64,000 nucleotides of DNA, from sequence record PX441839.1. The stretch is one strand, 5' to 3'. Positions 1 to 64,000 of the stretch are shown one piece after another. This stretch comes from a phage. The stretch's first letter is position 1. The number at the start of each line of letters is the position of its first letter. The position numbers and the translations under genes are program-made. The notes beneath the pieces are model-generated. The model saw nothing but the letters and a program-made list of their open reading frames with translations, was not told where the DNA came from and made no database searches.

Positions 1-2769
1 ACACTGGAAATTCGGCAAGGTGCTCTGTATGTGCGCCCACAAGAGACCCAGATCTCTCAAGATCCTGCAAACAAGATTGAACTGAAACCTGACGGTATCT
101 TTGTAGAAACCGTAAAAGGTGATAAGGGAGATACAGGTGAGCAAGGACCAGCAGGTCCAGAAGGTCCTCAGGGTCCAGCAGGTAAAGACGGCGCACCTGG
201 TGTAGAAGGTCCTCGTGGACCAGAAGGTGAAAGAGGTCCGGCTGGAATCGGCATCAATGTTATTGCTCAGTTGGCAACTGTTGATCAGCTTCCTCCTGTA
301 GAGAACTACGAAGATGGTGACACCTTCGTTATTGATGGTCACTTCTGGACTAAAACTACAGTAGGTGATACATCCCAGTGGACTGATGTCGGATCTTTCA
401 TTGGACCAGAAGGTCTGGATGCCTATGAGGTTGCTGTACAAGATGGTTTCGAAGGTACAGTTGATGAATGGTTGGCAAGCCTTCGTGGTGCTGACGGTAT
501 CGGTCTGCAACTCTTAGGTTCATTCAGAAGCGTTGATGACCTCCCAATGGAAGATAACAAGGCAGGTGATGCCTATATCGTCCAAGAGCAGATGTGGGTT
601 TGGGACACTGTTCAGTGGGCACCTGTTGGACAGGTTGGCCCAGAAGGTAAGTCAGCGTATCAAGTTTGGTTGGCTAATGGTAACACTGGTTCGCAGAATG
701 ACTTCTTGGCATCCTTAAAAGGAGAGAAAGGAGACAAGGGCGATAAAGGTGATAAAGGAGACAAGGGTGAAGACGGTAAGAACGCCAACGCCGTAAACAT
801 TCTTGGATCTGTTGAAACCGAGGCTGACCTTCCTGACGGTGCTGATGCCGGGGACGCATACCTGATCGGAGAGAACGTATGGGTATCCGATGGCGCAGGT
901 AAATGGACAGACCTTGGCTCTTTCCGTGGTCCAGAAGGTCCTCGTGGAGTACCTGGTGAAAAGGGTGACAAGGGCGATACTGGTGCTCAAGGTGGTACAG
1001 GTAAGAGCAACTATGACCTCGCTGTAGAGGAAGGATTCACTGGAACTGTTGCCGAATATTTGGAATCCATCAAGGGTGAAAAAGGAGACCAAGGTCCACA
1101 AGGTCCTCGTGGACTGACCGGACCTAAAGGCGACAAAGGTGACACTGGAACAGGACTTACAGTTAAAGGATCTGTTGCATCTGTAGAAGACCTACCTGCT
1201 GCTGGAAATGCAGAAGGTGATGCCTATTTCGTTGGTACTCATATGTATGTTTTCCTGTCTGGTGCATGGGAAGATGTCGGTGAGTTGAAAGGTGAAAAAG
1301 GCGATAAGGGTGACACAGGACCTAAGGGAGATACAGGCCCACAGGGTCCAGCGGGTGAGCGTGGTCCTCAGGGTGTTCAAGGTCTTAAAGGCGACACTGG
1401 CCCAGTGGGTCCTCAAGGACCAGCAGGTAGGGACGGTGTAGACGGTACAAACGGAACCGATGGTAAAGACGGAACAGGTCTGATGCCAAAAGGCACCGTT
1501 GCAACTCAGGCGGATCTCCCTGCAACTGGTAATTCTATCGGTGATTTTTATACGGTAGAAGAGGAAGGAAGGGGTTACGCTTGGAACGGAACAGAGTGGA
1601 TCTACTCCGGTGTGGCTCAGGGTCCTCAAGGACCAGCGGGTGAAAACGGTGCTGATGGTGCTACAGGTCCTCAAGGCCCACAGGGTCCTAAGGGTGACAA
1701 AGGAGACATGGGGCAAGGTATTCTGCCGAAGGGAACTGTCCCGACTCAGGCTGACCTTCCTACCGAAAACAATGAAATTGGTGACTTCTATGTTGCTGAT
1801 GACACTGGAATCGGTTACGCTTGGAATGGCACAACCTTCATTAACTCTGGGATTTCTCGTGGTAAAGACGGGGAACAAGGTCCACAGGGTGAACAGGGTA
1901 TTCAAGGTGAGCAGGGTCCTGCTGGTCCTAAGGGAGATACGGGGGATACTGGTCCTCAAGGCCCACAGGGGGATATTGGCCCAGGTGTAGAAATCATCGG
2001 TAAGCTGAATGATCCTTCTGAACTTCCGGCAACCGGAGAACTTGGTCAAGGATACCTGATCGAGGGTGACTTCTGGGGTTGGACAGGTCAAGCTTACGAG
2101 AACTTGGGACAGATTCGCGGACCTGCGGGTCCGGTTGGTCCACAAGGGAACCCAGGTCCTGTAGGTGAGCAGGGTGTTCGTGGTGAGAAGGGTGATCAAG
2201 GCTCCTTATGGATCGTCTTTGGTAGAGAACCTACTCCTGCTGATGGTCGCGTAGGTGACTACTTCATGAACTCTTCCACTCTGGAGTTCTTCCGTAAGAC
2301 TTCTGCAACCAACTGGGCATCTCTTGGTTACATGGGTGGCGGTAACGTCTACGATGCACCTAAAGATGGGAAGCAGTACACCCGTTTAGATGGTGATTGG
2401 GAAGTTCTTTCTGTTACTGAGGCACCTGAGGACGGTGGGTACTACATCCGTACCAATGGTCAATGGCAAAAATTAGATCGTTACGACCTCCGTGTTGTTG
2501 AAACTACAGGTGCTATGGACGTATCTGTGAGTAACTGCTTCAAGGTTGACGGGACGGCTAATAAAACCATGTCTCTCACAGGACTCCCTCCTGACAGGGC
2601 GATGACTATTGTTATTCGCTTCTTGGGTAAAGGGGCGCAGTTGACTTGGCCTTCAAACCTTGCTTGGTCAAATGGTACACCTCCTGCTCTTGGCACAACC
2701 CGTACAGTGGTAACTCTGTTCTGGGACGGTGAATTCCTGACTGGGACTCAGGCGATGACTGTTGACTAA
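1..2769 (+). CDS. collagen-like repeat fiber protein (5-prime partial)
   Basis: ORF 31..2769 has no in-frame stop back to the window edge. Long Gly-X-Y tracts ([25 protein letters not shown]...) are interrupted by at least 6 copies of a ~50-aa module (DLP...GD.Y...W.W.G). TAA stop is followed by a terminator. Confidence 0.8.
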   Translation, partial: TLEIRQGALYVRPQETQISQDPANKIELKPDGIFVETVKGDKGDTGEQGPAGPEGPQGPAGKDGAPGVEGPRGPEGERGPAGIGINVIAQLATVDQLPPVENYEDGDTFVIDGHFWTKTTVGDTSQWTDVGSFIGPEGLDAYEVAVQDGFEGTVDEWLASLRGADGIGLQLLGSFRSVDDLPMEDNKAGDAYIVQEQMWVWDTVQWAPVGQVGPEGKSAYQVWLANGNTGSQNDFLASLKGEKGDKGDKGDKGDKGEDGKNANAVNILGSVETEADLPDGADAGDAYLIGENVWVSDGAGKWTDLGSFRGPEGPRGVPGEKGDKGDTGAQGGTGKSNYDLAVEEGFTGTVAEYLESIKGEKGDQGPQGPRGLTGPKGDKGDTGTGLTVKGSVASVEDLPAAGNAEGDAYFVGTHMYVFLSGAWEDVGELKGEKGDKGDTGPKGDTGPQGPAGERGPQGVQGLKGDTGPVGPQGPAGRDGVDGTNGTDGKDGTGLMPKGTVATQADLPATGNSIGDFYTVEEEGRGYAWNGTEWIYSGVAQGPQGPAGENGADGATGPQGPQGPKGDKGDMGQGILPKGTVPTQADLPTENNEIGDFYVADDTGIGYAWNGTTFINSGISRGKDGEQGPQGEQGIQGEQGPAGPKGDTGDTGPQGPQGDIGPGVEIIGKLNDPSELPATGELGQGYLIEGDFWGWTGQAYENLGQIRGPAGPVGPQGNPGPVGEQGVRGEKGDQGSLWIVFGREPTPADGRVGDYFMNSSTLEFFRKTSATNWASLGYMGGGNVYDAPKDGKQYTRLDGDWEVLSVTEAPEDGGYYIRTNGQWQKLDRYDLRVVETTGAMDVSVSNCFKVDGTANKTMSLTGLPPDRAMTIVIRFLGKGAQLTWPSNLAWSNGTPPALGTTRTVVTLFWDGEFLTGTQAMTVD

Positions 2770-2775
2770 TAAGCT

Positions 2776-2796
2776 GGGGGCTTCGGCCCCCTTTTT
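2776..2796 (+). terminator. rho-independent terminator
   Basis: GGGGGC-TTCG-GCCCCC hairpin followed by TTTTT, directly after the stop at 2769. Confidence 0.7.
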
Positions 2797-2810
2797 AAAA
2801 GGAGATTTAA

Positions 2811-3461
2811 ATGGCAGTAGATCCAAACAGCAAGATTGAAGCTTGGACACCCATGATCAGAATTTCTGACATGAAATATCCAGTTTACCTGCGTGACTAT
2901 CTTGAGGAGTACAAAAACGTCAGTATCGGGTCTTTCGTGTGGGAAAGCGGGATGCGTGAGGTTGGATACTTTAAAGTCCACGATGTAGAAATCCCTATTG
3001 GGGATGTAGTCGTAGAAGGTGAACCAGCCTATAACGAGGAAGATGAACTTTGGTATAAGACTTGGATTGTCAGGGATTTCACCGAAGAGGAGATTGCTCA
3101 CAATCTCTATATGGCAAAAGAGGACGCTAAGTCTCAAGCTTATCGAATTTTTACCAATGATCAATCTTCCGGTGTTCTGGTAGATGGAGATCAGTTTAAT
3201 GTTGAGCCTCGTGAGATTACCAACTTAAGAGGTACACTCGAACTTGCCAATTTAGCAGGTGATGAGGAGAAGTTTCTTGTTCGCAAGGCAGACTTTTCAA
3301 TTCTGGAGCTTACTGCAAAAGAGACTGTTGAAAAGGTCACAAAAATAATTCTAGAGCAAGGAAAGTTACACCAAGCCCTTCTGAGCCATGTAAAAGAAAT
3401 CATGGATGCGGAAGACAGTGATTTAATCCCACCAACCCCACACACTTTCTTAGGAGAATAA
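2811..3461 (+). CDS. hypothetical protein (structural module)
   Basis: 216-aa ORF, AAAGGAG RBS about 7 nt upstream of ATG, co-oriented with structural genes. Confidence 0.6.
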   Translation: MAVDPNSKIEAWTPMIRISDMKYPVYLRDYLEEYKNVSIGSFVWESGMREVGYFKVHDVEIPIGDVVVEGEPAYNEEDELWYKTWIVRDFTEEEIAHNLYMAKEDAKSQAYRIFTNDQSSGVLVDGDQFNVEPREITNLRGTLELANLAGDEEKFLVRKADFSILELTAKETVEKVTKIILEQGKLHQALLSHVKEIMDAEDSDLIPPTPHTFLGE

Positions 3462-3462
3462 T

Positions 3463-3813
3463 ATGTCTGCAATCGGCGGAACATCTTTAGGTCTGATTAC
3501 TGGCTATGCGATCATGGATCAGTCAACTGGTGAAACAAAAACCATCTCCGAGTTACTCAGTGGTGCTGGGGGCGGCACACCGGGTCCTGTTGGACCTAAG
3601 GGAGATCAGGGTGAAGTTGGACCTCAAGGACCTAAGGGCGACACAGGCCCTGCTGGACCGCAGGGTCCTCAAGGGGAGCAGGGTGTAGGTATTGCACATG
3701 CCAATACAAAAATTGATGGACGTAATGTAACCATTATGTTTACGATGACGGATAACACAGTGAAAGAAGTTGTTTTCACAATTCCTGAACCAACCCCGAC
3801 CCCCTCTGCCTGA
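3463..3813 (+). CDS. small collagen-like repeat protein
   Basis: 116 aa; Gly-X-Y tract [37 protein letters not shown]; AGGAG RBS; start overlaps previous stop (TAATATG). Confidence 0.65.
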   Translation: MSAIGGTSLGLITGYAIMDQSTGETKTISELLSGAGGGTPGPVGPKGDQGEVGPQGPKGDTGPAGPQGPQGEQGVGIAHANTKIDGRNVTIMFTMTDNTVKEVVFTIPEPTPTPSA

Positions 3814-3825
3814 TATATTTACACC

Positions 3826-3848
3826 ACCGCCCTTCGGGGCGGTTTTCT
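3826..3848 (+). terminator. rho-independent terminator
   Basis: ACCGCCC-TTCG-GGGCGGT hairpin followed by a T-run. Confidence 0.6.
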
Positions 3849-3870
3849 TGTATCTGCTTAAGGAGAAATT

Positions 3871-4545
3871 ATGGCAAAGCTTAAGGGTATTACTGGAAAT
3901 CAAAATGGGGTATTCTATGGTTATGCCCTCTATGATTTAAAATCTGAGAAGCTTATTCCTTTTAATGAGATTGGGGTAGGAGGCGGAGAAGCAGAGCAAG
4001 GTCCGGTAGGTCCTGTTGGACCACAAGGACCTAAAGGTGACAAAGGTGATCCTGGACCTCAAGGTTTGAGAGGTCCTCAAGGTCCTCAGGGACCTAAAGG
4101 TGATCCTGGCGCAAAGGGTGATGAAGGGATCGATGGTGCTGTTGGACCACAAGGTCCAAAAGGGGATAGGGGAGAACCAGGACCAGAAGGACCACAAGGT
4201 CCAATCGGACCCCGTGGACCAGTGGGACCTGCGGGAGCGACGGGTCTTAACTGGAAGGGACAGTATTCTGACTCTGTTACTTATCTTCTTGACGACGCTG
4301 TCGCGTTTAATGGTGCAACCTACTTTTCTGTCAAGGAGTCAACAGGGATAAGCCCAGCGGAAGATACAGTTCAAGAATACTGGGCTGTAATGGCAGCTTC
4401 TGGGGTAAAGGGAGACCAAGGTCCACAAGGTCCCGTGGGACCAGTGGGTCCTCAAGGTGAAAGAGGTGAACAGGGTATTCAAGGACCGAGAGGTCCAGTT
4501 GGAGAGACAGGACCTGCTGGACCTCGCGGACCGGAAGGGATTTAG
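3871..4545 (+). CDS. collagen-like repeat protein (ends at in-frame TAG)
   Basis: 224 aa with several Gly-X-Y tracts and a globular insert ([24 protein letters not shown]...). The stop is TAG at 4543-4545 and the same frame continues as collagen-like sequence. Confidence 0.6.
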
Positions 4546-4860
4546 GGACCACAGGGACCTCAAGGTATTCAGGGTCCTCAAGGTAAAAAGGGAGTTAATT
4601 GGAGGGGGAACTGGTTTAGAAACACCACATACACGAAAGATGACGCTGTTTATTTTGAAGGTACGAGTTGGATTTGCGATATAGACCATTCCTCGTCAGA
4701 TGACAATAAACCGGGAAGCCCTCAAAGATTTAAGTGGGCAGTTTTCGCCAAGAAAGGGGAAGACGGTCCTCAAGGACCTGCGGGAGAGCCAAAGAAAATC
4801 AACCATGTACTTCGGAATTGCTCCTGGAAATGGGGTGACATCATTCCTTGGACTTCCTAA
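4546..4860 (+). other. collagen-like reading frame continuing after the TAG, no start codon of its own
   Basis: Same frame as 3871..4545 encodes GPQGPQGIQGPQGKKG, a second copy of the NW.G....TY..DDAV.F.G module, and GEDGPQGPAGEP, then a TAA stop at 4858-4860. Confidence 0.4.
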
Positions 4861-5203
4861 TTCACCTACCCTTATGTTGGCGATACGGGGATTGGCGGAT
4901 AAGAATATTTCCGTAGGGCTTGTCTCTGGCGGTGCAGACAAGAGAGTTTCTTACAGATTTAGCTCTTTGTATGGTGGAGGTGGTGTTGATGGTCAATTTA
5001 ACCAATCTTACAACTTAACAAATGGTCTTCCTTTTATGGTTGACACACTCTATTACATGGACTCTCAAGAGAACCAAGTGATACTTATAAGTGATCTTGA
5101 AACTGGACAGGTATGGAGAGCGGATATGTGGGGAATAAACAGAAGATATTTTGTCGAGGTCTTTGAATTGACCGATGGCCCACAAGAGTACAAAATATAT
5201 TGA
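4805..5203 (+). CDS. hypothetical protein (possibly a C-terminal domain joined to the collagen-like gene by a frame change)
   Basis: +1-frame ORF from ATG 4805 (MYFGIAPGNG...); no convincing RBS; overlaps the end of the collagen-like frame. Confidence 0.35.
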   Translation: MYFGIAPGNGVTSFLGLPNSPTLMLAIRGLADKNISVGLVSGGADKRVSYRFSSLYGGGGVDGQFNQSYNLTNGLPFMVDTLYYMDSQENQVILISDLETGQVWRADMWGINRRYFVEVFELTDGPQEYKIY

Positions 5204-5208
5204 TAACT

Positions 5209-5236
5209 AGCCACCTTCGGGTGGCTTTATTTTTTA
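5209..5236 (+). terminator. rho-independent terminator
   Basis: AGCCACC-TTCG-GGTGGCT hairpin followed by TTTATTTTTT. Confidence 0.6.
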
Positions 5237-5264
5237 TGACTTTCGTAACGATATGTGGTAATAT
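5236..5264 (+). promoter_or_regulatory. putative sigma70/sigmaA-type promoter with extended -10 (TGgTAATAT)
   Basis: TGnTAATAT about 25 nt upstream of the RBS of the 5290 gene; weak -35 (ATGACT). Confidence 0.4.
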
Positions 5265-5289
5265 GTAATCTAACAATAATGGAGGTTAT

Positions 5290-5820
5290 ATGACCAACGA
5301 AGAACTGATTGAACTGGTCAGGGCTTTCCTCGGCAACGCTGATTCAGAAACCCTGCCTGATAACATAATCCTTCTGTTTTACAATAAGTGGGGGTTGTCT
5401 ATGGATCTAGACAATCACCCAGAAAGATTTCCAAACGTGCTATACAATACGGTTGTAGACTGCGTAAGATGGTTAATTGCTCAAGAGGTTTCAAGTGGTG
5501 CATCCTCAATAACTGAGCGATTTGAAAAGATAGGTGATGAAACTATCTCTGTGAAGGGAGGTTCATCCTGGAAATCGTGGCAAGACTTCCTTGAATGGCT
5601 TCTTCTGAACCCTGATTACATAGATCCCTCATTGGCTATGAACTCCTCGCTGGTGATCATAGGTGGTGTAAGAAAGGACAGATTCATGTCTGTTAAGAAC
5701 AACCCCAATTCTTATAATGGGTTTATGGAACAGGGGGTTTTCCCTACTCCAGCGATACCGAAGAAGGCTAAATGGCCCGGAGGCGGTGGAGGTTATCGCA
5801 GTAGCCCGTGGCTTCGATAA
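5290..5820 (+). CDS. hypothetical virion protein (possible head-tail adaptor)
   Basis: 176 aa; GGAGG RBS; N-terminus (EELIELVRAFLG...) loosely resembles gp6-like connector proteins; sits between fiber genes and the tail genes. Confidence 0.5.
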   Translation: MTNEELIELVRAFLGNADSETLPDNIILLFYNKWGLSMDLDNHPERFPNVLYNTVVDCVRWLIAQEVSSGASSITERFEKIGDETISVKGGSSWKSWQDFLEWLLLNPDYIDPSLAMNSSLVIIGGVRKDRFMSVKNNPNSYNGFMEQGVFPTPAIPKKAKWPGGGGGYRSSPWLR

Positions 5821-5833
5821 ATAATTGACTTTG

Positions 5834-5862
5834 TTGATTTTGCAAAGCTATTGTGGTAAAAT
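5834..5862 (+). promoter_or_regulatory. putative promoter TTGATT-17-TGgTAAAAT
   Basis: Near-consensus -35 TTGATT, 17-nt spacer, TG-extended -10 TAAAAT about 20 nt upstream of the GTG start at 5883. Confidence 0.5.
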
Positions 5863-5882
5863 AACTTTCATGAGGTAATTCT

Positions 5883-6344
5883 GTGGGTTATAAGTCCAAA
5901 CAAGACCTTTCTGAAATGGAAAGATACTTCGGGCAACTCACTGATTTGGCGGACAAAGAGGTTGAGTATGGCTTTTATGATGAGCAACATTACTCGGGCC
6001 TGAATATGGCAACTCTTGCCGCCATCCATGAGTATGGGTGGAATAAGCTTCCCGAACGTAACTTTATATATTCAACATCTATCCATTACAAGCAAGGATT
6101 GCAGAAGCATATAAGGAATATGCACACTGCAATTATCCAAGGGAAGTCTTTTGACAGTCACCTGAACAAGATTGGAAAGGATGGTGCCGACAGCATCAGA
6201 ATGACTATCCAACAAGGAGGATTTTCCAATCCTAAGGTATCAAAAGACTGGGCGCGTGTAAAAGGATTCGATGACGCAATGATTCACTATGGAGATTTGG
6301 CTTCCGCAGCAACTTACAAGGTTGTCAAATACCAAGGTAAATAA
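5883..6344 (+). CDS. hypothetical protein (connector/neck region)
   Basis: 153 aa; GTG start with GAGG 8 nt upstream. Confidence 0.55.
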   Translation: MGYKSKQDLSEMERYFGQLTDLADKEVEYGFYDEQHYSGLNMATLAAIHEYGWNKLPERNFIYSTSIHYKQGLQKHIRNMHTAIIQGKSFDSHLNKIGKDGADSIRMTIQQGGFSNPKVSKDWARVKGFDDAMIHYGDLASAATYKVVKYQGK

Positions 6345-6357
6345 ATAAGGGGTGAGT

Positions 6358-6798
6358 ATGGCTAGGCGATACCTCTTGTTGAGCAACAGGAACCGACTAA
6401 TCCCCCGTATTGAAGTGACGTGCCGCAGAAGATCTGCGGTAAAGACTGATCCAGACAACCCATTTGAAAATGGCTCCTTGGTAATGCAGTATGAGGAGTT
6501 CACCGCAGTGGAGTGTACTGTTCAGCCAATGCGTGGTAAGGCGGCTCGTGATCAGAACAACCAGTTACAGGTGGAAGGTGAAGTTGATTATGATTCCTAC
6601 ACCGTATACTCGGAAACCATTCTGCATCGTGCTCAAGAAGGTACGAACGAGTATTCTGACCAAATGTTACTTCCTGACTCTGTTGGGAAAGATACTTGGT
6701 TCACAGTCATGAAGGCAGATAGGTTTATAAGTTCAGGCGTTTCACGATACAGATACTATCTTATCGCTGTTCCTGAGGGAACAGAGGGAGGAATGTGA
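6358..6798 (+). CDS. hypothetical protein (connector/neck region)
   Basis: ATG at 6358 preceded by AGGGG; the track ORF begins at GTG 6352. Confidence 0.55.
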   Translation: MARRYLLLSNRNRLIPRIEVTCRRRSAVKTDPDNPFENGSLVMQYEEFTAVECTVQPMRGKAARDQNNQLQVEGEVDYDSYTVYSETILHRAQEGTNEYSDQMLLPDSVGKDTWFTVMKADRFISSGVSRYRYYLIAVPEGTEGGM

Positions 6799-7376
6799 TG
6801 AGTGATGTACCTATCACAGGACTTCCCTTTACAAATTCCGACGAGGTTATGGACTCGCTTACCAAAACCATTGGTAGGTTATGTGCCCAAGTGACAAACT
6901 ACAAAGTTGTTGAGGCAGATGATACACTACCTAAGGTGGATGGTCCATTCATTCTTGTAGATCTTTCATCTTTAGATCCCCTCGACTGGAAATCCGCAGA
7001 ATTGGTAGATGAGCAGGGTAGATATCATGCTGTTCATAACTACCAAGCGACATACACACTTACAGCTTATCGTGGAAAACCACATTGGGCCTTGTCAAGG
7101 GTTATGCAATCTTTCGGCTTGCAATTCATCTATGATAAGTTTTTCCCTTACGGGTCCCCTTATGCATATTCATCGTCTTCAACTATTGCACGGTTGCGTA
7201 TTCCGTTGAATGCCCAATATTTTGAAAATAGGGCACGAGTTCAGATTACCTTCAACGTAGCATTTGTGGAAGGCGATTTTGGTCTGTTTGAGGATCTGGA
7301 AGGAATTAGCATTGACATGGGTGTTGAATACCCAGGCGGGAAGTTGGAAGTTCCTGTAGAGGTGGAGACGGAGTAA
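6798..7376 (+). CDS. hypothetical protein (possible tail completion)
   Basis: ATG 6798 overlaps the previous stop (ATGTGATG); GAGGGAGG RBS. Confidence 0.55.
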   Translation: MSDVPITGLPFTNSDEVMDSLTKTIGRLCAQVTNYKVVEADDTLPKVDGPFILVDLSSLDPLDWKSAELVDEQGRYHAVHNYQATYTLTAYRGKPHWALSRVMQSFGLQFIYDKFFPYGSPYAYSSSSTIARLRIPLNAQYFENRARVQITFNVAFVEGDFGLFEDLEGISIDMGVEYPGGKLEVPVEVETE

Positions 7377-7381
7377 TCCGG

Positions 7382-7430
7382 TTATTGATAGGCATTGCTT
7401 ATCAGTGACAAATCAAGGGGCTTCGGCCCC
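7382..7430 (+). promoter_or_regulatory. inverted repeat plus GC hairpin upstream of the sheath gene
   Basis: TTGATAGGcattgCTTATCAg imperfect palindrome, then GGGGC-TTCG-GCCCC hairpin with no following T-tract. Confidence 0.3.
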
Positions 7431-7479
7431 ATATTGGCACAGAAGTGCTTAGTCAATAATCGTTCAAGTAGAGGACAAC

Positions 7480-8895
7480 ATGGCTTATAATGATAAGGTA
7501 GTTGAAGTTGAGGTCAACCTCGGCACCCAGCCTATTAGCACGGCAGGGTTTGAAACTCCGATGTTCCTTGCAATTCACAACGTATTCCCAGAGCGTGTGA
7601 GATTCTATATCTCCACGGAATCTATGGTGGAAGATGGTTTTGCAGTTGGATCTCCGGCACACCAGTTTGCAACAAACGCATTCATGGGTAACTTCAAGCC
7701 AAGCATGATTGCTATTGGTAGAATGGCTCAGTCTGCTGTCAAGGTAGATTTCACTGGCACAACCAACACTGATCGGGTTGTTGTTAACCTGACTGTAAAC
7801 AGGGTTGTAAAAGCTGTTCAGTTAACTCCGGCACCTGGTTCAACACCAGCGGCAATTGCAACTGCATTGGCAACTGCAATTACAGAAGACCAAGACCTCC
7901 CAACCATTACCGCAGTTGCTAACGGAACTTCTGTTACCATCACCGCAGGTGAAGGTGATGTGATGAGTGTTGGTAAGGGAGAGGGAAATTACAAGGTAGT
8001 TTCTGAATCACCGGAGACTGTGGCAACTGCACTTCCTCAAGTAATGGCAGAAAACCACGACTGGTATTTCCTGTCAACAGAGGCACGATCTGATGCAGAT
8101 ATTGTTGCAGCGGCGGAGTTCGCACAGGCAAACTACAAGCTACATGTTTTCAACAGTTCAGACCCCGATGCCTATGCACCGATGAATGTCAGTGCTTCTG
8201 TTTTTGACACCCTGAAAGCTCTGAGCTACACTTCTTTAGGAACAACTGATGCTGATGCGGATGTTGAGTTCACAGAAGGTTCAGTTGTTGGTGCGATGGC
8301 AGGTAATGACCCATCATATGGTGATTCTCTGCACCTGAAAACCATGCCTGGTATGAAGCCTTTCCAAGGTTCAGAAACCCAGCGTATGAATGCTTGGAAT
8401 AGGAACGCAAACACGTATCGTGCCATGTATGGCGGTAACAGCTACATCGAGGGTCGTGTTTCAAACTCTCAGTATGTTGACGTTATTCGCTTCTCACACT
8501 GGGTTAAATTCCGTATGGAAGAGTCCCTGTTTGCGTACATGAAGCGTCGTTCCGATATGGGTCTGTCAATGAAGATGTCAGACGCAGATCTTCCAGTAAT
8601 TAAATCTGTTCTGATGAACAACCCGATCAACATCGGTATCCGTAATGGCGGGATCTTGACTGGCTATGACTCTGTGAATAAGGTCATGTATGACCCGATT
8701 ATCACTGTGCCACGTCGAGCAGAGATCCCAACCAACGATCTTGCTAACCGTATCCTGCGTGATGTTAAAGTTGACTTAGTTTACAACAACTCACTGCATT
8801 ACGTCAAGATTCGTGCTTCTGTGGTTCTCGACCGTCCAGCAGGTCAAGGCACTAATGCCCAGACCCCTATGACCTCTTCCGCTGTAGGAGTGTAA
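7480..8895 (+). CDS. putative tail sheath protein
   Basis: 471 aa; assigned from gene order only (large protein, then 160-aa protein, then frameshifted chaperone, then tape measure); no sheath motif recognised. Confidence 0.6.
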   Translation: MAYNDKVVEVEVNLGTQPISTAGFETPMFLAIHNVFPERVRFYISTESMVEDGFAVGSPAHQFATNAFMGNFKPSMIAIGRMAQSAVKVDFTGTTNTDRVVVNLTVNRVVKAVQLTPAPGSTPAAIATALATAITEDQDLPTITAVANGTSVTITAGEGDVMSVGKGEGNYKVVSESPETVATALPQVMAENHDWYFLSTEARSDADIVAAAEFAQANYKLHVFNSSDPDAYAPMNVSASVFDTLKALSYTSLGTTDADADVEFTEGSVVGAMAGNDPSYGDSLHLKTMPGMKPFQGSETQRMNAWNRNANTYRAMYGGNSYIEGRVSNSQYVDVIRFSHWVKFRMEESLFAYMKRRSDMGLSMKMSDADLPVIKSVLMNNPINIGIRNGGILTGYDSVNKVMYDPIITVPRRAEIPTNDLANRILRDVKVDLVYNNSLHYVKIRASVVLDRPAGQGTNAQTPMTSSAVGV

Positions 8896-8898
8896 TGA

Positions 8899-9381
8899 AT
8901 GAGCACGAACGCATCTAAGATTATTACGTTTAATGCGTATGACCCAGAGAAAACTTTTCTCTACATGTTCGGTCAGAGAGTCAGCGGCTTCGCTGCTGAC
9001 ACCAAGATCGTCATCACCCGTAACAATGATAACATCATCCCCCATGTTGGTGTAGACGGAGAGATCAGTAACGCACTGGTACGTGACCGTTCTGGTGTGC
9101 TTACTGTTTCCTTACAGAACACTGCGCCGTGGAATGGTTATTTTGCACAATGGCAGAAACAGGCTGATGTGACAGGTCAGATTTATTTCCCTGTCCAGGT
9201 GGAAGGTTCACAGGGCCTGTCGATGAACACAATTGGGTGGATTCAGCGCCAACCTGACTTAACTTATGGTCAGGAAGTTGGGCAGATGGATTGGGAGATT
9301 GGTGTTCTTGACGCATGGCTGGCACCGGACAATATCCAAGGTGCTGCATTCGGACTCGCAGGTCTGATGGGCGTTATGTAA
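8899..9381 (+). CDS. putative tail tube protein
   Basis: 160 aa, directly downstream of the putative sheath and upstream of the chaperone; AGGAG RBS. Confidence 0.6.
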   Translation: MSTNASKIITFNAYDPEKTFLYMFGQRVSGFAADTKIVITRNNDNIIPHVGVDGEISNALVRDRSGVLTVSLQNTAPWNGYFAQWQKQADVTGQIYFPVQVEGSQGLSMNTIGWIQRQPDLTYGQEVGQMDWEIGVLDAWLAPDNIQGAAFGLAGLMGVM

Positions 9382-9457
9382 TAACTCGTGAGCCACAAGG
9401 ATGTGGCCTTTATTCACAGAAGGATTTAGCTACTTATCTGACACAGGAGTGTACACG

Positions 9458-9931
9458 ATGATTAAGTTTAAGAAGTCCACAGAGATTACTCTGTGTGGTG
9501 GAAAGAGATTTACAATTTATCACTGGTCGCCTAGCCAGGTTATCAGAAACATGCCGAAGATTGGGCGATTGGTTGCTGTACCTATGGGGACCATGGCAGG
9601 TTCTGCCCTCACTGGTGGGGAAAACTTCCAAGATGCTGTTCCAACAGCTATCCTCTACATCCTCGACCAAATTGAAGACGGCGGTGATGAGATTATTAAG
9701 CTGATGCTTGAAGGTGTCGAGGTTGACGGAATGGGCGGTCAAATCGATATTGACGAAGTGTTTGATGGTCATGTTAACGATCTGTTTACCCTGTTGCAGA
9801 AAGTCATTGAAGTGAACTACGGCTGTTTTTTCGGCCAGGGCGGTTTCGGGGCACTGACAGGACTGTTCCAAAAAATGGGACTGGTGAAGGCAGTGGAAGA
9901 ACTGGATCAGACTCTGGAAACGGAAGCCTGA
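9458..9931 (+). CDS. tail assembly chaperone (G-like)
   Basis: ATG 9458 with AGGAG 8 nt upstream (track ORF begins at 9401); immediately upstream of the tape measure gene; contains a slippery heptamer. Confidence 0.7.
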   Translation: MIKFKKSTEITLCGGKRFTIYHWSPSQVIRNMPKIGRLVAVPMGTMAGSALTGGENFQDAVPTAILYILDQIEDGGDEIIKLMLEGVEVDGMGGQIDIDEVFDGHVNDLFTLLQKVIEVNYGCFFGQGGFGALTGLFQKMGLVKAVEELDQTLETEA

Positions 9932-10197
9932 GACCGCTGAGTACGGTAGAGAAAGCAATAGAGTTCACGAGAAAGAACTCATCTCTTAAGTGGTTCGACT
10001 ACCTGTACCTTAGAGTTATGGAACGCTTCAACGTTGATGAGTTGTCAATAGAGTCTGGAGACATGGAGGACCTTCTCAAGAAGAATGAATATCTTGATAT
10101 GAAGGACTACATAGAGGAAGCGAACCATAAGGAGCAGGAAGAACAGCGGAAACGCGCTCAGGCCGAAGCCGACGCCCGTAGGCGAAGAGGCTGGTAA
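9458..10197 (+). CDS. tail assembly chaperone -1 frameshift fusion product (GT-like)
   Basis: The -1 frame is open from 9811 to a TAA at about 10195-10197; joined to the 0 frame at T_TTT_TTC 9826-9832; the extension is basic/acidic-rich and ends ...RKRAQAEADARRRRGW. Confidence 0.6.
9826..9832 (+). promoter_or_regulatory. -1 programmed ribosomal frameshift slippery site T_TTT_TTC
   Basis: X_XXY_YYZ heptamer in the 0 frame (codons TTT TTC) inside the window where the -1 frame is open. Confidence 0.6.
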
Positions 10198-10203
10198 AAC
10201 ATA

Positions 10204-10236
10204 GGCCACGGTCGAAAGACCCTGGCCTTTTTCTTT
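10204..10236 (+). terminator. terminator-like hairpin between chaperone and tape measure genes
   Basis: GGCCAcGGTC-GAAA-GACCcTGGCC imperfect hairpin followed by TTTTTCTTTTT. Confidence 0.4.
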
Positions 10237-10248
10237 TTGGAGGGTATA

Positions 10249-12726
10249 ATGGCTTCGAGCAACCAGATCGTAACTAAAACGGTCAACAGGACTACGTTTG
10301 AAGTTGATAAGGCTTCATATAATAGTACGATCAAGAAAATACGCAGCGTCAAGAAGGAATGGGAAAAGGCAGGTGAGCCTATCTCAAAACCTAAGAATGA
10401 CCCTGCAAAGCAGTACAGTAGATCTGCCGAACAGATCAAACTTGTGAATAAGCGTCTCATGGAGACCCGCAAGAGAGAAGAAGAACGTGCAGTTGCTCAT
10501 AGCCTTGCCCTCGCTAAGAAAGAGGCTCGTGCCAAAGAGCAGATTCAGAAGCAGTCTGCGGCTCGTATCCGTCAAACTATGAATCAGATGACTGCAAAGA
10601 ACCCGCAAGCCGCTGAAATGAGGAAGTTTTATCAGCAGCAGGAGAGGGAGGCCAAGAAAGCCAGTCGTCGTATGCAGAATACCTCTCCAACTCCACTTGG
10701 ACCAATGAATATTCAGCGTATGAACTCTGTTCAGCTTCCTCCTAGGGGTGGTGCTGGAACAGGTATGATTGGGAATCCTAACAAGCCATATTCTCCAGAG
10801 ACGATAGCCAGGCAGAACGCAGAAATGGCAAGAGCTATTCGTCAGCAATCCAAACAAAAAGATAAAGCTACAGCAGAGCAGACAAGAAAGGCAAGGATCG
10901 AAGCAAACAGGCAAGCACGTATTCAGGACGTGATGGCACAGCAAAGGATCAGACTGTCTAGCAAGTACGGAAGCACATACAACTCAACACTTGGAAGGGA
11001 TAGCGCTGGAAGAGGTATCCAAGACCTTAACAGACAGTTTAAATCCGGCGCTCTGTCGGCTGGACAGTATAGACAAAGCATACAAGCACTTGAACGCCAG
11101 TTTAGGGCATCTCAAGGTGCAGCAATGTCTTTCGGTAGTGTCTTGGAGAACGTCAGAACAGGACTTGTTAGTGTTGGTGCCGCATATGGGGTATTCAACT
11201 CTGGTGCCGCTGTTCTTCAACAAGGTCAGTTCTTCCAGGGGCTTGAGGCATCCATGCTTATGGTGTCTAACTCCTCAGAAGAGGCTGCGGGAAGAATACA
11301 GTTTGTCCGTGATGAGTCCTACAGATTAGGTCTTTCTCTTAAAGAAGCTTCTCAGGGATATACCCAGATGGCTATCGCGGGTAAAGAACTGATGAGCGGA
11401 GATCAGTTGAACAGTTTGTTCTCTGCGTACTCTGAATACTCAACAGCCTTGCAAGTTGACCCTGTAAGATTCCAGCGCGGTATCATGGCTATCCAGCAGA
11501 TGATGGGTAAAGGCCAGGTAATGGCGGAAGAATTGAAGGGGCAGTTGTCAGAAGCAATACCTGGTTCACTGGACATCTTTGTTAAGGCGGCACAGGAGGC
11601 ATTTAACGATACCTCTATAGATACTGCCAAATTCATGAAGATGATGGAAAAAGGTGAAATCACGGCTAAAAAGCTTATGCCTCTGATCGGCAAGTATTTC
11701 AGCGAAGCAGCTAACCGTGGTGGTGCTCTGGAGAAAGCCTTGCAGGGGAACCGTGTTGCTATGCAGCGTATGCAGCAGTCATGGGTTAACATGCAGAACG
11801 CTATCTTCATGGGTGGATTCGGCGATGCAATGACTAAGATATTCAACGACCTCTCTCGTCTCATGGAAACAAACATGGACACTGCAAAGAGTTTCGGTGA
11901 AATACTCGGTCAATTAATCACTGGTGCCTGGGATGCCGCAACCGCAGTATACAACGCATTCGTGTTCATGGGCAGGGCAATTGAATACTTTGCGGAGAAG
12001 CTGGGTTACGAGGGCGACATACTCTCTGAAATGTTCGACTGGGCAGCGTATGTTGCAGGTGTCGGTCTGTTTATCATGGCCCTTAAGAAGGTGTACGGGA
12101 TTGTCTCATCAATCGCGGGACTGAGAGGAGCATTAGGCGGAGTCCGAGACGCATTGGGCGGAGACTTGGCGTCGGGAGGCAGAGCAGGAGGTCCAAATAC
12201 CGGAGGAAGAGGAGGAAGTCCTTGGGGAAGACCTTCTGGAGGCAGCGGAGGAGGCTGGCTTGGTAAGATCGGGGGAGGTCTAAAAGGACTTGGTGGATTT
12301 GCTCTGAGAAGAAACCCATATGTTACCGCAGCGATGATCGTCGGTGGTGAACAGCTTCTCAGTGAGGAGGGCCAGGCCAGAGGAAAGGCAATAGCTGATG
12401 CTATGGCACCGTCAAGGGATCTTCAAAACCCACTTGCGGCTGCAACTGGCGGTGACATGTCAACTCTTATGGCCCTAGCGTGGAACAGCTTGTCAGGTGG
12501 AGGATCTAAACCATCTCCTAACATAGACCCAGACAGGTTAGCGCAGAACGCTGTAGTTCAGACTAACCCGTTCCCATACCCACTCCCGCTTGCGGCACAG
12601 CAACAGCAAGAAGGTAAGATTACGGTTGAAATCAAGGCTGGTGATCTTAAGCAGTATATTCGTGCGGTTGTTGATGAGAATAACATGATGAACTTTAACT
12701 TGTTAACTCAAGGTGGTCAAGGATAA
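10249..12726 (+). CDS. tail tape measure protein
   Basis: About 825 aa from ATG 10249 (GGAGGG RBS; track begins at TTG 10237); N-terminal K/E/R/Q-rich helical region, Gly-rich segment; directly after the frameshifted chaperone. Confidence 0.85.
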   Translation: MASSNQIVTKTVNRTTFEVDKASYNSTIKKIRSVKKEWEKAGEPISKPKNDPAKQYSRSAEQIKLVNKRLMETRKREEERAVAHSLALAKKEARAKEQIQKQSAARIRQTMNQMTAKNPQAAEMRKFYQQQEREAKKASRRMQNTSPTPLGPMNIQRMNSVQLPPRGGAGTGMIGNPNKPYSPETIARQNAEMARAIRQQSKQKDKATAEQTRKARIEANRQARIQDVMAQQRIRLSSKYGSTYNSTLGRDSAGRGIQDLNRQFKSGALSAGQYRQSIQALERQFRASQGAAMSFGSVLENVRTGLVSVGAAYGVFNSGAAVLQQGQFFQGLEASMLMVSNSSEEAAGRIQFVRDESYRLGLSLKEASQGYTQMAIAGKELMSGDQLNSLFSAYSEYSTALQVDPVRFQRGIMAIQQMMGKGQVMAEELKGQLSEAIPGSLDIFVKAAQEAFNDTSIDTAKFMKMMEKGEITAKKLMPLIGKYFSEAANRGGALEKALQGNRVAMQRMQQSWVNMQNAIFMGGFGDAMTKIFNDLSRLMETNMDTAKSFGEILGQLITGAWDAATAVYNAFVFMGRAIEYFAEKLGYEGDILSEMFDWAAYVAGVGLFIMALKKVYGIVSSIAGLRGALGGVRDALGGDLASGGRAGGPNTGGRGGSPWGRPSGGSGGGWLGKIGGGLKGLGGFALRRNPYVTAAMIVGGEQLLSEEGQARGKAIADAMAPSRDLQNPLAAATGGDMSTLMALAWNSLSGGGSKPSPNIDPDRLAQNAVVQTNPFPYPLPLAAQQQQEGKITVEIKAGDLKQYIRAVVDENNMMNFNLLTQGGQG

Positions 12727-12729
12727 CAA

Positions 12730-12751
12730 GGGGGCTTCGGCCCCCTTTTTT
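12730..12751 (+). terminator. rho-independent terminator
   Basis: GGGGGC-TTCG-GCCCCC hairpin followed by TTTTTT. Confidence 0.7.
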
Positions 12752-12759
12752 ATTGGTCG

Positions 12760-12776
12760 GCTTCATGGTAAAATAC
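12760..12776 (+). promoter_or_regulatory. putative extended -10 promoter element (TGgTAAAAT)
   Basis: Same TGnTAAAAT motif as at 5854-5862, about 20 nt upstream of the 12794 gene. Confidence 0.35.
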
Positions 12777-12793
12777 CACAATAGGAGGGTATT

Positions 12794-13675
12794 ATGCAAC
12801 CAGGAACTTACAAGATGGGGACTTATTCTCCAGAGCAGATTGCTGCTATTGACAAGGCTTACAAAGAGGGTCAGGCAGAGGAAGCAAGAAAGAAGCAAGC
12901 TGTTGACGTACAGAAATCCAAAGAGGGTGTCAGGTACACAATATTTGCATCGGGATTAAGGAATGGACGGTTCAGTGAGCTAGAGGGGAAGAACTCTACC
13001 ACAGATATCGCAATTATTTTCGACGCTGTTGAAAACCACACCTACGGAAAGTCTTACAATAAGACAAGTTATGCAGTAGAATCCAGAGTAAAGGCTTCTG
13101 ATCATGTGGTAACTCAGGATGGGACTTTCTCTTTTACGGGAAGGATAACTTCCAGCCCATATTTCATTGATAACCGTAATATAATTGATGTGGATACGGA
13201 TTGGGAACACCCAATGGAGGCCAAGAGGCCAGAAAAGGCCCTTGAAATACTTCAAAGGGTTGCCGACTCTCATCAACTTATTTCCTTGGTCACTGAGGAT
13301 AATATTTTATCTGGCTATGTGATAACAAGGTTCACAGTAACAAGAACAACAAGCGAAGGTGCAGCCATTGTTGTCAGTGTGGAACTTGAAGAGTTTAGAT
13401 TTAAGCAGGTTGGGAGAACTGTTCTTGCCAGAACCGCAGATCCTAAGAAGGCAGGAAATAAAAACTCAGGATCTAAACAGACAGCCGCAGGTGGTGCTGC
13501 TGACGATGCAGCAAAAGGAAAAAGGCAATCACCTTACTTAGGTGGTTCAAGGGAAGCCTATGAGTACATGGAGAATAAGGGATTTGGCACAACAGACTTC
13601 TCGGGCAAAGCTGGGGCACAAATAAAACCAACCGTTAAGTTTGACCCAGCTTCCCTTCAAAGACCGGGGGCATAA
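12794..13675 (+). CDS. hypothetical tail/baseplate protein
   Basis: 293 aa, first gene after the tape measure; AGGAGGG RBS. Confidence 0.55.
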   Translation: MQPGTYKMGTYSPEQIAAIDKAYKEGQAEEARKKQAVDVQKSKEGVRYTIFASGLRNGRFSELEGKNSTTDIAIIFDAVENHTYGKSYNKTSYAVESRVKASDHVVTQDGTFSFTGRITSSPYFIDNRNIIDVDTDWEHPMEAKRPEKALEILQRVADSHQLISLVTEDNILSGYVITRFTVTRTTSEGAAIVVSVELEEFRFKQVGRTVLARTADPKKAGNKNSGSKQTAAGGAADDAAKGKRQSPYLGGSREAYEYMENKGFGTTDFSGKAGAQIKPTVKFDPASLQRPGA

Positions 13676-14031
13676 TGGCAGATTTTACTCGCACATACGA
13701 TTTCGAACTTGATGGCTACCCTGATCAGAGTTTCAGGGTTGTTTTAGACTCCGCAACCTACGAAGTTAGATTTATCTGGAACGAGAGGGACGAGTCTTGG
13801 CTTTTTGCGATGGGTGACGTTGGGGCTGCGCCAACATTCACCTGTAAGTTAACCTGTTTTGTTGATCTGCTTGCACCATACAGGTACAAGGATAACGTCC
13901 CTAGGGGAAACCTTTACCTATTCCCTTCCCGAGATGTTAGGGAAAGAGCAGGGAGATATAATATTGGTCCTATTTCTGGCGTAGAGATGGCATATGCTTC
14001 AAGAAATGAGGATATTGAGGAGATTGAATAA
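13675..14031 (+). CDS. hypothetical tail/baseplate protein
   Basis: 118 aa; start overlaps the previous stop (TAATG). Confidence 0.5.
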   Translation: MADFTRTYDFELDGYPDQSFRVVLDSATYEVRFIWNERDESWLFAMGDVGAAPTFTCKLTCFVDLLAPYRYKDNVPRGNLYLFPSRDVRERAGRYNIGPISGVEMAYASRNEDIEEIE

Positions 14032-15000
14032 ATGAGAGCGATGGAGAGGACATATACACTGGTTGTTGGTAGGCCAGTATATATCGGAGAGAAGCCTGTC
14101 AACATTGAAAAATATGTCAATACAAATACAGGCGATGCCTATAAGATTACAGACCTCCATATTGAATTTGAGGTTAAGAAGGACAACTCCAAGGAACCAA
14201 ACAAGGGGTATATTACTGTTTACAACTTGTCAGATGAGATGGTAAACTACCTAGATCAGAACCAAAGGGAATCCCTTGCAGTGATGCTCCATGCAGGATA
14301 CAATGGAGATGAGAAGTTAATATTCTCAGGGACTGTTGAGTATGTTCAGGACAGATTTGATGATGAGACAAGAGAGACCAAAATGATACTTGGTGACGCA
14401 ACCCTTAATCTCATGACGGCTCAAACTGCAAGGTCTTACCGTAAAGGGACTAACCTGAATGTTGTTCTTAATGACCTTATTTCTGATCTTAAGTTGCCGA
14501 AGGGGAGGGTTGTAAATTTCTCCGGTCAAACACTTCAACACTCTATGGCATTCTCTGGCACCGCATCACAAAACCTAGAAAATCTGGCGAGAAACACAGG
14601 ATCTACCTTCTCTGTACAAGATGGGGCGGTATACTGGACAAGAGAGGGTTCCAGATTTGAAAGCACGATGTTTGAGATATCCGAAGATGGCGGGATGGTT
14701 GGATCGCCAACACCAAAAAACCCCAAAACGGGCAAAAGAAGATTGGCACAAAGATCTGGAAAAGAGACCGTTGCCGATGCAAGTGAGAAGAAAAAGGCAG
14801 AGGTTAAGGAAGATGCTGGCCTATCTGTGACCACGCTCCTAAACGGAGCTATTCTCCCTGAGTCAACAATATACCTCAAGAGTAGAAGGTACACAGGGTT
14901 TTATAAGGTGGTGTCTTTGAGACATAGGGGTGGTTTTGAGTCAGGAGATTGGATCACTGAAATGGATCTTTCAGAAACCCGTGGGGAATTAATTAAGTAA
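14032..15000 (+). CDS. hypothetical tail/baseplate protein
   Basis: 322 aa; ATG immediately after the previous TAA; position in the baseplate module. Confidence 0.55.
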   Translation: MRAMERTYTLVVGRPVYIGEKPVNIEKYVNTNTGDAYKITDLHIEFEVKKDNSKEPNKGYITVYNLSDEMVNYLDQNQRESLAVMLHAGYNGDEKLIFSGTVEYVQDRFDDETRETKMILGDATLNLMTAQTARSYRKGTNLNVVLNDLISDLKLPKGRVVNFSGQTLQHSMAFSGTASQNLENLARNTGSTFSVQDGAVYWTREGSRFESTMFEISEDGGMVGSPTPKNPKTGKRRLAQRSGKETVADASEKKKAEVKEDAGLSVTTLLNGAILPESTIYLKSRRYTGFYKVVSLRHRGGFESGDWITEMDLSETRGELIK

Positions 15001-15009
15001 GGTTACTTT

Positions 15010-15657
15010 ATGGCTTCCGTAGATCGTTATGATGCTGCATATAATGTGTTTATCAGCAGGTATGTTAGAAACAACCTTCATACAAACATACGTGGAAAGG
15101 TTGTTGGGGTAGATTACAGTGGACCATCAGTAGATGTTCAACCAATGACCTATACCCAATTCCCATCAGGGACAAAAGATTCCTATCCTGTTATTTATGA
15201 TGTCCCCATTCTCCTTCCTTCTGGGGCAAATGGAAAGGCCAGGTTGACAATGCCTATCAAAGTTGGGGATATAGTTGGCCTGTCGTTTTCAGAGAGAAAC
15301 GAGAGCGATGTCATGGATATGAACACCCACCAGCTATTCCCAGGTTGGGCAGTGACTCAAATATTCACAGACGGGAACAGGAAACCAATAGACCCTGATA
15401 ACGTTGTCCTTGAGAACGATAAGTCGATTATGACCTATAAGCCAGATGGGACTATGACATTCAAAAACCCTTCTGTCAACATCGAGGCAAAACCAAACGG
15501 CCAGGTCTTTGTGAATGGCTGTGAGATAACCCCTGACGGAAACGTGATAACCAGGGCTGGTGTGAACCTTAATGAATTTTGGCAGAAATATGTATCTCAC
15601 GTCCACCCAGGTGTCCAATCAGGCGGGTCTTCAACTCAGCCAACAACACAAGTTTAA
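15010..15657 (+). CDS. putative baseplate protein
   Basis: 215 aa; assigned by position only. Confidence 0.5.
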   Translation: MASVDRYDAAYNVFISRYVRNNLHTNIRGKVVGVDYSGPSVDVQPMTYTQFPSGTKDSYPVIYDVPILLPSGANGKARLTMPIKVGDIVGLSFSERNESDVMDMNTHQLFPGWAVTQIFTDGNRKPIDPDNVVLENDKSIMTYKPDGTMTFKNPSVNIEAKPNGQVFVNGCEITPDGNVITRAGVNLNEFWQKYVSHVHPGVQSGGSSTQPTTQV

Positions 15658-15666
15658 GGAGATTAT

Positions 15667-16191
15667 GTGGCTACAAATTTCGTCGATTTTGCTCTGGACC
15701 CTTTGACAGGGGATCTTGATTTCTCAGGACAGGCTATCAACCTAATTGAGTCCAATCAGTTGTCCCTGAGGCAGAGGCTGTACCTCAGGTTTGCGGTATG
15801 GGCAGGAGATTGGTGGTTTGATGAAACTTTCGGATTTCCATATAGAGCCTTTATTTCGAAAAAGACCATCAAATCAGTTCTTGACGGCAGAATAAAATCT
15901 GAGGTGAGAATGGAACCTGATGTCATGGAGATATCTGAGTTCCGGTCTGAGATGGACGTTGTCAACAGGACATATCAATGTTTCTTCACTGTCGTTACCC
16001 AAGAAGGTATTGAGGTGAATATGGCCTTTATGGGCCAAGACAACTTCGAATACCCAACACCTCCAGAAAGTAACGTATCTCTGTGTGGTGATGAGGGAGT
16101 TGTAATCCAGTTCAAGAATAAACTGTACTACTTAATAAACTTCCGTTTACCATCCTATGGTGATGCCACTTGGGTAAATACTTGGAAATAA
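15667..16191 (+). CDS. putative baseplate protein (gpW/gp25-like)
   Basis: 174 aa; GTG start with AAGGAG 6 nt upstream; N-terminal FALD...GDLDFSGQ resembles small baseplate wedge proteins (from memory). Confidence 0.5.
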   Translation: MATNFVDFALDPLTGDLDFSGQAINLIESNQLSLRQRLYLRFAVWAGDWWFDETFGFPYRAFISKKTIKSVLDGRIKSEVRMEPDVMEISEFRSEMDVVNRTYQCFFTVVTQEGIEVNMAFMGQDNFEYPTPPESNVSLCGDEGVVIQFKNKLYYLINFRLPSYGDATWVNTWK

Positions 16192-16198
16192 TAATAAA

Positions 16199-16224
16199 GG
16201 GAGCTTCGGCTCCCTTTTCTTTTA
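16199..16224 (+). terminator. rho-independent terminator
   Basis: GGGAGC-TTCG-GCTCCC hairpin followed by TTTTCTTTT. Confidence 0.7.
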
Positions 16225-16225
16225 A

Positions 16226-16250
16226 TTCGTATCTGAATATGATAAAATAC
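16226..16250 (+). promoter_or_regulatory. putative extended -10 promoter element (TGaTAAAAT)
   Basis: TGnTAAAAT motif between the terminator and the 16286 gene. Confidence 0.4.
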
Positions 16251-16285
16251 GACTATCGCCTAATTTAGGAGCACAGGAGGAGACT

Positions 16286-17773
16286 ATGGCTTCCAATTAC
16301 GGCTTGACAAGCAGCGGATTCAACCTCCCGGCTCTTGATGACCTGACGGAGGAAACCAAGAAGGCTTTCCGCCAGGCTTTCGGAGAAAACTTCAATACCG
16401 GAAGTAACTCAGTTGCTGACAAGCTGATCTACATTCTCAACGAGAGAGAATATCAACTTTATCTTTTAATGGCCTCTGTTTATTCTGCTCAAACAATGCA
16501 GGGTGCCGAGGGAATCTATCTTGACGATTTGCTGGGTAAAAGAGGTATTTACCGCTTAGGCAAAACAAGAAGTACCGGGACAGCAGTTCTTACTGTTGAC
16601 GCTTCCGTTCCCTACAATATGATCTATAACGCTTCCAGTTACAGCATTGACGGTGGAAACTACGAACTGGCAACTGATGTTCAAGTAGCAGGGAACATCA
16701 TAGCACAGGTGATCAGAGGAACTGATCTGGTTGTTGGTAATTATAGATTAACAATTCAAAACGTCAATGATCAATCTCAAAGGACAGTGACCCACAACCT
16801 CACCGCAACGAGCGGTGCCCCTCTGACAGTTTTCTTTAACGTCATAAAAGATTTCATTGTCACAAACACCATTTTGTCCAACCAAGACCGAATTGTCATT
16901 GATTCGGTAGAGGGTGCCATCTACATTGGATACAACACCAGCAAGGAGATGATTGGACTTTCAAGCCGTGTTGATTTCAGAACATCACCGCTGGCAGGGA
17001 ATAAGACAATCCTTATTGATGTAAGATCGGTAGAGCCAGGTGCAATATCACGAGAGGCACACAGTATTAGGTCGATCTCTCCAACCCCTAGTGGTTTTGT
17101 TGCTATAGATAACCTGAGTGCATTTACCGATGGTTCAGACGTAGAGTCAGATAACGAGTACAAGCTTCGTGGGGCCATGTCCGTTAACTCAGGGAAGGCA
17201 ACCCGACCTGCTATCCTCTCTGCCCTTTTGAACGGAGTGGAAGGGATAGAGAAGGTTCGCATATTCAACAACAATACGGATAAGACTAACGCACTAGGTA
17301 TCCCACCTTATCGCTTTCAGGTTGTTGTTTATGGTGGCACAACAGAACAGATCAGTCAAGTCCTTTATGATACGATAGCGGCATCTAATAATACCTTTGG
17401 TACAACTTTCCACGACATCACTACAGAGGATGACCAGGTGGAAAGAATATGGCACACAAAGGCATCAGAAAGAAGGTTAGCTATTCGAGTACGCTACAGA
17501 GGACGACCGTTGTCTATGACTGAGGAGACAGCCATTGCAAACGGGTTGGTCACGATAGTTAACGGATCTAATATCGCAGACACGATCTACAACGTTCAGT
17601 TGGTAGGTACAGTAATGAGTTCCACAACACCGGGTAGATTCACCCAAGTGTTTGTAGATATTAAGAATAAAGGGGCACCTGATTCGGAATTTGTAAACTC
17701 TGACATAACAGCAGGTGTTACCGAGGTATTCAACCTTGAACCGGAAGATGTCCAGTTCAGCCAAGTTGTGTAA
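16286..17773 (+). CDS. putative baseplate J-like protein
   Basis: 495 aa; GGAGGAG RBS; size and position after the gpW-like gene match the P2/PBSX-type order. Confidence 0.6.
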   Translation: MASNYGLTSSGFNLPALDDLTEETKKAFRQAFGENFNTGSNSVADKLIYILNEREYQLYLLMASVYSAQTMQGAEGIYLDDLLGKRGIYRLGKTRSTGTAVLTVDASVPYNMIYNASSYSIDGGNYELATDVQVAGNIIAQVIRGTDLVVGNYRLTIQNVNDQSQRTVTHNLTATSGAPLTVFFNVIKDFIVTNTILSNQDRIVIDSVEGAIYIGYNTSKEMIGLSSRVDFRTSPLAGNKTILIDVRSVEPGAISREAHSIRSISPTPSGFVAIDNLSAFTDGSDVESDNEYKLRGAMSVNSGKATRPAILSALLNGVEGIEKVRIFNNNTDKTNALGIPPYRFQVVVYGGTTEQISQVLYDTIAASNNTFGTTFHDITTEDDQVERIWHTKASERRLAIRVRYRGRPLSMTEETAIANGLVTIVNGSNIADTIYNVQLVGTVMSSTTPGRFTQVFVDIKNKGAPDSEFVNSDITAGVTEVFNLEPEDVQFSQVV

Positions 17774-17781
17774 GGTGAATT

Positions 17782-18432
17782 ATGGCAGAAGAAGTAGATA
17801 ACGTCACGGTGAAAGACGTTAACCACATCCACCCTCTGCCCAATTTCGTCCAAGAGGGTATAGATTACATACCCTCTAATCTTTTCGAAGGAAAAGAAAA
17901 CTTCCTTAAAACATTGACCATCTTTCTTGAAAGGCTGGAGAGCATAGATAAGAAGATGGTTGAGATGGCAGAAATGAGGACGATCCTCAATGCCGAAGGG
18001 GAGAACCTGGATGAGATAGGCAGACAACTGGGGATCTTTAGAAACGGCCTCAACGACCCTGAGTACAGGGCAGTTATCATGATTCTTACAGGTAACAACT
18101 CTAAGAGTGGGACCAGAGCCGATATTATTGCAACTTTGAAGCAACTATTCGGTGATGAGGGCGTTACAACATACAAGGGTCATAATTACAGGCTGGATAT
18201 AAATATATTCAACACCTGTATGGAAGTCACTGACATACTTCCGCAAATATTGGATATGTTGCCCCTTGTCACCCACCTCCGAGTTGTAGAAAACAACGGA
18301 TATCCTTTTGGGTTTGAGGGCGACAACCAATCTTTTGGTTGGTCGTCAGTTTGGGATGAAAGGCCAACAGGCGCGGGTGGAATGGCATCACTGATCTATG
18401 TGTCCGATGATGAAGACCCTTTCTTTTCTTGA
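17782..18432 (+). CDS. putative baseplate/tail protein (gpI-like position)
   Basis: 216 aa, between the J-like gene and the tail fiber gene. Confidence 0.5.
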   Translation: MAEEVDNVTVKDVNHIHPLPNFVQEGIDYIPSNLFEGKENFLKTLTIFLERLESIDKKMVEMAEMRTILNAEGENLDEIGRQLGIFRNGLNDPEYRAVIMILTGNNSKSGTRADIIATLKQLFGDEGVTTYKGHNYRLDINIFNTCMEVTDILPQILDMLPLVTHLRVVENNGYPFGFEGDNQSFGWSSVWDERPTGAGGMASLIYVSDDEDPFFS

Positions 18433-18445
18433 GGAGATTTTATAA

Positions 18446-19936
18446 ATGGCTAAACCACGCAGCCAGCTTGTCGTTTGGGCAAGACAAGATGTTGCTTTGC
18501 CAAACACTGGCAGGATCAACAAAGTAAAACCTATTGATGACCTGTTGAATAAGGGTTATGATAAAGGTCAGAAGCCAGCGGCAGAAGAATTCAACTACAT
18601 CTTGAACATGTGTACCGATTGGGTACGATACATGCACGATGAGAAATTTCCAGAGTTTGAGAGGCAGATAGAAGAGAAGCTTGAAGCCTTCAAAGACGAG
18701 ATGGAAAAGGAGATGGACAAGGTCCGTGGGGAAATGGACCAATTGGAAGCCTCTGTTAATAATAAACTGGCGGCTTTTGAATCTTACCTTGTTCCAGTAG
18801 GGGCGGTTATTGCTTGGCCCTCTACAACAATACCGAAGGGTTGGTTAGAGTGTAACGGACAAGGTTTCAATATTGGTCAGAACCCCCGTCTGTATGCGGC
18901 ACTCGGAAGAGGTAACGTACCGGATTACCGTGGATTGTTCTTGCGAGGATGGGCACACGGTTCTGGTGAATATGATCCTGATGCAGGAAGGACTCTTGGC
19001 TCCATTCAGGGTGATGCCATTAGGAACATCACAGGTCGATTCGCTGCTGACCACGGTGAAACATGGATCATTGGTGCCTACAACGAGGGGGCCTTTTATG
19101 ATGCAGGTGTTGCTGGGTCTGGTGACAAGGGCGGGAAGGCAAACGAAACCCGTCAGATCCGATTTGATGCCAGTCGTGTTGTACCAACTGCGCCGGAAAA
19201 CCGACCTAAGAACATCGCAGTAATGTACATCATAAAGGCAGATGCTGCAACGGCAACTGGTGGTAATGTCCCAACAGGACTGGAAGTGACACCTGAAACA
19301 TTTGAGGGCCTTGTAGGTTCTACTTTCAGAGCCTCTGCTCAAGTTCTTCCAACGAACATGGCTCCTCAGTATCCTGTATCGTGGACCAGTCAAAACCCAG
19401 CAGTGGCAACTGTGGACGCCCAAGGTAATGTAAGAATTGTTGGTCAGGGGACAACAAGCATTATCGCATCAATATCTTCTGGGATGAACTCTAGGATCTC
19501 CATTGTGGGTCACAAACCTCTTACTGGCCTCTCTATCGCCCAGTTTGAAAATTTAGAGGTCGGTGGGAGCATAAGGACGACTGTAGCAAGAATACCATCT
19601 GATTCAACAGAACCCTTAATCTTCTCCACTGGCAACACAGGGATCGCCAACGTAACTCAAGATGGGGATGTTGTTGGGGTTGCAGAGGGAACAACTACCA
19701 TTTCTGCAAGGGGTCGGTTCACAGGGATAACTGCCAGAGCAAGCATAACCGTTGTTCCAGAAGAGGTTGTGACAACTGTTGAAGACATTATGCTGGGTAT
19801 TGAACAGCAAGCTCCAAACGCTGCACCAAAAGGATGTGTAATAACATACGTCGATGGTGGTGAAAACATGGAGTATGTCAGATATAAGCCCATCCAGAAG
19901 AAGGTAAATGGGGTGTGGGTAACTATTGAGGGTTAA
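18446..19936 (+). CDS. tail fiber protein with tail-collar domain and Ig-like repeats
   Basis: Coiled-coil N-terminus; collar-domain-like motif GWLECNGQGFNIGQNPRLYAALGRGNVPDYRGLFLRG; two or three Ig-like (Big_2-type) repeats (VLPTNMAPQYPVSWTSQNPAVATVDAQGNVRIVGQGTT...). Confidence 0.75.
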   Translation: MAKPRSQLVVWARQDVALPNTGRINKVKPIDDLLNKGYDKGQKPAAEEFNYILNMCTDWVRYMHDEKFPEFERQIEEKLEAFKDEMEKEMDKVRGEMDQLEASVNNKLAAFESYLVPVGAVIAWPSTTIPKGWLECNGQGFNIGQNPRLYAALGRGNVPDYRGLFLRGWAHGSGEYDPDAGRTLGSIQGDAIRNITGRFAADHGETWIIGAYNEGAFYDAGVAGSGDKGGKANETRQIRFDASRVVPTAPENRPKNIAVMYIIKADAATATGGNVPTGLEVTPETFEGLVGSTFRASAQVLPTNMAPQYPVSWTSQNPAVATVDAQGNVRIVGQGTTSIIASISSGMNSRISIVGHKPLTGLSIAQFENLEVGGSIRTTVARIPSDSTEPLIFSTGNTGIANVTQDGDVVGVAEGTTTISARGRFTGITARASITVVPEEVVTTVEDIMLGIEQQAPNAAPKGCVITYVDGGENMEYVRYKPIQKKVNGVWVTIEG

Positions 19937-19938
19937 TT

Positions 19939-20454
19939 ATGAAGATGGAAAACTTTGAAGTTTACTCTCCAGAATTTAAAAGGTTTGGAGAGGGCGTCCA
20001 ATATTTTAGGGATGCAGAAGGAAGAGACTTCTATGAGAGTCGTGATCTTTTCACCAAGAAGTATTGCGTGTTCTACGACGAGCATGGGGTTGTAAGGGGT
20101 ATCTGCAAATCAGTGGAGGTTACGAGGGGGAACCCTAACGGTCTATCTATTGCAGATCTCAACTCCTTGCCCAGAGGGTTTGAGATGTTCAAGGGTATCT
20201 GGAAATTCGACGGAAAGAGGATAATTCCTTGTGATTTTGACCCTGCCATAACAACCAAGATGCGGAAGGATAAGTTATTCAAAGCTCTTGCCTCACGACT
20301 TGCCCCTCTTCAAGATGCTGTTGAATTGGAGGAAGCCACAGAGGAAGAGACCTTGGAATATAAAAGGCTCCGTTCATTAAGGGTTAAGCTTCTCCGAGTC
20401 CCAGATGACGAGTCCCCTAGTAATGTAGCTTGGGAAGATTTCTCGGGTATTTAA
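19939..20454 (+). CDS. hypothetical protein (possible tail fiber assembly/chaperone)
   Basis: 171 aa directly after the tail fiber gene; GAGGG RBS. Confidence 0.45.
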   Translation: MKMENFEVYSPEFKRFGEGVQYFRDAEGRDFYESRDLFTKKYCVFYDEHGVVRGICKSVEVTRGNPNGLSIADLNSLPRGFEMFKGIWKFDGKRIIPCDFDPAITTKMRKDKLFKALASRLAPLQDAVELEEATEEETLEYKRLRSLRVKLLRVPDDESPSNVAWEDFSGI

Positions 20455-20463
20455 TAGCTGCCA

Positions 20464-20482
20464 GTGCCGACCCTGTCGGCAC
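20464..20482 (+). terminator. stem-loop (possible terminator or RNA structure)
   Basis: GTGCCGAC-cct-GTCGGCAC perfect 8-bp hairpin, no clear T-tract. Confidence 0.35.
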
Positions 20483-20494
20483 ATAGGAGATAAA

Positions 20495-20833
20495 ATGATT
20501 CTTGATATAATGGCAGTTCTTAAAGCACTCTGGGGATTTGCCACTTTTATTTTGTTGGGGATTCTCAAAATTACGTATTCTGACTTCAAAAAGATGCAGG
20601 AACGTCAGGACACTCTTGAGAAAGATATTATCCGACTCAGGAGTGAGATGGTTACTAAGGACAGTCTTGATGATATTTTTGATCGGAAGATGAAACATAT
20701 TCAAGACACTATCCAGGATATACGTGGGGATCTCGCAGACATGCGAGGAGAAACAAAGGACGAGGTTACTGCCTTACGTAATGAAATCAGGACTGTTTTG
20801 AATGTAGTTTTGGAGAGAAGCAACAGACAATGA
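20495..20833 (+). CDS. small membrane protein with coiled-coil
   Basis: 112 aa; N-terminal hydrophobic helix (LKALWGFATFILLGILKI) then charged helical region. Confidence 0.5.
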   Translation: MILDIMAVLKALWGFATFILLGILKITYSDFKKMQERQDTLEKDIIRLRSEMVTKDSLDDIFDRKMKHIQDTIQDIRGDLADMRGETKDEVTALRNEIRTVLNVVLERSNRQ

Positions 20834-21291
20834 TATCTTCCCTGTTCTACGGGATGTGCTTCCTGATTGTCCTTATGAACCCTTGCGTTCGTACAAAAAT
20901 AATGGCGGGGCTATGCCTCGCCTATATTGTAATAGAGAATATGATGCTTTGGTACACAATAACCAATGTTATCCATTTCGATATTACCCTTTATCATACC
21001 CTCGGGTGGATATTGGATTCAACTCTTTTGTTTGCAGTGGGTTGTGTTTTAAGAGGAAAGAGGCAGATCCTCATCATAGCTTCCGCAATACCCCTTATGG
21101 TGTCTCAAGTGTTAGCAATCCAATATCCTTCTATGTTCCCACCTGATGTATACCAGTGGGTAATTAAAGATGCTCACATGTATTTTATTGAGATGTTTAT
21201 CTTCGCTCATTCTTGGAAAGACAACACAGTAAAAGAGTGGTTAAAGACAGGAACAGTGTTGGGCCTTGTTGTTGCTGCACATTTAGTTTGA
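20830..21291 (+). CDS. multi-pass membrane protein
   Basis: 153 aa, about 4 hydrophobic segments; ATGA overlap with the previous gene. Confidence 0.5.
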   Translation: MISSLFYGMCFLIVLMNPCVRTKIMAGLCLAYIVIENMMLWYTITNVIHFDITLYHTLGWILDSTLLFAVGCVLRGKRQILIIASAIPLMVSQVLAIQYPSMFPPDVYQWVIKDAHMYFIEMFIFAHSWKDNTVKEWLKTGTVLGLVVAAHLV

Positions 21292-21310
21292 TTGATATTA
21301 CAGGTGGTAT

Positions 21311-21583
21311 ATGTTAAAATTCCTAAAGGACTTGATCCGGTCCACAACCGACCCTGCCAAGGCTTCACATACAAAGCTTTGGTCGAATATCGGTATGGCT
21401 TCAATGACTGCGGTGTTTCTCTGGTATGGTTTCAAAGGAACCCTCCCTGAGTGGTATTTGTGGGTTTATGCCCCTTCCGTTGCTGCACCACAGTTATTTA
21501 GCAAACTGATCGCCCTTCGTTGGGGAATAAACCCCAACCAGAAGAATACAGAAGATGAATTAAAAGGAGATCCTCGTGGCTGA
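21311..21583 (+). CDS. small membrane protein
   Basis: 90 aa with a hydrophobic segment (IGMASMTAVFLWYGF); AGGTGG RBS. Confidence 0.45.
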   Translation: MLKFLKDLIRSTTDPAKASHTKLWSNIGMASMTAVFLWYGFKGTLPEWYLWVYAPSVAAPQLFSKLIALRWGINPNQKNTEDELKGDPRG

Positions 21584-24500
21584 TGATATTATTCAACTGA
21601 TCAGTGCAGAAGCTGACGCCGCTGTTGACCAAATCATTGAAGACTCTGTAAGGCTTCATAAAGTTGTAAATGGAACTGGAGTTGAGACAGTTGTAACAGA
21701 AGATGGTAGCATAATCCCTTCTGTTCGAAAAGCCCTGATTGACAACTTGTATTTTAAGACCCCTCCAATTCCTTGGAGACAAGGAACACAGGTAAGAGAG
21801 TTTAACCAACTTTATTCCTTTACCGATGTAAACGGAAAAGCCACTTGGTGGTATGCACCAGGAGCTACAAACAGTTCACCAGTGACGCAAGGTGATCAGC
21901 CAGCTACGGATACAAGATGGAGAGTGTTCTTAGATGCTGGGAATATGGATGGGATCTATGCTCCGATCCTGTCTCCAGATTTCAAGGGAAATCCGAGAGT
22001 ACCCACCCCTGCGGAAGGTGATGAGAGCACCTCAATTGCAAACACACTGTGGACAAAAAATGCGATAGCAAAAGCTATTGACATTGCACTTCCTAACTGG
22101 GATGATGCAATTTTTAACAACATCACTGTTAAAAATAATTCGGTGCTCAATAATCTCAGAGCAGACGGGCAGGTAACTTTTACTGGTCCGAAGGTCGATG
22201 CTGTTGATTCAGAGTTCAACCTTAAAAAGATCAATCTCGTCGGGGAAGATGCAGAAATAAATTTCCTTTGGTCTGATGGATCAGGTTACAGAACAAACCT
22301 GACACCCAACAAGATCTTCACTGCGGAAATGACGGCAAACAGGGTCAAAGGTTCGTATGTTGAATCAGGAGAACCTCGTGCTGTTGGAACAACTATGCGT
22401 GGGCATGGAGAGGCAATCTTTGATACTGTGCATATCTCAAAAAACGAAAGACAGCCAGTGGATGCAGACACATTATCTGTCACTGGGATAACCCGTGTTC
22501 AAAACCTCATTGTAGAGGGAGAGGCAGTAGGGATCAAGTCTAACGTAGATGGAACAACCATCGCACCGAGCAACATAAACAATGATGGGCATATTAATAC
22601 CAAATCCCTGTATGTCTCCGAAGAGACTCAATTGGATGGTATTACAAGGATCGGTGATGTAGAATTCTTAGGGACTGTCAAGGGACTTGATATGAATATC
22701 GAGTTCGACGAGATGAACCTTAAGAGTTTAAATGTCGCAGAATCCCTTGTTGTTGGTGGACAAACAACAATGTCTGCCGCTGTTATCGGAGATGTTGTTT
22801 TCACTGGATCTGTGGCGGGTATCGTATTGCCACCTGCCAATGTCGATGGACAGGAAATAAAACCTGCCTCTGTTGAGACAGAAACTCTCGATGTGTTGGG
22901 AGAGACCGTTCTTGAGAACCTGACAGTAAATGGAACGGTGACTGGCATTGACATGTCTGTAGATGGAACAGACATATCCCCATCAAATGTTACGACAGGA
23001 AACTTAACCGTTAATGGACAGCTTACCATGAACGGGGCTATCCAAATTAACAATATTGATGGTGACTCTGTCAAGACGAAAACGTTAGAGGTCTCCAACT
23101 TAGCAACTGTTCAGAATCTGACTGTTCCAGAGGAAGGGACTATAACGGGTTTTGGAAAGGTTGTCAATGAGCAAGATATCCTTCCAAACTCTGTCTCTGT
23201 AAAAGAGGGGTTGTCTGTAGGAGGAACTACTAACCTGAGAGATGTGAACATCTCTGGGAAAGTAACTGGACTCAATCCCGATTTCGGGCCTGGTTCAACG
23301 ATTACCTCTGACACGGTAAATGCTAAAACGGTAAATGCTGATACTGTCAATGCAACTACTTCCAGGACTGGGAACATAACGGTTACTGGAAGGATCTTAG
23401 ATGCAGAAGGAAATGATTTTGCTCTCCGTGTAAGTCCAGAACAGATTGGTGAAGCTATCAAGGTTCTTGATATCCAGCCAAAAACCATTGTTACTAAAGT
23501 CAGTGATGAGGATAAAGGATCTGTAACCACAGGTACAATCACGGCTGATAATGGAAACATTGGAACTTTAGGGACCAGCAACCTCACCATGCAAAATGGT
23601 ACGGTAAACGGATCTTTGAAGGTGATGGGAGAGATCCTGGACAAGGATGGAAACCCTGTTGCAATTATGGACATTCCGAGCATGATTGCTGGGAAGGACA
23701 TCGCACCGAAGGACGTTAGATCCTCTGGCTCTGTAACTGCCGCTGTGGACCTTACCGTCAATGGAAAGGCCAAGGTAGGTGGAACCTTAGAAACAGGCTC
23801 TGTGACCGTTACAGGAGGTCTCAGCACAACAGGCAGTGTCACTGTAACTGAGCAGCTATCTGTTCTTGGCAACGCTGTTGTTTCTGGAAGTCTACAGTCA
23901 ACAGGTGCGGACATTGGAGGAACGACCTCTGTTGACAATCTGATTGTAGCTGGAACCCTTACAGATGCACAAGGGAACCCAATTGGATCTGTCGAGTCAA
24001 TCACAGGGAAGGATATCAATCCTCGTGCTGTAACTGCAACTGGTAATATTTCCACAACAGGGACTATTACCGGACAGTCTGGTAGAGTAGATGAATCATT
24101 CACTGTAGGAACTGACCTTGGGGTTTCAGGTAAGTTGTCAGCAGGAGAGACAACACTTGGAGTCACAAAAACATCTTCTCTGGAAACAGGTCCAATAAAG
24201 ACATCTGGAATATCTGTCCTTGAGGGTAGTATTTCGACAGGCAAAGCTGTGACTGTAGGAACTGACCTTACTGTAACAGACAATGCCGTCATCGGTCATG
24301 TAGATATGGATTTTGACGGTGATCGGTTGAAGGTTGTGGGGAACCAACGGGTAGAGGGGAACCTGTATGTAACTGGAAACATCAACGGGAACGTAGATAT
24401 TTCTGGGCAGGATATTAACCCGAGATCTGTAACTGCCTCTGGTAATATTTCGGTTGCAGGTACAATTAGCTCCGACATTGGAGATTTCAACTCTGTCGAG

Positions 24501-25064
24501 ATTGGTGTTTCTGGAACTGCGGTTGGCCTCAGGGTCCTCAATAATGCAACTTTTGCTGGAGATCTCACTGTCTCAGGAAAGGTCAATGCAACTATTGACC
24601 AATCCGAGCAAGATGTAGTGACAAAGAACCTGCAAACTGGTAATATAACTGCAACGGCTATAACTGCTGGAAGTTTAAATGTTACTGGTGCTCTTAAGGC
24701 CCCGACTTCGGATGTTGAGGCAAACAGTGTCACTGCAAACAAGTTCATGGTCACACCTCAAGAAAGAACGCTAGATACTGGGGCATTTATCCCTGATGGA
24801 ACAACCAATATCTACAATATTGTATTGACACAGAATACAAGAATTGAGGCCCCTAGTCAACTTATTCAAGGTGGCAAGGGTGGTTCTATCATTATCTACT
24901 TGAACCAGGATGCAACTGGTGGTAGGGAGGTAACATTCTCCACAGAGTATCAAGCTCTTAATGATGGTGAAATAAATATGAACCCTAGTGGTGTTACTGT
25001 GGTCCAGTTGATGTATTCTGGACATGGAAGCATCATTGATACACTTATCCTTCCTAGAGTGTAA
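21576..25064 (+). CDS. large repeat-rich tail fiber/tailspike-like protein
   Basis: 1162 aa; GTG start with AAAGGAG RBS; T/G/V/N-rich with many degenerate repeats of DI.P..V...GN..V.G type (for example DINPRSVTASGNISVAGTISS, DINPRAVTATGNISTTGTITG). Confidence 0.7.
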   Translation: MADDIIQLISAEADAAVDQIIEDSVRLHKVVNGTGVETVVTEDGSIIPSVRKALIDNLYFKTPPIPWRQGTQVREFNQLYSFTDVNGKATWWYAPGATNSSPVTQGDQPATDTRWRVFLDAGNMDGIYAPILSPDFKGNPRVPTPAEGDESTSIANTLWTKNAIAKAIDIALPNWDDAIFNNITVKNNSVLNNLRADGQVTFTGPKVDAVDSEFNLKKINLVGEDAEINFLWSDGSGYRTNLTPNKIFTAEMTANRVKGSYVESGEPRAVGTTMRGHGEAIFDTVHISKNERQPVDADTLSVTGITRVQNLIVEGEAVGIKSNVDGTTIAPSNINNDGHINTKSLYVSEETQLDGITRIGDVEFLGTVKGLDMNIEFDEMNLKSLNVAESLVVGGQTTMSAAVIGDVVFTGSVAGIVLPPANVDGQEIKPASVETETLDVLGETVLENLTVNGTVTGIDMSVDGTDISPSNVTTGNLTVNGQLTMNGAIQINNIDGDSVKTKTLEVSNLATVQNLTVPEEGTITGFGKVVNEQDILPNSVSVKEGLSVGGTTNLRDVNISGKVTGLNPDFGPGSTITSDTVNAKTVNADTVNATTSRTGNITVTGRILDAEGNDFALRVSPEQIGEAIKVLDIQPKTIVTKVSDEDKGSVTTGTITADNGNIGTLGTSNLTMQNGTVNGSLKVMGEILDKDGNPVAIMDIPSMIAGKDIAPKDVRSSGSVTAAVDLTVNGKAKVGGTLETGSVTVTGGLSTTGSVTVTEQLSVLGNAVVSGSLQSTGADIGGTTSVDNLIVAGTLTDAQGNPIGSVESITGKDINPRAVTATGNISTTGTITGQSGRVDESFTVGTDLGVSGKLSAGETTLGVTKTSSLETGPIKTSGISVLEGSISTGKAVTVGTDLTVTDNAVIGHVDMDFDGDRLKVVGNQRVEGNLYVTGNINGNVDISGQDINPRSVTASGNISVAGTISSDIGDFNSVEIGVSGTAVGLRVLNNATFAGDLTVSGKVNATIDQSEQDVVTKNLQTGNITATAITAGSLNVTGALKAPTSDVEANSVTANKFMVTPQERTLDTGAFIPDGTTNIYNIVLTQNTRIEAPSQLIQGGKGGSIIIYLNQDATGGREVTFSTEYQALNDGEINMNPSGVTVVQLMYSGHGSIIDTLILPRV

Positions 25065-25071
25065 TGTAAAC

Positions 25072-25101
25072 AATAGCCCCTACTAAGGGGCTATTTTACT
25101 T
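25072..25101 (+). terminator. rho-independent terminator
   Basis: TAGCCCCT-acta-AGGGGCTA hairpin followed by TTTTACTTTT. Confidence 0.65.
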
Positions 25102-25114
25102 TTGAGGAGACAAA

Positions 25115-27613
25115 ATGATACCTTTCCCATTATTAGGTGGAAAATCACCAACTCCACCACCGCCACTTCCAAAGGGCGTTTCTGGGTACTCAGGAACTAC
25201 CTACATAGGTGAAGATGGTGAAACTTGGTCTTGGAACAGGCAACTGGAGAGATGGATTAAAAAAGATCCGTTTCCAGTTGACGAAGGGCATCCTGAACAC
25301 TTCATGGTGGGGCCTGCAAAGATAGGCACAGATGGTTCTTTCCGATACTTCAATACTGTAACCAACGCTTGGGAAGATGTTCCTAACGGGAGCACCTTGG
25401 GGATGGTCCCTCTGACCCTGACAGATGAAGGCGTAAACATAGGGACATCGGTATTTGTAGAGTATCCCATTTATCAATCCGCTGGGTATGCCGTAGGTCT
25501 TGGAGGGTTCGCAAGACTGCTTGGGACGGAGGTACTGGGAAGACCAGATCTTATGGACCTGTACCTTATAGGAAGAAGAGGGGATTTCTTTTCACCTTCT
25601 CCTGCAAACCCTGACTCCACCAACGCAATTCTCGTAATTCGAAATGTTAAAAGGGATAGGGTGTGGAATACTTACCTGAACATGGTTGTGGAAACAAGTG
25701 ATGGGGAGATGTGGGCTTGGGGAATGAACTTCTATAATCAGTACGGCCCTTGGATAAGAAGCGGAGTAACAAGTTCCAGTCAACCACACATGAAGATAAA
25801 CCCATTCTCTAAAATATCTGATTTTCCAGTACCACCTGAGAAAATAAAAGATATCTTCCCCGGTGTAACAATGGTCATAGTTGCAGACACTGACGGGAAA
25901 TTCTGGTCCAAAGGGATTAACATTGGTCAGTTTAACGATATTGATGACCAAATTAGGACAGCCTGGGTAGAGATACCCGCAGATAGGTTCCCAGGGTTTA
26001 AAAAGTTTTATCGGAGTCTTAACGGAACAGGTGCCGCCAATGATCTTGCTTACACCAACTGCGTTTGGTATTTGACAGATACAGGGATAAGACATTTTGG
26101 AAATGTGTATGGAGTGATGGACGGTTCCCCACTTGTATCTGCAACAACTAGGGATCTCCCTGACAGTAAAGTTCACTCAGCCCCTGTAGGATTGCCTGAA
26201 AGGAATGATGAGCCTAAAATAGTGAGTTTTTCACTGGCCAGATCTTCTGACTATATCCTTATTGCTGTTTGGTATGATGACCCCGAAGAGATGTATGTTG
26301 CCTATCCTACTTCTGGACTTATTTGGGACCACGCAGATGGAGTAACGTATGGGAGGAGATTCAATAAATCCTCAGCCCCTGTAGGGAAGCATAGGAACCC
26401 CATACTGGACTTCAATAAAGAGGCCACCCTTATAACGGGGTTTGATGGAAAATTCTATGCTTCTGGGACCCCAAGTGTAAATAACGGGCTATACTCAAGA
26501 ACCAGCCCAACCACTTTTATCGACCAGAAGATGCCATCCTCTCTCGTTTATCAGGTTGAGCTATCCGACTCTGTAAACGGAAAAACTCAACTGTTGAGAA
26601 ATGATAGGCGTTCTTTAATGATAGCCGACCTTTCGGGAGGAAGCAACTACTTTGGAAATGGAACTTTCTGGAAACCAACTGCAACGATTAAGTGGCCTGA
26701 CTATCCAGACGCAATTCCAATAGTGTTCAAGAATGATGGTGTCACTATCTCGGGATCTGCTGAAAGGGTAGATACGTTTTGGGGGTGGAATGTTAGCAAC
26801 TACAACACTGTCAGCAGTACAGCCGGAGACCAGTACGGTGCTCCCAGTGGGGATGCTGTGCATGTCTCAGGGGAAGGGCACCTTACAATCTGGAAAGATG
26901 ATAGCAGTATCCTTGTTGGTGGTTACAACATAGGTGGAGTGTTTGGTGCTTTTAACCAGTGGAAGCAACCACAAGGTGCTGGAAGGTGGGTAGGCACAGT
27001 AAGAGAGTCTTTTACTGGCACATCGACAGTAAGCTGCGGAACCACTATTGCTTGGGATGGAAAAGATCATTACATATTTGGCAAAAACTACTGGGATGTT
27101 GCAAACGGACAACCAGTAATAAAGTTCAGTTCCTCTGCACCTGTAAAATGGAACAGTAAACAGGGATACCCGAACCTCCCTAATTTTATAAAATGGATTC
27201 CTGCAATTATGGGATATTCTGATGACGAGGGTTCTTTGCAACAACCCTTCTTTATGTATCGGGGTACTGACGGTCTGTTTTATGCTGCGGGTAGCAATAC
27301 AACAGGTGCCTTGGCGACAGGGACCCCACCTGAGACAAGGGATGAGCAAAGATGGACTTTTGAGGTAATGAAGGGATCTGAGGTGTTTGTTGGTAAAAAT
27401 GTTAAGGTTTACCACGGACACGGAAATACCTCTTGTTTGTTGTTCGCTTGCGAGGGAAAGGTGTACGGTGTTGGATTACCTAACAGTATGAAATGGAATG
27501 ACACCGGAACCATCCCTGACCCGTTCTTCCCTGGTTTCAACAGAAGGCTTAATGAAATCACCTACCTGATGGATTTGCCGGATGTTATCTATACCCGACC
27601 AATAGAAGAATAA
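25115..27613 (+). CDS. RCC1-like beta-propeller repeat protein (candidate distal fiber/receptor-binding protein)
   Basis: 832 aa; GAGGAG RBS; at least 5 repeats of [DG].G..[WYF]..G.N..G type (EMWAWGMNFYNQYG, KFWSKGINIGQFND, KFYASGTPSVNNGLY, LFYAAGSNTTGALATG, KVYGVGLPNSMKWND); last gene of the plus-strand operon. Confidence 0.6.
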   Translation: MIPFPLLGGKSPTPPPPLPKGVSGYSGTTYIGEDGETWSWNRQLERWIKKDPFPVDEGHPEHFMVGPAKIGTDGSFRYFNTVTNAWEDVPNGSTLGMVPLTLTDEGVNIGTSVFVEYPIYQSAGYAVGLGGFARLLGTEVLGRPDLMDLYLIGRRGDFFSPSPANPDSTNAILVIRNVKRDRVWNTYLNMVVETSDGEMWAWGMNFYNQYGPWIRSGVTSSSQPHMKINPFSKISDFPVPPEKIKDIFPGVTMVIVADTDGKFWSKGINIGQFNDIDDQIRTAWVEIPADRFPGFKKFYRSLNGTGAANDLAYTNCVWYLTDTGIRHFGNVYGVMDGSPLVSATTRDLPDSKVHSAPVGLPERNDEPKIVSFSLARSSDYILIAVWYDDPEEMYVAYPTSGLIWDHADGVTYGRRFNKSSAPVGKHRNPILDFNKEATLITGFDGKFYASGTPSVNNGLYSRTSPTTFIDQKMPSSLVYQVELSDSVNGKTQLLRNDRRSLMIADLSGGSNYFGNGTFWKPTATIKWPDYPDAIPIVFKNDGVTISGSAERVDTFWGWNVSNYNTVSSTAGDQYGAPSGDAVHVSGEGHLTIWKDDSSILVGGYNIGGVFGAFNQWKQPQGAGRWVGTVRESFTGTSTVSCGTTIAWDGKDHYIFGKNYWDVANGQPVIKFSSSAPVKWNSKQGYPNLPNFIKWIPAIMGYSDDEGSLQQPFFMYRGTDGLFYAAGSNTTGALATGTPPETRDEQRWTFEVMKGSEVFVGKNVKVYHGHGNTSCLLFACEGKVYGVGLPNSMKWNDTGTIPDPFFPGFNRRLNEITYLMDLPDVIYTRPIEE

Positions 27614-27621
27614 CAACCAAT

Positions 27622-27653
27622 AAAAAGGCTCCCGAATGGGAGCCTTTTCTTTT
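27622..27653. terminator. bidirectional rho-independent terminator between convergent operons
   Basis: AAAAAGGCTCCC-gaat-GGGAGCCTTTTCTTTT, A-run on one side and T-run on the other, between the + gene ending 27613 and the - gene ending 27659. Confidence 0.7.
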
Positions 27654-27658
27654 ATGTA

Positions 27659-28858
27659 TTACAGGACATAAATCACGTGGTTAGGATATTGAAGCCCTAC
27701 CGGAGCGAAGGGGATGTCATCATCGAAATCCATAACATCTGGGGTGTAGTCCAGATGACCATCATCGCTTACCGGAACTTGAGGATTAGTATCCTGAGGT
27801 TTTTGTTCCAGTTGAGGTTCAGGGGCTTTTTCTGGAGACGCGTCTTTCCGAACAAGGTCTTCTGTCGCATTGATGAATCGGAAGGTTGTTTCCACATTCT
27901 CAATAAACTGATCAATACCTTCTTGACTGTGTCGAGCAGCCAAGATACCGGATTGGCCCAGACGAGCACCAAACGCATAATCATCCATACCTTTGAACTC
28001 TTCCCGCAGCTTGGCCTTGATGGTATCCATAGCTTTCAGAACCTGCACCACAATAATTTGCTGATCGACGATAGCTGCATTTGGGAACATTGCATCTGTG
28101 ATAGTCAGTGCGTTGCCTAAACGAATCGGCAAGTCATCCTTTCCACCTTTACGGGAACCACCTGCACCACCTGCACCTTTTGGACCATAAGCCTTGAAAG
28201 CACTGATTGAACCATCAGCCGCCCGCTGACCAGCCAAACGACCACCCTCTTGGATCTGGGAGAGTTGCTCGTCTGACAGCTTAACGGTAACATCGCCATT
28301 ATCTGTCTTCACTACAACGTCTGAGCCGCTCACAGAGACGATTTCTCCGTAAACCTTAGTGGTTGCACCACCTGCACCTTGAGAGCCTCCCTGAGGTGTC
28401 TGAGAGCCTTGCGGAGCTACATCTCGAGCACCAGATGCATCGGTAATTTTAATTTTGTTCTTTTTACCCTCGGTGGAGGTTCGTTCATTACCCTCTCGGT
28501 CTTTGTAATATTTAACCTGCACTGGTAGACGAATCTTCATGCCTGGTTTAAGGCTTACATATTTGTCACCTTCTTTGATCTGGAACTGATCTTCGTATTT
28601 CAAGTTCTTAACTTCACCTTCTCCAAAAGAGATCCAAGCTGAATCTTCACCTTCTTTCAACAGGATAGAATAGCGATGGGTAGACTTGATAGTCTTACCT
28701 GCATTTGGACCCTTGTTGATGTGGGTGATTTTAGGACTACCGTCCTCATTGATACGTTTGATATTGATACGTTCAATTGTTCCAGCGGCGACGTGTACAG
28801 TCACATCATTAACAGCATCATAAACAGAGTTAACAACTTGAATTTTAACTTCGGACAT
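27659..28858 (-). CDS. hypothetical protein (Gly-rich linkers; internal DDDIPF motif)
   Basis: 399 aa; contains DFDDDIPF, which resembles the SSB acidic tail motif but is not at the C-terminus; function unassigned. Confidence 0.55.
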   Translation of the reverse strand: MSEVKIQVVNSVYDAVNDVTVHVAAGTIERINIKRINEDGSPKITHINKGPNAGKTIKSTHRYSILLKEGEDSAWISFGEGEVKNLKYEDQFQIKEGDKYVSLKPGMKIRLPVQVKYYKDREGNERTSTEGKKNKIKITDASGARDVAPQGSQTPQGGSQGAGGATTKVYGEIVSVSGSDVVVKTDNGDVTVKLSDEQLSQIQEGGRLAGQRAADGSISAFKAYGPKGAGGAGGSRKGGKDDLPIRLGNALTITDAMFPNAAIVDQQIIVVQVLKAMDTIKAKLREEFKGMDDYAFGARLGQSGILAARHSQEGIDQFIENVETTFRFINATEDLVRKDASPEKAPEPQLEQKPQDTNPQVPVSDDGHLDYTPDVMDFDDDIPFAPVGLQYPNHVIYVL

Positions 28859-28889
28859 TTATTTCTCCTTCGGAATTAAGCCTCGTTTG

Positions 28890-28925
28890 AGGCCGGAACA
28901 ACATATTATCACAAATACTTAGATT
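28890..28925 (-). promoter_or_regulatory. putative promoter (TTGCAA ... TGaTAATAT) for the 27659..28858 gene
   Basis: Minus-strand TTGCAA, about 16-nt spacer, TG-extended TAATAT upstream of the AAGGAG RBS. Confidence 0.35.
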
Positions 28926-28931
28926 TGCAAC

Positions 28932-29306
28932 TTACAAGTAGACACGTTGGACTTCTTTGTCTGCCTTTTCGAACATCATGTTTGCCATGTTAATATCCTT
29001 GATCACCACCTCTGTAATCTCGTCCGGACGAAAAGCCTTAAGTGACCGTTTAAAGATGATAGTCGGATCTTCACATGGATCACCTGATGTGTCAAACAAT
29101 TTCACCAGCATCTTAACAGGAACTTGACAAGACACCTTTCCCCCATAGTTGATTGCATACGCTGCGCCGACCTCTGCCTGACGGTCTCCCAGTTCATACA
29201 CCAAATTCAGGTTTACATATTTACAACCTTGACCTGCCGTTATGTTCTTTGTTGCAGAGATGCAGTTCCAACCTGGTTCAATAAAGGTGTTGTCAAAAAT
29301 GCTCAT
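28932..29306 (-). CDS. hypothetical protein
   Basis: Start moved to the ATG of MSIFDNTF (AAGGAG RBS lies inside the longer track ORF). Confidence 0.5.
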   Translation of the reverse strand: MSIFDNTFIEPGWNCISATKNITAGQGCKYVNLNLVYELGDRQAEVGAAYAINYGGKVSCQVPVKMLVKLFDTSGDPCEDPTIIFKRSLKAFRPDEITEVVIKDINMANMMFEKADKEVQRVYL

Positions 29307-29371
29307 GGTGAAATCTCCTTTCATTAAGTTATGGGTCTATTATATAAGACCCACCTCAATTAAGTCAACAC

Positions 29372-29728
29372 TTAAATACTTTTCTCAAAGCCTTCCGCTT
29401 GGAAGTAGGCTGTTTTCTCAGAGGTCTCAATTGAGAAACTTACCTGGGACAGTTCAGCAGCCAAGTGAGCAGCAATCTGTTTTGCCATGTGGACAATCAT
29501 ACCTTCTTCTTTTGGGAAGCGAGGGTACTGGATAAGTCGCACAGTAAACCCCTTTTCCATCCCTCCCGTATAGATATAGTCAGTTTTAGTAAGCTGAATA
29601 CATCCTCGCTCCGCATGGGTAAGGTACTTCCTAAGAATATGACGAGCAAAGTCAATATCCCCTGCCATGTGGATCGTCACATAGAATGTTTTCTCGGTTG
29701 CCTTTTGAACGAAATTTACATTAGCCAC
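29372..29728 (-). CDS. hypothetical protein
   Basis: 118 aa; GTG start immediately after the upstream TAA. Confidence 0.5.
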   Translation of the reverse strand: MANVNFVQKATEKTFYVTIHMAGDIDFARHILRKYLTHAERGCIQLTKTDYIYTGGMEKGFTVRLIQYPRFPKEEGMIVHMAKQIAAHLAAELSQVSFSIETSEKTAYFQAEGFEKSI

Positions 29729-30112
29729 TTATTTTCTCCCCTTCTTACGGTGATAAACTCCACGTTTGGACAGAGGAATTTCCTCTGCATCTCTTCCATC
29801 AACACCATCTTCACCAGGTTCACCTTGAGGACCCATTGGACCTGCTGGTCCCATTGGCCCCATAGGTCCTACAGGTCCAGTGACAACACGAATGTCTTTA
29901 GGTTTGTACAGAGAATAACCCAAGCATCCAAACCAACCGATAAGTGTAATTACGCTCGGAGGCAAAAGGAAGAAGATAACAGTAAAGACAGAGATCATCC
30001 ACTTATTCCTGTGATCCTTCTTCCATGCGATAATTATTGGGGAAAAACTAATTGCCAATAAAATTAACAGAAAAACAAGACCGAGAGTGATGGCAGCTTC
30101 TGCAATTATCAT
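29729..30112 (-). CDS. membrane protein with C-terminal collagen-like repeat
   Basis: Two hydrophobic helices, then VTGPVGPMGPMGPAGPMGPQGEPGEDGVDG (about 9 Gly-X-Y triplets). Confidence 0.55.
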   Translation of the reverse strand: MIIAEAAITLGLVFLLILLAISFSPIIIAWKKDHRNKWMISVFTVIFFLLPPSVITLIGWFGCLGYSLYKPKDIRVVTGPVGPMGPMGPAGPMGPQGEPGEDGVDGRDAEEIPLSKRGVYHRKKGRK

Positions 30113-30390
30113 TAACGAAGACCCTCTTTGATTTTAAGTTCAATCAACCCTGCATCCAGGGTATACATGTATCCAGTGTTATCCCGAAAGTAACAAAGGA
30201 CTCCCTTGGGTTCGGATTTTCTTACTATGACCCGACCCCTTTGATAACCAGGTTGTGTTTCACAAACCTTGTACAGTTCCTGAATACGGGAAGGCAGAAT
30301 AGTATGAGAATTCTTGTACTTATCCTCACCTTCTTCCAGACACCCTGTCAAAAGTACAGAGCACAGTAGTGCAATAATTAACTTTTTCAT
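30112..30390 (-). CDS. putative lipoprotein
   Basis: Start at MKKLIIALLCSVLLTGC (signal peptide with lipobox LTGC); ATGA overlap with the upstream small ORF. Confidence 0.6.
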   Translation of the reverse strand: MKKLIIALLCSVLLTGCLEEGEDKYKNSHTILPSRIQELYKVCETQPGYQRGRVIVRKSEPKGVLCYFRDNTGYMYTLDAGLIELKIKEGLR

Positions 30391-30563
30391 GCGCAGAATG
30401 CCGCCACAATTAGTGAAAAGGGCCACACGATCCCGAAAATTACAGAGGGTCCTTTGTCAATTCTGCAAAATCGACGATAGAATAGTCGCCCTGCTCCAAC
30501 ACTGATCAGGATATAGAGTAAAGATACAAGTAACTCAAGTGCATATAATGTTAAAAAATTCAT
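30387..30563 (-). CDS. small two-helix membrane protein (not in the ORF track; holin-like topology)
   Basis: 58-aa ORF MNFLTLYALELLVSLLYILISVGAGRLFYRRFCRIDKGPSVIFGIVWPFSLIVAAFCA; AAGGA RBS; stop overlaps the lipoprotein start. Confidence 0.45.
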   Translation of the reverse strand: MNFLTLYALELLVSLLYILISVGAGRLFYRRFCRIDKGPSVIFGIVWPFSLIVAAFCA

Positions 30564-30565
30564 AA

Positions 30566-30943
30566 TCAGATTCCTTTTCTTTCTCTGCGTTTACGGCGGA
30601 TATCCTCTTCAACCTCTACCTCAGCCTTGTCGATAATCTCGTATACGGACGGAACTGATTCAGATGGGGAAAACATCTTGTGCAGGTTCCTGACCATCAT
30701 TACCAACTTCCCCCTTACCTTGAAATCATATCTCCAAGATCTAAAGTGGAAGCAATCATGACGCCATTGGAACATATAGCATATCTCTTTTGCACGGTTA
30801 CGAGTAACACCCAGTAAGTTTGCAAACTCTCCATGAGGATCTCCATTTGGATCTCCAAGAATATATGCTGTTGCCCAATGCTTCTTCGCCAAGTTGTACT
30901 CTTCAACCGTCATGTTTACTTTCGTGTTCATATTGCCCTCCAA
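30566..30943 (-). CDS. hypothetical protein
   Basis: 125-aa ORF, co-oriented and tightly packed. Confidence 0.5.
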   Translation of the reverse strand: MEGNMNTKVNMTVEEYNLAKKHWATAYILGDPNGDPHGEFANLLGVTRNRAKEICYMFQWRHDCFHFRSWRYDFKVRGKLVMMVRNLHKMFSPSESVPSVYEIIDKAEVEVEEDIRRKRRERKGI

Positions 30944-30995
30944 GATACTCTACTCCAAGATTATGGGGAGTATAACGCCCCTTGTCAACAATTAC

Positions 30996-31592
30996 TTAAT
31001 CACAACTGCAAGATGACCCTGAGTCACAGGAAGAATAGCTGTCTGAACCACCGTAGCTGGACGAAGAACTATACGATGAAGTGTAGTTGCAATTGTCATC
31101 ACTGCGGTAAGAACTTGAACCAGACGTCACGATTGCAGTGGAAATACCTGCAACGGTGGCGATATTCAAAATATCATCACTATCCTGGTGAACTGGACGA
31201 GATGGACTTGAAACCGACATTGGACGACCATTTGATCGTGACCGCTTAATGAACTCTTTCTTCGCCTTAGGTGGTAATTTACGACCTTTGGCGTAAGCTG
31301 GGAGTTCAACTTCTTTCAGTTTATCATTCAGAGTCTTACCCTGTTTAATTACAACTTTGGAATCATCCTGTACGATCTCCGCGACCTTGACAGTGTTCTC
31401 TTTGGTATTGACTGCTGTGACCACCTCTTTGTCACCCAGAGGCTTGTCGATAGGTTTGGTTCCCACTTCAACCATTCGAACATTAACATTGGTAGGTTGT
31501 TTACTGATGTATTCATCAACCTTCACTTCGTCAATTTCAACCTTGGAGGAAGAGAACAGACCTTTAAACCAAGATACCAGCTTCTTAAACAT
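30996..31592 (-). CDS. hypothetical protein with Ser-rich C-terminus
   Basis: 198 aa; C-terminal low-complexity S/Y/G/C/D tail. Confidence 0.5.
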   Translation of the reverse strand: MFKKLVSWFKGLFSSSKVEIDEVKVDEYISKQPTNVNVRMVEVGTKPIDKPLGDKEVVTAVNTKENTVKVAEIVQDDSKVVIKQGKTLNDKLKEVELPAYAKGRKLPPKAKKEFIKRSRSNGRPMSVSSPSRPVHQDSDDILNIATVAGISTAIVTSGSSSYRSDDNCNYTSSYSSSSSYGGSDSYSSCDSGSSCSCD

Positions 31593-31602
31593 ATTGTTTC
31601 TC

Positions 31603-31824
31603 CTATTCGCTAATGACTACTAGTTGAGTAATTCCGATCAGACCTGCACTAAACAGATCGTCAATTGCAGCTTGCCCGTCAAGACCTTCTTCATAACATT
31701 CTTTGAGGGTATCATTGTCAAGCAGCCATTTGTTTGCCACGTCCTCTGACGTGAAGACCAAATCTTGCTGACCAATATCCCATTCAGACCAAATAGAGTA
31801 CATTATTTTGCACTCCCGTTCCAC
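31603..31824 (-). CDS. hypothetical protein
   Basis: 73-aa acidic ORF. Confidence 0.4.
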   Translation of the reverse strand: MERECKIMYSIWSEWDIGQQDLVFTSEDVANKWLLDNDTLKECYEEGLDGQAAIDDLFSAGLIGITQLVVISE

Positions 31825-31997
31825 ACTGCGTCCACAACACCCTTGAGTCCAACACTATCTACAGCTTGGATAAGCTCAACAGCGCCCCAAATCATCACAC
31901 CAATACCTACAACGGTCATCGCAAAAACAATACCGATACCGATCTTGATTGCATTTTTTGTCCGGTTAAAGGATTTGTTGAAATCTGAACTAATCAT
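31803..31997 (-). CDS. small membrane protein
   Basis: 64 aa with a hydrophobic helix (IGIGIVFAMTVVGIGVMIWGA). Confidence 0.4.
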   Translation of the reverse strand: MISSDFNKSFNRTKNAIKIGIGIVFAMTVVGIGVMIWGAVELIQAVDSVGLKGVVDAVWNGSAK

Positions 31998-32327
31998 TTA
32001 ATATCTCCCATTATCAAATTCATTTCTTGCCCATTGGACTGCCTTTATGAGCACATCTCCGTGACAAGGTTGCGGTGAGCAGAAGCAGACTAGGTCTTTG
32101 CCCTCCAACTCAAGAAGATCACCAATTGTTATTCTACCTTCTTTTATCTGAGTCCACAACCACTTTCTGTATCTTTCGATTGTGGCCCCTCTCGGCTCAT
32201 CATTTGACAATTTGAAAGGGTTGGCAAATCTCGATTGGAGTAGCCCGAAGTGGGGCATTCTCCTCCCGATATAAACTGCATTCTCTGGTATGACCTTCCC
32301 TAAGTGGTAGAAGTTCAATACCTTCAT
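31998..32327 (-). CDS. DUF4326-like protein
   Basis: Start at internal ATG (MKVLNFYHLGK) with GAAGG RBS; motifs AVYIGRR, FANPF, RYRKWLW, LVCFCSPQPCHGDVL recalled as typical of DUF4326. Confidence 0.5.
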   Translation of the reverse strand: MKVLNFYHLGKVIPENAVYIGRRMPHFGLLQSRFANPFKLSNDEPRGATIERYRKWLWTQIKEGRITIGDLLELEGKDLVCFCSPQPCHGDVLIKAVQWARNEFDNGRY

Positions 32328-32328
32328 A

Positions 32329-32664
32329 TTACTTACCTTCACGGTCCTTGTCAATAATTTTCTGTGCCAGATCGGATAGCTTGTTGCCAATGAATGGCAT
32401 CTTGTCCAGCAATTTTGTGGATTTTCTCTCCAGATCATAAAATAGGTCAGTGGCCTTGTCGAAGATCCATCCTCCAAACTTACCGATATAAACAAAGACA
32501 AGGGCCAGTGTCCTATGGGGATTAATAACCAGCAAGGCAAAGAGTAAACCTGCCATCTTACTGTGGAATTTGACCTCTTTCCAAAAATGTTTTAACTTAG
32601 TCACCATATAGTTGAGTCTCCGGAATAATATCTTCAATAGAGTCGTCCCAAACAACACAGCCAT
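32329..32664 (-). CDS. hypothetical membrane-associated protein
   Basis: ORF with a hydrophobic segment (MAGLLFALLVINP...); exact start uncertain. Confidence 0.4.
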   Translation of the reverse strand: MAVLFGTTLLKILFRRLNYMVTKLKHFWKEVKFHSKMAGLLFALLVINPHRTLALVFVYIGKFGGWIFDKATDLFYDLERKSTKLLDKMPFIGNKLSDLAQKIIDKDREGK

Positions 32665-32998
32665 AATGTCGGTACGGGTTCTCTCCGTAAGTGTTTGGCG
32701 ACACCCAAACTTTGTTTATGTCTGCTGTAACAAGGTTTCCCTTATCTACGTGCATGTAGAAGTGACGGTAAACGGGGATTGGGGTGATTTCCCCTTTCCC
32801 GCTATCACAGCACCAAACTTGATGCTCTTTCAGTTCAACGGGATCTTCATCTTCGTCAATGGACAGTTGTAGGTCAGGGTAGAATCGTAAAATTCGCATT
32901 TCTGCATCTTCTACGGACAACCCATCCAATGAGTTCAGAAACTCCTCGAAATCATCCATTGCTTTTTCATTAATGGATGGACACTGTTCACTCATCAT
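32597..32998 (-). CDS. hypothetical acidic protein
   Basis: Start set at internal Met (MMSEQ) to avoid a 62-nt overlap. Confidence 0.45.
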   Translation of the reverse strand: MMSEQCPSINEKAMDDFEEFLNSLDGLSVEDAEMRILRFYPDLQLSIDEDEDPVELKEHQVWCCDSGKGEITPIPVYRHFYMHVDKGNLVTADINKVWVSPNTYGENPYRHYGCVVWDDSIEDIIPETQLYGD

Positions 32999-33428
32999 CT
33001 TCTTCCTTGCTCCCCTCGACCTTCGTGAATGAATACTCTGTACGTACAACCTCTTTGGAGGTCATGTTTACATAGTAGGCGTACTCCATCCAGTCAATCT
33101 CTTCTGGATTGCCGTGTTTTCCGCCGCCGTACCAATATGTCCAAGATACCCAACCGAACGGTGTTTCACGGGCAACTTGATCACTTTCATAATGGCGACT
33201 CATTTCTGGGAGAAGATTGGTTACAATTCCTGAGCTTCGGAAATCGTATTGAACTTCCCACAGGCTATCTCCATCCACACCCTCAAACTCATTATCTTCA
33301 ACCTTATCCCAGAGTTCGGCAATAGCTTCTTGGTTCATATTACGGATATCTTCCCGTGATACAATACCCTCTAAAACCTCTGCAAGAATTTCTGCACGGA
33401 TTGCGTATTCAGCGGTAACTTTACTCAT
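32988..33428 (-). CDS. hypothetical protein
   Basis: 146-aa ORF. Confidence 0.5.
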   Translation of the reverse strand: MSKVTAEYAIRAEILAEVLEGIVSREDIRNMNQEAIAELWDKVEDNEFEGVDGDSLWEVQYDFRSSGIVTNLLPEMSRHYESDQVARETPFGWVSWTYWYGGGKHGNPEEIDWMEYAYYVNMTSKEVVRTEYSFTKVEGSKEEDDE

Positions 33429-33441
33429 TTTATCTCCTCAA

Positions 33442-33663
33442 TTAAAAGTCAAACTGCTTTGTCAACTTCGCCATAGATTTCTTGTATGAGGGGTGCAGTC
33501 GATAATTACACCCCTTCTCCACACACCAGTCGCTCGCCTTGTTTCTAAGAGCAATTAAGCCGCACCAAGCGCAAACTTGCTTACCTGCATTTTTGTCCAG
33601 ATAGAAGTGGTGACGCTCGTAATGGTATTCTTCCTTCTGGCTCTTGTCAATCTTTTTTACCAT
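33442..33663 (-). CDS. small Cys-rich (zinc-ribbon-like) protein
   Basis: 73 aa with CAWCG ... C..EKGC Cys pairs. Confidence 0.45.
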   Translation of the reverse strand: MVKKIDKSQKEEYHYERHHFYLDKNAGKQVCAWCGLIALRNKASDWCVEKGCNYRLHPSYKKSMAKLTKQFDF

Positions 33664-34325
33664 CCGAATTTCTCCGTTGGAAGGTAAACCTGTTGTTGGT
33701 TACGAAGAACCAAGCGTAGGTCTGTTTGAGGCTCAAGGTAGTCCGTCTCGGTCACACGAATAAGGTATCGCCAACCTGGAGCACGGGCTTGCTGTGCCGT
33801 GTGGATTTCCCACCAATCCCATTCAACAACCTGACCATCAGGTGCGTTGTAAGCGTCAATAAACCCTTGCTGTTCCATCTCTGCGACTTGAGAACTTATA
33901 CCCGCATAAAGGTTTGGAACATCAACGTTAAGGTTCAAGTTACGACTGTGGATAAACTTCGTAGGGCAATCCCCACCCACAACCAAAAGATGATACCTCG
34001 GCGAAGATGCTTGCTCCTGCATGTGGATATTGGGTTCACCTTTTGCAGGGGACATCTTTCCACCACGAGGGACACCATCCGTATGCCAACCAGGGATGGC
34101 GGGAATCATACCCGGCATGAGCATATGGGTCTTTACGTCCACCACAATATGTTTTCGATCACCGTGCAGATTCATGGCTTGTAATGCTGCTCTTGTTAAG
34201 TCCCCTCCGAAACGAAAGGCGTCATCAAAAGATGCATTCCAAAGACCTTGTGTGTTCTTAATATCATCCTGTGAGGGTTTTTCAATTTTGTTTCCGAATT
34301 TTACTACACCACGGTTAAATTTCAT
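33657..34325 (-). CDS. hypothetical protein (possible 2OG-Fe(II)/PhyH-like oxygenase)
   Basis: Contains WHTDG, reminiscent of the HxD iron-binding motif of PhyH-type dioxygenases; weak, motif-only. Confidence 0.4.
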   Translation of the reverse strand: MKFNRGVVKFGNKIEKPSQDDIKNTQGLWNASFDDAFRFGGDLTRAALQAMNLHGDRKHIVVDVKTHMLMPGMIPAIPGWHTDGVPRGGKMSPAKGEPNIHMQEQASSPRYHLLVVGGDCPTKFIHSRNLNLNVDVPNLYAGISSQVAEMEQQGFIDAYNAPDGQVVEWDWWEIHTAQQARAPGWRYLIRVTETDYLEPQTDLRLVLRNQQQVYLPTEKFGW

Positions 34326-34557
34326 CTTTTCCTCCAAATATCGCACAAGCTAGTGATTTATCTATGTGGCCCATTACATTGTGGCCTTCTTTCTTTAAGC
34401 ATTTGCTGCATATTCTGTAGATATTAGACTCTTTTGACGAAGGTGTCAAGTGGGCAGGTGTGTCATGCTCCCTTACAAAATGGACAACTTCGGTTATATG
34501 CCATTGGTGGCTACATACTTTTTTCTTTTGACGTTTAAAGGGCCACATATTAACCAC
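34315..34557 (-). CDS. small Cys/His-rich protein
   Basis: 80 aa with C..W.H ... CSKC motifs. Confidence 0.4.
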   Translation of the reverse strand: MVNMWPFKRQKKKVCSHQWHITEVVHFVREHDTPAHLTPSSKESNIYRICSKCLKKEGHNVMGHIDKSLACAIFGGKDEI

Positions 34558-34735
34558 CTATCAACTTAAAGCTGCCATATACAGACGTTTCGAAGACAAC
34601 CTGAGTTTGAACACCCTCATCGTTGATTACTTCAACCATCTTCTTGTTTGGAGACATGACGAGGATCTTGTATTCCTTACCAGTTGTGAATAATCCCCAA
34701 TCTGCATAGTGGCTGTTGGTGCATAAAAGCTTCAT
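34550..34735 (-). CDS. hypothetical protein
   Basis: 61-aa ORF in the co-oriented array. Confidence 0.4.
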   Translation of the reverse strand: MKLLCTNSHYADWGLFTTGKEYKILVMSPNKKMVEVINDEGVQTQVVFETSVYGSFKLIGG

Positions 34736-34739
34736 ATTC

Positions 34740-34958
34740 TTATACTCCTGGAGGTAAAGTTACGCCGCCTACGCTACGGCAGTTTCCCATACACTGGGTA
34801 TTTGAACGTGCCAGTTGTTCTTCCAGTTCGTCATTCTTGTGCTGTTGGTACGCCATGAATTGTAACATTTCCCACATCTTGTCCATTAGGTGGTCTTTCT
34901 TTAAAGTCTTCCAGTATTTACGGAAGGCCACTTCATCCTCTTTGGTTAATGGTTTCAT
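34740..34958 (-). CDS. hypothetical protein
   Basis: 72-aa ORF. Confidence 0.4.
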   Translation of the reverse strand: MKPLTKEDEVAFRKYWKTLKKDHLMDKMWEMLQFMAYQQHKNDELEEQLARSNTQCMGNCRSVGGVTLPPGV

Positions 34959-35062
34959 TTGTTATCCCTCTTTCGTTTGGTATGGGATCATTATGAGGGT
35001 TCTGAGCAAGGAAGTCAACACCTTTCTGCAAATAAAAAGGCCACCCGAAGGTGGCCTTAATT

Positions 35063-35455
35063 TTATTCCAGTTCTGCCAATTGTTTGCGGATTTCTTCCG
35101 GAGTTAATTTCTGTAACTCACGGGCCTCTGCATCTGCCAATTGCTGCAACAGAGCTTCACGCTTCTGTCGTTTTGCCGTTTCTTCCTGCTGTTTGGCAAT
35201 CTCCTCTTTGCGGACCTTGATCACATGTTTAACAATTTCCATCGCCAGTTCAAGGCGTTCGTCCACAGAAGTCTTGTCATCAACAAAAGATTTTTCCCCT
35301 GCGGCCTTGATTTGCTTGTCAACAGATACTGCGATGGAGTTCAGGCTAACATTGTTACCTTTCAGCGGAAGTTGCCATAAATCTTCAACGGTGATCAGGC
35401 CACGCTGGGTTTCAAAACGCAGTTTTGCACGGGATGCTTTTTCAAAAATAGACAT
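35063..35455 (-). CDS. hypothetical coiled-coil protein
   Basis: 130 aa, K/E/Q/A-rich helical C-terminal half. Confidence 0.5.
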   Translation of the reverse strand: MSIFEKASRAKLRFETQRGLITVEDLWQLPLKGNNVSLNSIAVSVDKQIKAAGEKSFVDDKTSVDERLELAMEIVKHVIKVRKEEIAKQQEETAKRQKREALLQQLADAEARELQKLTPEEIRKQLAELE

Positions 35456-35495
35456 ATTTGTTCTCCTCAGTAATAAGTGATTTCGTGTTAATTAT

Positions 35496-35511
35496 GGGGC
35501 CTTTCGGCCCC
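35496..35511 (-). terminator. GC hairpin without U-tract (possible terminator or processing site)
   Basis: GGGGCC-tttc-GGCCCC between the 35520..37538 gene and the 35063..35455 gene. Confidence 0.35.
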
Positions 35512-35519
35512 GTTGTCAA

Positions 35520-37538
35520 TTAAAATTTAATTTTCAGTGTTCGGGTGAAAGAACCAGACACTTTCACAGTAACTTCGTTTCGCACGGTATCCGAGAAACC
35601 AATACCTGCCAACTGACGATCAGACTTGGCAACCTTCATCTTAGCTGCAAGGTGTTCAAACACCTTACCGTGATCTTTAGCCAAATCGTTACGAAGATAC
35701 TCATTATAGAATCCACGAGTACCCTCTGGATTGGCACAGCCCTCAAGGATGAAGAACATGTGCTTGTTTCCTACTCCTTGACCATCCCAATGGTTAGGAG
35801 AGTTCATCACCATAGAAACTTTCTGGAACTGCTCTGTGGCGATACCCCACACTTCCTTGGACTGCTTGGTGCTGCCAATGGAGTCAAGAACCTTGATCCC
35901 GTGGATTCGAGAATACTCGAACGACAACACCTTGACAGAACCTTTCTCACTTACAGCCTTGTCATAAACAAACTGTGTGGAGTTTCCACGGAAATCCAGT
36001 TCAACAACAAAACCTTCACGGTCACGAAGACGTTTGTTAAAGTTTTGAACCTCTACGCGATACACACCCTCAACCATACGGTTCATGTTAGGCCATGTAA
36101 TGTTCTCAACCGGATTGAAAGCATCAGATTCTCCGTATGCGTTCATATCGACATCCAGTTCAGCACCCGTGTTACCAAAACGGTTGCCAAAGTACACACG
36201 ATTCCCGTTAGGTTCAATCAGGTACAGGTCAAGGTCATCTGGGTTAAACCACGACAGAGATACACGCAGTTCACCAGAAACACTACCACCCGCCGCCTTT
36301 ACACGTTCCTTGATAGAGTCTGTAACTTCACCATTGTATGACCAAGAGAAGTTGTTATCCCATTTCAGCATATTAGGTGCATCTGGGTATACAGGTGCCA
36401 CTAACGTCATCAGATTTGGAACATGACGGTTTTCTACCAGAACTTCCAGAGCCTCTGCTTTAGGCAGGACGTTGGAAATAAAGTCTGCAATGCTGATCTC
36501 TTCTGCCTTGGCAGGTCCAGCCTTGGGCTTCTTAGCCGTGGCTAACAGGTCATCAAATGCATTCATCGCCTTCTTAGCTGAACGATCTGCAAACAGAACG
36601 TTATTGATAGTCAGGTCTTCTGCAACAGCATATCGACGAGGCAGTGAATCCATCATGCCCAACTCTTCAACTTTTTCCTGAGCCTTCTTGATCATGGCTT
36701 CTGTAACCAGCGCTGTCGGACGCTTATAGTTTGCCGGGGCCATTACATTTTCCCAACGCTTAACCGCAGTTTCCAGATCCATGCCGTCAGAAAGATCTTG
36801 CAGCAGTGTACCTACCGCAGTGTTTCGGAACTTACCGAAAGCACCAAGTTCTTTACTCTTGGTCCATAAGAACGCATCACGGGACTCATCATTGTCGATA
36901 TTATCAAACTCACGTTTGATTGCAACAAACTTCTCCAGTGTACCTTTGGCTTCATTGCCACGATACAGGGAGTTCTGAGCAATTAGTTCTAAAGCGGTTT
37001 CAGCAGAATCTGTGGTCAGTTCTTTCAGAGAACGTTCCAGAACTTGCTTGTTTCCACGGCTATCGTTTAACTTGGTCGGGATCTTGTCACCTCGCTCAAC
37101 GTACTGGGACGGGAGAACCGCATGGAAGTGATTGAAGATGATAGTCTTCTCGTCACCAGCGCCTAAAATAACAGACCGCTCAGTACCAACCTTCGCCTGG
37201 AAGTGCAGAAACTCGTCAGTTACCTTTGCAGACTTAATAACATCCGCCATGGTATCAACCACCACCTGGTAGTAGCTTGGTACGGAGATGTCCCAAATAG
37301 TTACCATCTTGCCATCAACGAAAGTTACAACTCGACCAAGGTCACGAATAAACTGCTTGCAGCAGTTGCAATCATATTCACGTCGCTCTTTGTAGATCAG
37401 GTTGGTTCCTTCTGGGAAAGAATCCAGGTAGGTGTTCCAAACAAGATCCTTATCCAAGGCCACCTCAAACAGGCCCGTCTTAGCCATCTTGGAAAGTTGT
37501 TTCTGCATTGCTGTTACAAAACCGTGGAAGTTGCTCAT
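35520..37538 (-). CDS. large hypothetical protein (672 aa)
   Basis: Long uninterrupted ORF with RBS; N-terminal Cys cluster (YDCNCCKQF); no family recognised. Confidence 0.6.
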   Translation of the reverse strand: MSNFHGFVTAMQKQLSKMAKTGLFEVALDKDLVWNTYLDSFPEGTNLIYKERREYDCNCCKQFIRDLGRVVTFVDGKMVTIWDISVPSYYQVVVDTMADVIKSAKVTDEFLHFQAKVGTERSVILGAGDEKTIIFNHFHAVLPSQYVERGDKIPTKLNDSRGNKQVLERSLKELTTDSAETALELIAQNSLYRGNEAKGTLEKFVAIKREFDNIDNDESRDAFLWTKSKELGAFGKFRNTAVGTLLQDLSDGMDLETAVKRWENVMAPANYKRPTALVTEAMIKKAQEKVEELGMMDSLPRRYAVAEDLTINNVLFADRSAKKAMNAFDDLLATAKKPKAGPAKAEEISIADFISNVLPKAEALEVLVENRHVPNLMTLVAPVYPDAPNMLKWDNNFSWSYNGEVTDSIKERVKAAGGSVSGELRVSLSWFNPDDLDLYLIEPNGNRVYFGNRFGNTGAELDVDMNAYGESDAFNPVENITWPNMNRMVEGVYRVEVQNFNKRLRDREGFVVELDFRGNSTQFVYDKAVSEKGSVKVLSFEYSRIHGIKVLDSIGSTKQSKEVWGIATEQFQKVSMVMNSPNHWDGQGVGNKHMFFILEGCANPEGTRGFYNEYLRNDLAKDHGKVFEHLAAKMKVAKSDRQLAGIGFSDTVRNEVTVKVSGSFTRTLKIKF

Positions 37539-37568
37539 GTATATCTCCTTTGTAATTGGTTTCAGGTA

Positions 37569-37883
37569 TTACTTAATTGTGATAAAGTTTACTTTATTTT
37601 CTGCCAGGATGTCAATACGTAATTGACGTTCATTTTCACGATAGTCGTCTATAATCTTATCCAACCTCTCTTTTTCCTCCTCATATTTTTCAGGAGGAAG
37701 TACACGGATTATGCTTTCAGCACGGTAATAGCTGTAATCATTTACCTTTACTGACCCATCCCCTTGAAGAAATCCCTTGCTGACCCTGTATTTTGGAAAA
37801 AGGTCATACTTAACAATCGCCGTAACTGGCATTCCAAGTTCCCCCATCTTACACCACCTTTCTCTCCATATAAGCTTTAGCAA
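37569..37883 (-). CDS. hypothetical protein
   Basis: 104-aa ORF. Confidence 0.45.
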   Translation of the reverse strand: MLKLIWRERWCKMGELGMPVTAIVKYDLFPKYRVSKGFLQGDGSVKVNDYSYYRAESIIRVLPPEKYEEEKERLDKIIDDYRENERQLRIDILAENKVNFITIK

Positions 37884-38088
37884 CTTGAATCCCTAATCGC
37901 TCCTGCGGGGTAGCTTCTTTGAAGCCTTCCCCCATCATTTTACGAAGTTGATACTGAGTCATTGCAGATTTAATGGTCTCTTCGTAACACTCGATTTCAA
38001 CTGTAAACTTGACGATTTTCTTATCAGTCATGTTGGCCCCCTTTGTGCTTCGATGGGTGTATATTACCAGCTTTGATCTTGAAGTCAA
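37849..38088 (-). CDS. hypothetical protein
   Basis: 79-aa ORF. Confidence 0.45.
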   Translation of the reverse strand: MTSRSKLVIYTHRSTKGANMTDKKIVKFTVEIECYEETIKSAMTQYQLRKMMGEGFKEATPQERLGIQVAKAYMERKVV

Positions 38089-38102
38089 CAGTTTTATGCA
38101 AT

Positions 38103-38128
38103 AAAAAACCGCCCCGAAGGGCGGTTTT
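38103..38128 (-). terminator. rho-independent terminator (end of the leader-family cassette)
   Basis: AAAAAACCGCCC-cgaa-GGGCGGTTTT; on the minus strand the hairpin is followed by a T-run directly after the stop of the 38131 gene. Confidence 0.65.
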
Positions 38129-38130
38129 AA

Positions 38131-39258
38131 TTAATCTACACTTGCACTTATTTCAGTCGCAAGTCTAAAGCTCCCTTCGACCAAGCCAGGGATCTCCTCA
38201 ACATTGTTAATTACAACATTTGACACTCTGACAGGAGGAGAACTCGGCAGGTAATCCTCCACCTTGCTTGCCACAACATCACCGTTTGTGTTTTTGACCA
38301 CCAGTTTCGAGGCAGATCTTGATGTAGTGGTTGGAGCCTTTGTGTACGTTGTAACCTGAACAGCTTTTATCTGTTGACCACCTGGTGCTCTCCAGCTTGG
38401 GGACAGGGCTACAATTGGTGCCTTCCCTACAGTTTCAGATGCCAATGAATTCACAGCAGGGGAGTTCATAGCCCTCCCCATTGTATTTGAACCCCCATAG
38501 ACGATATCTGAAATTGTTTGTGTCGTTCCTCCAGAGAAGCTACCTATGTCAGTGACACTTTGTGTTGTTCTTGTTATTTGGGGTTCACCCAAGAACTCAA
38601 AATTCCCTTCTTCATTGTATGCAGTATACATCCTTCCAAACATTAGTGGGTTAACAGTGTCGCCAAAGGCAACTCCATCGTACAAAGCACCAGAGAACCC
38701 TATGAAAAGTCCAGTCCCAACTGGCATACGCTCTGCGAAAGTGTAAGGACCAAGCGGCCCTGCCGGGGCATCTCCGTTGAGTGAGTTCCATGTCTCAAAG
38801 CTATCTTCACTGACCTTTCTTATACACACCTCCATGTAGTTATAACCAGGGGTGTACGATGATCGCATCAGGACTGTAGATGGGTCAACCCCATTGAACT
38901 GGTTTGTAAGTATCCCCGTCCGGAGGAATCCTCTATTAAAGGGGAAGAATACCCGATACCCGAAGGTAAAGGTGGCATTCACTGGAGCTTCAAGAAGTAT
39001 CTTCCTGACATCTATGGTGAACCCACCATAATCTCCAGTGGAGCTTGTAAACCTGATTGCGAACACGGGGGATGATCCTCCACTCTGGGAGGCGGTCATA
39101 AGGGACCCCGGCAAGGTAGGTGATTTTATCATAGATATTGACACACCGAGCTTTTTTGACAGGTACTCCTCAAGACCCTTTTCATAATCGTTGCTGGAAT
39201 TATATGCGAATGGTGTCATATCCAAAAAATCTGTAAATCCGAGTATTGCCATAATCAC
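38131..39258 (-). CDS. paralog family protein, copy 3 (375 aa)
   Basis: Shares N-terminus (MIMAILGF) and internal motifs (YMEVCIRKVS; AYNEEGNFEFLG) with the 39449 and 40752 genes. Confidence 0.6.
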   Translation of the reverse strand: MIMAILGFTDFLDMTPFAYNSSNDYEKGLEEYLSKKLGVSISMIKSPTLPGSLMTASQSGGSSPVFAIRFTSSTGDYGGFTIDVRKILLEAPVNATFTFGYRVFFPFNRGFLRTGILTNQFNGVDPSTVLMRSSYTPGYNYMEVCIRKVSEDSFETWNSLNGDAPAGPLGPYTFAERMPVGTGLFIGFSGALYDGVAFGDTVNPLMFGRMYTAYNEEGNFEFLGEPQITRTTQSVTDIGSFSGGTTQTISDIVYGGSNTMGRAMNSPAVNSLASETVGKAPIVALSPSWRAPGGQQIKAVQVTTYTKAPTTTSRSASKLVVKNTNGDVVASKVEDYLPSSPPVRVSNVVINNVEEIPGLVEGSFRLATEISASVD

Positions 39259-39452
39259 TCCTTAATTGGTGATGTTAAGACTTCTGTTACCACGAGTAGC
39301 GTGTTCTGTGCCAACTCAGGTTGAAGGAGAACCTCTGTGACCACAATGCCGACATTGGCAGAAAATTGTGGTGTAATAAGAACCTCTGTTGTCACTAAAT
39401 AGACGTTGGAAAACATTGCCTGTTCCCCAACGGCGGTCATGATTTCAATCAT
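39255..39452 (-). CDS. leader microprotein with 3 x 17-aa tandem repeats (VVTEVL type)
   Basis: MIEIMTAVG leader, then three 17-aa units with core V(V/T)TEVL; stop overlaps the start of the 38131 gene (ATGA). Confidence 0.55.
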   Translation of the reverse strand: MIEIMTAVGEQAMFSNVYLVTTEVLITPQFSANVGIVVTEVLLQPELAQNTLLVVTEVLTSPIKE

Positions 39453-40525
39453 ACATCCACAACCCTCTCGCTGGAAGCAACGAACGAAAGACCTGCCAAC
39501 TGGTCCCTTCCTGAAAGTGGAATAGTCACCTTGCTAACCCCACGGGCGTAATCTTGACTATCGTTCTTTATGCTTTTCGATTTCAAAAGCTCACCATCAG
39601 AACTTACTATCTGAGATGTGATATCCACAGACTTGCCTTGTACACTTGATCTTCCAACTAGTGTAGAGCTAACCGCAGCAATCTTCACAGAAGGGTCAAG
39701 AGTTGAAAGATTAGCTTTTGCCACTGCTGGGTTTACTAGGGTTGTTGGACCCAGCAATCCTCCCAAGTGATTATAGTTTAATCTGTTGGTAAGTGTTGCC
39801 TCCCCGTTTGGGTTATCACCTCCAGATACCAGTGTGTTTGGTAATGTTCTTACCGAGCAAGTTCCCAAACGCTCCTCAAGACCTTCCTTGTTGAATGCCC
39901 AATATTGGTCCATAAATGTTACCTCCACTTGAGTGGTTGGTAACTTATTGGTGGTAAGAGGGGACCAATTATACCCAGTGCCTATTACCATTTGCTGGGG
40001 AAGAGAGTTTACAGAATCGTTTTGCAAGACAGTGCCGTCAACCCAAGCCCTTAGTCGATATGAGGTTGCAGAAACTTTACTTACTTCAAGCTCCACGTAC
40101 ACTGATCTTTCTGATCCCGAGTACCTCTGCATAGGGTAATCCAAAACTGCTGCCAAAGATCCAGAGGTAAACCCTCCCAACCTTAGGTCTGCGGTCATAT
40201 ATTCTTGGGGGATGATTACTCGGCTTCCGACCGTAAGGGTATCGCCAACATCCACAATCCAAGGCCCAATCGACGTCACAGTTGCTGCGTATGATGTCAT
40301 CGTCGGAAAGAATGACACCTTATTTTGACCAACGGTTCCGTACATGGTGCCGGATGAAATGTAGTAATCGAATCTACCTCCGTTTGAACCCACAGGGGTT
40401 TTTGGAATACAAGCGGCATTTAATGTTTGTAGCAGCAGGAGCGCATCGTTACCTTGTATTTGCCCCTTGTTAGGGAATTCCCTGAGGGAACCGAACCCAT
40501 TGATGTGAAAAATCATACAACTCAC
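39449..40525 (-). CDS. paralog family protein, copy 2 (358 aa)
   Basis: MSCMIFHINGF; DVGDTLTVG; YVELEVSKVS; RAWVDG; FMDQYWAFNKEGLEERLG; homologous to the 40752 gene. Confidence 0.6.
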   Translation of the reverse strand: MSCMIFHINGFGSLREFPNKGQIQGNDALLLLQTLNAACIPKTPVGSNGGRFDYYISSGTMYGTVGQNKVSFFPTMTSYAATVTSIGPWIVDVGDTLTVGSRVIIPQEYMTADLRLGGFTSGSLAAVLDYPMQRYSGSERSVYVELEVSKVSATSYRLRAWVDGTVLQNDSVNSLPQQMVIGTGYNWSPLTTNKLPTTQVEVTFMDQYWAFNKEGLEERLGTCSVRTLPNTLVSGGDNPNGEATLTNRLNYNHLGGLLGPTTLVNPAVAKANLSTLDPSVKIAAVSSTLVGRSSVQGKSVDITSQIVSSDGELLKSKSIKNDSQDYARGVSKVTIPLSGRDQLAGLSFVASSERVVDV

Positions 40526-40713
40526 CCCACAGTATAAAGATATTCTTGAACAAAAGCCGCTGAGTTAATCTCTGACGGGACATAATACAGATATTCTTGA
40601 ACAAAAGCAACAGTATCTGTATTTGTTGGGGAGTAGTACAGGTACTCCTGAACAAAAGTCACAATCTCAGGATTAATGGCTCCACTTCCAGAGGCTGTCA
40701 TCATCTCCAACAT
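40522..40713 (-). CDS. leader microprotein with 3 x 17-aa tandem repeats (FVQEYLY type)
   Basis: MLEMMTASG leader, then (V/A)(T/A)FVQEYLY x3 at 51-nt period; GAGGTAA RBS; stop overlaps the 39449 gene start. Confidence 0.55.
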   Translation of the reverse strand: MLEMMTASGSGAINPEIVTFVQEYLYYSPTNTDTVAFVQEYLYYVPSEINSAAFVQEYLYTVG

Positions 40714-40719
40714 AGCATT

Positions 40720-40745
40720 ACCTCAATAAGACGCCCCGAAGGGCG
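40720..40745 (-). terminator. intra-cassette hairpin (possible attenuator)
   Basis: ACGCCC-cgaa-GGGCGT hairpin between the 40752 gene stop and the 40713 start. Confidence 0.4.
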
Positions 40746-40751
40746 TGTGAC

Positions 40752-41804
40752 TTAAACATTCGGTTCTTTTTCCCTTGAAGATACGAAACTGTAGTTTGTA
40801 AGTTCAGACATTGGTTTATCACTCACATCCAAAACTGTTTCACAGAAACCTCCACGATAATCAGGGGTTACAGATTCCTTTGTGGTTGAGGATACTACCT
40901 TTCCAGTGTGATCCAGAATCTGACTGGTCACCGGAGCAGGAACTCCCGTTACCGACGACTTACCTACAGTTGTCATCTTAAAAGCCTTAATCCTTAGGTT
41001 AGGGTTCGGGCTTGGCATATTCACCTTTTGTACCATAGGGTCGCGAAGGGTTATCGGGTCCTGAGACCCTTTCGAGAGATCCCAATTAACCCTTGCGGTC
41101 CCCCAAGTGGACCCACCAGGGTTTTCACTTCCTGCCGTTAATGTTCTTGGGACTTGGGTCACGGTTGCTCTCCCAATTCTCTCATCCCTTCCCTCAGTAT
41201 TAAATGCAAAATAGATATCTTGGAAATAAAAACTCCCCGCTGGGTTGGTGTTGGATTTCCAAAGAACACTTGTTCCAATAGCACCATAGTTGAACAGTTC
41301 CGACCCTTGACCCGCTTTCCTCAAAAGACCGTTTACCCACATCTCGTAAGTGTATGGGTAATCAGGATGATCTGTTTTTCTAACTACCATCTCCACATAC
41401 GGATTAGCTGTCCTATCTGTGTGGTCACAAACCATGGTTAATGACGACAGATACCCATTTGAAAATCCACCAACCGCAGGTAATGAATTTGCGTGAGTAG
41501 ATGTCATACCCAATCCACAACCAACCGTCAAAGCGTCCCCAACATCAATAATTATGGATGGGAGGTGAATATTCAAACATCCGATCCCTGATGGACCCAA
41601 TACGTTCATTGACAACCTGTTGGTCCCAGGTAAAGATAGATTAGGGCTAGAACTCTGGTATGCATAATTTGCAAAAGTTGCACCTTGCTTTGGGCTTTGT
41701 GGGTGCCCGTACCGCAGAGAAGTTAAAACGGTTTGGATATCGTTAGTGCTTACCAAGTTAGTTAATGGCTCCCACACAGAAAACCCCTGAATTCCGATAA
41801 TCAT
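40752..41804 (-). CDS. paralog family protein, copy 1 (350 aa)
   Basis: MIIGIQGF; DVGDALTVG; YVEMVVRKT; MWVNG; FQDIYFAFNTEGRDERIG. Confidence 0.6.
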   Translation of the reverse strand: MIIGIQGFSVWEPLTNLVSTNDIQTVLTSLRYGHPQSPKQGATFANYAYQSSSPNLSLPGTNRLSMNVLGPSGIGCLNIHLPSIIIDVGDALTVGCGLGMTSTHANSLPAVGGFSNGYLSSLTMVCDHTDRTANPYVEMVVRKTDHPDYPYTYEMWVNGLLRKAGQGSELFNYGAIGTSVLWKSNTNPAGSFYFQDIYFAFNTEGRDERIGRATVTQVPRTLTAGSENPGGSTWGTARVNWDLSKGSQDPITLRDPMVQKVNMPSPNPNLRIKAFKMTTVGKSSVTGVPAPVTSQILDHTGKVVSSTTKESVTPDYRGGFCETVLDVSDKPMSELTNYSFVSSREKEPNV

Positions 41805-42001
41805 ACACTTTCCTCTATAACGTATAAATATTCCGGCATTAAACCTATCGTACTTACATCGGGAATGATGGAGTACAAGTATTCCGGCATAATGCCTATA
41901 AGATTTACCTCTGGGGCCAGAATATAAAGATATTCCGGCATAAGACCTATGACCTCAACTGGGGCCTTTCTTACCCCTGATGCCGTCATCAATTCTATCA
42001 T
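41801..42001 (-). CDS. leader microprotein with 3 x 17-aa tandem repeats (MPEYLY type)
   Basis: MIELMTASG leader, then IG(L/I)MPEYLY x3; stop overlaps the 40752 gene start (ATGA). Confidence 0.55.
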   Translation of the reverse strand: MIELMTASGVRKAPVEVIGLMPEYLYILAPEVNLIGIMPEYLYSIIPDVSTIGLMPEYLYVIEESV

Positions 42002-42013
42002 ACATACCCCCGA

Positions 42014-42850
42014 TTACACTTTTCTTGCATTGCTGGGAAATTCTCGTTTCTCCGTATCACCCCATATGATCCTTACAGCAGATGCACCTGGGGCATTTGA
42101 AGATCCGTGTCCAGACCCACCTCCGAAGTTTCCTCCTCGTCTACCACTCTGGTCTTCGCCTCCAGACCCACCTCTTGCACTTGTGGGGATTTGACCACCC
42201 CTGCCCCCTGCACCATTGACACCTACTCCGTAAATACCCACTCCACCACCGCCACCTGAGTTTTCACCAGATGACCCTGAGAAGTAATATCCTACAGATC
42301 CTCCACCCCCACCACCTTCCCCGCTACCTCCAGCGGAGTAATTTGTAGAAGGGGGGTATGCATTACCTCCGTCCCCTCCCTTTCCTATATACCCTGCTGC
42401 ACCTCCAGCGCCAGCACATCTTTTCCTGTCATTGGCGGAGGAGTTACTCCCTCCAGCACCACCTTTGTTTATTACCGCACCACCCATATCAGGATACGAT
42501 CCTGTGTAAGGTTCCGGTCCAGAACCAAACCCTGCGACAACCAGCGGAGTTCCATCCCGAAAAAGTCCAACAACAGTTGTCCCATCATCGCTGCCTCTTG
42601 TGTGGACCTGTAGAGTCTCCCCAGGTAGCACAGGTATGTGGTTTCTCCATACTAGGTCTCCCCCAGCACCACCTCTACGTGGGAGAGGATCTGTTTGAGG
42701 CATCCCTCCTTGACCGACACACACTACGCTAATATCTTCCACATTGTTTGGAACAACCCACAACTTAGGTGCAGTAGTGAGGGAAGTGTACTCCACATTC
42801 CCTAGTTTAACTGGAGCTTTAGTTTTTACCGTCGCTGTCATTAATTCTAA
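42014..42850 (-). CDS. Gly-rich protein with the shared N-terminal leader
   Basis: Start at internal ATG (MLELMTATVKTKAPV) with AAGAGGAAA RBS; C-terminal 60% is poly-Gly-rich (GGAGGSNSS...GGSGEGGGGGGSVGYYFSGSSGENSGGGGGVGIYG...). Confidence 0.55.
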   Translation of the reverse strand, partial: LELMTATVKTKAPVKLGNVEYTSLTTAPKLWVVPNNVEDISVVCVGQGGMPQTDPLPRRGGAGGDLVWRNHIPVLPGETLQVHTRGSDDGTTVVGLFRDGTPLVVAGFGSGPEPYTGSYPDMGGAVINKGGAGGSNSSANDRKRCAGAGGAAGYIGKGGDGGNAYPPSTNYSAGGSGEGGGGGGSVGYYFSGSSGENSGGGGGVGIYGVGVNGAGGRGGQIPTSARGGSGGEDQSGRRGGNFGGGSGHGSSNAPGASAVRIIWGDTEKREFPSNARKV

Positions 42851-43269
42851 CATAACTTTCCTCTTTAAGATACTAATTCTAGAACGGGTCTCCATCCAAG
42901 ATCGGTATTAGCTGTACCGTTAATCTTCCCACCGAAGATATTCCCAGTAGACTAGGAGATACCTCTGCGTGGAACATGTTATTTTGGTACATTGTGAATT
43001 CAGTCGATAGTGAGTACCTGCCGTAAATTGGAGGGTTAAAGTCCGTAGTTGGCAAAGTCAGAAGTGTCATAAGTACCTCTCTAAAATTCAATGCAATTGG
43101 ATCGCTGTTTATAAAACCATAAAGTCTTCCTTCCAAATTACCACAATTTCAAGCATTATTTACCCTCTGTGTTGCATGGAAGGATCTTTATTGATCCTCG
43201 ACGTACCGCAGGATTCTTATCACTCCTTGCACACTGTTGTCGGGTACTGGTGAGTATAGCCTAGGTATC

Positions 43270-43806
43270 TCAAGTATATATAAACTCCCCTGTAAAGTTT
43301 ACATCCGTGTATATTCCACGAAACGGAGATACAATCTTCATCAACCCGCTTACAGGGTCTAAGTACACAAAATTAGTAACCGTATATCCTAAGTAACTGG
43401 AGTAAGAGTTACTGGTGTGGTTATTCCTTGAAACCGAAATATATTGATTATAAGTAACAGTTACTGTTTTCGTTATAAGGACGGTAGAATTAGTCCGCAG
43501 CAGGGCTTGGTACGTACCATACGAAGGTGAGGCATGTTGCGCTACCAGATACCACCAAGAGTCGTAAGTTACCGAAGTTCCGTATGGGCTTCCCCACATC
43601 CTCCCGTCTGTTGAGTACACTTTCCCGACATCATACGCCATAGTTTGGGCCGGAGCAGTGACCTCGGGTATCCAAGACCCTGCCGCCTGATTGTCAGGGA
43701 TACGGAGTATTCCCCTTTGTTGGTCTAGCCATTTTAGAAACACAGGATAGGTCATGGGGCCCTCGATTGGGGCGGATGCCCCTGATACCGACAGTAACTC
43801 AAGCAT
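43270..43806 (-). CDS. hypothetical protein with the shared N-terminal leader
   Basis: Start at internal ATG (MLELLSVSGASAP) with GGAGAG RBS; the longer track ORF would run through the upstream terminator. Confidence 0.5.
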   Translation of the reverse strand: MLELLSVSGASAPIEGPMTYPVFLKWLDQQRGILRIPDNQAAGSWIPEVTAPAQTMAYDVGKVYSTDGRMWGSPYGTSVTYDSWWYLVAQHASPSYGTYQALLRTNSTVLITKTVTVTYNQYISVSRNNHTSNSYSSYLGYTVTNFVYLDPVSGLMKIVSPFRGIYTDVNFTGEFIYT

Positions 43807-43824
43807 AAATCTCTCCAATATTTG

Positions 43825-43847
43825 AAAGGGGCCGAAGCCCCTTTTTT
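43825..43847. terminator. bidirectional terminator hairpin
   Basis: AAA-GGGGC-cgaa-GCCCC-TTTTTT between the DNA polymerase exon 2 and the leader cassette. Confidence 0.6.
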
Positions 43848-43862
43848 CTTTGTACAGAGGGT

Positions 43863-43895
43863 ATTTTAACACGGACGCTTTGAATTATCCACAAG
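43863..43895 (-). promoter_or_regulatory. putative extended -10 promoter (TGtTAAAAT) for the leader cassette
   Basis: Minus-strand TGTTAAAAT just upstream of the terminator hairpin and the 43806 gene; -35 is weak. Confidence 0.3.
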
Positions 43896-43928
43896 GTATA
43901 AAACCACCCCATAGAACAAGCGCATAAC

Positions 43929-44228
43929 TCAGTGACATTGCCCCCAATTAAGTCCTGTCAGATACTCACCTGTGATATGTACAGGTGCCTTCATCATCTT
44001 AGCTGCTTGTTCAACGCAACGAACAACCATTTCACCGACAGGGCAGTAGATGATAGTGAATATTCCATTCTCATCGGGGTCGCACTTAAACTTACCTTCC
44101 TTGACACAATGACCATCCAGAACCATACGCTTCTTGAGGCAATCCTCAACAAAAGCTTTTGCTTCGACTTCATTGTCAAACTTCCATTCCTTCTTGAACT
44201 TATTTGGAACTTCAAGCTGGTATTCATC
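43929..44228 (-). CDS. DNA polymerase family A, exon 2 (C-terminal end)
   Basis: Begins at DEYQLEVP (second half of the Pol A motif C, HDE...E.P) and ends ...TGLNWGQCH, like the Pol I C-terminus; the leading Met of the track ORF is probably intron-derived. Confidence 0.6.
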   Translation of the reverse strand, partial: DEYQLEVPNKFKKEWKFDNEVEAKAFVEDCLKKRMVLDGHCVKEGKFKCDPDENGIFTIIYCPVGEMVVRCVEQAAKMMKAPVHITGEYLTGLNWGQCH

Positions 44229-44998
44229 CAAAGTTTAGCAGGTTCGTTAATCCTGCCCACACCATTACGTGTTGCCATACGGTTTCCCGTAGGATCGGAC
44301 TATATCACCACCCTTTTCAGGGTGCTCCCCATTTCGACGCCACTTGGTCGCCTACGCCTCTCGGCTAGTCTCTGAACGTTAAGACCACGTATACTTCTCG
44401 GAAATATGCTTCCACTGCCGACGCTGCTTAATGGCTCGTACTGTTGCATAGGGGAATCCCATGTCGCGTACCTCTGCCTGGCTCATTCCGCTTTCAAGAA
44501 GCTGGCAAATGGTCATCACTTCGTCTTCTGTGAGGGCACTATTAGCATTGTTGATACCTTCCGCGCTGCGACAGTTGTGGCGATAGGCGTTCTCTATGTT
44601 TTTGCCTCTCGTAACCCACTGTAGGTTGTCTTTGTGGTTATTCCTTTTATCGGGCCACTTGTGATCAACCTCTGGAAGATTGTTCGGATTGGGAACAAAA
44701 CATTCTGCCACCAAAACATGGACCGCCTTTGTCGTCGCCTTTTTGTTAAGGTAAAGACTGACAATTGCATACCCTCTTCCATTATCAACATGCTTCATAG
44801 GTTTACCTCGACGACCTATAATGGTCCCGTCCTCGTAAACTTTATATCCGAAATAGTCTTTGTACTCCACGTAGTCCTCTTCGCTGCTGATTAACATAGC
44901 TGCACTTTAGTTTATTATTAACCCAGTGTCAACCTTAGCCTTCCAGCAATTAAAGGAGTTTTCGATGTAGGTTGCCCTACAAAGCCACAATGTTACTT
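44229..44998 (-). mobile_element. group I-like intron in the DNA polymerase gene, carrying an HNH homing endonuclease ORF
   Basis: About 770 nt separate the exon 1 end (...VRRIIYYH) from exon 2 (DEYQLEVP), splitting motif C. It contains an HNH ORF and an 80-nt core conserved with the second intron. Boundaries approximate. Confidence 0.55.
44379..44897 (-). CDS. HNH homing endonuclease
   Basis: 172 aa; HVLVAECFVPNPNNLPEVDHKWPDKRNNHKDNLQWVTRGKN is an HNH-type motif; lies between the polymerase fragments. Confidence 0.75.
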   Translation of the reverse strand: MLISSEEDYVEYKDYFGYKVYEDGTIIGRRGKPMKHVDNGRGYAIVSLYLNKKATTKAVHVLVAECFVPNPNNLPEVDHKWPDKRNNHKDNLQWVTRGKNIENAYRHNCRSAEGINNANSALTEDEVMTICQLLESGMSQAEVRDMGFPYATVRAIKQRRQWKHISEKYTWS

Positions 44999-47326
44999 AT
45001 GGTAATAGATAATACGACGAACTCCCTCGTCATACCATCCCTTCTTGACCAGTTGCCAGTGAAGCAAGATTCCAACCAGGTCAAATAGTGCTGCACCACC
45101 ATTCTGCTGAAATGCGTTCAACAGGGAGTGCTTTGAACGAGTCCAAATCTTACGCCCATCCAAACCATAGATGAATCTTTTCCCTGTCGCTTCCCAGAAT
45201 TTCTCCAGCGCTTCTTTACGACCTTTTAATCCGATGTTGCTATCCCAGAATGCGTTGATTACATCCTGTGCCTTATCTACTGTGATTCCAAGCATGGATG
45301 CAATCTTGGGTGCCTGAGCGCCGTACATGATTCCATACGTGATACTCTTTCCCTCGCCACGAGAAACCTTCTTCCCCGCTGCCTTTGTGTATGCCTCTGC
45401 GTTTCGGGTGTGGGCGTCCCCCGACTCCATGATTTCAAGGTAAGCGCCACCATCGAACTCATACGCACCCCAAGCCGCAATCATACCTTCCAGGTTAGAA
45501 CCATCAATACCCACTTGGTACTTACCCTTTGGTGCTCGCCAAAGGGAACGCATCTCATAACCAAACAACACCTTCGGATCAGGCTTAGGCATGTTTGCGC
45601 AGATCGTGTGCTTACGACGCCCAGTGTTGGTAATCCCTGAGAACCTTGCTGGTAATCGACCATCAATCTTCAAGCGTGGGTGGTTAAGAAGTCCAGTATC
45701 AACCTTATCCTCTTTCAGTGGATCAAGGACAGATCGTCGGTTACGTGCAGATAACCACTGAACAATGCCTTTAGCCATCGCACCATCCACCTTTTCCAAG
45801 TTTGGGCACAATCCCTGCTGGTCTTTCAACTGAGGGCTTGTTGGCAATGCACGGGCCTTCTTACGGAAGAATTTGAACATCTTCTCCTTGTCTGCCCACT
45901 GCTTAGGGGTAATGTGCAAGTTCTTAAGGATAAGATCACGATATTCTGTCTGATCTAGTTGCTCAATATACTCCCGCACAATTGCATCAACTTCACCATC
46001 CGGACGTTGCTTTTTAAACTGGTCCTTTGTTGCATCCTTTGTACGCCAAATTGTTGGAATCCAACCCGCATCTCGGATGAGGAACTTCTTAACATCATCC
46101 TGGTTACCGATACGCATCGGAATCATTATATCTGGCATGGTCTTATTCTTCAAGTCCGCCAAAGCCCGTGCCATATCCTCTGGAGGTAGTGGCTCCAGTG
46201 TGGATTGTTTTTCGTTCTGACTACGAATGAACTGAGGCATTTGATCCTCATCTTCCACCCCGTGGTCATTACAGTATTTAATAGCCGCAGCCGTAAGTGA
46301 ACCATCTGCCTTAAATGCTTTAGCCGGAGGCCCCTTGAAATCAAGGGCTTCCCAATTAATATTGTATCCTAACTTCTCCAGCCATTTCCAACCTGTGCCG
46401 GACAATGTCCCGTCACCCTTGAAAGGTTTGGATGGGAAAGTTGGTTGTGCGGATTTAGCCATCTCTTTCTTCGGAAGCTGAGGCTCAACCTCTTCCTCAA
46501 TCTTCTTCATGAAGGCATCAACCGTATCGCGGAGTTTCAGCGCCGCCTCTATGTCAAAATCAACACCTTGGATTTCTTGCTCAATCATCAGGTAATCGGT
46601 AAGCATACCTCGACGAAGAGAGTCTTTCCAGTTGATCATTTTATATTTTGTTGGGACACGCTCATCTTTAAACATGAAGCGTTTATCATCTGGGTACGCA
46701 TCGCAGGTGATTTCCTTCATAAGGGCGTCCCACACCTTTTCGTTGATGATAACGTCCTCAATGATACGGTCACAATACTTCCACAACGGGAGTCCACGCC
46801 AATCATCAATGGCGACTTTCAGGTTGGCTACTCTCATACCCCATGCTTCCAGACCATGAGGGCCAACAGGTTTCATCTTTCCTGTGACAGGGTTTTTAAC
46901 CATTTCTGGGCAACCCTTCGGCAATGGGCGGTCAGGGTAGAGTGTACGAGACATAGACAAGGAGTCAAACAGGTTAACCTGTTTTCCATTGATCGTTCCC
47001 ATGCACTTAGGATCGGCAAACATATCGTATTGTGTACCGAACAGCTTCTTGAACAGACGTAAGTCATATCCAAACAAGTTGTGAATAACAATGCTACTAG
47101 GGACTTCTGTGAACCATCTATTAAGGTCAGAGAAGTTCATTACATGCAGATTGAATCCCTTCGCATTAACGAAGTTCAAAGCCTCTTGATAACCCTCTCG
47201 CGCTGGGTCCATGAAGAGATACCAGTTATCCTTTTTGTACTCCTTGAAGAGGATGCAGTGAGCATGTAAGTTCTCCTCGTCAAGTAAACCAGATGCTTCC
47301 GCATCACCTACCCATAAACCTTTCAT
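44999..47326 (-). CDS. DNA polymerase family A, exon 1 (3-5 exonuclease and polymerase domains through the start of motif C)
   Basis: Motif A-like DGSNLEGM (D.S..E), motif B-like KSITYGIMYGA (K...YG..YG), N-terminal exonuclease-like region; ORF ends abruptly at ...VRRIIYYH-K-stop inside motif C. Confidence 0.8.
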
Positions 47327-47371
47327 CTTGTTCTCCTTTTCTCATACCTTCTGGTAAGATAACCCATTCCC

Positions 47372-47401
47372 CATAAAAGATCAAGCCCAGCTTTCACTGG
47401 G
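47372..47401 (-). terminator. putative terminator after the 47410 gene
   Basis: Minus-strand GCCCAG-tgaaag-CTGGGC hairpin followed by a T-rich run. Confidence 0.4.
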
Positions 47402-47409
47402 CTTCTGTA

Positions 47410-47745
47410 TTAAGGTACAACCTGCATATGGTTAGAATCGCAACCATCGTACCAGTGGTCAAAGAAAATCTTCACTGTGTCATCCCAGGCGAAAACATTC
47501 GCACGTTTTAACTCCTCGTTGAACTCCTTAATAAGTTCATGTGGATTGAAGGATTCAAAAGAGAAATCATAGCTCTCTTCATCACGTTTGATAAAAAGAA
47601 TCATGTTCCCATCGTAGTTCAATTTCAGGTTCGATTCAATTTCTTCCAGCCACTCTTGCAGGTCGATATGCTCAGAATTTTCATAGCCACCTACCGGAAT
47701 AGCCATCTCTGCCATCACGCCGAAAGTTATACGTTGATTACTCAT
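47410..47745 (-). CDS. hypothetical protein
   Basis: 111-aa ORF. Confidence 0.45.
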   Translation of the reverse strand: MSNQRITFGVMAEMAIPVGGYENSEHIDLQEWLEEIESNLKLNYDGNMILFIKRDEESYDFSFESFNPHELIKEFNEELKRANVFAWDDTVKIFFDHWYDGCDSNHMQVVP

Positions 47746-48005
47746 TTCTTATTTCCTCCCCAAATTTCAAAAGATGGTTCCCAGCACAAAGAGATCTTAC
47801 AAGAATAGATCAGTTTGTTGTCCTCATCGTACAGTTCACAATTAACATCACCCTCCTTCCAACTTTCCCAACCATCGTGGTAATCTCGATAATCAGCAGC
47901 GGCCTGTTGAGCAATTGATTCCAGATCCCATTCATCCTCTAAGTCAAAAATGGTCATATCTGGAGCGAAGGTGTACTCGTAACCTTGAATAACATACTTA
48001 ATCAT
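47742..48005 (-). CDS. hypothetical protein
   Basis: 87-aa ORF, ATGA-type overlap. Confidence 0.45.
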   Translation of the reverse strand: MIKYVIQGYEYTFAPDMTIFDLEDEWDLESIAQQAAADYRDYHDGWESWKEGDVNCELYDEDNKLIYSCKISLCWEPSFEIWGGNKK

Positions 48006-48271
48006 TAATACTCTCCTCTCAGAAGGCCATCTTTGTCAGGGAAGGTGGCACCATCACCACCTTCAAACATTCCGTCCAGGTCTGCGATTACAAGAGCACC
48101 CTGCTCACCTGACTGAACAAACCGTAGAGATCCTGAATAAGAACCACCACCAAAAATTTGGATACCTAGGGCCTGAGCTTGTCGCCCGTAACGGGACAGA
48201 CCTTTTGCAATACGCTCAACTTCTTTTGGATCTAAACCTGCTGCTTCACACTCATCAACATTCGCGTACAT
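48005..48271 (-). CDS. hypothetical protein
   Basis: 88-aa ORF. Confidence 0.45.
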   Translation of the reverse strand: MYANVDECEAAGLDPKEVERIAKGLSRYGRQAQALGIQIFGGGSYSGSLRFVQSGEQGALVIADLDGMFEGGDGATFPDKDGLLRGEY

Positions 48272-48639
48272 TATTTCTCCAGATATTCCAAGCGAGGGTA
48301 TTTTTTACCTGCGTAGGTTTCGACATTACCACACTTGTTACAGGTATGTGGGTACTTTATCGGGCTGGACAGAAGTGCATCTCCACGAGACTCCATTTCC
48401 CCACCGCATTCGCAATACATGTGGATAAAGTAAGGTTTTGCCTCTACTCGCCGTTCACCCTTTGTCGGCTTAGGATCTGTGGCCCTCATGTTCCATTGTT
48501 CTTGGAGATAATCAAATCCGTGTTCTGTTCTTTTCTGACAGCCGCAGTTCCCACATTCGGCAACGTACCGATCAGAGTACCTTTTCTCCTCATATGTGTA
48601 TGCTTCACTCCCGCAGAACGGACAAGGTTTAAAGTTCAT
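48271..48639 (-). CDS. Lar-family-like zinc-ribbon protein (possible restriction alleviation)
   Basis: N-terminal KPCPFCGSEA...CGNCGCQ...EQWNMR matches the Lar-family pattern recalled from the E. coli Rac prophage Lar; a second Cys cluster lies C-terminally. Confidence 0.5.
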   Translation of the reverse strand: MNFKPCPFCGSEAYTYEEKRYSDRYVAECGNCGCQKRTEHGFDYLQEQWNMRATDPKPTKGERRVEAKPYFIHMYCECGGEMESRGDALLSSPIKYPHTCNKCGNVETYAGKKYPRLEYLEK

Positions 48640-49081
48640 TATCGACCTCCAGACTTAACTCAACCATAGCTTTCTGCCCTGTTGCGCCATAATAAAAAAC
48701 TTGGAAACTGTCGAAAGTGTAATAAATATCCCACATATCAGGATCTGTAGGCCAGCACTCGATCAATTTACCGCTGTCCCATTCATCCCCTACCCACTCA
48801 TCATAACCCTCAACATTTTTGTAGTGCTTGCTCCCACTTTTCCCATTCGGGTATTCTGCCAAGCAACGTAAGAGGAAATTAACAAAACGTTTAAGGTCCT
48901 TTTCCCCTTCAAATACAAACACTTCATTTTTGTAACCGTCTGCATCACCAATCATCCAGCGAGCTTCAACCGTGTAGACATTGAAGTGTTCCAGAGGGAC
49001 AAGTCCGGTAATGTTAAGATCTTTGACCTTGTAGGTTTTTGTGTCTCGAAACTCTTGAGTTACAAACGTTTTCTTTATCAT
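48629..49081 (-). CDS. hypothetical protein
   Basis: 150-aa ORF. Confidence 0.45.
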   Translation of the reverse strand: MIKKTFVTQEFRDTKTYKVKDLNITGLVPLEHFNVYTVEARWMIGDADGYKNEVFVFEGEKDLKRFVNFLLRCLAEYPNGKSGSKHYKNVEGYDEWVGDEWDSGKLIECWPTDPDMWDIYYTFDSFQVFYYGATGQKAMVELSLEVDNEL

Positions 49082-49090
49082 AGTGTTTCC

Positions 49091-49804
49091 TTATTGGTTG
49101 TGTAGGAAAACTGCCTTTGCCAAACCCCTTGGGGTAAGGGAGCGTATCAGTTTTGTACGTGCCGATTTACCACCTAACTTATTATGCTGCTCAGAATATC
49201 CCTGTGCGACACCGACAGGCGACTTCACTGGCATCTTGAACCCTTTCCCCGTCCAAAGGCATGTCTTCTTAGGATAAGCGTCACGAGCCTTAATGTACTC
49301 AGGGAAAAATGGATTCACATCATCCTCCGGTAAGTAACCACCATACTCATATGGGTGGAACTGGTAGTCAGATTTTCTCCATTTTGTTGCCAAAACACTT
49401 ACAGGGTTTTCTATCATGTAAGGGCAGTCGAAAACAAACTCTGCCAAGTATGCCGGAATTTTTGCAGTACGTACAGCATTTATTTGGAAAAATGGATCTT
49501 TTGCTGCTTTTCTTTTAAAGTGGGCTGCACCGCTCACCGCCATATCTGTGCAGGGAGGGAAGGCAAAGATAATATCTGGGTTTGGGATTCCCAAACTTTC
49601 AACATTCTCTGCCCACTCCATGTCAATCCACGCATCCACATACGTCACGTTCGGGTGATTAACTCTTACATTATCATACAATCCGTGGTCAGCCTCCTTA
49701 GCGTTGAAGCAGAAGCACAGGTGACCAGCTTTTGCCCAATCAAAGACCATTGCCCCAGATCCATCAAACAAAGACCAAACAACCTTTTTAGACATGCTTT
49801 TCAA
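49091..49804 (-). CDS. putative DNA (cytosine-5) methyltransferase-like protein
   Basis: Ordered motifs SLFDGSGA (motif I, F.G.G), FPPCTD (motif IV, PC) and IENPV (motif VI, ENV); short (237 aa) for a complete C5-MTase. Confidence 0.45.
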   Translation of the reverse strand: MKSMSKKVVWSLFDGSGAMVFDWAKAGHLCFCFNAKEADHGLYDNVRVNHPNVTYVDAWIDMEWAENVESLGIPNPDIIFAFPPCTDMAVSGAAHFKRKAAKDPFFQINAVRTAKIPAYLAEFVFDCPYMIENPVSVLATKWRKSDYQFHPYEYGGYLPEDDVNPFFPEYIKARDAYPKKTCLWTGKGFKMPVKSPVGVAQGYSEQHNKLGGKSARTKLIRSLTPRGLAKAVFLHNQ

Positions 49805-50165
49805 ACCCCAAGGTGGTTACCAATTGCTCGTAATCCCAAGTATCCAGGTATGCTTTCTCTCCATGTTTGGCAAAACCTCGCCACTTATTGGTTCGATACA
49901 GGAACCAAAGTTGTTTCGCAACATTCTTATCATCAACATACCCCAGCAGAAATGCCCAACGGTGGGTTGGAATGAGGCCAACAGCAATACGATTAAGTTC
50001 GTCCCATTGGTTTGTTTTCACATTAAAAACCCAAAGTCGTTTCCTGATCACCTCTTTACTTTTCAGGAGGTCACGTAAATGTTCTGCACGTTTAATCATT
50101 GTGTCGTGTACATTCGCGGCACGGATCAGTGTGTTTTTGTTAACTTCGATCAAGGTGTTACTCAT
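49788..50165 (-). CDS. hypothetical protein
   Basis: Start set at internal Met (MSNTLIEV). Confidence 0.45.
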   Translation of the reverse strand: MSNTLIEVNKNTLIRAANVHDTMIKRAEHLRDLLKSKEVIRKRLWVFNVKTNQWDELNRIAVGLIPTHRWAFLLGYVDDKNVAKQLWFLYRTNKWRGFAKHGEKAYLDTWDYEQLVTTLGFEKHV

Positions 50166-50406
50166 GTTCTTCCTCCTCCGCAATCTCACCAATGGCAACA
50201 AACTGATCATGGTCAAGAGATACCCATGCACCAAGGATTCCGTTGTGTACCCAGAAGGTGAACATGTCACCGCTTTCGTCTACGGCGCAGTAATTTACAC
50301 CATCTTCGTCCTCGTATTCATTAATTACTTCAAGGAAGGACCCTACCCGTAAGACATTACTTAACGTTACCTTTATTTTCACCTTTGCCTCCAAAATCAT
50401 GTTCAA
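50158..50406 (-). CDS. hypothetical protein
   Basis: 82-aa acidic ORF. Confidence 0.4.
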   Translation of the reverse strand: MNMILEAKVKIKVTLSNVLRVGSFLEVINEYEDEDGVNYCAVDESGDMFTFWVHNGILGAWVSLDHDQFVAIGEIAEEEEHE

Positions 50407-50415
50407 GTTTAATGA

Positions 50416-50673
50416 TTATACTATCTTGTCACCAATGATGCAAGGAACATACACAGACCCGCCATTACTGTTGGTAATCTTTACTTTTGGGGATGAGGTC
50501 ATCAAAATATCCTCCTCATCCACCCCAAACCAGTCTTCACCATATTCCAGTAAGGCATTCAGTGTGCGAATTACGTAGATAGCTTCCTCTGTACCACAAT
50601 CGTAGAGATCCTCTTCACTCTCTTGTCGTTCAATGGCAGTACGTTTGTCCAGTTTCACAAAATAACGGCTCAT
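50416..50673 (-). CDS. hypothetical protein
   Basis: 85-aa ORF. Confidence 0.4.
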   Translation of the reverse strand: MSRYFVKLDKRTAIERQESEEDLYDCGTEEAIYVIRTLNALLEYGEDWFGVDEEDILMTSSPKVKITNSNGGSVYVPCIIGDKIV

Positions 50674-50876
50674 TTCTTTTTCCTCTTTGATTCAACTTTT
50701 GGTTCCACTAGTCGGGCTTGGTAAGAATGAGGTGTGACGTACCGCCATGTTTTCTTTAAGTGTTCAACAAGTTCTTTCAGGTTTTCTTCGTCGGTGGCCC
50801 AACCCAAGGTTAGGGCAGGATCACCTACCGACATCTGGCACTTGACATACCAACGGGTAACTGTAGGATGTTTCAT
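50670..50876 (-). CDS. hypothetical protein
   Basis: 68-aa ORF, 4-nt overlap with neighbours. Confidence 0.4.
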   Translation of the reverse strand: MKHPTVTRWYVKCQMSVGDPALTLGWATDEENLKELVEHLKKTWRYVTPHSYQARLVEPKVESKRKKK

Positions 50877-51127
50877 TTCATTACCTCCAGAAAGGATTTA
50901 AACTCTTCAACATTCCGTTTGTGTACAATTTGGGGCCAGTTTTTAAGAATATCTCGAAACTTTACATAGCGTTCTCGGAATCCAACCACCCCTCCAATAC
51001 ATAACAGGGTTACCCCTTCAACACCGACAAAAGTTACAACTTCCACAATCTTGGAGTTATCATACCCACGATTAACAACGAGATCCCCGATCTCAAAGTC
51101 AACATTTTCATTTGATGAATAGTTCAT
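50873..51127 (-). CDS. hypothetical protein
   Basis: 84-aa ORF. Confidence 0.4.
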   Translation of the reverse strand: MNYSSNENVDFEIGDLVVNRGYDNSKIVEVVTFVGVEGVTLLCIGGVVGFRERYVKFRDILKNWPQIVHKRNVEEFKSFLEVMK

Positions 51128-51187
51128 TTTGTCCTCTCCTTATTTGATAGGGTAAGTATAAGTGAGATTTTGCCCCATGTCAAATGA

Positions 51188-51214
51188 AAAAAGGCCCCCG
51201 AAGGGACCTTTTAT
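51188..51214 (-). terminator. putative terminator after helicase exon 2
   Basis: AAAAAAGGCCCC-cgaa-GGGACCTTTT, imperfect stem with flanking A and T runs. Confidence 0.4.
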
Positions 51215-51700
51215 TTAGAAAGGTGGTTGGTCATCCCAATCACTGTCGTCTTCCACAACCTCAGGTGTGACTTTAGATTCTTCCGGTTTGGAATCCTCTT
51301 TAATCTCCATCTGCTGTGGTTCAATGTCATCTTCATCATCAGGGATATCGTCTTCCTTGAGATCAGATAGACCTTTCTCCGAGTTCTCTTGTGATAATGG
51401 CTGCATTTTACCAACAGCCTTCTCAACATAATGTTCAGAACTTGGATCATCTTCTGGATGAATCGCATACCACTCTCGAAGAGTTTCATATGGACTGTCC
51501 AAGAAGCCTTCTGGCGGTTCTAAGTAATCACCTGTGTCAATATCATAGAACACAGGGAACTTCCCGCTACGCCCGTGCTTACGGTCATCTAGAATTACAA
51601 ACCAAGAGGTATTTCGCTCTTTCATTGGCAACTCTGGATCTTTGTTACGCTCAATACCCACCATAAAATAAGTGTTCTTTTTGTCCAGTGGGTTCGCTAC
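51215..51700 (-). CDS. primase-helicase, exon 2 (helicase C-terminus with acidic tail)
   Basis: FMVGIERN ... GRSGKFPVFYDIDTGDYLE and acidic C-terminus ending DWDDQPPF resemble the T7 gp4 C-terminal region (from memory); exon start approximate. Confidence 0.55.
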   Translation of the reverse strand, partial: VANPLDKKNTYFMVGIERNKDPELPMKERNTSWFVILDDRKHGRSGKFPVFYDIDTGDYLEPPEGFLDSPYETLREWYAIHPEDDPSSEHYVEKAVGKMQPLSQENSEKGLSDLKEDDIPDDEDDIEPQQMEIKEDSKPEESKVTPEVVEDDSDWDDQPPF

Positions 51701-52532
51701 TCCCACCCGGTGCGATTCCTGGCACCCGCCTACACTTTCGTGCAGGAACAGACTATATCATCACCTTTCGGTGCTCTCCGCTTCGGGACCGCTTGGCCCT
51801 AACGCCTTTCGGCTAGTCGTTGAGGTTTTTGCACGTTCTGGGTACATCTTCCAAGAATACAAGTCCCCGACCTCTTTCCAATCCCTTCGGGAGCGGATAT
51901 TGAGGACTGCTGACCTTGTTACAGGTAATCCACTATTATCGACAATCTTCTGCGCTGACCAACCCTCAGAAAGAAGCCTACAAATTTTGTGAACCTCTGC
52001 CTCTGTGACTTTGGACCTGTAATGATCCTCTCCCCTCTTTGGAAGCTTATTGGCAATAGAGTGCTCAAGATTTTGCCTACCAGTGACCCATTCCAGGTCA
52101 TCTTTGTGGTTAAATTCCTTGCCTCTTTTATGATTAACTTCGGGTAAGTTCAGCGGGTTTGGAATATAAGTCTTAGCTACCAACCTGTGAACATACTCGG
52201 GCGTTCTCTTACCTTTAAGTATCACATTGACAAAATAATACCCTGTACTCTTGTTTCGAATGTTCTTCAAAAATTTATTTGTGAACAAACTAAATACCTT
52301 GCCATCTTCTGTTACAAGATATTTACTACCCTCTTCTATTGGTATCATGTTTCCCCCTTCTTTATTCTAACAAAAGGGTATAATACACAAAAGAATTTGA
52401 ATATGCAACTTACCTGCTGATTACCCAATCCTCTGTCTTTTCAAACATTCACGCCCACCCTTACGGGTCACGTTGTAGTGCCAGAGGCTCTAAGGGCTTC
52501 CCAGCAATTCAAAGAGTTTTACATGCGCTAAA
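51701..52532 (-). mobile_element. group I-like intron in the primase-helicase gene, carrying an HNH homing endonuclease ORF
   Basis: Separates helicase motif H4 (...GSRAMMR) from its continuation; contains an HNH ORF and a core segment homologous to 44300-44380. Confidence 0.55.
51761..52348 (-). CDS. HNH homing endonuclease
   Basis: HRLVAKTYIPNPLNLPEVNHKRGKEFNHKDDLEWVTGRQN, paralogous to the 44379 HNH; the C-terminal tail of the track ORF probably reads through intron RNA core. Confidence 0.65.
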   Translation of the reverse strand: MIPIEEGSKYLVTEDGKVFSLFTNKFLKNIRNKSTGYYFVNVILKGKRTPEYVHRLVAKTYIPNPLNLPEVNHKRGKEFNHKDDLEWVTGRQNLEHSIANKLPKRGEDHYRSKVTEAEVHKICRLLSEGWSAQKIVDNSGLPVTRSAVLNIRSRRDWKEVGDLYSWKMYPERAKTSTTSRKALGPSGPEAESTER

Positions 52533-54071
52533 TCAACGCATCATCGCACGAGAACCTGCAAACTGTGCCGACTGAACCTGACCACCAAATTCATGGGGTT
52601 TTCCAGATTCCGGTTTGTTCAAGTGACAGAAACAATAATATGTGAAACCTAAGTCCTTTGCAAGGATAGAGATCTCATCTGAAAATCGTTCCAGTTCTGT
52701 GTTAGCATCACCTGGTGACATACCTTGCACAAGTCGAGTAATTGGGTCGATAATAATATCTTCACAACCCTCCACCAAGACTGCGTGGCGGATTGCACCC
52801 TTCACCTCGTCCCATACTGCACGACCATAGTTGGAATAATAAATGATCTTATCGCCAACATAATCTGTAGCTTGGATTAGTTCTTCATGCTTGAAGTATC
52901 CACGTTGTCCTTCAAAGATTTCGTTACCCCAAACATCTCGGTAAGTCCCATCTTCCTGAGGGATCATTACCTTTTCTGCGTTAATGAAGTCCTTGTGGTA
53001 AATTTTACCTGCAACCTTCTTACAAGTGATGTCGTTCTCTTCTTCAAACTTAAAGATACCGACTTTCTTCTTGTCTTTTTCAATGATGTGCTCGACAAGT
53101 TGGTTAACAAACTCGGACTTACCGATCTTAACACCTGCACCAAGGAAGTATCCCTCTCCTTTACGACGACCCAGTGTCAACTTGGTCATGGTAGGCCAAG
53201 GCCATGATTTACCAAGTTTTGGAATCTCGTGCGCTTTGTCTCGAAATTGTGCATACGTAGAGAAACCTTCTGGTACATAGTCCTTTGGCTTCATTGCTGC
53301 CCAGAATAATTGGTCAGCCATTCCCTTGATGTACATGTCGCATGGGTCCATGTCCTCTGGGATGTCAACAACCTTCATCTGAGGAATTACTGAGTAAACC
53401 GCTGCAACAGCATCCTTACCTTTCATAATCCCCTTGGCCTTTTCTGCCTCCGTTGCACGATCAGCATCAAAAGCTACAATAATCTCTTCAAACTTGTTCA
53501 GAAGCTTGTAGTTGTTCTTCTGAGCTAGGTTCTGCACGGCATTAGATGTGCCGTTGGAAATTGAGACCACCGTGAAGTTTGGTTTACGTGCATTTCCATC
53601 CTTAGATTTATACTTTTCTCGGAGAACCTGCCACAACACTGCCGCATCGTACTCGCCCTCCGTGATAAAAATCATGCGACGTGAGGATTTATTTGCACCC
53701 TCCAGACCAAACAGGTCACAAGCGACAGATTGGAAACCAATCGTACTAAAGTGGCCCTTCTGTTGCTTAGGAATGGTCAGATCTCGCTTCTTAAAGCCGA
53801 CGATCTTACCCTCCAGTGTGTAGGGAAAATAGTGCGCCTCTGGTGTCATCCCATCCTTGGCAGACAGCTTAGTCCTGATTCCAAAGCGCTCTGCCGTCTT
53901 CTGATCGATACCTCGCTCAGGGATGGCTTTAAATGGGTAAGTTTTTACATCTTCTACTGTTTCTTCAACCTTGTTCATACGACCACCCCCTACTGAACGA
54001 GATACCGATGCCTTCGGGTTCTTGTACCCCGTCTTATAACCACCAAACAGACCTTCACCTAATGTGCTCAC
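52533..54071 (-). CDS. primase-helicase (T7 gp4-like), exon 1
   Basis: GTG start with AAGGAG RBS; TOPRIM-like ITEGEYDA; helicase Walker A GAGVKIGKSEF; DIIIDPITRL; ends within the H4-like region. Confidence 0.75.
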   Translation of the reverse strand: MSTLGEGLFGGYKTGYKNPKASVSRSVGGGRMNKVEETVEDVKTYPFKAIPERGIDQKTAERFGIRTKLSAKDGMTPEAHYFPYTLEGKIVGFKKRDLTIPKQQKGHFSTIGFQSVACDLFGLEGANKSSRRMIFITEGEYDAAVLWQVLREKYKSKDGNARKPNFTVVSISNGTSNAVQNLAQKNNYKLLNKFEEIIVAFDADRATEAEKAKGIMKGKDAVAAVYSVIPQMKVVDIPEDMDPCDMYIKGMADQLFWAAMKPKDYVPEGFSTYAQFRDKAHEIPKLGKSWPWPTMTKLTLGRRKGEGYFLGAGVKIGKSEFVNQLVEHIIEKDKKKVGIFKFEEENDITCKKVAGKIYHKDFINAEKVMIPQEDGTYRDVWGNEIFEGQRGYFKHEELIQATDYVGDKIIYYSNYGRAVWDEVKGAIRHAVLVEGCEDIIIDPITRLVQGMSPGDANTELERFSDEISILAKDLGFTYYCFCHLNKPESGKPHEFGGQVQSAQFAGSRAMMR

Positions 54072-54232
54072 TCACCAATCTCCTTTACCATCGTTGCTAC
54101 AAAAATGGTGTTTCCGTTACCATTTATACCAACAGTGACCGGACCTGCGAGTTTGTAACCGTATCCGTACCACTTCTCGATAGTATCTTCAAGGACCTGC
54201 ATGTTGGTGTAATTTAACAGTTTCACTTCCAT
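54068..54232 (-). CDS. small hypothetical protein (not in the ORF track)
   Basis: 54-aa ORF MEVKLLNYTNMQVLEDTIEKWYGYGYKLAG...; GGAGG RBS; start overlaps the upstream stop and its stop overlaps the helicase GTG. Confidence 0.3.
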   Translation of the reverse strand: MEVKLLNYTNMQVLEDTIEKWYGYGYKLAGPVTVGINGNGNTIFVATMVKEIGE

Positions 54233-54507
54233 CAAAAACCTCCAGTTTCCTCGTTAAATGCACGATTTATTTGTGCATCACGAATTTGGGCCGAGATCTC
54301 AGAATAGATTACCTGCTCTGGAATGTCAACAAGGATCTTCTCTCCTTCGTCGAACACCTCAACAGAGATAATGTCGAGATAATCGCTGGCATCCCAATCC
54401 GATTGAGGATTCTTAATACCCTTGTGGAGCATAAACTCTACTTCAACAATGATCTCTTTAGCCATGTCTACGTTGAAATATGGAAAATCAATAGTTACTG
54501 TACGCAT
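54232..54507 (-). CDS. hypothetical protein
   Basis: 91-aa ORF. Confidence 0.4.
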   Translation of the reverse strand: MRTVTIDFPYFNVDMAKEIIVEVEFMLHKGIKNPQSDWDASDYLDIISVEVFDEGEKILVDIPEQVIYSEISAQIRDAQINRAFNEETGGF

Positions 54508-54528
54508 TGTTTGCTCCTTCTTTTATTA

Positions 54529-54720
54529 TCACTTCTTTCCAGAAATCTGATCTTCTTTTACTTGGGTCTTCACACCATCAGGCATTTCCACGAGGTACGC
54601 ATTGCAGGAGAGGTATTCCTGTTGCATCAAAACCTTCCCGTTTCCACGTAAATCCCACTTCATGGGGCCTTGGTCAAAAACAACCACCTCATTAATTTCG
54701 TACTTGAAAGTATTCTTCAT
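54529..54720 (-). CDS. hypothetical protein
   Basis: 63-aa ORF. Confidence 0.4.
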   Translation of the reverse strand: MKNTFKYEINEVVVFDQGPMKWDLRGNGKVLMQQEYLSCNAYLVEMPDGVKTQVKEDQISGKK

Positions 54721-54913
54721 CTGTAATCACCTCGGTTAGCATTTCAAATCCATCTTTTTCAAGATAGAACTTCATACTGGCCTTATCCACAGGCATTATT
54801 AGCCACATTTCGTCATTTTTGCAACAATACAGGTTTATGCCGTAACCCAGGTCACAAGCCCGATCAAATCCATTCTGTGTTTTTCTTACTTTGCACCGCA
54901 CATTCTTAACCAT
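54692..54913 (-). CDS. hypothetical protein
   Basis: Start set at internal Met (MVKNVRCK) to abut the upstream stop. Confidence 0.4.
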   Translation of the reverse strand: MVKNVRCKVRKTQNGFDRACDLGYGINLYCCKNDEMWLIMPVDKASMKFYLEKDGFEMLTEVITDEEYFQVRN

Positions 54914-55167
54914 TACTCCACCTCCAAATATTTCTTCAATGTTTTGGCAATATGGGTTCTGAGTTGTTGGGTCTTCCCATACGTTACGCAAACTTCCCGA
55001 ATGTCATTCACCATTTGGTTAAAGAGGTGGGGTTTGATCTTAGTACCACCTCTGGAACACTCAAGCTCCTCAAGCGTCTCAATCGCCTTCTGAGCGATAT
55101 CTGTCATTTGCCTAGGGTTATCATGGGCTGCGTCTTCAAAACGCTCCCAGAGGCGGTACGCTTTCAT
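54913..55167 (-). CDS. hypothetical protein
   Basis: 84-aa ORF. Confidence 0.4.
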   Translation of the reverse strand: MKAYRLWERFEDAAHDNPRQMTDIAQKAIETLEELECSRGGTKIKPHLFNQMVNDIREVCVTYGKTQQLRTHIAKTLKKYLEVE

Positions 55168-55344
55168 TTACTCACCTTTCTCCTTGCGTTCTTCGAGAAG
55201 ACTGTGAATTTCGTTCTCGTAGATAATTTGGTGACGGTATTCTTCCGCTAAACGGGCGGTGTTGGCAACCGCCAAGTCACGAAGACTTAGCAGTTGACGC
55301 GTTGTCAGGTTGTTTAGCTCTTTGCTGAAATCAATAACTTCCAT
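55168..55344 (-). CDS. small hypothetical coiled-coil protein (not in the ORF track)
   Basis: 58-aa ORF MEVIDFSKELNNLTTRQLLSLRDLAVANTARLAEEYRHQ...; AGGTAGG RBS; TAATG overlap upstream, TAA-ATG abutment downstream. Confidence 0.3.
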   Translation of the reverse strand: MEVIDFSKELNNLTTRQLLSLRDLAVANTARLAEEYRHQIIYENEIHSLLEERKEKGE

Positions 55345-55583
55345 TATTTACCTACCTTAGTGATCTCTTCTTCCGTAAGAATGTACAGGCGAGAGTACAG
55401 TTTCTCAGAGAACTCCTCCCCCGCAGTGTCATAAATTTCCACGAGGGTTACATCGTAAACAATACCCTCACCATCCTCGGTAACACGTTCACCACGAATA
55501 TACGCAGTGCCATGCCAATAATCGGACCCCCAAGTGGTCTTTTCATTGAAGTGTACGAAATCACCGCTCTTGTACTTACTCAT
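55344..55583 (-). CDS. hypothetical protein
   Basis: 79-aa ORF. Confidence 0.4.
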   Translation of the reverse strand: MSKYKSGDFVHFNEKTTWGSDYWHGTAYIRGERVTEDGEGIVYDVTLVEIYDTAGEEFSEKLYSRLYILTEEEITKVGK

Positions 55584-55585
55584 AA

Positions 55586-56998
55586 TTAACCTCCAAAAAT
55601 TTGTGGGAATGTTCTTTTATAAAAATCAGCCACTTGCTGGTCAACAATAATATCTTTCACCCGCAACGGCTTAGACAAACGCAGACCCTCTACACTTCGG
55701 GCACGAGACAGCATAACATATGTCTGACCTGCTGTAAATGCCCCGTATCCAAGGTCAATATTAACCTTGTCTAAGGTTAACCCTTGACTCTTGTGTCCGG
55801 TAATAGCATAACCCAGTTTGAGTGGAAACTGCAAGAACTTTCCGATCTCCTTATCCACAAGGCGGGTTGCCTCTACCTTCTTCTTGACGGTTTTCTTTGT
55901 CCCGTCAGGCATATCAACTTCCTCTTCCACCTCTTTCCAATAGGTCTCTGGAACCTGAATGTTGTTTTTCCACTCATTTCTTCCCAGCGTCACAGGGACA
56001 CCGTCTACATTAACAACTACGAATGTACGGGCAATACGGGATACAATTCCAACAGTCCCATTAACATATTGTGGCTCACCCTCCCCCTCTTTGGGGTTGT
56101 GGTTTACAGTAATCATTACCTTTAGCCCAACCTTCAAGCTTAAGGTTTCCTGTACCGGACGGTCAGGGAACTCTCCACTAATATGAGCTTGGAACTCATG
56201 AGCCTCTGCCTTAATTTTGGCAAACTCACGAGCATTGATTGCCTCTGCCATCTTGTTTGTTGTGGTCAAGGTAACAGCATCCGCAAGAGGCGCTTTCCCA
56301 AAGCAACAGTTCTTATTGAGGAACTCTACAGCTTCGTTTAAGTTCTTACCAACACGGATGTTGTTCAGATGGTTAGCATACACAGGGTCTGCCTGTCGGT
56401 GAACCTTCGGCAGATAGCAGTTCGTAAAGTTTAAAGAGTTCCATACATCACTTTCGAAAGGGATCTCATCTCCATATAGGCGACGGAATTCCGCAATTTC
56501 GTTACGAACCAGAACAGGCTTAATCTGGAACCCATCCCCAAAAGCGATGACCTGTAGGCCACCAAATGGCTTGTTAACTTTCCGATGGTGTCGGAGTTTC
56601 ATATCCATCTCTTTCAACTTATCTCTCCGCACCATAGAGATCTCATCGATAACAAGAGCTTCTAGGGCATCGGAGGATAACAGCATCGCCGCCTTCCGAG
56701 ATTTCGCCTTGTAGTCCTCGTCTGTCGTGATGCCAAAAGTAAGTCCAAAAGCCTTGTGGCAAGACATCCCCGCAATATTAAGTGCAGCAATCCCCGTTGG
56801 GGCAACGAACAAAAAACTCTCCCCAAAGAACTCCCTGAGAGACGAGATCATCATACTTTTACCAGAACCACCTGGTCCAGTGATGAACACATTCTCCCCT
56901 GCCATAATAGCTTCCATCCCTGCATCATTTCCGATTACTGTTTTACTCACCAATATACTCCTCGATTTCGTCAGGGTAAAGGACGTATGTCTTTCCAT
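55586..56998 (-). CDS. SF1B DNA helicase (Dda/PIF1/RecD-like)
   Basis: Walker A ITGPGGSGKS, Walker B VIDEISMV, AFGDGFQIKPV, ITGHKSQGLT, YVMLSRAR, in canonical order. Confidence 0.8.
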   Translation of the reverse strand: MERHTSFTLTKSRSILVSKTVIGNDAGMEAIMAGENVFITGPGGSGKSMMISSLREFFGESFLFVAPTGIAALNIAGMSCHKAFGLTFGITTDEDYKAKSRKAAMLLSSDALEALVIDEISMVRRDKLKEMDMKLRHHRKVNKPFGGLQVIAFGDGFQIKPVLVRNEIAEFRRLYGDEIPFESDVWNSLNFTNCYLPKVHRQADPVYANHLNNIRVGKNLNEAVEFLNKNCCFGKAPLADAVTLTTTNKMAEAINAREFAKIKAEAHEFQAHISGEFPDRPVQETLSLKVGLKVMITVNHNPKEGEGEPQYVNGTVGIVSRIARTFVVVNVDGVPVTLGRNEWKNNIQVPETYWKEVEEEVDMPDGTKKTVKKKVEATRLVDKEIGKFLQFPLKLGYAITGHKSQGLTLDKVNIDLGYGAFTAGQTYVMLSRARSVEGLRLSKPLRVKDIIVDQQVADFYKRTFPQIFGG

Positions 56999-57125
56999 CC
57001 ACTAAGGATTCACATAAGTAACTTTGAATGAATCCATCGTGAAAATCTAAAACCTTAAATACATGACCCGCCTTTGGGTGGTCGAGTCTGTCACTATAAT
57101 CCGCCGTCAGATACACTTTCTTCAT
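56943..57125 (-). CDS. hypothetical small protein
   Basis: Start set at internal Met (MKKVYLTADY) to avoid overlapping the hydrolase gene. Confidence 0.35.
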   Translation of the reverse strand: MKKVYLTADYSDRLDHPKAGHVFKVLDFHDGFIQSYLCESLVDGKTYVLYPDEIEEYIGE

Positions 57126-57640
57126 TTTACCCTCTCTTTGTAAAATATGTGGTTTCCGATTATTACTGTTCTTACCATACTGGCTATCCAATAGGGCCTG
57201 ATCTTCTTTGTATGGTAATGCGTAGAACCATTCGTGAAATCATAAGATGAGTATACAGCAGGGTACTTGTGCAATGCAAGAATAAATTTGGATAATTTCT
57301 TTGCCTTCTCCCAAGTAGCTTTATCCCTGATCCGGTAATTCTTGCCGGAGTTTGCCCAAGAGAACTGGGAATCTTGATAAACAACACCTTTTACGGAATC
57401 TGGATATCTGTCCTTATCTTTTCTGTTGAGAGTTACAAAACCAACAGCGAGCATACCTCTCTCACCTTCACCAGATGCCTCTTTAAACATGTTACATGCA
57501 AGGGCATTGACTGCATTATCATTCTTCTTGCAGACGTGGACAACGGGTGGGTTTTTCGGTGCGTTCTCTTTAGCCAAAGCCGAGGCGGTGGATAGAGACA
57601 ACGTACAGGCCAAAAGAATGGCGGTTATCCGCTTCTTCAT
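57122..57640 (-). CDS. secreted cell wall hydrolase (SleB/CwlJ-like)
   Basis: Sec-type signal peptide MKKRITAILLACTLSLSTASALA; FKEASGEGERGMLAVGFVTLNR, YQDSQFSW, THYH, IGNHIFYKE match SleB-family motifs (from memory). Confidence 0.7.
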   Translation of the reverse strand: MKKRITAILLACTLSLSTASALAKENAPKNPPVVHVCKKNDNAVNALACNMFKEASGEGERGMLAVGFVTLNRKDKDRYPDSVKGVVYQDSQFSWANSGKNYRIRDKATWEKAKKLSKFILALHKYPAVYSSYDFTNGSTHYHTKKIRPYWIASMVRTVIIGNHIFYKERVK

Positions 57641-57698
57641 GAGGACTCCTAAAATAATAAAGGCCCAGTGTACTTAACTGGGCCAGTGTGTCAATAGC

Positions 57699-59117
57699 TT
57701 ATCGCTTCATTTGTGAAAATAAATATGTTTTAGCTACCTTCGAGATACGGCTACCAACATCCTTCATAGTTAACCCCGAAGTCTCCAGTGTATCGTACTC
57801 CTCCTTGTAGATATCTGAGTTAAGCCACTTTAAAAATTCACCAACTTTAGGCCCAAGTTCAACAGGGTCTTCGCCAAATACCTCAGTAAGGGCTTGGTCT
57901 AGTCGAGATTTGGTTAAAGCATACTCAACAAACTTCTCCACAGACTCCAACTTCTCAGGGTCAACCGTCGCCAGTTTCTTCACCTTTGAAGACGAGTGTT
58001 TTTCACCCTTAACCTTAAACCATGTCCCAGAGTTCTTTGCAAGTTCCTTCTTAAGGGGTTTCCATACAACACCCTCACCAATACCAGTCACCCCAAAGAA
58101 CTTACCGATGGGACAAGCGTCTTCAACCTGGGTGGTGATCTCTACAAGCCGATTTGTTGATTTTTCAGGGTCATTGAAGTCAATAACCTCAGTGAACCAG
58201 CCAAAATCCATAGCATTGTAGACCTTTATATGCGGTGCAGAGAGAGCCATCATTGAAATTGTATTCGTCCACTTCATCCCTTGATTATCTCGACCAAAAG
58301 CCACACCAATAATCATGAATGTTCGCTCAAGCTCAGATACGGCAACGCCCTTTTGAATGCCCTTCCCCATCCACTCACCAGCAATTTCGATAGGGTATTC
58401 TACAGGAATGCCTTTGGATCGTGCAATGAACTTTGCTTGCTCAAAAAGGTGCTCTACTTGGACAATCTTCTTAGCGAAGAATTCAGCAAACCCGTTGTTG
58501 TCTGACACCAAAGGTAACAGTTTACGCTCTTTACTTTGGAAAGCGATCTCTCCATCAGCGTACTGAACGAAACTCCCATTTGTTCCGTGGGCCTTTACCG
58601 TACCAATGTACACCTCTTTTGCATCCGAAGGCATAGGTTTACGAATGACGTTTCCATCCTCATCCACACCTCCAAATGTCAGAGTATTCTGAACATTCTT
58701 AACAACATTTCGGAATTGACCCGTGGAGGGGTATTTAATAGCTGATTTGTCCACAGGTTCAGACTGCATAAGGTCATGTTGACCGGATACGATCCGAGAT
58801 TTTAATTCTTCCCACATTTCAACTAGGTCTTCACCCGTGACAACCTCTTGAACCTTTTCCCCAACCAACTTGTAGGCGCTGTTACGAGTAATTGCGTACA
58901 GTTCACCATCTTTTGCGGCAAATCCGCAAACATAGGATGTTCGGATATCCGAAGAATCTCGGAATCGATTCCCCATATCCTTTTCCAAATTACCAAAAAG
59001 ACAAATTGCCTTACTTCCTTTCAATAGACCTTCCGTGACAATACCGAAGTCAACACTACCTTCAACACGGAGTTCCCCACAATAGCGACGACCTTCAATA
59101 ATCTTATCCAATTTCAC
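57699..59117 (-). CDS. ATP-dependent RNA ligase-like protein (Rnl2-type KxHG motif)
   Basis: Nucleotidyltransferase motif I-like GTVKAHGTNGS (K-x-H-G-x-N as in T4 Rnl2, from memory); 472 aa with an about 170-aa N-terminal extension. Confidence 0.55.
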   Translation of the reverse strand: MKLDKIIEGRRYCGELRVEGSVDFGIVTEGLLKGSKAICLFGNLEKDMGNRFRDSSDIRTSYVCGFAAKDGELYAITRNSAYKLVGEKVQEVVTGEDLVEMWEELKSRIVSGQHDLMQSEPVDKSAIKYPSTGQFRNVVKNVQNTLTFGGVDEDGNVIRKPMPSDAKEVYIGTVKAHGTNGSFVQYADGEIAFQSKERKLLPLVSDNNGFAEFFAKKIVQVEHLFEQAKFIARSKGIPVEYPIEIAGEWMGKGIQKGVAVSELERTFMIIGVAFGRDNQGMKWTNTISMMALSAPHIKVYNAMDFGWFTEVIDFNDPEKSTNRLVEITTQVEDACPIGKFFGVTGIGEGVVWKPLKKELAKNSGTWFKVKGEKHSSSKVKKLATVDPEKLESVEKFVEYALTKSRLDQALTEVFGEDPVELGPKVGEFLKWLNSDIYKEEYDTLETSGLTMKDVGSRISKVAKTYLFSQMKR

Positions 59118-59610
59118 TCTCCTTTAATACATACACGGTAACATCCCAATGAGATAGATTTTTATCAATCATCTTAGAGATAATTTTCCAATCACCTCCG
59201 GCAAGACCTGCACCAAGCTTAGGTAAACCCACCCGAAGTTCATTTTTTGGTACGTCCAATAAACGAACCTTTCCGTGAAGAGATGCGTTCATCATTTTTA
59301 AAGCCTTGTCTAAGGCATCATAATCAAGGTCCATCTTCCCCTGTTTACGTAACCACCAACCAAACTGACCGTAGAGGTTGTACACAAGGGTTGCGGATTC
59401 GAAGCAAAAAGCCTCTGTTATAGTCCCTAGCTTACCTTGATCACCCTTCTTTGTGTTTTGATCAACGTAGTAAGCCTCTGGAAATGATTTTGCAATCAAG
59501 GGAGCAATCCCAGATTTCATAGTGTTGAAACAATTGCAGCAGTGAGCGATAACATCCACCTCTTTGTCTTTAGCTGCCTGGATAAGATCACCAACCTTGT
59601 ATTTTATCAT
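59104..59610 (-). CDS. macro domain protein (ADP-ribose binding/hydrolase-like)
   Basis: GDL...VDVIAHCCNCFNTMKSGIAPLI and GLPKLGAGLAGGDW match the two Gly-rich loops of macro domains; overlaps the RNA ligase gene start. Confidence 0.6.
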   Translation of the reverse strand: MIKYKVGDLIQAAKDKEVDVIAHCCNCFNTMKSGIAPLIAKSFPEAYYVDQNTKKGDQGKLGTITEAFCFESATLVYNLYGQFGWWLRKQGKMDLDYDALDKALKMMNASLHGKVRLLDVPKNELRVGLPKLGAGLAGGDWKIISKMIDKNLSHWDVTVYVLKESEIG

Positions 59611-59816
59611 ACCTTGCCCCGAATTTCCTTAGATGCTTTATCTGCTGCCGAAACAACCTCAGAGAATGATTGCGATACATGAGCAATATCCCCGTCGAGA
59701 TACTCAATAGTCGTGCAAGGTGCATTACCTACCTCATCCGACCAAAAAGATTTAACGAGGTTAACAGGGATGGCAACAGGTGTGTTTGTACGAGCATAAT
59801 TCAGAACCATAAACAT
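59607..59816 (-). CDS. hypothetical protein
   Basis: Start set at internal Met (MFMVLNYA). Confidence 0.4.
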   Translation of the reverse strand: MFMVLNYARTNTPVAIPVNLVKSFWSDEVGNAPCTTIEYLDGDIAHVSQSFSEVVSAADKASKEIRGKV

Positions 59817-59817
59817 A

Positions 59818-60045
59818 TTAAACAACCTCCCCACTGATGTGTTTCTTAGCCTCATTGACAAGTCGGAGTGCAGTATCAAAGTCTTGTTGGATCACAATAG
59901 CCTCGTCATCATAGGTCTCCACGATAACTGCCTTAATCTTATCTCCGTTTGGGCCGTCTACCCAATCCCCCACTAAACGTTTGATGTTACTTGCATCCTC
60001 TGCATAAGGGTTCCCGCCATTCAGGTAGTTAAAAAGTACAAGCAT
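59818..60045 (-). CDS. hypothetical protein
   Basis: 75-aa ORF. Confidence 0.4.
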   Translation of the reverse strand: MLVLFNYLNGGNPYAEDASNIKRLVGDWVDGPNGDKIKAVIVETYDDEAIVIQQDFDTALRLVNEAKKHISGEVV

Positions 60046-60054
60046 ATTATCTCC

Positions 60055-60246
60055 TCAATAGGTCAATGATTTTATTGCTTCGTTGCAAATAGTATAGATG
60101 TCTTTATCGGTTATGCCTGGGAAAATCCTTTTCATTTCATCAAATAAGGGTTTTTTCTTAAAGAACCTTCCAGATCTAGCCAAAGTTACAAATGTGACTA
60201 TGACTTCAAAATCATCAAATTTTAAAGGTACTTCCATATCAGCCAT
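60055..60246 (-). CDS. hypothetical protein
   Basis: 63-aa ORF. Confidence 0.4.
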   Translation of the reverse strand: MADMEVPLKFDDFEVIVTFVTLARSGRFFKKKPLFDEMKRIFPGITDKDIYTICNEAIKSLTY

Positions 60247-60479
60247 TGTGTAGCCTCCTCATATGAGTTAAATACCTTTGACTCTACGGTAATCCATCCG
60301 AGATTATCTATAGCATCTTCCTCATAATCTTCCTCGTCTTCGTCCCAAATTTCTTGGACGTCTACAAAGATCTTCCCTTCAAAATTAACGTCGCTACATA
60401 TCTGAACATCCCCGTGGAGTTTAGCCTCCACTTTGGAGGCAGTTTCATCAAAAATCTCAAATGCTGTATTATCTGTCAT
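60222..60479 (-). CDS. hypothetical acidic protein
   Basis: 85-aa ORF. Confidence 0.4.
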   Translation of the reverse strand: MTDNTAFEIFDETASKVEAKLHGDVQICSDVNFEGKIFVDVQEIWDEDEEDYEEDAIDNLGWITVESKVFNSYEEATQWLIWKYL

Positions 60480-60919
60480 AAATCCCCCAAGCTTAATCTT
60501 CCACCTTTACGCATCTCAAGAAATGCCTTGAGATCCCCGAACTTCCCTGTTTTCACTACTCCACTTGGCGCTTTGTTATAGTCCCAGGCTTCCTTCGCCT
60601 CCTCGATATCACCAACTCGTTTCTCAATCCGCTTTCTTAACTCGTAAGCGGAATATCCTGAACGGATGATTCTGGGCGGTATGTAATTTGAAACAAGATC
60701 ACCGTTTGGAAGATATCTCCCACTTCCAACCTTAGTTGTGTGCATCTTGATACAACGGACAACATACTCCTCGAACTCTTTTTTAAACGCCGGATGAATA
60801 AGAGCCTCTGGTGCAAAGAAATGAACAGTTCGGTACTTACCATCCTCGCCTTTGAAGTATTTAACCTCTGGGCGACCGAACTGGACTGTAACATCAAAAC
60901 CTTCAACTTCAAATCTCAT
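60476..60919 (-). CDS. hypothetical protein
   Basis: 147-aa ORF. Confidence 0.45.
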   Translation of the reverse strand: MRFEVEGFDVTVQFGRPEVKYFKGEDGKYRTVHFFAPEALIHPAFKKEFEEYVVRCIKMHTTKVGSGRYLPNGDLVSNYIPPRIIRSGYSAYELRKRIEKRVGDIEEAKEAWDYNKAPSGVVKTGKFGDLKAFLEMRKGGRLSLGDL

Positions 60920-60975
60920 CTAAAAAGTCCTCACTTGTTACAATGAGGACAGATTACATGATCCTTTTTAAGTTG

Positions 60976-61284
60976 TCAACTCAGGAGTTGAATCTTTGGA
61001 CCTTTTTCTTTATCTTCCTCTCGGATTCGTTGACGAACGTACTTTTCGATATCTGTTGGTCGCCAAAGTTCCACAATAACAACTTCAAATCGCCCAGGGC
61101 ATCCTGATTGAATGTTCATAAAACCCTTCATTTCATTAGCACTTGCCTCATCTGCAAACACCGCCTTGGCCCAAAGAGTGAGTCCTTCTGAGGTCTCACC
61201 GAGAGATAAGGAGGGCACATTGTGACCGTCTTGGGTATCATTGATTGCATACAGCAGCGTAGAACCTAATTCTTTCATGCTCAT
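60976..61284 (-). CDS. hypothetical protein
   Basis: 102-aa ORF. Confidence 0.4.
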   Translation of the reverse strand: MSMKELGSTLLYAINDTQDGHNVPSLSLGETSEGLTLWAKAVFADEASANEMKGFMNIQSGCPGRFEVVIVELWRPTDIEKYVRQRIREEDKEKGPKIQLLS

Positions 61285-61293
61285 AAACTCTCC

Positions 61294-61626
61294 TTATTCG
61301 CCTTTTATTAATTCCAGATCGCTTTCTGGGATGTAGTAGATACCTTTGCGGTAGAACCACTCATAACCTTTATCACCCTCAGTGATCTCTGCTCCGACAA
61401 TGGTGAATGTTTTACCGGAGAATTTATCTTTCACGACATCTCCAATCTTGAACTTCGCCAAACCTACCTCACGTATACCACGAAGACACTCCCGTGTGGA
61501 AATAGCCTCATGCAAGATACCACGAAGGCGACCTATAGGATAATCAATCACATCATCATCGTCAAAACCGGGATACGTTGTCTCGATCTCTTGAAGAATA
61601 TCCTCCATTGACAGTCCATCAATCAT
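61294..61626 (-). CDS. hypothetical protein
   Basis: 110-aa ORF. Confidence 0.4.
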   Translation of the reverse strand: MIDGLSMEDILQEIETTYPGFDDDDVIDYPIGRLRGILHEAISTRECLRGIREVGLAKFKIGDVVKDKFSGKTFTIVGAEITEGDKGYEWFYRKGIYYIPESDLELIKGE

Positions 61627-62341
61627 TCTTAGGACCCTCTAGCATATCCATGTTACCACCAAGTGACTTGATCCCTGTCCGCACAATCATATTATTAATT
61701 GTAGCCTCAACCTCCGCCTGAGCTTTTGTTACAATGATCTCAGAATTCTCCTTGAACGTTGACAAAGCGTGGGCCGTTGTCTCAGGTAGTCGGCTGTGAA
61801 GACGAGACAATTGGCTCAAGACTTTTGTCAATTCTCCTTTGTTGGCCTTACCTTTAGCGACCAAATCACGAAGTTCATCCAAACCTGTGTTGAAATCCTT
61901 TACCAGATCCTTGAGGTTGGCCTCTATGTCGATATTTGCCATCTCTTCACTGGTATTCTGATTTTCAATCAGAGGGATGGCTGGTTCACCTTTCACGTAG
62001 CGTAGCGTACAAGGCACCCCTCTTCCACTGTGACAAGATACCAATGCAGCCCATTGGAAAGATGTCATTTCAATCTCAACGATTGACCCTGTTCTACGTG
62101 GCGCTGTGCGATACTCAGGGATTCCGTATGCTGTTTCCTCGTAACCGACATCAACCCGAAGACTGATTCGCTCATTGTGCTTAATATCTGACCCAAACAT
62201 CTCCACATTGCCACCAGAAGGGTGGCTTACACTAACAATACCATATGCAGGGTGCTCTTGAATAACCCGTGGTGTGGGAAAATCCTCAAATCGAACAGTG
62301 GGTCGAGTTCGAGGGTATCTTGCCTGTTTTTCTTTAGTCAT
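61619..62341 (-). CDS. hypothetical protein
   Basis: 240-aa ORF. Confidence 0.5.
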   Translation of the reverse strand: MTKEKQARYPRTRPTVRFEDFPTPRVIQEHPAYGIVSVSHPSGGNVEMFGSDIKHNERISLRVDVGYEETAYGIPEYRTAPRRTGSIVEIEMTSFQWAALVSCHSGRGVPCTLRYVKGEPAIPLIENQNTSEEMANIDIEANLKDLVKDFNTGLDELRDLVAKGKANKGELTKVLSQLSRLHSRLPETTAHALSTFKENSEIIVTKAQAEVEATINNMIVRTGIKSLGGNMDMLEGPKND

Positions 62342-62342
62342 A

Positions 62343-62570
62343 TCATTTGCTCCCTAGTCCATAAAATTTATCGAACTGAATGCTCCAAAGGTTTACATAC
62401 GCCTTTCCACGAGGTCGTAGCTCGTTGACATGAGTATCGTAAATCTTACCTTTGAGGCGCATCTCATTGCCATATTTATTAACACAGTAGTGGTTAAAAA
62501 TGTTCTTGCTGATACTGTTATCCATGCCAACCTTATCATTTTCACTGAAAAGAATTTGTACTTTAGGCAT
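62343..62570 (-). CDS. hypothetical protein
   Basis: 75-aa ORF. Confidence 0.4.
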   Translation of the reverse strand: MPKVQILFSENDKVGMDNSISKNIFNHYCVNKYGNEMRLKGKIYDTHVNELRPRGKAYVNLWSIQFDKFYGLGSK

Positions 62571-62779
62571 TAAATATCCTCCACTCGTGCGACATAGTCG
62601 CCAGATTTGTTTATTCGTTTAGGTTTCTCAGAGTTACTTACTCTATACTCAATCGTTACCATAGTCAAACTTTTATTGTATCCAACAACCCTGCCAACTC
62701 CCAAACCGTGTCGTTGGAATTCAGAAAATACTACCTTGTCTCCGACAAACAACTCAAGACCATTGACATCCTGGATCAT
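62570..62779 (-). CDS. hypothetical protein
   Basis: 69-aa ORF. Confidence 0.4.
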   Translation of the reverse strand: MIQDVNGLELFVGDKVVFSEFQRHGLGVGRVVGYNKSLTMVTIEYRVSNSEKPKRINKSGDYVARVEDI

Positions 62780-63786
62780 TTCTTTCCTCGCTTCTTAAGT
62801 TTGTTGTGTCCATTACCACGGCGAATCTTCACCTGTTTCCAATCTTTTACTGGCTTTTCCACCTCGGCAATAGCGGAAAATTCATCAATGATATTTTTGC
62901 CAATTGGTTTACCAGCCTCCAGCAGTGCAACTTTATTGTATTTGGACATAAGGGTTTTTACCTTCTCAGAATCTAAAATTTCAACATTAGACAGATCCAT
63001 GTCCTCTTTCCTCGCACCATACATTGTTTGGTACATTGCCGTCTTTAATGCAGTTTTTGTCCCAAAGTAAATTTCAACCTTGTACTCAGAAGCCAGCCTA
63101 ATCAACCTCTTCATTACAGAGTCTATATTGTTAATTGAGGATGCACAACCCGGTACTGACTCTACAAAAATAGGTGTCATGGGCCAACCTGTGTACTCAA
63201 CAGTTGCTTTTGTTCTTTCCAGCATACACTCTAACCTTGTAAATTCATCTGGGTCTTCGACAAGGTCCGTAATTTTGAAAATAACAGGATGCTTGGTGGG
63301 AATATCCTGCATACATAGCTTCTCCAGTTCTTCCCAATCAACGCCGCTCTCCATGTCTAAATACAAATCACCATCCTTTGGGATCGACAATGTCTTTCCA
63401 GATGGGGATGTATTAGGGAGATAATTATAGTTAAGCCGACCAGTTGGTCTACCGTCCCGTTTTTTAATGAAGTCAGCGTAGAGTTTATCACCATCCTCTA
63501 ACACCTCATCAAACCAGACAAAACTGTTTACACCCAACTGATCGGTATCAGAAGTGAACTCAGATCCGGGGGTAGCGATAGCCCTTACATTTTTCAAATG
63601 ATCACGAAAGAAAGGATCTGGAATAAAGAATTCCCTGCTTAGAAACATTCTTGATTTATTCTCATCTTCGTGGGTTGAGATGAGGGATTCTTCAAAATCA
63701 TGACCTTTGGATTTGTAATTCATAAGTTTTAATTCCTTGTTTTGTTTTGATAAGGGGATATTACTCCCCTTTCTGACTCGTGTCAA
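62776..63786 (-). CDS. hypothetical protein
   Basis: 336-aa ORF; no family recognised. Confidence 0.5.
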   Translation of the reverse strand: MTRVRKGSNIPLSKQNKELKLMNYKSKGHDFEESLISTHEDENKSRMFLSREFFIPDPFFRDHLKNVRAIATPGSEFTSDTDQLGVNSFVWFDEVLEDGDKLYADFIKKRDGRPTGRLNYNYLPNTSPSGKTLSIPKDGDLYLDMESGVDWEELEKLCMQDIPTKHPVIFKITDLVEDPDEFTRLECMLERTKATVEYTGWPMTPIFVESVPGCASSINNIDSVMKRLIRLASEYKVEIYFGTKTALKTAMYQTMYGARKEDMDLSNVEILDSEKVKTLMSKYNKVALLEAGKPIGKNIIDEFSAIAEVEKPVKDWKQVKIRRGNGHNKLKKRGKK

Positions 63787-63789
63787 CAG

Positions 63790-63996
63790 CTATTTCATGA
63801 ATATTTCTACGTGGAGCCAGGCATGAATCAAAGTGTCCGCAATTAAATACATCACAAAGGCCATCAAAGGAATGATCAGGATGTCAGCTTTCTTAACTGA
63901 GCTTCGTGTTTCCTTTTTGCACAAACCCCAAGTTGTTTTCAGAATGTGAAATGCATCATAAGCAAACAAAGCAATAGCTGAGATAATGCCCCACAT
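63790..63996 (-). CDS. small membrane protein
   Basis: 68 aa with two hydrophobic segments. Confidence 0.35.
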   Translation of the reverse strand: MWGIISAIALFAYDAFHILKTTWGLCKKETRSSVKKADILIIPLMAFVMYLIADTLIHAWLHVEIFMK

Positions 63997-64000
63997 AACC

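Follow-up and report, generated by a model that had tools for sequence, protein, structure and literature searches.

Introduction

Structured intergenic RNAs ahead of strongly expressed genes are known from several phages. The RNase III sites of T7 (R0.3, R1.1 and others) and the lambda N leader each consist of one long, irregular hairpin whose coaxial helix is ~20 bp, and processing at sites of this type leaves the upstream fragment with a protective hairpin at its 3′ end. In T4, the mRNA of gene 32 is cut by RNase E 71 nt upstream of the start codon; the upstream part decays fast and the gene 32 mRNA is very stable (PMC3014915). T4 mRNA is also where C(UUCG)G hairpins were discovered, which have been proposed to act as folding nucleators and whose loops are reported not to be bound by proteins (PMC4371310). 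For the Vequintavirinae, we found no transcriptomics in the literature, only genome papers with promoters and terminators predicted in silico.

Here we analyzed a 64,000-nucleotide stretch of phage DNA (the window), which comes from a Vequintavirinae-like myophage whose nearest relative is Salmonella phage SSBI34. The recurrent UUCG hairpins of this phage are two things: what look like ordinary terminators or 3′-end stabilizers, and a hairpin at 7417 that belongs to a leader of the tail sheath gene. The coordinates of all features are given in Table 1.

Results

Recurrent UUCG hairpins in the window

The recurrence of GC-clamped UUCG hairpins, proposed by a first-pass annotation made from the sequence, was borne out by comparison with 200 dinucleotide-preserving shuffles of the window. 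Perfect hairpins with a TTCG or CGAA loop and a stem of at least 5 occur 11 times, compared to a mean of 0.3 and a maximum of 3 by chance, and a strict 16-mer hairpin pattern has 5 matches where 0.14 are expected. The strand of the local genes carries UUCG, never CGAA, in 10 of 10 GC-rich perfect hairpins, and the hairpin at 51189-51212, which includes one G.U pair, is an 11th sense-strand UUCG hairpin. Plus-strand copies begin at 2776, 3826, 5209, 7417, 12728 and 16196, while those at 38128..38105, 40746..40731 and 43844..43825 on the minus strand were confirmed from the earlier list. That list placed two of these at about 38103 and about 40720, where the actual spans are 38105-38128 and 40731-40746, and the hairpins at 35037-35058 and 51189-51212 had been overlooked.

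Eight of the sense-strand C(UUCG)G hairpins look like intrinsic terminators or 3′-end stabilizers closing short transcription units, as in T4 and many coliphages. Each lies 2-13 nt past a stop codon and has a U-rich tail; the stems have energies of -10 to -18 kcal/mol, 5-7 U are found in the next 8 nt, and promoter-like motifs then follow. With a U-tract taken as about 5 or more U among the 8 nt directly 3′ of the stem, one is present at 2776, 3826, 5209, 12728, 16196, 35037 and 51189, and at 38105 only when U's of the stem are counted. The view that most copies are classic terminators fits this sequence pattern of stable stems, positions just past stops and U-rich tails, except that the tails at 40731 and 43825 are weaker. 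An extended -10 promoter-like site (43891..43863) precedes the latter hairpin, and an RBS follows it after 5 nt; a better U-tract is present on the opposite strand, and the SSBI34 counterpart has a full U-tract.

In their GC stem, C-G closing pair and sense-strand UUCG loop, the hairpins of the window resemble those of T4 mRNA and the Rho-independent terminators of coliphages, as they do in their intergenic location just past stop codons, with U-rich tails in 8 of the 11. The GGGGC-UUCG-GCCCC core is also found by BLAST in T4-like and Klebsiella phage genomes, and the terminator-like hairpins are already-known textbook material. Unlike them, the copy at 7417 has no U-tract and lies in the middle of a 103-nt spacer with two more conserved hairpins alongside, and its relatives in other phages differ in stem sequence and sometimes carry a GNRA loop.

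Table 1. Positions of hairpins, leader parts and promoter-like sites in the window.
Feature	Coordinates	Strand	Remarks
C(UUCG)G terminator-like hairpin	2776..2791	+	tail UUUUUAAA; 7 nt past stop codon at 2769
C(UUCG)G terminator-like hairpin	3826..3843	+	tail UUUCUUGU; SSBI34 loop is CUCG
C(UUCG)G terminator-like hairpin	5209..5226	+	tail UUAUUUUU
Extended -10 sigma70-type promoter-like site	5834..5862	+	TTGATT-N17-(TGg)TAAAAT; upstream of Neck1 gene
Conserved structured RNA leader, 89 nt, three hairpins	7377..7465	+	between ORF 6795..7376 and tail sheath gene 7480..8895
Hairpin 1	7381..7409	+	GUUAUUGAUAGGC-AUU-GCUUAUCAGUGAC; 13 bp, 3 G.U pairs, -14.1 kcal/mol
Hairpin 2 (flagged GC clamp)	7417..7430	+	GGGGC-UUCG-GCCCC; 5 G-C pairs, -9.6 kcal/mol
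A/U-rich single-stranded linker	7431..7435	+	AUAUU; between hairpins 2 and 3; candidate endonuclease entry site
Hairpin 3	7436..7449	+	GGCAC-AGAA-GUGCU; -5.2 kcal/mol
Invariant tail	7452..7463	+	GUCAAUAAUCGU; nucleotides invariant in alignment
Shine-Dalgarno and tail sheath ATG	7470..7482	+	AGAGGA
C(UUCG)G terminator-like hairpin	12728..12747	+	after tape measure gene; then motif TGGTAAAATAC at 12766
C(UUCG)G terminator-like hairpin	16196..16217	+	then TGATAAAATAC at 16240
C(UUCG)G terminator-like hairpin	35037..35058	-	tail UUUAUUUG; absent from earlier list
Sigma70-type promoter match with spacer hairpin	35491..35519	-	TTGACA-N17-CATAAT; 11/12 consensus matches; spacer holds GGGGCC-GAAA-GGCCCC, 35511..35496
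C(UUCG)G terminator-like hairpin	38105..38128	-	then TTGACT promoter-like site at 38088
C(UUCG)G hairpin, weak tail	40731..40746	-	tail CUUAUUGA
C(UUCG)G hairpin, weak tail	43825..43844	-	tail CAAAUAUU after three stem U's
C(UUCG)G terminator-like hairpin, one G.U pair	51189..51212	-	then TTGACA-N17-TATACT promoter-like site; absent from earlier list

A structured RNA leader precedes the tail sheath gene

The hairpin at 7417-7430 is the central hairpin of this leader and probably no terminator. It lies inside an operon, 41 nt past the stop codon of the upstream ORF 6795..7376 (TAA at 7374-7376) and 50 nt before the ATG of an ORF that matches phrog_205 tail sheath (E 5e-105). Its tail, AUAUUGGC, contains 3 U in 8 nt and no U-tract, as the first-pass annotation had stated. 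The "imperfect palindrome" reported next to it is also real and, read as RNA, forms a 13-bp hairpin with three G.U pairs (7381-7393 paired with 7397-7409). The whole leader folds with z = -4.5 against shuffles, and the sheath RBS downstream is mostly unpaired in the predicted ensembles of the 8 homologs folded. An alternative 10-bp helix, P1, pairs 7453-7462 with 7379-7388 and excludes the lower half of hairpin 1.

The leader probably sits within a polycistronic late mRNA starting at the promoter-like site at 5834-5862, the probable start of the leader-containing operon judging from its sequence. This motif recurs in CR3-like and PVP-SE1 loci and resembles the rV5 late-gene motif TggTAaAAtA (PMC3606486), and downstream of it no strong terminator was found until 12728. 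Upstream of the leader lie low-copy neck and tail-completion genes and downstream of it the high-copy sheath and tube genes.

Conservation and covariation of the leader

A covariance model built from 7 Seuna/Henunavirus leaders (R1) matched the leader of the window with 48 bits (E 1e-8) and gave no second significant match, either elsewhere in the window or within the ~67 kb searched of SSBI34. The leader was found in 17 distinct sequences from Certre-, Seuna-, Henuna-, Avuna- and Septuaginta-like phages, in a single copy per stretch searched and always directly 5′ of the sheath gene. It is as well conserved as the sheath CDS: identity to other genera is 69-79% for the leader and 68-71% for that CDS, whereas the upstream CDS reaches 48-57%; to SSBI34, the identity of the leader is 100% over the aligned stretch, compared to 88% for the surrounding 6 kb. 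MAFFT and RNAalifold on the raw leaders misaligned hairpin 2, of which only 3 pairs were recovered, and the model-based alignment was used.

Several features of this alignment support an RNA structure. First, standard pairs are present in 98.6% of the pair cells of the 17 homologs, compared to 30-49% when partners are slid by 1-3 columns, and the observed covariation score was reached by 0 of 500 shuffles. Second, hairpin 2 shows compensatory double changes at 5 of its 6 pairs among relatives, with stems such as GGAGGC/GCCUCC, GGGGGA/UCCCCC, AGGGC/GCCCU and GAGGG/CCCUC, and its loop is UUCG, CUCG, GUAA or GCAA, of the UNCG or GNRA type, in 13 of the 17 sequences. Third, the variation in hairpins 1 and 3 always leaves a G.U, G-C or A-U pair on the sense strand, whereas the same changes would be A.C mismatches if read on the antisense strand: hairpin 1 is paired in 97.9% of cells, with one-sided changes at five variable pairs, while hairpin 3 is paired in 100%, with an invariant GCAC/GUGC core and outer pairs changing from G.U to A-U and from U.G to C-G or U-A around a loop of 4-6 nt. 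Loop length is variable in all three hairpins. Lastly, the linker after hairpin 2 is 5-7 nt long and varies in sequence but is 92% A+U across the homologs. Inspection by eye of the Seuna and Certre sequences revealed no tertiary pairs between loops or between linkers that the two groups had in common. In some predicted folds the GUCAAUAA tail pairs with GUUGAC of the sheath CDS, but this pairing is not conserved, and the window has GUUGAA.

The leader family appears restricted to a subset of the Vequintavirinae. Mydovirus phages have the same sheath gene behind a 32-nt spacer with the leader absent, and rV5 has a different leader before its sheath gene, so the element is dispensable in principle. 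A search for related loci by sheath protein returned only 5 close Certrevirus loci. Metagenome scanning for GTGCT-N1-2-GTCAATAAYYGT gave, among the matches listed (at least about 120 loci), a real leader only in L147, a duplicate of L022, and scans of IMG/VR with 5′ and 3′ leader patterns yielded no leaders beyond the known set, the 39 extra loci having no model match. In Certrevirus the upstream ORF runs into the leader and stops in the loop of hairpin 2, and in one contig it reads through the entire leader, so ribosomes must often melt the structure there.

Comparison with known elements

No Rfam 15 family matched the leader at gathering thresholds. The only permissive match, RF03056 RAGATH-35 at 7387-7434, scored 14.1 bits against a gathering threshold of 38.9 (E = 5.4), which is chance level, and the leader is thus not a member. 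ARAGORN found no tRNA or tmRNA in the window, and a tRNA-like cloverleaf, with its 7-nt anticodon and T loops and its short junctions, does not agree with loops of 3-6 nt and a junction of ~15 nt between hairpins 1 and 2 in the four-helix fold. A sigma54 promoter (GG-N10-GC, TGGCAC-N5-TTGC) was rejected: the window and Certrevirus have GG-N9-GC, the spacing follows the loop length of hairpin 3 (4-6 nt), and Seunavirus has CAGCAC, with AG in place of GG. Inspected by eye, TGATAAGC and GCTTATCA are poor matches to IHF, Fur and DnaA-box sites.

A hairpin in a putative promoter spacer at 35496

The hairpin at 35496, also reported to lack a U-tract, is a separate case, in which a GAAA-loop hairpin is packed into the spacer of a near-consensus, putative sigma70-type promoter. 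The absence of a U-tract was confirmed (tail AUAAUUAA, 3 U in 8 nt). Its assignment to the UUCG hairpins did not hold: the plus strand at 35496-35511 reads GGGGCC-TTTC-GGCCCC, and the transcribed minus strand, GGGGCC-GAAA-GGCCCC, has a GNRA loop. Of the sigma70-type promoter matches in the region, the best is the one whose spacer this hairpin occupies. The whole 29-nt module (35491..35519) is identical in Certrevirus CR8/CR3 except for one spacer base, and is also present in Seunavirus GEC_vB_MG, before an unrelated gene and again identical but for one spacer base.

Discussion

Our preferred reading, which we hold tentatively and at slightly less than even chances, is that the leader serves as a processing and stability module for the late mRNA. 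The extra-stable GC hairpin 2 would fold first, insulating the leader and blocking 3′-exonucleases; the A/U-rich linker just 3′ of it would offer entry to an endonuclease such as RNase E; and hairpin 3, then at or near the new 5′ end, would protect the sheath-tube mRNA, with the RBS unstructured throughout. The outcome would be that the message for sheath and tube exceeds the upstream message. An A/U-rich single-stranded segment between stable stem-loops, as in an RNase E-processed leader of the T4 gene 32 type, is present at 7431-7435 and in the 17 homologs. Judged by eye, the RNase E consensus (RN|WUU) can be read only in the linkers of the window, of the CR3 type and of a few others, and not in those of Seuna/Henuna sequences, and a plain three-hairpin stability module does not account for the invariant GUCAAUAA tail and the invariant GGUUAUUG arm. 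A role as an RNA processing or stability element had been among the first suggestions for the 7417 hairpin and is the direction best supported, although only two of the three hairpins of the leader had been seen. The other suggestion, a protein-binding site, was not sustained: sequence, stem length and loop of this hairpin vary freely while pairing is kept, and C(UUCG)G loops have been described as protein-free (PMC4371310).

Among known systems, the leader is like that of T4 gene 32, and more broadly like stabilizing or processing hairpins between the cistrons of polycistronic mRNAs, in that it precedes a highly expressed gene in polycistronic transcripts, is conserved across related phages and has an A/U-rich single-stranded segment beside stem-loops, from which differential stability of the upstream and downstream message would be expected. 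The two share no sequence or structural homology, cleavage would be the putative step here, and the autoregulatory pseudoknot that also controls T4 gene 32 has no visible counterpart in the sheath leader. With the T7 R-sites and the lambda N leader it shares the placement of structured intergenic RNA before strongly expressed phage genes. Unlike those RNase III sites of ~20 bp, it has no helix longer than the 13-14 bp of hairpin 1, or the 15 bp that P1 would reach by stacking on a short hairpin 1. Helices of 13-15 bp are shorter than classical RNase III sites but not below the known minimal substrates.

An unlikely alternative is a bistable RNA switch or translational operator in which the 5′ arm GGUUAUUGA pairs either with UCAGUGAC to form the long hairpin 1 or with UCAAUAAUCG, 65 nt downstream, to form P1, which would close a four-way junction adjacent to the RBS; the state, and with it the level of sheath translation, would be set by a protein, by translation upstream or by the kinetics of folding. 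None of the 17 sequences has lost either of these mutually exclusive helices: P1 is 100% paired, its 4 changes being one-sided wobble changes, the lower hairpin 1 (7381-7388 with 7402-7409) is fully paired save one terminal pair, and all variation consists of C/U wobble changes opposite G's. The three segments are otherwise invariant across genera, as would follow from a double constraint on pairing. Between the two folds the energy difference is 0-6.6 kcal/mol, P1 is within the minimum-energy fold of Hena1 and L018, and it would end 18 nt ahead of the AUG. However, neither P1 nor the lower hairpin 1 has any compensatory double change, so covariation cannot tell pairing from plain sequence conservation in these helices. 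The predictions leave the RBS open in either state, with no expression platform hiding it and no U-tract terminator formed; where the upstream ORF stops relative to the 5′ arm differs among homologs (-8 to -2, +39, +47 or +107); and no ligand or protein is known as a candidate. In its fullest form, which we consider equally improbable, the leader would toggle between UCAGUGAC and UCAAUAAUCG with the GC tetraloop hairpin as a folding nucleator separating the states, and upstream translation or a phage or host RNA-binding factor would set the ratio of sheath and tube to neck protein.

It is also improbable that hairpin 2 and its A/U-rich tail act as a leaky terminator or pause site, halting a fraction of polymerases as an attenuator before the sheath gene. 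In the window, the terminators at 2776, 12730 and 43825 have a core identical to this hairpin, a composition of 92% A+U is seen in linkers everywhere, and the 152.9-kb contig L018 has GGGGC-GUAA-GCCCC followed by UUUUCUU, a canonical U-tract. Yet the linkers are A-rich, not U-rich, in 16 of the 17 sequences (60% A, 32% U), and the hairpin stands 41 nt past the stop with 3 U in 8 nt, compared to 2-13 nt and 5-7 U for the terminators of the window. No promoter-like element follows it, and a scan of the plus strand for terminators did not list it. Termination here would reduce the most abundant tail proteins relative to the low-copy upstream proteins, and it would leave the conserved hairpins 1 and 3 and the invariant tail unexplained.

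We consider very unlikely an internal sheath promoter with a GC hairpin in its spacer (GTGACA ... CATATT), similar to the module at 35496. With that module, this phage already has one GC hairpin inside a promoter spacer, GTGACA at 7405-7410 is a 5/6 match to the -35 element, and some Seunavirus leaders have a perfect TATAAT directly after hairpin 2. Against this, the spacer separating GTGACA from CATATT measures 19 nt in the window and ranges over 17-21 nt in relatives; the best combinations with 16-18 nt spacers reach only 6-9 of 12, A2 or T6 of the -10 is missing in 11 of the 17, and a -35 element is lacking in Seunavirus (TCGTAT). Transcription starting 7 nt past the linker would begin inside hairpin 3, whose pairing is conserved. 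The promoter consensus scan did not list the 7417 site, and the late-type motif TGGTAAAATA, present at 5854, 10192, 12766 and 16240, is absent from 7377-7479, as is the late-type extended -10 motif from the leaders of the Seuna and Certre loci examined.

Lastly, a DNA-level element, either an operator for a dimeric protein at the palindromes or a cluster of ssDNA hairpins such as a priming signal, is most improbable: the GCAC/GTGC palindrome is invariant, as are three TTAKTGA near-repeats, two in direct and one in inverted orientation, and the overlap of the Certrevirus upstream ORF counts in its favor since RNA structure would often be melted there, but spacers within the palindromes vary (3-4, 3-7 and 4-6 nt) as does the distance of the outer repeats, substitutions are exactly those that RNA wobble pairing tolerates on the sense strand, hairpin 2 keeps its structure and not its sequence, and loops belong to the RNA-typical UNCG/GNRA classes, the extra stability of the UUCG loop being specific to RNA.

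The leader of the sheath gene is a compact, covariation-supported RNA element at the boundary between low-copy and high-copy tail genes, and would represent a new motif within a known kind of RNA element; if the bistable arrangement of hairpin 1 and P1 were true, it would be a new class of phage late-gene riboregulator. The putative promoter with a spacer hairpin at 35496 is a second small design feature of this phage. The phages that carry the leader form a widely used therapeutic and biocontrol group that includes PVP-SE1, CR3, phiTE and SSBI34 relatives. For this group, the leader is a candidate new Rfam family, could serve as a portable mRNA insulator or stabilizer part, and offers a testable handle on the stoichiometry of myophage structural proteins within one operon.

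Genome context

The window comes from a Vequintavirinae myophage. Among database records, Salmonella phage SSBI34 is the closest to it, with 88% nucleotide identity over 6 kb, and more distant relatives fall in Certre-, Seuna-, Henuna-, Mydo- and Vequintavirus. Structural genes occupy the plus strand to ~27650; thereafter early and replication genes lie on the minus strand. The tail sheath is encoded by the ORF at 7480..8895 (phrog_205, E 5e-105), preceded by ORFs for a Neck1/tail-completion protein, a minor head protein and an unknown protein, and followed by an ORF for a tube-like virion protein. The family-A DNA polymerase gene is divided into 777-aa and ~100-aa parts by a group I intron (Rfam RF00028, 54 bits) bearing an HNH-like ORF, whose match to Pfam HNH_3 (E 9e-5) falls just short of the cut-off; ORFs in this region are 44379..44897(-), 44993..47326(-) and 43929..44231(-), and the SSBI34 homolog is a single unbroken 875-aa ORF. 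Many short GGTCC/GGACC palindromes at ~140-4800 (+) lie within the long ORFs for structural proteins (31..2769, 3871..4545 and others); they seem to arise from repeated Gly-Pro-type (GGT CCN) codons and not to be RNA signals.

Hairpins, promoters and other features of the window
Position	Strand	Feature	Remarks
2776, 3826, 5209, 12728, 16196	+	C(UUCG)G hairpins	terminator-like
38128..38105, 35058..35037	-	C(UUCG)G hairpins	terminator-like
51212..51189	-	C(UUCG)G hairpin, extra copy	terminator-like; one G.U pair
43844..43825, 40746..40731	-	C(UUCG)G hairpins	weaker as terminators
5834-5862	+	extended -10 promoter-like site	TTGATT-N17-TGgTAAAAT; precedes Neck1 gene; conserved in CR3-like and PVP-SE1 loci
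7377-7465	+	sheath leader	
7381-7393 with 7397-7409	+	hairpin 1	13 bp, three G.U pairs
7417-7430	+	hairpin 2, a C(UUCG)G hairpin	GGGGC-UUCG-GCCCC
7436-7449	+	hairpin 3	GGCAC-AGAA-GUGCU
7452-7463	+	invariant GUCAAUAAYYGU	3' of hairpin 3; then short spacer and RBS
9392-9407	+	weak hairpin	GCCACA-AGGA-UGUGGC; -7.8 kcal/mol; tail CUUUAUUC
35491-35519	-	sigma70-type promoter with spacer hairpin	TTGACA-ac-GGGGCC-GAAA-GGCCC-CATAAT
29339-29368, 57662-57694, 63752-63786	-	sigma70-like promoters overlapping hairpins	
44276-45008	-	group I intron	

Recurrent UUCG hairpins

An exact search of both strands of the window for TTCG flanked by stems of at least 4-5 pairs confirmed the first-pass annotation that GC-clamped UUCG hairpins recur. 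They do so far above chance, with 11 perfect hairpins of stem at least 5 compared to a mean of 0.3 (maximum 3) in dinucleotide-preserving shuffles. Among strong-stem tetraloop hairpins, UUCG was the loop in 10 and every other loop occurred at most 3 times. UUCG lay on the strand of the local gene in 10 of 10 GC-rich copies, and CGAA in none, indicating that the signal is strand-specific, as expected for RNA. The annotated list of copies was mostly right, but it overlooked those at 35037-35058 and 51189-51212 and misdescribed 35496-35511, which is not a UUCG copy: its plus strand reads GGGGCC-TTTC-GGCCCC, so that the loop on the minus strand, which is the transcribed one, is GAAA.

That most copies are classic terminators fits the pattern of eight hairpins sharing stable stems (-12 to -16 kcal/mol), a position 2-13 nt past stop codons and 4-7 U in the following 8 nt, with extra U's often inside the stem. 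Judged by these features, they are ordinary 3'-end hairpins or intrinsic terminators such as are already known from T4, in whose mRNA C(UUCG)G hairpins were first found (PMC4371310); BLAST with the 7417 region matched T4-like and Klebsiella phages at the same core, GGGGC-UUCG-GCCCC. Their SSBI34 counterparts retain the stems while the loops drift (UUCG to UUAG twice, to CUCG once). Promoter-like motifs lie 3' of several: TGGTAAAATAC at 12766 and TGATAAAATAC at 16240 fit the rV5 late-gene motif, reported as TggTAaAAtA (PMC3606486), and -35 boxes of TTGAC type after 38105, 35037 and 51189 fit the sigma70-like early promoter reported for Certrevirus (PMC7344957). The two weaker hairpins have the tails CUUAUUGA (40731) and CAAAUAUU (43825); the latter has its better U-tract on the opposite strand, an extended -10 promoter-like site just upstream and an RBS 5 nt further on.

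The hairpin at 35496 (-13.3 kcal/mol) fills the 17-nt spacer of the best sigma70-type match of the early region (11/12), and this module is a different element from the sheath leader. It is conserved as sequence, not through covariation: the 29 nt TTGACA-N-CGGGGCCGAAAGGCCC-CATAAT are identical across genera save one spacer base (N), preceding a homologous gene in CR8 (locus L161) and CR3 (L202) and an unrelated gene in Seunavirus GEC_vB_MG (L162) and one IMG/VR contig (the module loci include L203). This suggests that the promoter cassette is either mobile or under strong constraint. The hairpin would be present in RNA only in read-through transcripts of the upstream 672-aa ORF, which it could stabilise or weakly terminate, and the same DNA may also re-initiate transcription. 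At the three further promoters overlapping hairpins, GGGTCT-TATATAAT-AGACCC carries the -10 in its loop, AAGGGGA-GTAATAT-CCCCTT is another overlapped hairpin, and a further -10 is overlapped by the terminator hairpin 57684..57662. In the early region, the interleaving of terminator and promoter signals seems deliberate.

A conserved RNA structure precedes the sheath gene

The 7417 hairpin lies 41 nt downstream of the stop codon of ORF 6795..7376 and 50 nt upstream of the sheath ATG, and its tail (AUAUUGGC) is indeed no U-tract, as the annotation had it. The whole spacer is conserved in Certrevirus (CR3, CR8, phiTE-like contigs), Seunavirus (PVP-SE1, SPLA5a, LNA4, EspYZU08, GE_vB_MG), Henunavirus (Hena1, pEp_SNUABM_01), Avunavirus (24-2-1 and one IMG/VR contig) and the Septuagintavirus phages A7_1 and A73. 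Among the compared loci, Mydovirus lacks the leader (the spacer is 32 nt in KB57 and Mydo), and the sheath leader of rV5 is a different one. This non-homologous rV5 leader (locus L011, 320-411) contains, by eye, two hairpins, GTAGTGT...ACACTGC and ATATC-CGTGCACA-GATAT, and a GTGCAC core; it may be either an analogue or an element that has diverged strongly. Identity to SSBI34 is 100% along the aligned stretch with the leader in it, in a region that is 88% identical overall; against the other genera, the leader shows 69-79% identity, compared to 68-71% for the sheath gene start and 48-57% for the upstream gene end. The upstream ORF enters the leader in Certrevirus, stopping at a UAA within the GUAA loop of hairpin 2 (CR3, locus L002, 3047-3049; contigs L018, L023 and L026), spans it entirely in contig L022, ending at a UAAUG that overlaps the sheath start, and stops in the linker before hairpin 2 in LNA4 (L004) and L015.

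A covariance model built on seven Seuna/Henuna sequences found exactly one leader per stretch searched, always immediately 5' of the sheath gene. The window leader scored 48 bits (E 1e-8), with no second significant match in the 64-kb window or ~67 kb of SSBI34, and no Rfam family matched it.

The leader folds into three successive hairpins, the first of which is the imperfect palindrome already noticed beside 7417. Across 17 distinct sequences, standard pairs occupied 98.6% of pair cells, compared to 30-49% with partners slid 1-3 columns, and the observed pairing or covariation was reached in 0 of 500 shuffles. The clearest covariation signature is that of hairpin 2, with compensatory double changes at 5 of 6 pairs (GGAGGC/GCCUCC, GGGGGA/UCCCCC, AGGGC/GCCCU, GAGGG/CCCUC), a stem of ~4 to 7 bp among homologs and a UUCG, CUCG, GUAA or GCAA loop in 13 of 17 sequences; selection here is for a stable hairpin, not for sequence. 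Hairpins 1 and 3 vary in loop length and, apart from one double change in hairpin 3, show only one-sided changes that keep G.U, G-C or A-U on the sense strand; the varied pairs would be A.C mismatches on the antisense strand. Because of pairing and covariation, wobble-keeping changes, loop variation and conservation taken together, we regard the leader as established, with high confidence, to be a real and functional sense-strand RNA structure.

A second perfect partner for the invariant 5' arm (7379-7388) lies at 7453-7462. The helix between them, P1, would close a four-way junction, and it excludes the lower half of hairpin 1. All 17 sequences keep P1 paired, with four one-sided wobble changes; its fold lies within 0-6.6 kcal/mol of the hairpin 1 fold, and for two homologs the predicted minimum-energy fold includes it. 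True compensatory changes are seen in neither helix among the 17 sequences, so the two may or may not both form. Such a double pairing constraint would explain three 7-10-nt segments invariant across genera, and the two competing helices are an intriguing but unproven possibility.

Possible functions of the leader

The leader is probably neither a terminator nor a promoter. Neither its U content nor its position is that of a terminator, a genuine U-tract follows hairpin 2 in one homolog only (L018), and it would make little sense to halt transcription just ahead of the tail proteins with the highest abundance. As a sigma70 promoter, GTGACA (7405-7410) and CATATT (7430-7435) would be 19 nt apart, with 17-21 nt in relatives; a -35 is missing altogether in Seunavirus, A2 or T6 is absent from most of the best-fitting -10 hexamers, and a start there would destroy hairpin 3. 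As a sigma54 promoter, its GG-N9-GC spacing follows loop length and Seunavirus lacks the GG. A double-stranded DNA operator is disfavoured by variable spacers in every palindrome and wobble-only substitutions, and no tRNA-like fold was detected in the leader.

The late-type TGGTAAAATA motif was not found in the leader and occurs upstream of neighbouring units. The (TTGAyT-N17-)TGgTAAAATA motif stands upstream of structural gene blocks at 5834-5862, 10192, 12766 and 16240 (+), and also at 43861-43871 (-). It fits the rV5 late-gene motif, yet could be no more than an extended -10 promoter of sigma70 type, not a T4-like late promoter. Since such a motif lies upstream at 5834-5862, none is in the leader and no other strong terminator was found in the window between 5226 and 12728, the leader most likely lies inside a late mRNA that runs from neck through sheath to tube. 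The weak hairpin that immediately follows the tube gene could be where the sheath-tube segment of this mRNA has its 3' end.

The first-pass annotation proposed an RNA processing or stability element at 7417. We favour this role as the most likely, yet only tentatively, as a specific mechanism that may well prove wrong, because a sequence-free, 92% A+U linker of 5-7 nt directly follows hairpin 2, a very stable hairpin flanks it 5' and a conserved one 3', and the sheath RBS is predicted to be open. An endonuclease would cleave within the linker, hairpin 2 would cap the upstream fragment and the sheath-tube fragment would begin with hairpin 3. T4 gene 32 provides the precedent: RNase E cuts its polycistronic mRNAs 71 nt 5' of the start codon, after which the upstream RNA decays fast and the gene 32 mRNA is long-lived (PMC3014915). 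By analogy with the original proposal for UUCG hairpins (PMC4371310), the leader hairpin may also be a folding nucleator. Against processing, some lineages do not conserve the RNase E consensus, the model does not account for the invariant tail, Mydovirus lacks the leader and the Certrevirus upstream ORF runs into it. Whichever its role, the leader is a previously undescribed, covariation-supported RNA element, specific to the sheath gene in a subset of Vequintavirinae, and belongs to the known class of structured intercistronic mRNA elements.

What the first reader, a model, noticed from the sequence alone, without database searches (positions are those of the whole stretch)
9811..10197. Programmed -1 ribosomal frameshift in the tail assembly chaperone gene
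The 0-frame chaperone ORF (9458..9931) contains the slippery heptamer T_TTT_TTC at 9826-9832. The -1 frame is open from 9811 to a TAA near 10195, encoding an extension of about 120 aa that ends just before the tape measure gene. This matches the conserved G/GT chaperone frameshift found upstream of tape measure genes in tailed phages.
Basis: partly seen in the sequence, partly recalled or inferred. Interest (0 to 1): 0.5.

Follow-up and report, generated by a model that had tools for sequence, protein, structure and literature searches.

The report
Tail chaperone G/GT -1 frameshift site
This is the standard programmed -1 ribosomal frameshift that lets a tailed phage make a short and a long tail-assembly chaperone from one gene; the call is correct and ordinary, although the public records I inspected for this phage group do not annotate it.

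Summary
The window comes from a Vequintavirinae (rV5/CR3-like) myophage, about 84-91% identical to Salmonella phage SSBI34. Gene G (9458..9931, Pfam Phage_TAC_15, E 9e-22) lies between the tail-tube gene and the tape-measure gene. It carries T_TTT_TTC at 9826-9832 in correct X_XXY_YYZ phase. The -1 frame is open from 9811 to TAA 10195-10197, which would give a 246-aa GT fusion (...NYGCFF-RPGRFRG...).

Comparative evidence is strong:
- In 32 related loci from at least 10 genera, the -1 frame always stays open across the G stop, and the +1 frame closes within 73 nt of it.
- In 20 distinct sequences the site is always NNT-TTT-TTC, while Phe codons elsewhere in the same genes run 85 TTC to 74 TTT.
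- Two distant relatives have different canonical heptamers at the same spot (G_GGA_AAG, A_AAT_TTT). This favours ribosomal over transcriptional slippage.
- The conserved T domain begins 25 codons upstream of the first start codon in its frame, and its substitutions are third-position biased.

No stimulatory hairpin or pseudoknot was found, which resembles lambda G/GT. None of the records inspected annotates the fusion. A 2025 paper describes the same poly-T site in sister families. Verdict: a new member of a known kind, of low-to-moderate interest.

The parts
7480..8895 (+). Tail sheath gene (context)
   Evidence: Homologues are annotated as tail sheath in the RefSeq records for CR9, CR3, phiTE and PVP-SE1.
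8899..9381 (+). Tail tube-like virion structural protein (context)
   Evidence: Pfam PF11681 KPP10_Orf10, E 2.4e-9. The homologue is annotated as a potential tail tube in Klebsiella phage 05F01.
9392..9407 (+). Terminator-like hairpin upstream of gene G
   Evidence: Consensus scan only.
9445..9449 (+). Shine-Dalgarno AGGAG for gene G
   Evidence: Read from the sequence; it lies 8 nt before ATG 9458.
9458..9931 (+). Gene G: tail assembly chaperone, 0-frame product of 157 aa
9826..9832 (+). Slippery heptamer T_TTT_TTC, the proposed -1 shift site
   Evidence: In phase. Invariant in 20 of 20 distinct related sequences, with three different preceding codons (TGT, CCT, AGT) all ending in T.
9832..10197 (+). 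T extension in the -1 frame (121 aa plus TAA). GT = join(9458..9832,9832..10197), 246 aa
   Evidence: Translation. tblastn conservation extends out to rV5 and PVP-SE1. Alignment and codon-position statistics support coding in this frame.
9841..9849 (+). CGGTTTCGG, a dual-coded invariant block (G-F-G in frame 0, R-F-R in frame -1)
   Evidence: GGT and TTC are the only codons used at these columns, as the alignment shows. Its role is unknown.
9932..10017 (+). Part of T after the G stop that has no ATG/GTG/TTG in frame, yet is conserved as protein
   Evidence: The first start codon in the -1 frame is ATG 10018. Substitutions at codon positions 1/2/3 are 1685/1718/3070.
10210..10238 (+). Terminator-like hairpin plus T-run between GT and the tape-measure gene
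   Evidence: Consensus scan. A terminator is annotated at the same place in the rV5 and phiTE records.
10249..12726 (+). Tape measure protein gene (context)
   Evidence: Pfam PF20155 TMP_3, E 8.9e-19. GGAGGG at 10239-10244.

Best explanation
Gene G (9458..9931) encodes the tail assembly chaperone of a Vequintavirinae myophage. Most ribosomes terminate at TGA 9929 and make the 157-aa G protein.

A minority slip back one base at T_TTT_TTC (9826-9832), with tRNA-Phe in both the P site (UUU) and the A site (UUC). Both tRNAs re-pair cognately with UUU UUU. Decoding then resumes at CGG (9832) and continues to TAA 10195-10197, giving a 246-aa GT fusion. GT consists of the folded chaperone domain (residues 1-125), an R-x-x-RFR motif, a Gly/Ser/Asp-rich linker and a conserved helical T domain.

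By analogy with lambda gpG/gpGT, G and the G part of GT would coat the tape-measure protein, and the T domain would recruit the tail-tube protein. A fixed, low GT:G ratio would be set by the intrinsic slip frequency. In this phage the site appears to work without an RNA-structure or Shine-Dalgarno stimulator.

Shown here: the sequence anatomy, its conservation, and coding selection on the T part. Inferred: that the slip actually occurs, its efficiency, and the binding partners.
For: **Anatomy.** The sequence features are exactly as described.

**Family and context.**
- Pfam Phage_TAC_15 E 8.9e-22 and PHROG 3840 E 5.8e-64.
- The tape-measure gene lies just downstream.

**Conserved frame architecture.** In all 32 related loci the -1 frame is open across the G stop, with 82-178 nt of overlap and 206-296 nt beyond (206 only where contig L010 ends). 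The +1 frame closes within 73 nt of the G stop. The loci span Certrevirus, Vequintavirus, Seunavirus, Mydovirus, Henunavirus, Av-05, Stephanstirmvirinae, Plateaulakevirus, Barbavirus and a Vibrio phage.

**Synonymous-site invariance.** The site is NNT-TTT-TTC in 20 of 20 distinct sequences. Elsewhere in the same ORFs Phe is 85 TTC to 74 TTT, and Cys is 14 TGT to 11 TGC.

**Narrow shift window.** The -1 frame opens only 9 nt upstream of the heptamer in rV5 and 3 nt upstream in 4L372D, so the shift window is very narrow on the 5' side.

**Motif turnover at the same place.** Barba21A has G_GGA_AAG and Vibrio phage 5P1c has A_AAT_TTT.

**T domain needs the fusion.**
- It is conserved upstream of the first in-frame start codon. 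That codon is extension codon 62 in the window, 79 in Hena1 and 83 in KpS8.
- Substitutions there are third-position biased, at 1685/1718/3070.

**No natural fusions.** All 49 homologues found among 5.8 billion proteins are G-only, 152-162 aa.

**Domain boundary.** The slip site sits where the folded domain ends; pLDDT is below 50 from residue 125 onward.

**Literature.**
- U_UU.U_UU.C belongs to the efficient class H_HH.U_UU.Y in E. coli and shifts above 0.1% without stimulators (PMC4066793).
- The same GTTTTT site is proposed for the related Vandenendeviridae and Andersonviridae (PMC12846349).
Against: - There is no experimental evidence (fusion protein, reporter assay or ribosome profiling) for this phage or its subfamily in the papers I could search.
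- No downstream stimulatory structure was found. Fold z-scores in the window are -0.01 to -1.06. RNAalifold gives an empty consensus for 19 sequences and no covariation in the 8-sequence subgroup.
- The window has no SD-like element upstream (GAAGT where some relatives have GGAGG), so efficiency may be low.
- A six-T run could also support some transcriptional slippage, which would give an identical protein.
Confidence: 0.88

Rival explanations
1. Transcriptional slippage: RNA polymerase adds one extra U in the six-T run (9826-9831). A fraction of mRNAs then encode GT in a single frame, giving the same protein as a -1 ribosomal slip.
For: The site is a homopolymer run. One inserted U gives exactly the ...CFF-RPGR... 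product. Sharma et al. note that U7 and A7 runs are avoided in genes, possibly because of transcriptional slippage.
Against: - The run is only six bases. From general knowledge, efficient slippage by bacterial RNA polymerase usually needs longer runs.
- The run is never lengthened to T7 in 20 distinct sequences.
- Distant homologues have non-homopolymeric but canonical ribosomal heptamers at the same place: G_GGA_AAG and A_AAT_TTT.
Confidence: 0.05
2. There is no recoding. The downstream ORF is an independent small gene (ATG 10018..10197, 59 aa), as annotated in CR3, CR9, phiTE, KaOmega and A5-4.
For: Public records annotate such short 'hypothetical proteins'. PHROGs 10409 and 8811 are built from them.
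Against: - Protein conservation and third-position-biased substitution extend 25 or more codons upstream of ATG 10018, where the frame has no ATG, GTG or TTG.
- In KpS8 and Hena1 the first start codon lies 79-83 codons into the extension, deep inside the conserved domain.
- The annotated start positions differ among relatives.
- No Shine-Dalgarno sequence precedes 10018.
- The -1 frame stays open back to the heptamer in every genome.
Confidence: 0.04
3. The -1 shift occurs elsewhere in the 9811-9931 overlap, for example on the A-run at 9870-9875 (CAA AAA ATG), and not at T_TTT_TTC.
For: The overlap is 118 nt long and contains an A6 run. A_AA.A tetramers are weakly shifty in E. coli.
Against: - The A-run is not in X_XXY_YYZ phase and is not conserved. 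rV5 has CAGCAGATG at that position.
- T_TTT_TTC is the only in-phase canonical heptamer in the overlap in the window and in most loci. The four extra in-phase heptamers are C_CCT_TTT abutting it in Schickermooser, W22 and 05F01, and A_AAC_CCA in 05F01.
- The R-x-x-RFR motif encoded just after the heptamer in the -1 frame is conserved.
Confidence: 0.03

Closest known systems
Bacteriophage lambda gpG/gpGT tail assembly chaperones (Levin, Hendrix and Casjens 1993; Xu, Hendrix and Duda 2004, 2013, 2014; as summarised in PMC5009743)
   Same: Two overlapping ORFs lie immediately upstream of the tape-measure gene. A -1 slip on a canonical heptamer near the 3' end of G makes a minor GT fusion, and neither case needs a stimulatory RNA structure (for lambda this last point is from general knowledge). 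In lambda the G:GT ratio is about 30:1, the G part binds the tape-measure protein, and the T domain binds the major tail protein.
   Different: - The heptamer is T_TTT_TTC, not G_GGA_AAG, although the distant relative Barba21A does have G_GGA_AAG.
- This is a contractile-tail phage.
- The G protein belongs to a different Pfam chaperone family (Phage_TAC_15).
- No direct sequence similarity to lambda G or T was tested or seen.
- Efficiency and binding partners are untested here.
-1 frameshift at an invariant GTTTTT motif in the tail-assembly-chaperone locus of Vandenendeviridae (Pakpunavirus Adele) and Andersonviridae (PMC12846349, Dec 2025; Moogle announcement PMC4319497)
   Same: Both are large virulent myophages said to be related to Vequintavirinae. 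[quoted passage not shown] The argument for the frameshift is the same: a universally open -1 frame. The window sequence TG-TTTTTT-C contains that GTTTTT motif.
   Different: The passages of that paper I retrieved analyse the locus in Vandenendeviridae and Andersonviridae and do not mention it for Vequintavirinae or Stephanstirmvirinae. tblastn with the window and rV5 G proteins did not reach those families, so homology of the site itself is inferred and not shown.
P2 E/E+E' tail chaperone frameshift in a contractile-tail phage (Christie et al. 2002, cited from memory; PMC5009743 states that efficiency in P2-like phages is 2-3 fold higher than in lambda)
   Same: A myovirus tail gene cluster in the order sheath, tube, G/GT-like pair, tape measure, with a -1 frameshift.
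   Different: No sequence relationship was tested here. P2 is a small temperate phage, whereas this one is a lytic phage of about 140 kb.
Stimulated bacterial -1 frameshift sites (dnaX, IS3/IS911 family)
   Same: The same tandem-slippage mechanism on an X_XXY_YYZ heptamer. U_UU.U_UU.C is also used by some IS elements.
   Different: Those sites rely on an upstream SD-like element and/or a downstream hairpin or pseudoknot. Neither was found for the window. Some relatives do have GGAGG 13 nt upstream.

Membership tests
Phage tail assembly chaperone G/GT programmed -1 frameshift (lambda-type) | The gene pair is located between the major tail/tail tube gene and the tape-measure gene | tested here: met
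   The order is sheath 7480-8895, tube-like 8899-9381, G 9458-9931, T to 10197, then tape measure 10249-12726 with Pfam TMP_3 E 8.9e-19. RefSeq annotations of homologues agree.
Phage tail assembly chaperone G/GT programmed -1 frameshift (lambda-type) | The downstream ORF overlaps the 3' end of G in the -1 frame, and this architecture is conserved among diverged relatives | tested here: met
   The overlap is 118 nt in the window. In 32 of 32 related loci the -1 frame is open across the G stop, and the +1 frame closes within 73 nt of it.
Phage tail assembly chaperone G/GT programmed -1 frameshift (lambda-type) | A canonical slippery heptamer X_XXY_YYZ lies in 0-frame phase within the overlap | tested here: met
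   T_TTT_TTC at 9826-9832. It is invariant at synonymous sites in 20 of 20 distinct sequences. Two distant relatives have other canonical heptamers at the same place.
Phage tail assembly chaperone G/GT programmed -1 frameshift (lambda-type) | The T part is a real coding sequence that cannot be translated on its own | tested here: met
   There is no ATG, GTG or TTG in frame from 9811 to 10017, yet the conserved domain starts around 9940. Codon-position substitutions are 1685/1718/3070. tblastn reaches rV5 at E 9e-10.
Phage tail assembly chaperone G/GT programmed -1 frameshift (lambda-type) | The G protein belongs to a tail-assembly-chaperone family by sequence and fold | tested here: met
Phage tail assembly chaperone G/GT programmed -1 frameshift (lambda-type) | A GT fusion protein is actually produced at a low, fixed ratio to G and is required for tail assembly | not testable with these tools
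   This needs a western blot or mass spectrometry, a reporter assay and genetics. No such data for this subfamily were found in the papers searched.
Stimulator-dependent bacterial -1 frameshift (dnaX / IS3 type) | A downstream hairpin or pseudoknot 5-9 nt after the heptamer, and/or an SD-like element 10-14 nt upstream | tested here: not met
   Fold z-scores are -0.56, -1.06 and -0.01 in the window. The consensus structure is empty across 19 sequences, and no pair in the close subgroup covaries. The sequence upstream in the window is GAAGT, not GGAGG.
Programmed transcriptional slippage | A homopolymer run is the conserved element at the recoding site across homologues | tested here: not met
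   Barba21A and Vibrio phage 5P1c have G_GGA_AAG and A_AAT_TTT at the homologous place. The run is fixed at six T followed by C in all 20 other distinct sequences.

The most novel reading that the evidence does not exclude
The invariant CGGUUUCGG block 8 nt downstream of the heptamer (9841-9849) might be more than a by-product of dual coding. Together with the nucleotide-conserved AACUACGG upstream, it could be a structure-free cis element that tunes slippage at the poly-U site. Possible routes are mRNA-ribosome contacts at the entry channel, or a nascent-peptide effect of the R-x-x-RFR or G-F-G residues. That would be a new kind of stimulator for phage G/GT frameshifting. Alternatively, GT output could come from a mixture of transcriptional and ribosomal slippage on the same U6 run.
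Probability: 0.08. Interest if true: 0.45.

Novelty: new member of a known kind. Interest (0 to 1): 0.25.

Why it matters
The main value is for annotation. In every record I inspected from Vequintavirinae, Stephanstirmvirinae and their relatives, the locus is filed as a chaperone plus one or two unrelated 'hypothetical proteins' with inconsistent starts. About 500 records in the phage collection carry a homologous G gene, and many of these phages are candidates for therapy or biocontrol. The downstream ORFs should be merged with G into a single ribosomal-slippage CDS.

The comparison also gives a clean evolutionary example. The position and frame logic of the slip site are retained across very diverged myophages while the heptamer itself turns over (T_TTT_TTC, G_GGA_AAG, A_AAT_TTT). 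It also extends to this subfamily a poly-T site recently proposed for two sister families. It does not change what is understood about the mechanism.

Tried and rejected
- **Downstream stimulatory structure.** I folded 9826-9935, 9833-9885 and 9833-9900, plus the equivalent 68-nt stretches of 10 relatives. All z-scores fell between -1.69 and +1.49. RNAalifold on 19 sequences returned no pairs. On the 8 closest sequences it returned only a weak G-U-rich helix with no compensatory change. Rejected.
- **Upstream SD-like stimulator.** GGAGG lies 13 nt upstream in rV5, Av-05, Schickermooser and 05F01. It is absent from the window and from Certrevirus, so it does not explain the window.
- **A-run at 9870-9875 as the shift site.** It is out of phase and not conserved.
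- **Natural in-frame G-T fusions.** A search with the fused 246-aa protein against 5.8 billion proteins returned only G-length proteins.
- **Structure of the fusion.** The T part folded alone gave a low-confidence, mostly helical model with pLDDT 57.6, and I did not use it further.
- **Felix O1-like chaperones.** tblastn with the rV5 G protein did not reach them.
- **Literature.** The rV5, phiTE, phi92, CB7 and SSBI34 papers do not mention a frameshift. Vladimirov et al. 2022, on T4-like chaperones, is not held.

Full report
**1. The observation**

- An ORF runs from ATG 9458, with AGGAG 8 nt upstream, to TGA 9929-9931 and encodes 157 aa.
- Its 0-frame codons around the site are TGT TTT TTC (9824-9832). 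T_TTT_TTC at 9826-9832 is therefore a canonical X_XXY_YYZ heptamer in the correct phase.
- The -1 frame has a stop at 9808-9810 and is then open to TAA 10195-10197.
- Slipping at the heptamer gives ...NYGCFF-RPGRFRG... and a 246-aa fusion (125 + 121 aa), written as join(9458..9832,9832..10197).
- The next gene starts at ATG 10249 and is the tape-measure protein (Pfam TMP_3, E 8.9e-19).

As an internal control I counted in-phase canonical heptamers in all window ORFs of at least 100 aa. There are 106. Only this one, and one in a spurious ORF nested in the tape-measure gene, is followed by an open -1 frame of 120 or more codons.

**2. What the locus is**

The window is a Vequintavirinae myophage.
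- The 1.1 kb around the site is 90.6% identical to Salmonella phage SSBI34, and the first 25 kb is about 84% identical over 88% of its length.
- More distant DNA matches are to Certrevirus phages (CR3, CR9, phiTE) and other rV5-like phages.
- The gene order is sheath, tube-like protein, G, T, tape measure, Dit-like protein.

G matches two chaperone families: Pfam PF21822 Phage_TAC_15 (E 8.9e-22, 78 bits against a cut-off of 22) and PHROG 3840 'tail assembly chaperone' (E 5.8e-64).

An AlphaFold model of G built from 25 sequences has a mean pLDDT of 65.5. It shows a folded domain over residues 1-125 and a low-confidence tail from residue 125 on, so the slip site sits at the domain boundary.
- Foldseek and a sequence search of the PDB gave nothing significant.

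**3. Comparative evidence for recoding**

I fetched 31 related loci from annotated phage records and IMG/VR contigs and analysed them together with the window (32 loci in all). They cover Certrevirus, Vequintavirus, Seunavirus, Mydovirus, Henunavirus, Av-05, unclassified Vequintavirinae, Stephanstirmvirinae (Phapecoctavirus, Justusliebigvirus, 05F01), Plateaulakevirus, Barbavirus and a Vibrio phage.

- **Frame architecture.** In every locus the -1 frame is open across the G stop, with 82-178 nt of overlap and 206-296 nt beyond (206 only where contig L010 ends). The +1 frame always closes within 73 nt of the G stop.
- **Heptamer invariance.** In all 20 distinct Vequintavirinae, Stephanstirmvirinae and Plateaulakevirus sequences the site is NNT-TTT-TTC. 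The preceding residue varies (Cys TGT, Pro CCT, Ser AGT) but its codon always ends in T. Elsewhere in the same G ORFs Phe is 85 TTC to 74 TTT and Cys is 14 TGT to 11 TGC. Some of these G proteins are only about 30% identical, so this synonymous-site invariance is not explained by protein conservation.
- **Narrow window.** In rV5 the -1 frame opens only 9 nt upstream of the heptamer, and in 4L372D only 3 nt upstream. This pins the shift site from the 5' side.
- **Motif turnover.** In the two most distant relatives the FF dipeptide is gone, but a different canonical in-phase heptamer occupies the same place. Barba21A has G_GGA_AAG, which is the lambda motif, and Vibrio phage 5P1c has A_AAT_TTT. 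Retention of a slippery site with a changed sequence is the pattern expected for selected ribosomal frameshifting. It argues against transcriptional slippage as the conserved mechanism.

**4. The T part is a real protein that needs the fusion**

The -1-frame extension aligns across all groups. It has four parts:
- a basic R-x-x-RFR motif right after the slip;
- a Gly/Ser/Asp-rich linker, which is the zone overlapping G;
- a conserved domain (LSTVEKAIEFTRKNSSLKWFDYLYLRV...GDMEDLLKKNEYLDMKDY);
- a basic tail.

In the window the first ATG, GTG or TTG in this frame is ATG 10018, which is extension codon 62 and lies 25 codons inside the conserved domain. In Hena1 the first start codon is at extension codon 79, and in KpS8 at 83.

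Substitutions between homologues at -1-frame codon positions 1/2/3:

| Region of the extension | Position 1 | Position 2 | Position 3 |
|---|---|---|---|
| After the G stop, before ATG 10018 | 1685 | 1718 | 3070 |
| After ATG 10018 | 4392 | 3382 | 6475 |
| Zone overlapping G | 2455 | 2282 | 1766 |

The first two rows show purifying selection on this frame. In the overlap the pattern follows the G frame instead, which fits a weakly constrained linker.

tblastn with the extension reaches rV5 (E 9e-10) with the alignment starting at residue 4. A search of 5.8 billion proteins with the fused sequence returned 49 homologues. All were G-only, 152-162 aa, and none was a natural in-frame fusion.

**5. 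Stimulators**

I found none.
- Minimum-free-energy z-scores in the window are -0.56, -1.06 and -0.01. In 10 relatives they range from -1.69 to +1.49.
- RNAalifold finds no pairs across 19 sequences. In the 8 closest it finds only a G-U-rich helix without covariation.
- An SD-like GGAGG lies 13 nt upstream of the heptamer in rV5, Av-05, Schickermooser and 05F01. The window and Certrevirus have GAAGT there.

This is compatible with the class. From general knowledge, lambda G/GT works at a few percent without known stimulators. Atkins et al. give a G:GT ratio of 30:1. Sharma et al. place U_UU.U_UU.C in the efficient E. coli class H_HH.U_UU.Y, with more than 0.1% shifting in the absence of stimulators and cognate A-site re-pairing.

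One unexplained detail is CGGTTTCGG (9841-9849), which is invariant at 0-frame synonymous sites in nearly all loci. Dual coding (G-F-G in frame 0, R-F-R in frame -1) is a sufficient explanation, but a cis role cannot be excluded.

**6. Mechanism proposed**

tRNA-Phe occupies both the P site (UUU) and the A site (UUC). Both slip one base 5' onto UUU UUU, and decoding resumes at CGG 9832. Most ribosomes do not slip; they terminate at 9929 and make G.

By analogy with lambda (PMC5009743), G and the G part of GT bind the tape-measure protein, and the T domain recruits the tube protein. The chaperones then leave the finished tail.

Shown here: the anatomy, the conservation and the coding constraint. 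Inferred: the occurrence and efficiency of the slip, and the binding partners.

**7. Rivals**

- **Transcriptional slippage on the T6 run** would give the same protein. It is disfavoured by the short, never-lengthened run and by the non-homopolymeric heptamers in distant homologues.
- **Independent translation of a 59-aa ORF from ATG 10018**, as annotated in relatives, is contradicted by conservation upstream of any start codon and by the inconsistent annotated starts.
- **A shift on the A-run at 9870-9875** is unlikely because that run is out of phase and not conserved.
- **A sequencing error or pseudogene** is excluded because the architecture is universal.

**8. Comparison with what is known, and novelty**

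This is the lambda-type G/GT tail-assembly-chaperone frameshift (Xu, Hendrix and Duda 2004). All sequence-level defining features were tested and met. Production of the fusion protein cannot be tested with these tools.

None of the 21 annotated public records I opened for this clade carries a joined CDS. They list a chaperone plus one or two 'hypothetical proteins', or nothing. The rV5, phiTE, phi92, CB7 and SSBI34 papers do not mention a frameshift.

A December 2025 paper argues for the same -1 frameshift at an invariant GTTTTT motif in Vandenendeviridae and Andersonviridae. It describes both as relatives of Vequintavirinae (PMC12846349). The Moogle genome announcement noted a chaperone frameshift in 2015.

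The finding is therefore a correct and well-supported call of a known kind of element, in a lineage where it has apparently not been annotated or described. Its interest is mainly for annotation and for the evolutionary example of heptamer turnover.

Noticed in passing
window 9841-9849: CGGTTTCGG, 8 nt downstream of the heptamer, is invariant at 0-frame synonymous sites in nearly all Vequintavirinae and Stephanstirmvirinae loci (GGT and TTC are the only codons used). It encodes G-F-G in frame 0 and R-F-R in frame -1. It is absent from 4L372D, Barba21A and 5P1c. It may reflect dual coding or a cis element.
   Followed up: partly
L005 (rV5) 1468-1472; also L018, L019, L022, L031: An SD-like GGAGG lies 13 nt upstream of the heptamer in Vequintavirus, Av-05 and Stephanstirmvirinae phages. 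That spacing could stimulate -1 slippage. The window and Certrevirus have GAAGT at this position.
   Followed up: partly
window 9392-9407 and 10210-10238: Terminator-like hairpins flank the G/GT gene, one after the tube gene and one between GT and the tape-measure gene. The rV5 and phiTE records annotate a terminator at the second position. This suggests transcriptional attenuation before the tape-measure gene.
   Followed up: no
L004 (phiTE) 2449-3549; L029 (Barba21A) 2105-2743; L002 (CR9) 2399-2624: The short gap between GT and the tape-measure gene is variable. phiTE carries two extra ORFs there, Barba21A has an HNH endonuclease on the opposite strand, and CR9 has a longer spacer.
   Followed up: no
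window 9870-9875: An A6 run (CAA AAA ATG) lies inside the G/T overlap. It is out of X_XXY_YYZ phase and is not conserved in relatives.
   Followed up: yes
phage collection records MG0656xx ('Campylobacter phage C2, C7, C11, C14, A13b ...'): About 23 records labelled as Campylobacter phages carry G genes 98-100% identical to E. coli phage rV5. They are probably rV5-like coliphages filed under the wrong host. A 2-kb record named 'Enterococcus phage IME_EF3' also matches this locus.
   Followed up: no
L001 (SSBI34) 8725-9100, homologue of window 14032-15000: The SSBI34 record names this tail/baseplate-region protein 'fatty oxidation complex, alpha subunit'. Its position in the tail module and its CR9 homologue suggest a structural protein, so this is a likely misannotation.
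   Followed up: no
window 9401-9457: the ORF listing extends gene G to an upstream ATG at 9401. KaOmega and ABPH49 annotate similarly extended starts. The extension overlaps the terminator-like hairpin and is not conserved as protein, so ATG 9458 with its AGGAG is the likely start.
   Followed up: partly

Follow-up and report, generated by a model that had tools for sequence, protein, structure and literature searches.

A candidate holin and two companion putative membrane proteins encoded within the tail-fiber block of an rV5-like phage

Three small genes between two tail-fiber genes

We analyzed a 64,000-nucleotide stretch of phage DNA (sequence record PX441839.1; hereafter, the window), which belongs to a Vequintavirinae myophage of the rV5-like type whose nearest relative is Salmonella phage SSBI34. 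The original prediction, made from the sequence letters, had described three consecutive small hydrophobic ORFs, and all three, here called ORFs A, B, and C, were found on the plus strand exactly where it had placed them. Their surroundings were also as it had described, with a Collar-domain fiber and a Caudo_TAP chaperone upstream and a 1162-aa phrog_4549 fiber downstream. As for the predicted hydrophobic helices, we recovered one segment in A, three to six in B, and two, weakly hydrophobic, in C. The genes considered here are as follows.

18446..19936, plus strand: collar-domain short tail fiber, homologue of the phiTE STF; Pfam Collar (4.5e-13) and Big_2; PDB 9cuy_c 'Short tail fiber' (E 2.3e-161)
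19939..20454, plus strand: tail fiber assembly chaperone; Caudo_TAP (5.4e-7), phrog_136 (2.7e-33)
20495..20833, plus strand: ORF A, 112 aa; match to phrog_5345 (E 4e-39)
20830..21291, plus strand: ORF B, 153 aa; match to phrog_7451 (E 8.5e-57)
21311..21583, plus strand: ORF C, 90 aa; match to phrog_1322 over residues 1-82 (E 1.3e-29)
21576..25064, plus strand: 1162-aa tail fiber, homologue of the N-terminal part of the phiTE LTF; phrog_4549 (2e-194), PDB 9cuy_g (E 1.7e-117)
57122..57640, minus strand: SleB-like peptidoglycan hydrolase; match to the endolysin family phrog_938 (E 1.5e-26)

All three ORFs are genuine genes on which purifying selection acts strongly, and not chance reading frames, as is evident from their PHROG matches, from their dN/dS against SSBI34 (0.004 for A, whose 40 nucleotide differences leave the protein identical; 0.086 for B; and 0.069 for C), and from their start/stop overlaps and Shine-Dalgarno sequences. 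Thus, the stop codon of A overlaps the start codon of B (ATGA), the 3' end of C overlaps the GTG start of the 1162-aa fiber gene by 8 nt, and good Shine-Dalgarno sequences are present for A and C. Relatives label the three products just "putative membrane proteins." Word-indexed homologue searches with A, B, and C returned close Vequintavirinae relatives alone, and Pfam/NCBIfam scans gave nothing useful for any of them, with coiled-coil noise alone for A.

A terminator scan detected a terminator-like hairpin at 25072-25095, 3' of the 1162-aa fiber gene, and no terminator-like sites between 18446 and 25064 other than weak intragenic hairpins. Since the terminator-like hairpin follows the 1162-aa fiber gene, A-C are likely to be co-transcribed with the fiber genes, and they would be expressed late, from the structural operon. 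A hairpin at 20463-20481 was considered as a further terminator and rejected, its z of -1.96 not being significant and a U-tail being absent.

ORF C and the holin slot of Mu-like lysis cassettes

ORF C encodes a small protein with a basic N-terminus, an SHTKLWSN motif, two helices (residues 24-41 and 48-69), and a charged C-terminal tail (4 K/R, 4 D/E). The helices are weakly hydrophobic (mean KD 0.9-1.0), 56% of the first consists of G/A/S/T/M/N, and the predicted topology is N-in/C-in, as in class II holins; the AlphaFold2 model is of low confidence (pLDDT 57). This anatomy resembles that of holins, although the weak hydrophobicity and the low-confidence model count against such a role. Homologues of C include rV5 gp29, PVP-SE1 gp42, and CB7_35, in which topology predictors give zero or one TMD, namely none for rV5 gp29 by TMHMM/Phobius and one for PVP-SE1 gp42 by Octopus/Phobius.

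Residues S19, H20, T21, W24, S25, and N26 are invariant among the close relatives of C, and in a set of 121 phrog_1322 sequences the conservation of S19 and W24 is 90% or higher. When a profile of these close relatives was run against 1.8 billion proteins, 125 representatives were found, among them P0178 (96% identical to protein X of Pseudomonas phage Bise; E 1.9e-6) and P0159 (2e-8). The same profile matched Bise X at 5e-12 and ORF27 of Ralstonia phage RS138 at 1.7e-8. All of the remote C relatives that were scanned (121/121) matched phrog_1322, and six of them weakly matched Pfam DUF2644 (best 6e-5); C itself had no match in Pfam. Most sources call phrog_1322 members hypothetical; a single entry in UniRef is labeled 'Holin'. 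Our literature search found no published work on DUF2644 or on TCDB holin family names, and no experimental study of any phrog_1322, phrog_5345, or phrog_7451 member was found in the literature searched. Both A and C are kept in phages of Escherichia, Salmonella, Klebsiella, Cronobacter, Pectobacterium, Erwinia, Serratia, and Aeromonas, and the conservation of C across so many host genera argues for a host-independent core function.

We then turned to the gene neighborhoods of the remote relatives. In both RS138 and Bise, the phrog_1322 member comes straight after the late activator, flanked on one side by a soluble endolysin and on the other by an Rz gene in which an Rz1 lipoprotein is embedded. 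A sample of 55 Mu-like prophage loci carrying C-like genes, drawn from GTDB genomes, gave a similar picture. Directly upstream and on the same strand, a peptidoglycan hydrolase was found in at least 39 of 52 loci, and these 39 hydrolases fell into five unrelated families (phrog_315 in 16 loci, an M15 peptidase in 8, phrog_1259 in 7, an amidase in 6, and another in 2). The remaining 13 upstream neighbors had no recognizable hydrolase match, and four Moraxella loci lacked an adjacent endolysin. Among 40 downstream neighbors, Rz-like spanin PHROGs were the commonest (phrog_1403, 20 matches; phrog_5369, 11; and phrog_4719, 10), and a single BLAST cluster took in 28 of the 40. Judged from gene order, this mosaic pattern of neighbors is typical of holins. 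An N-terminal hydrophobic segment was absent from every one of the 39 upstream hydrolases, which means that a true holin should be needed for their release, and no other membrane protein was encoded upstream of the endolysin in the prophage loci inspected. A gp25-like gene was also present in 34 of the 55 loci. Together, these neighborhoods indicate that phrog_1322 genes hold the holin slot, between the soluble endolysin and the spanins, and, as judged from the profile matches, C is homologous to the proteins that occupy it. The Mu-like proteins (for example, RS138 ORF27 and Bise WWQ71652) belong to the same family as C and share an SHTKxW(S/A)N motif, two helices, and a length of 75-90 aa; however, their genes lie between endolysin and Rz/Rz1, whereas C lies among fiber genes with no endolysin near.

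Phage 21 S68 and other class II holins share the layout predicted for C, that of a small protein with two TMDs in an N-in/C-in arrangement whose first helix abounds in weakly hydrophobic residues. However, C has neither sequence similarity to S68 nor a dual-start motif, and the relatives of C are coupled to soluble endolysins, whose release requires large holes and not pinholes.

ORFs A and B

ORF A combines a strongly hydrophobic N-terminal segment (approximately residues 5-26; KD19 maximum 2.08) with a tail of ~85 charged, helical, coiled-coil-like residues that is slightly acidic (17 K/R, 19 D/E). With one K/R ahead of the TMD and four in the 15 residues behind it, an N-out/C-in topology is predicted from the positive-inside rule alone. 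Homologues of A occur in 222 phage records and include rV5 gp31.

When A was compared with a 29-sequence alignment of the BcepMu gp25-like family (phrog_462), hhalign returned a probability of 82% (E ~1e-5) over 71 columns, with 75-81% in local runs, while the controls gave 0.4% for Rz i-spanins and at most 14.7% for 20 column-shuffled alignments. As a caution, a six-sequence gp25 alignment gave just 4%. In a search of 1203 prophage ORFs with the A HMM, the best 12 matches were all gp25-like ORFs; phrog_462 was absent from the matches of A in the PHROG scan. We therefore consider A a probable distant relative of the gp25-like lysis-cassette protein, and this relationship suggests that the gp25-like protein has relatives outside the transposable phages.

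The gp25-like protein sits, in Mu-like cassettes, at the position of the Mu releasin. Both Mu gp25 and the gp25-like family resemble A in their length of ~100 aa, their extreme N-terminal TMD, their predicted N-out/C-in topology, and their slightly acidic helical cytoplasmic tail with basic residues near the junction. Pfam DUF2730 (PF10805), however, matched Mu gp25 alone and missed 28 of the 29 sequences in the gp25-like alignment, and Mu gp25 taken singly yielded nothing with hhalign; no link at the sequence level between the family and the characterized Mu releasin was found. Nor did A match DUF2730 at E <= 1, and hhalign of A against Mu gp25 alone gave a probability of 2%. A published criterion for releasins places the gene at most five genes downstream of the endolysin (PMC9239132), and A falls outside that distance, the fiber block containing no endolysin. 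[quoted passage not shown]

We also considered A as an i-spanin and set this aside, since we found no ORF with a lipobox inside A or following it, the Rz-type i-spanin comparison remained at the control value given above, and the spanins of relatives lie beside the large terminase gene. The latter position has been described for CB7, rV5, and PVP-SE1, and likewise for podophages such as SP6.

In ORF B, three segments pass KD19 >= 1.55, the AlphaFold2 model is all-helical with six helices (pLDDT 85), and the PVP-SE1 homologue has been annotated with 4 TMDs. On the basis of the model and these predictions, B is an all-helical, polytopic membrane protein in which 4 TMDs are clear and as many as 6 helices may be present. 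Fold searches with the model returned generic helical bundles alone, and the precomputed Pfam assignment, PF26221, is a family for which our literature search found no published work. B is present in 107 phage records and is missing from rV5, where a fiber gene takes its place. No B-like protein was found in Mu-like, rV5, or phi92-like loci, its positional counterpart in Aeromonas phages aligns at a probability of just 36%, and no lysis-related relatives of B were found. The protein starts with MISSLFYGMC and lacks a lipobox. The ~140-aa LysA of phage P2, a putative antiholin with four TMDs, is encoded in the late morphogenetic operon together with the lysis genes and is thought to tune lysis timing; B resembles LysA in its four TMDs and similar size, by analogy alone.

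A putative lysis module and its alternatives

Drawing on homology and synteny alone, we hold with moderate confidence that A-C constitute a late-operon lysis module, comprising a holin and its partners, and are not fiber parts. In this reading, which infers how the proteins sit in the membrane, that they are made late, that a hole forms, and what A and B do, the three would be non-virion inner-membrane proteins made late from the tail-fiber transcript and forming the membrane part of the lysis system. C would be the holin, a hairpin of two helices whose ends both face the cytoplasm and which builds up in the cytoplasmic membrane and opens it at a set time, so that an endolysin encoded elsewhere gets to the cell wall; spanins, encoded beside the large terminase gene in relatives, would finish lysis after the endolysin. 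A, as a membrane-tethered cytoplasmic coiled-coil protein, may modulate the holin or aid the release of a secreted or signal-anchored endolysin, while B may be an accessory polytopic protein, perhaps an antiholin-like timing factor, that is dispensable in some genera. The original prediction had offered a holin or antiholin set as one option, and this option gains support for C, through the phrog_1322 holin slot, and tentatively for A, through its gp25-like relative, but none for B.

Neither an endolysin nor a spanin gene lies beside A-C in the window, where the neighbors are fiber genes; some characterized holin genes, such as T4 t, likewise do not adjoin those for endolysin and spanins. Indeed, the earlier statement that membrane proteins within a tail-fiber block are unusual proved wrong, since T4 (37-38-t) and T7 (17-17.5) both carry a holin gene in that position. 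In each case, the holin gene ends the tail-fiber genes (37, 38, t and 17, 17.5) and stands apart from the endolysin gene, and in T7 the spanins are encoded beside the terminase. The layout here is comparable, with fiber, chaperone, and membrane proteins in succession and the spanins of relatives located by the large terminase gene. However, T4 T and T7 gp17.5 have no sequence relationship to A-C, and a single gene is found there in place of the three found here. T4 T itself crosses the membrane with a single TMD and carries a large domain in the periplasm.

We next weighed other explanations for a membrane-protein trio at this position. That the proteins might be structural components of the virion had been named with the original prediction as an outcome that would speak against it, and mass spectrometry and structures gave no sign of it. 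In CB7, MS/MS did not confirm CB7_33, CB7_34, or CB7_35, although both flanking fiber proteins were confirmed; rV5 gp29 and gp31 had no MS evidence (rV5 Table S3); and no chain in the phiTE whole-virion and baseplate models (9cuy/9mjn) or the phi92 baseplate model (21vq) matched the profiles of A, B, and C. These data make it highly improbable that the trio are minor virion proteins inserting into the host membrane as a DNA conduit or pilot, with their helices hidden in the baseplate until tail contraction, even though the genes lie within the structural operon and homologues of A go under the name 'putative structural protein' or 'tail fiber protein' in a few records. Absence from virions would also suit a chaperone-like role, in which the trio act as membrane-anchored morphogenesis factors for the fiber or baseplate; A, and perhaps also B and C, would tether or organize assembly at the inner membrane together with the chaperone and be left behind at maturation. 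All three genes are indeed inside the baseplate/fiber module, and A stays beside the fiber chaperone in Vequintavirinae, Aeromonas Plateaulakevirus, and phi92-like phages, following it even where C is displaced, as in the phi92-like phages, which have C at a distance of four genes. In its coiled coil, A also resembles fiber proteins (phrog_12846, 0.076; CB7_31, 2e-4 in a small database; 9cuy_c, 0.025), but these similarities are weak and typical of compositional matches, and the best remote relatives of A are lysis-cassette and not fiber proteins. Moreover, the family of C occurs in Mu-like lysis cassettes, far from fiber genes, and rV5 has a fiber gene in place of B yet keeps A and C. Hence, we regard a morphogenesis role for the trio as unlikely; the option of fiber-associated accessory factors, also raised in the original prediction, is weakened, and keeps some support for A from its chaperone neighbor in three lineages.

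Small membrane proteins beside receptor-binding genes are also reminiscent of superinfection exclusion, with T5 Llp next to pb5, Cor, and T4 Imm/Sp as parallels, and the trio could accordingly be exclusion or envelope-modifying proteins that block receptors or DNA entry and so shield the infected cell and the progeny. The PHROG category of phrog_1322, 'moron, auxiliary metabolic gene and host takeover', would fit such a role, as would a weak match of A to phrog_1625 'bacteriocin production or immunity' (0.011). However, A and C are conserved across many host genera while the fibers vary, a variation that receptor-specific exclusion proteins should follow; exclusion is needed early, whereas expression from the late operon is proposed for A-C; and the C family sits in lysis cassettes elsewhere. 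In addition, PADLOC gave no match for A, B, or C at E <= 0.1, and better candidates for exclusion, with weak Imm-like and Cor-like matches, are located on the early strand at 29729-30563. An exclusion function is thus, in our judgment, quite unlikely.

Returning to the lysis module, a broader version can be formulated, according to which A and C are the conserved halves of an ancient lysis-control pair, a holin with a cytoplasmic coiled-coil partner tethered to the membrane, common to temperate Mu-like transposable phages and large virulent rV5-, phi92-, and Plateaulake-type myophages, the gp25-like/releasin class is not confined to transposable phages and serves generally in holin regulation and not in SAR endolysin release alone, and B is a new kind of polytopic antiholin. 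We put this forward as a speculative and rather doubtful extension.

Few coliphages with a broad host range are isolated as often as those of the rV5-like and phi92-like types, which find use in therapy and biocontrol. Published guesses as to their holin differ, and none has settled the matter. For the Vequintavirinae, the literature gives no firm identification; according to one paper, a holin could not be found, while rV5 gp129 and CB7_82 were put forward as holin candidates by other authors. ORF C, together with its homologues rV5 gp29, PVP-SE1 gp42, and CB7_35 and with the likely partnership of A, offers a concrete candidate through which lysis timing could be tested and engineered. It would also provide a functional label for phrog_1322, a widespread unnamed (DUF2644-like) family in Mu-like prophages of Neisseria, Moraxella, Pseudomonas, and Ralstonia.

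A holin candidate of the CB7_82 type, beside the SleB-like hydrolase, was also sought and is absent from the window, with no 2-TM ORF found next to the hydrolase gene at 57122-57640. This gene encodes the sole hydrolase in the window, lies on the strand opposite to A-C, and may possibly be their functional partner. Its product carries an N-terminal signal- or SAR-like hydrophobic segment, MKKRITAILLACTLSLSTASALA, with an N-terminal KD15 of 1.89, compared to 1.71 for the Mu SAR endolysin gp22.

Three small genes within the fiber block

The source phage, a large virulent myophage, belongs to the rV5-like subfamily Vequintavirinae; its DNA at 19900-21700 is 83% identical to that of Salmonella phage SSBI34, and its gene order is the same as in SSBI34, UPEC06, CB7, PVP-SE1 and rV5. 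Three small membrane-protein ORFs (A, B and C) lie among its tail fiber genes, at exactly the positions given by the original prediction.

Features in and around the fiber block
~1-27613, plus strand: tail, baseplate and fiber genes
flanking A, B and C: collar-domain fiber (Pfam Collar, Big_2)
flanking A, B and C: fiber chaperone (Caudo_TAP)
20495-20833, plus strand: A, 112 aa; a single, strongly hydrophobic segment right at the N terminus, then ~85 charged helical residues
20830-21291, plus strand: B, 153 aa; hydrophobic along its whole length
21311-21583, plus strand: C, 90 aa; two weakly hydrophobic helices
downstream of C: 1162-aa fiber
beyond ~27613, minus strand: early genes

All three are genuine genes. 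Each matched a PHROG family strongly (A, 4e-39; B, 8.5e-57; C, 1.3e-29), and relative to SSBI34, A carries 40 nucleotide differences with an identical protein (dN/dS 0.004), while dN/dS was 0.086 for B and 0.069 for C. A and B overlap at their stop and start codons, respectively, and the end of C runs into the GTG start of the 1162-aa fiber. Only two convincing terminator-like hairpins were seen, one behind the 1162-aa fiber (25072-25095) and one behind the next gene (27623-27648), so A, B and C are presumably cotranscribed with the fiber genes. Both hairpins are bidirectional, and the second marks the point where the late and early strands converge, after an 832-aa protein (25115-27613, plus strand) that ends the fiber block. 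Repeat signatures of the RCC1/beta-propeller type (Pfam WD40_RLD, 6e-9) occur in this protein, for which PHROG gave no tail annotation; it may represent another receptor-binding or fiber-associated protein. The 40 nt that separate the chaperone stop codon from the start of A contain a perfect 8-bp hairpin, GTGCCGAC-CCT-GTCGGCAC (20463-20481), which lacks a U-tail and folds with a z-score of only -1.96.

We analyzed the distribution of the three genes using tblastn of phage records. A was found in 222 records covering all Vequintavirinae (rV5 at 26% identity); B in 107, in Certrevirus, Seunavirus, Mydovirus and Avunavirus but not in rV5; and C in 374, adding phi92-like Stephanstirmvirinae and Aeromonas Plateaulakevirus, always within the baseplate and fiber module. 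The fiber gene gp30 separates A and C in rV5. In Aeromonas phage 2L372D, the genes are arranged as in the window, with fiber and chaperone followed by an A homolog (gp077; HMM E 2e-14), a 146-aa polytopic ORF and C-like gp076. That ORF, unannotated at 6499-6939 in the gap between gp077 and gp076, is a positional counterpart of B, which it matched with an hhalign Prob (profile-profile match probability) of only 36%. An A-like gene also follows the chaperone in phi92-like tuntematon (gp131; hhalign 39%), where gp131 and C (gp136) stand on either side of a wedge-baseplate-fiber-chaperone block. In relatives (PVP-SE1 gp44/43/42, CB7_33/34/35, rV5 gp31/gp29), the trio is labeled hypothetical or "putative membrane protein", with no proposed function on record. 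Several "Campylobacter phage" records (MG0656xx) have A and C genes of the rV5-like or phi92-like type that are identical to coliphage ones, and their host labels look wrong.

Relatives of C in lysis cassettes

When a profile built from close relatives of C was run against 1.8 billion representative proteins, it retrieved 125 small proteins. We scanned 121 of these, and every one fell into phrog_1322; six also gave weak matches to Pfam DUF2644. Their shared layout is a SHTKxW(S/A)N motif ahead of two hydrophobic helices, with an extra N-terminal helix in some members. Their public labels are hypothetical, apart from one "Holin" in UniRef. In two small Mu-like phages, the family member sits inside a textbook lysis cassette: Ralstonia phage RS138 has the order late activator, endolysin, ORF27 (phrog_1322, 9e-23) and Rz with an embedded Rz1 lipoprotein, and Pseudomonas phage Bise has Mor, an M15-type endolysin, X (phrog_1322, 1e-19) and Rz with an embedded lipoprotein. 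A profile made from Vequintavirinae sequences only directly matched Bise X (5e-12) and RS138 ORF27 (1.7e-8).

A prophage scan of one GTDB genome per bacterial species returned 55 Mu-like loci bearing a C family member. At least 39 of the 52 upstream same-strand neighbors were peptidoglycan hydrolases, drawn from five unrelated families; none of these 39 had a signal- or SAR-type N-terminal hydrophobic segment, and as cytoplasmic enzymes they would depend on a true holin. Among 40 downstream neighbors, Rz-like spanin families were the most frequent PHROG matches (phrog_1403, 20 times; phrog_5369, 11; phrog_4719, 10), and 28 fell into one BLAST cluster. No other membrane protein lay upstream of the endolysin in the loci inspected. 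One small membrane protein remains constant between exchangeable endolysins and spanins, the classic signature of a holin. C itself appears holin-like in anatomy: its N terminus is basic (5 K/R, 2 D/E), its C terminus is charged and its loop has six residues, a layout that predicts an N-in/C-in, class II-like topology.

A variant cassette occurs in four Moraxella/Faucicola prophage loci, where a gp25-like gene lies ~200 nt downstream of the C-like gene and no recognizable endolysin precedes it. Stenotrophomonas phage Moby has an unannotated C family ORF with the extra N-terminal helix (~5938-6321), on the strand opposite its neighbors, alone among T4-like replication genes and followed by an annotated terminator; it may be the holin of Moby.

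Relationships of A and B

With its TMD at the very N terminus, a concentration of K/R behind the TMD and a helical tail that is slightly acidic, A recalls Mu gp25 (releasin), a membrane-tethered cytoplasmic protein required to free the Mu SAR endolysin. Proteins of phrog_462, the BcepMu gp25-like family, follow Rz/Rz1 in Mu-like cassettes (BcepMu gp25, B3 ORF28, Bise Z), and a gp25-like gene was present in 34 of the 55 C-like loci. An initial profile comparison of A with six gp25-like sequences was negative, at 4%; with 29 sequences, hhalign Prob was 82% (E 1.1e-5, 71 columns), and a local hhalign run gave 81%. The 82% alignment covers the TMD and two conserved motifs (MVTKD vs. YV(R/L)RED and DRKxK vs. 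EAKxD). Control comparisons reached 0.4% for Rz i-spanins, which have the same TMD-plus-coiled-coil layout, and at most 14.7% for 20 column-shuffled alignments. When the A HMM was run against 1203 prophage ORFs, the 12 best matches were all gp25-like. Together, these comparisons suggest that A is probably, if not provenly, a distant homolog of the gp25-like family. Among the 29 sequences, Pfam DUF2730 matched Mu gp25 only, and Mu gp25 by itself failed to align with A or with the gp25-like family; the tie to the one characterized releasin therefore lies in position and architecture only. Three divergent DUF2730 types are described in the Mu paper, some of them paired with soluble endolysins.

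For B, no relatives were found outside the subfamily or in Mu-like loci. An AlphaFold2 model (pLDDT 85, confident) has six helices, and fold searches returned generic helical bundles only; the PVP-SE1 homolog is annotated with four TMDs. Its absence from rV5 makes B dispensable at the genus level. The P2 protein LysA is likewise polytopic, and from this likeness we would guess that B is an antiholin-like timing factor.

Lysis and other possible roles

The original prediction had called membrane proteins inside a tail fiber block unusual, which does not hold, as holin genes also adjoin fiber genes in T4 (37, fiber; 38, assembly; t, holin) and T7 (17, fiber; 17.5, holin; spanins beside terminase). 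The Vequintavirinae layout parallels both, and the CB7 paper locates the spanins next to the gene for the large terminase. On homology and gene order, the source of all support here, we put at about even odds a late-operon lysis module in which C would be the holin, A a gp25-like membrane-tethered partner and B an accessory; that C alone is a lysis protein seems somewhat more probable. A holin/antiholin set, as originally suggested, is supported for C and tentatively for A, the antiholin part of B being only a guess. Systems of this type are familiar; assigning these widely conserved, unnamed families to lysis is the new element.

Membrane-anchored fiber or baseplate assembly factors would fit the constant position of A after the chaperone, but we consider this unlikely. 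Slightly less likely still is superinfection exclusion, for which a cluster on the early strand offers better candidates.

Minus-strand features
29729-30563, minus strand: three small envelope proteins, immediately beyond the late operon
57122-57640, minus strand: SleB-like peptidoglycan hydrolase (phrog_938, 1.5e-26)

The first envelope protein (127 aa, 2 TMDs, Gly-Pro collagen-like tail; phrog_15593) has a weak "immunity to superinfection" match (1e-7), the second is a 104-aa lipoprotein (lipobox LLTGC) with a weak Cor-like match (9e-4), and the third (58 aa, 2 TMDs) belongs to no family. A role for A, B and C as virion membrane-insertion proteins appears very improbable. In the CB7 record, fiber proteins on both sides are "MS/MS confirmed", a flag absent from CB7_32 to CB7_35, and rV5 Table S3 holds no MS evidence for gp29 or gp31. 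The PDB contains structures from phiTE (virion and baseplate, 9cuy/9mjn) and phi92 (baseplate, 21vq); phiTE matched the wedge (2e-249), short fiber (2e-161) and long fiber (2e-117) of the window, and profiles of A, B and C matched no PDB chain. Neither mass spectrometry nor the PDB places the trio among virion structural components, the case that by the original prediction would refute it, although small membrane proteins are hard to detect and such absence is supportive rather than absolute.

Returning to lysis, the SleB-like hydrolase begins with a signal-, SAR- or possibly lipoprotein-like segment (MKKRITAILLACTLSLSTASALA) and could, speculatively, be a secreted endolysin under the control of a holin or releasin-like protein. 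The CB7 paper guessed that the holin was a 65-aa protein adjoining the CB7 homolog of this hydrolase; the 2-TM candidate reported there is absent from the window. No holin homolog was found in the rV5 paper, which guessed gp129 instead, and the KPP-1 paper states that none could be found. The KP12 "holin" (PMC9902359) lies on a separate Mu-like contig and hence belongs to a different phage or prophage. That 35-kb record, OM835952 ("Klebsiella phage KP12 clone KP12_2"), is filed under Vequintavirinae and is actually a Mu-like element carrying a holin, lysin, Rz, a gp25-like gene, TerS and FluMu gp29.
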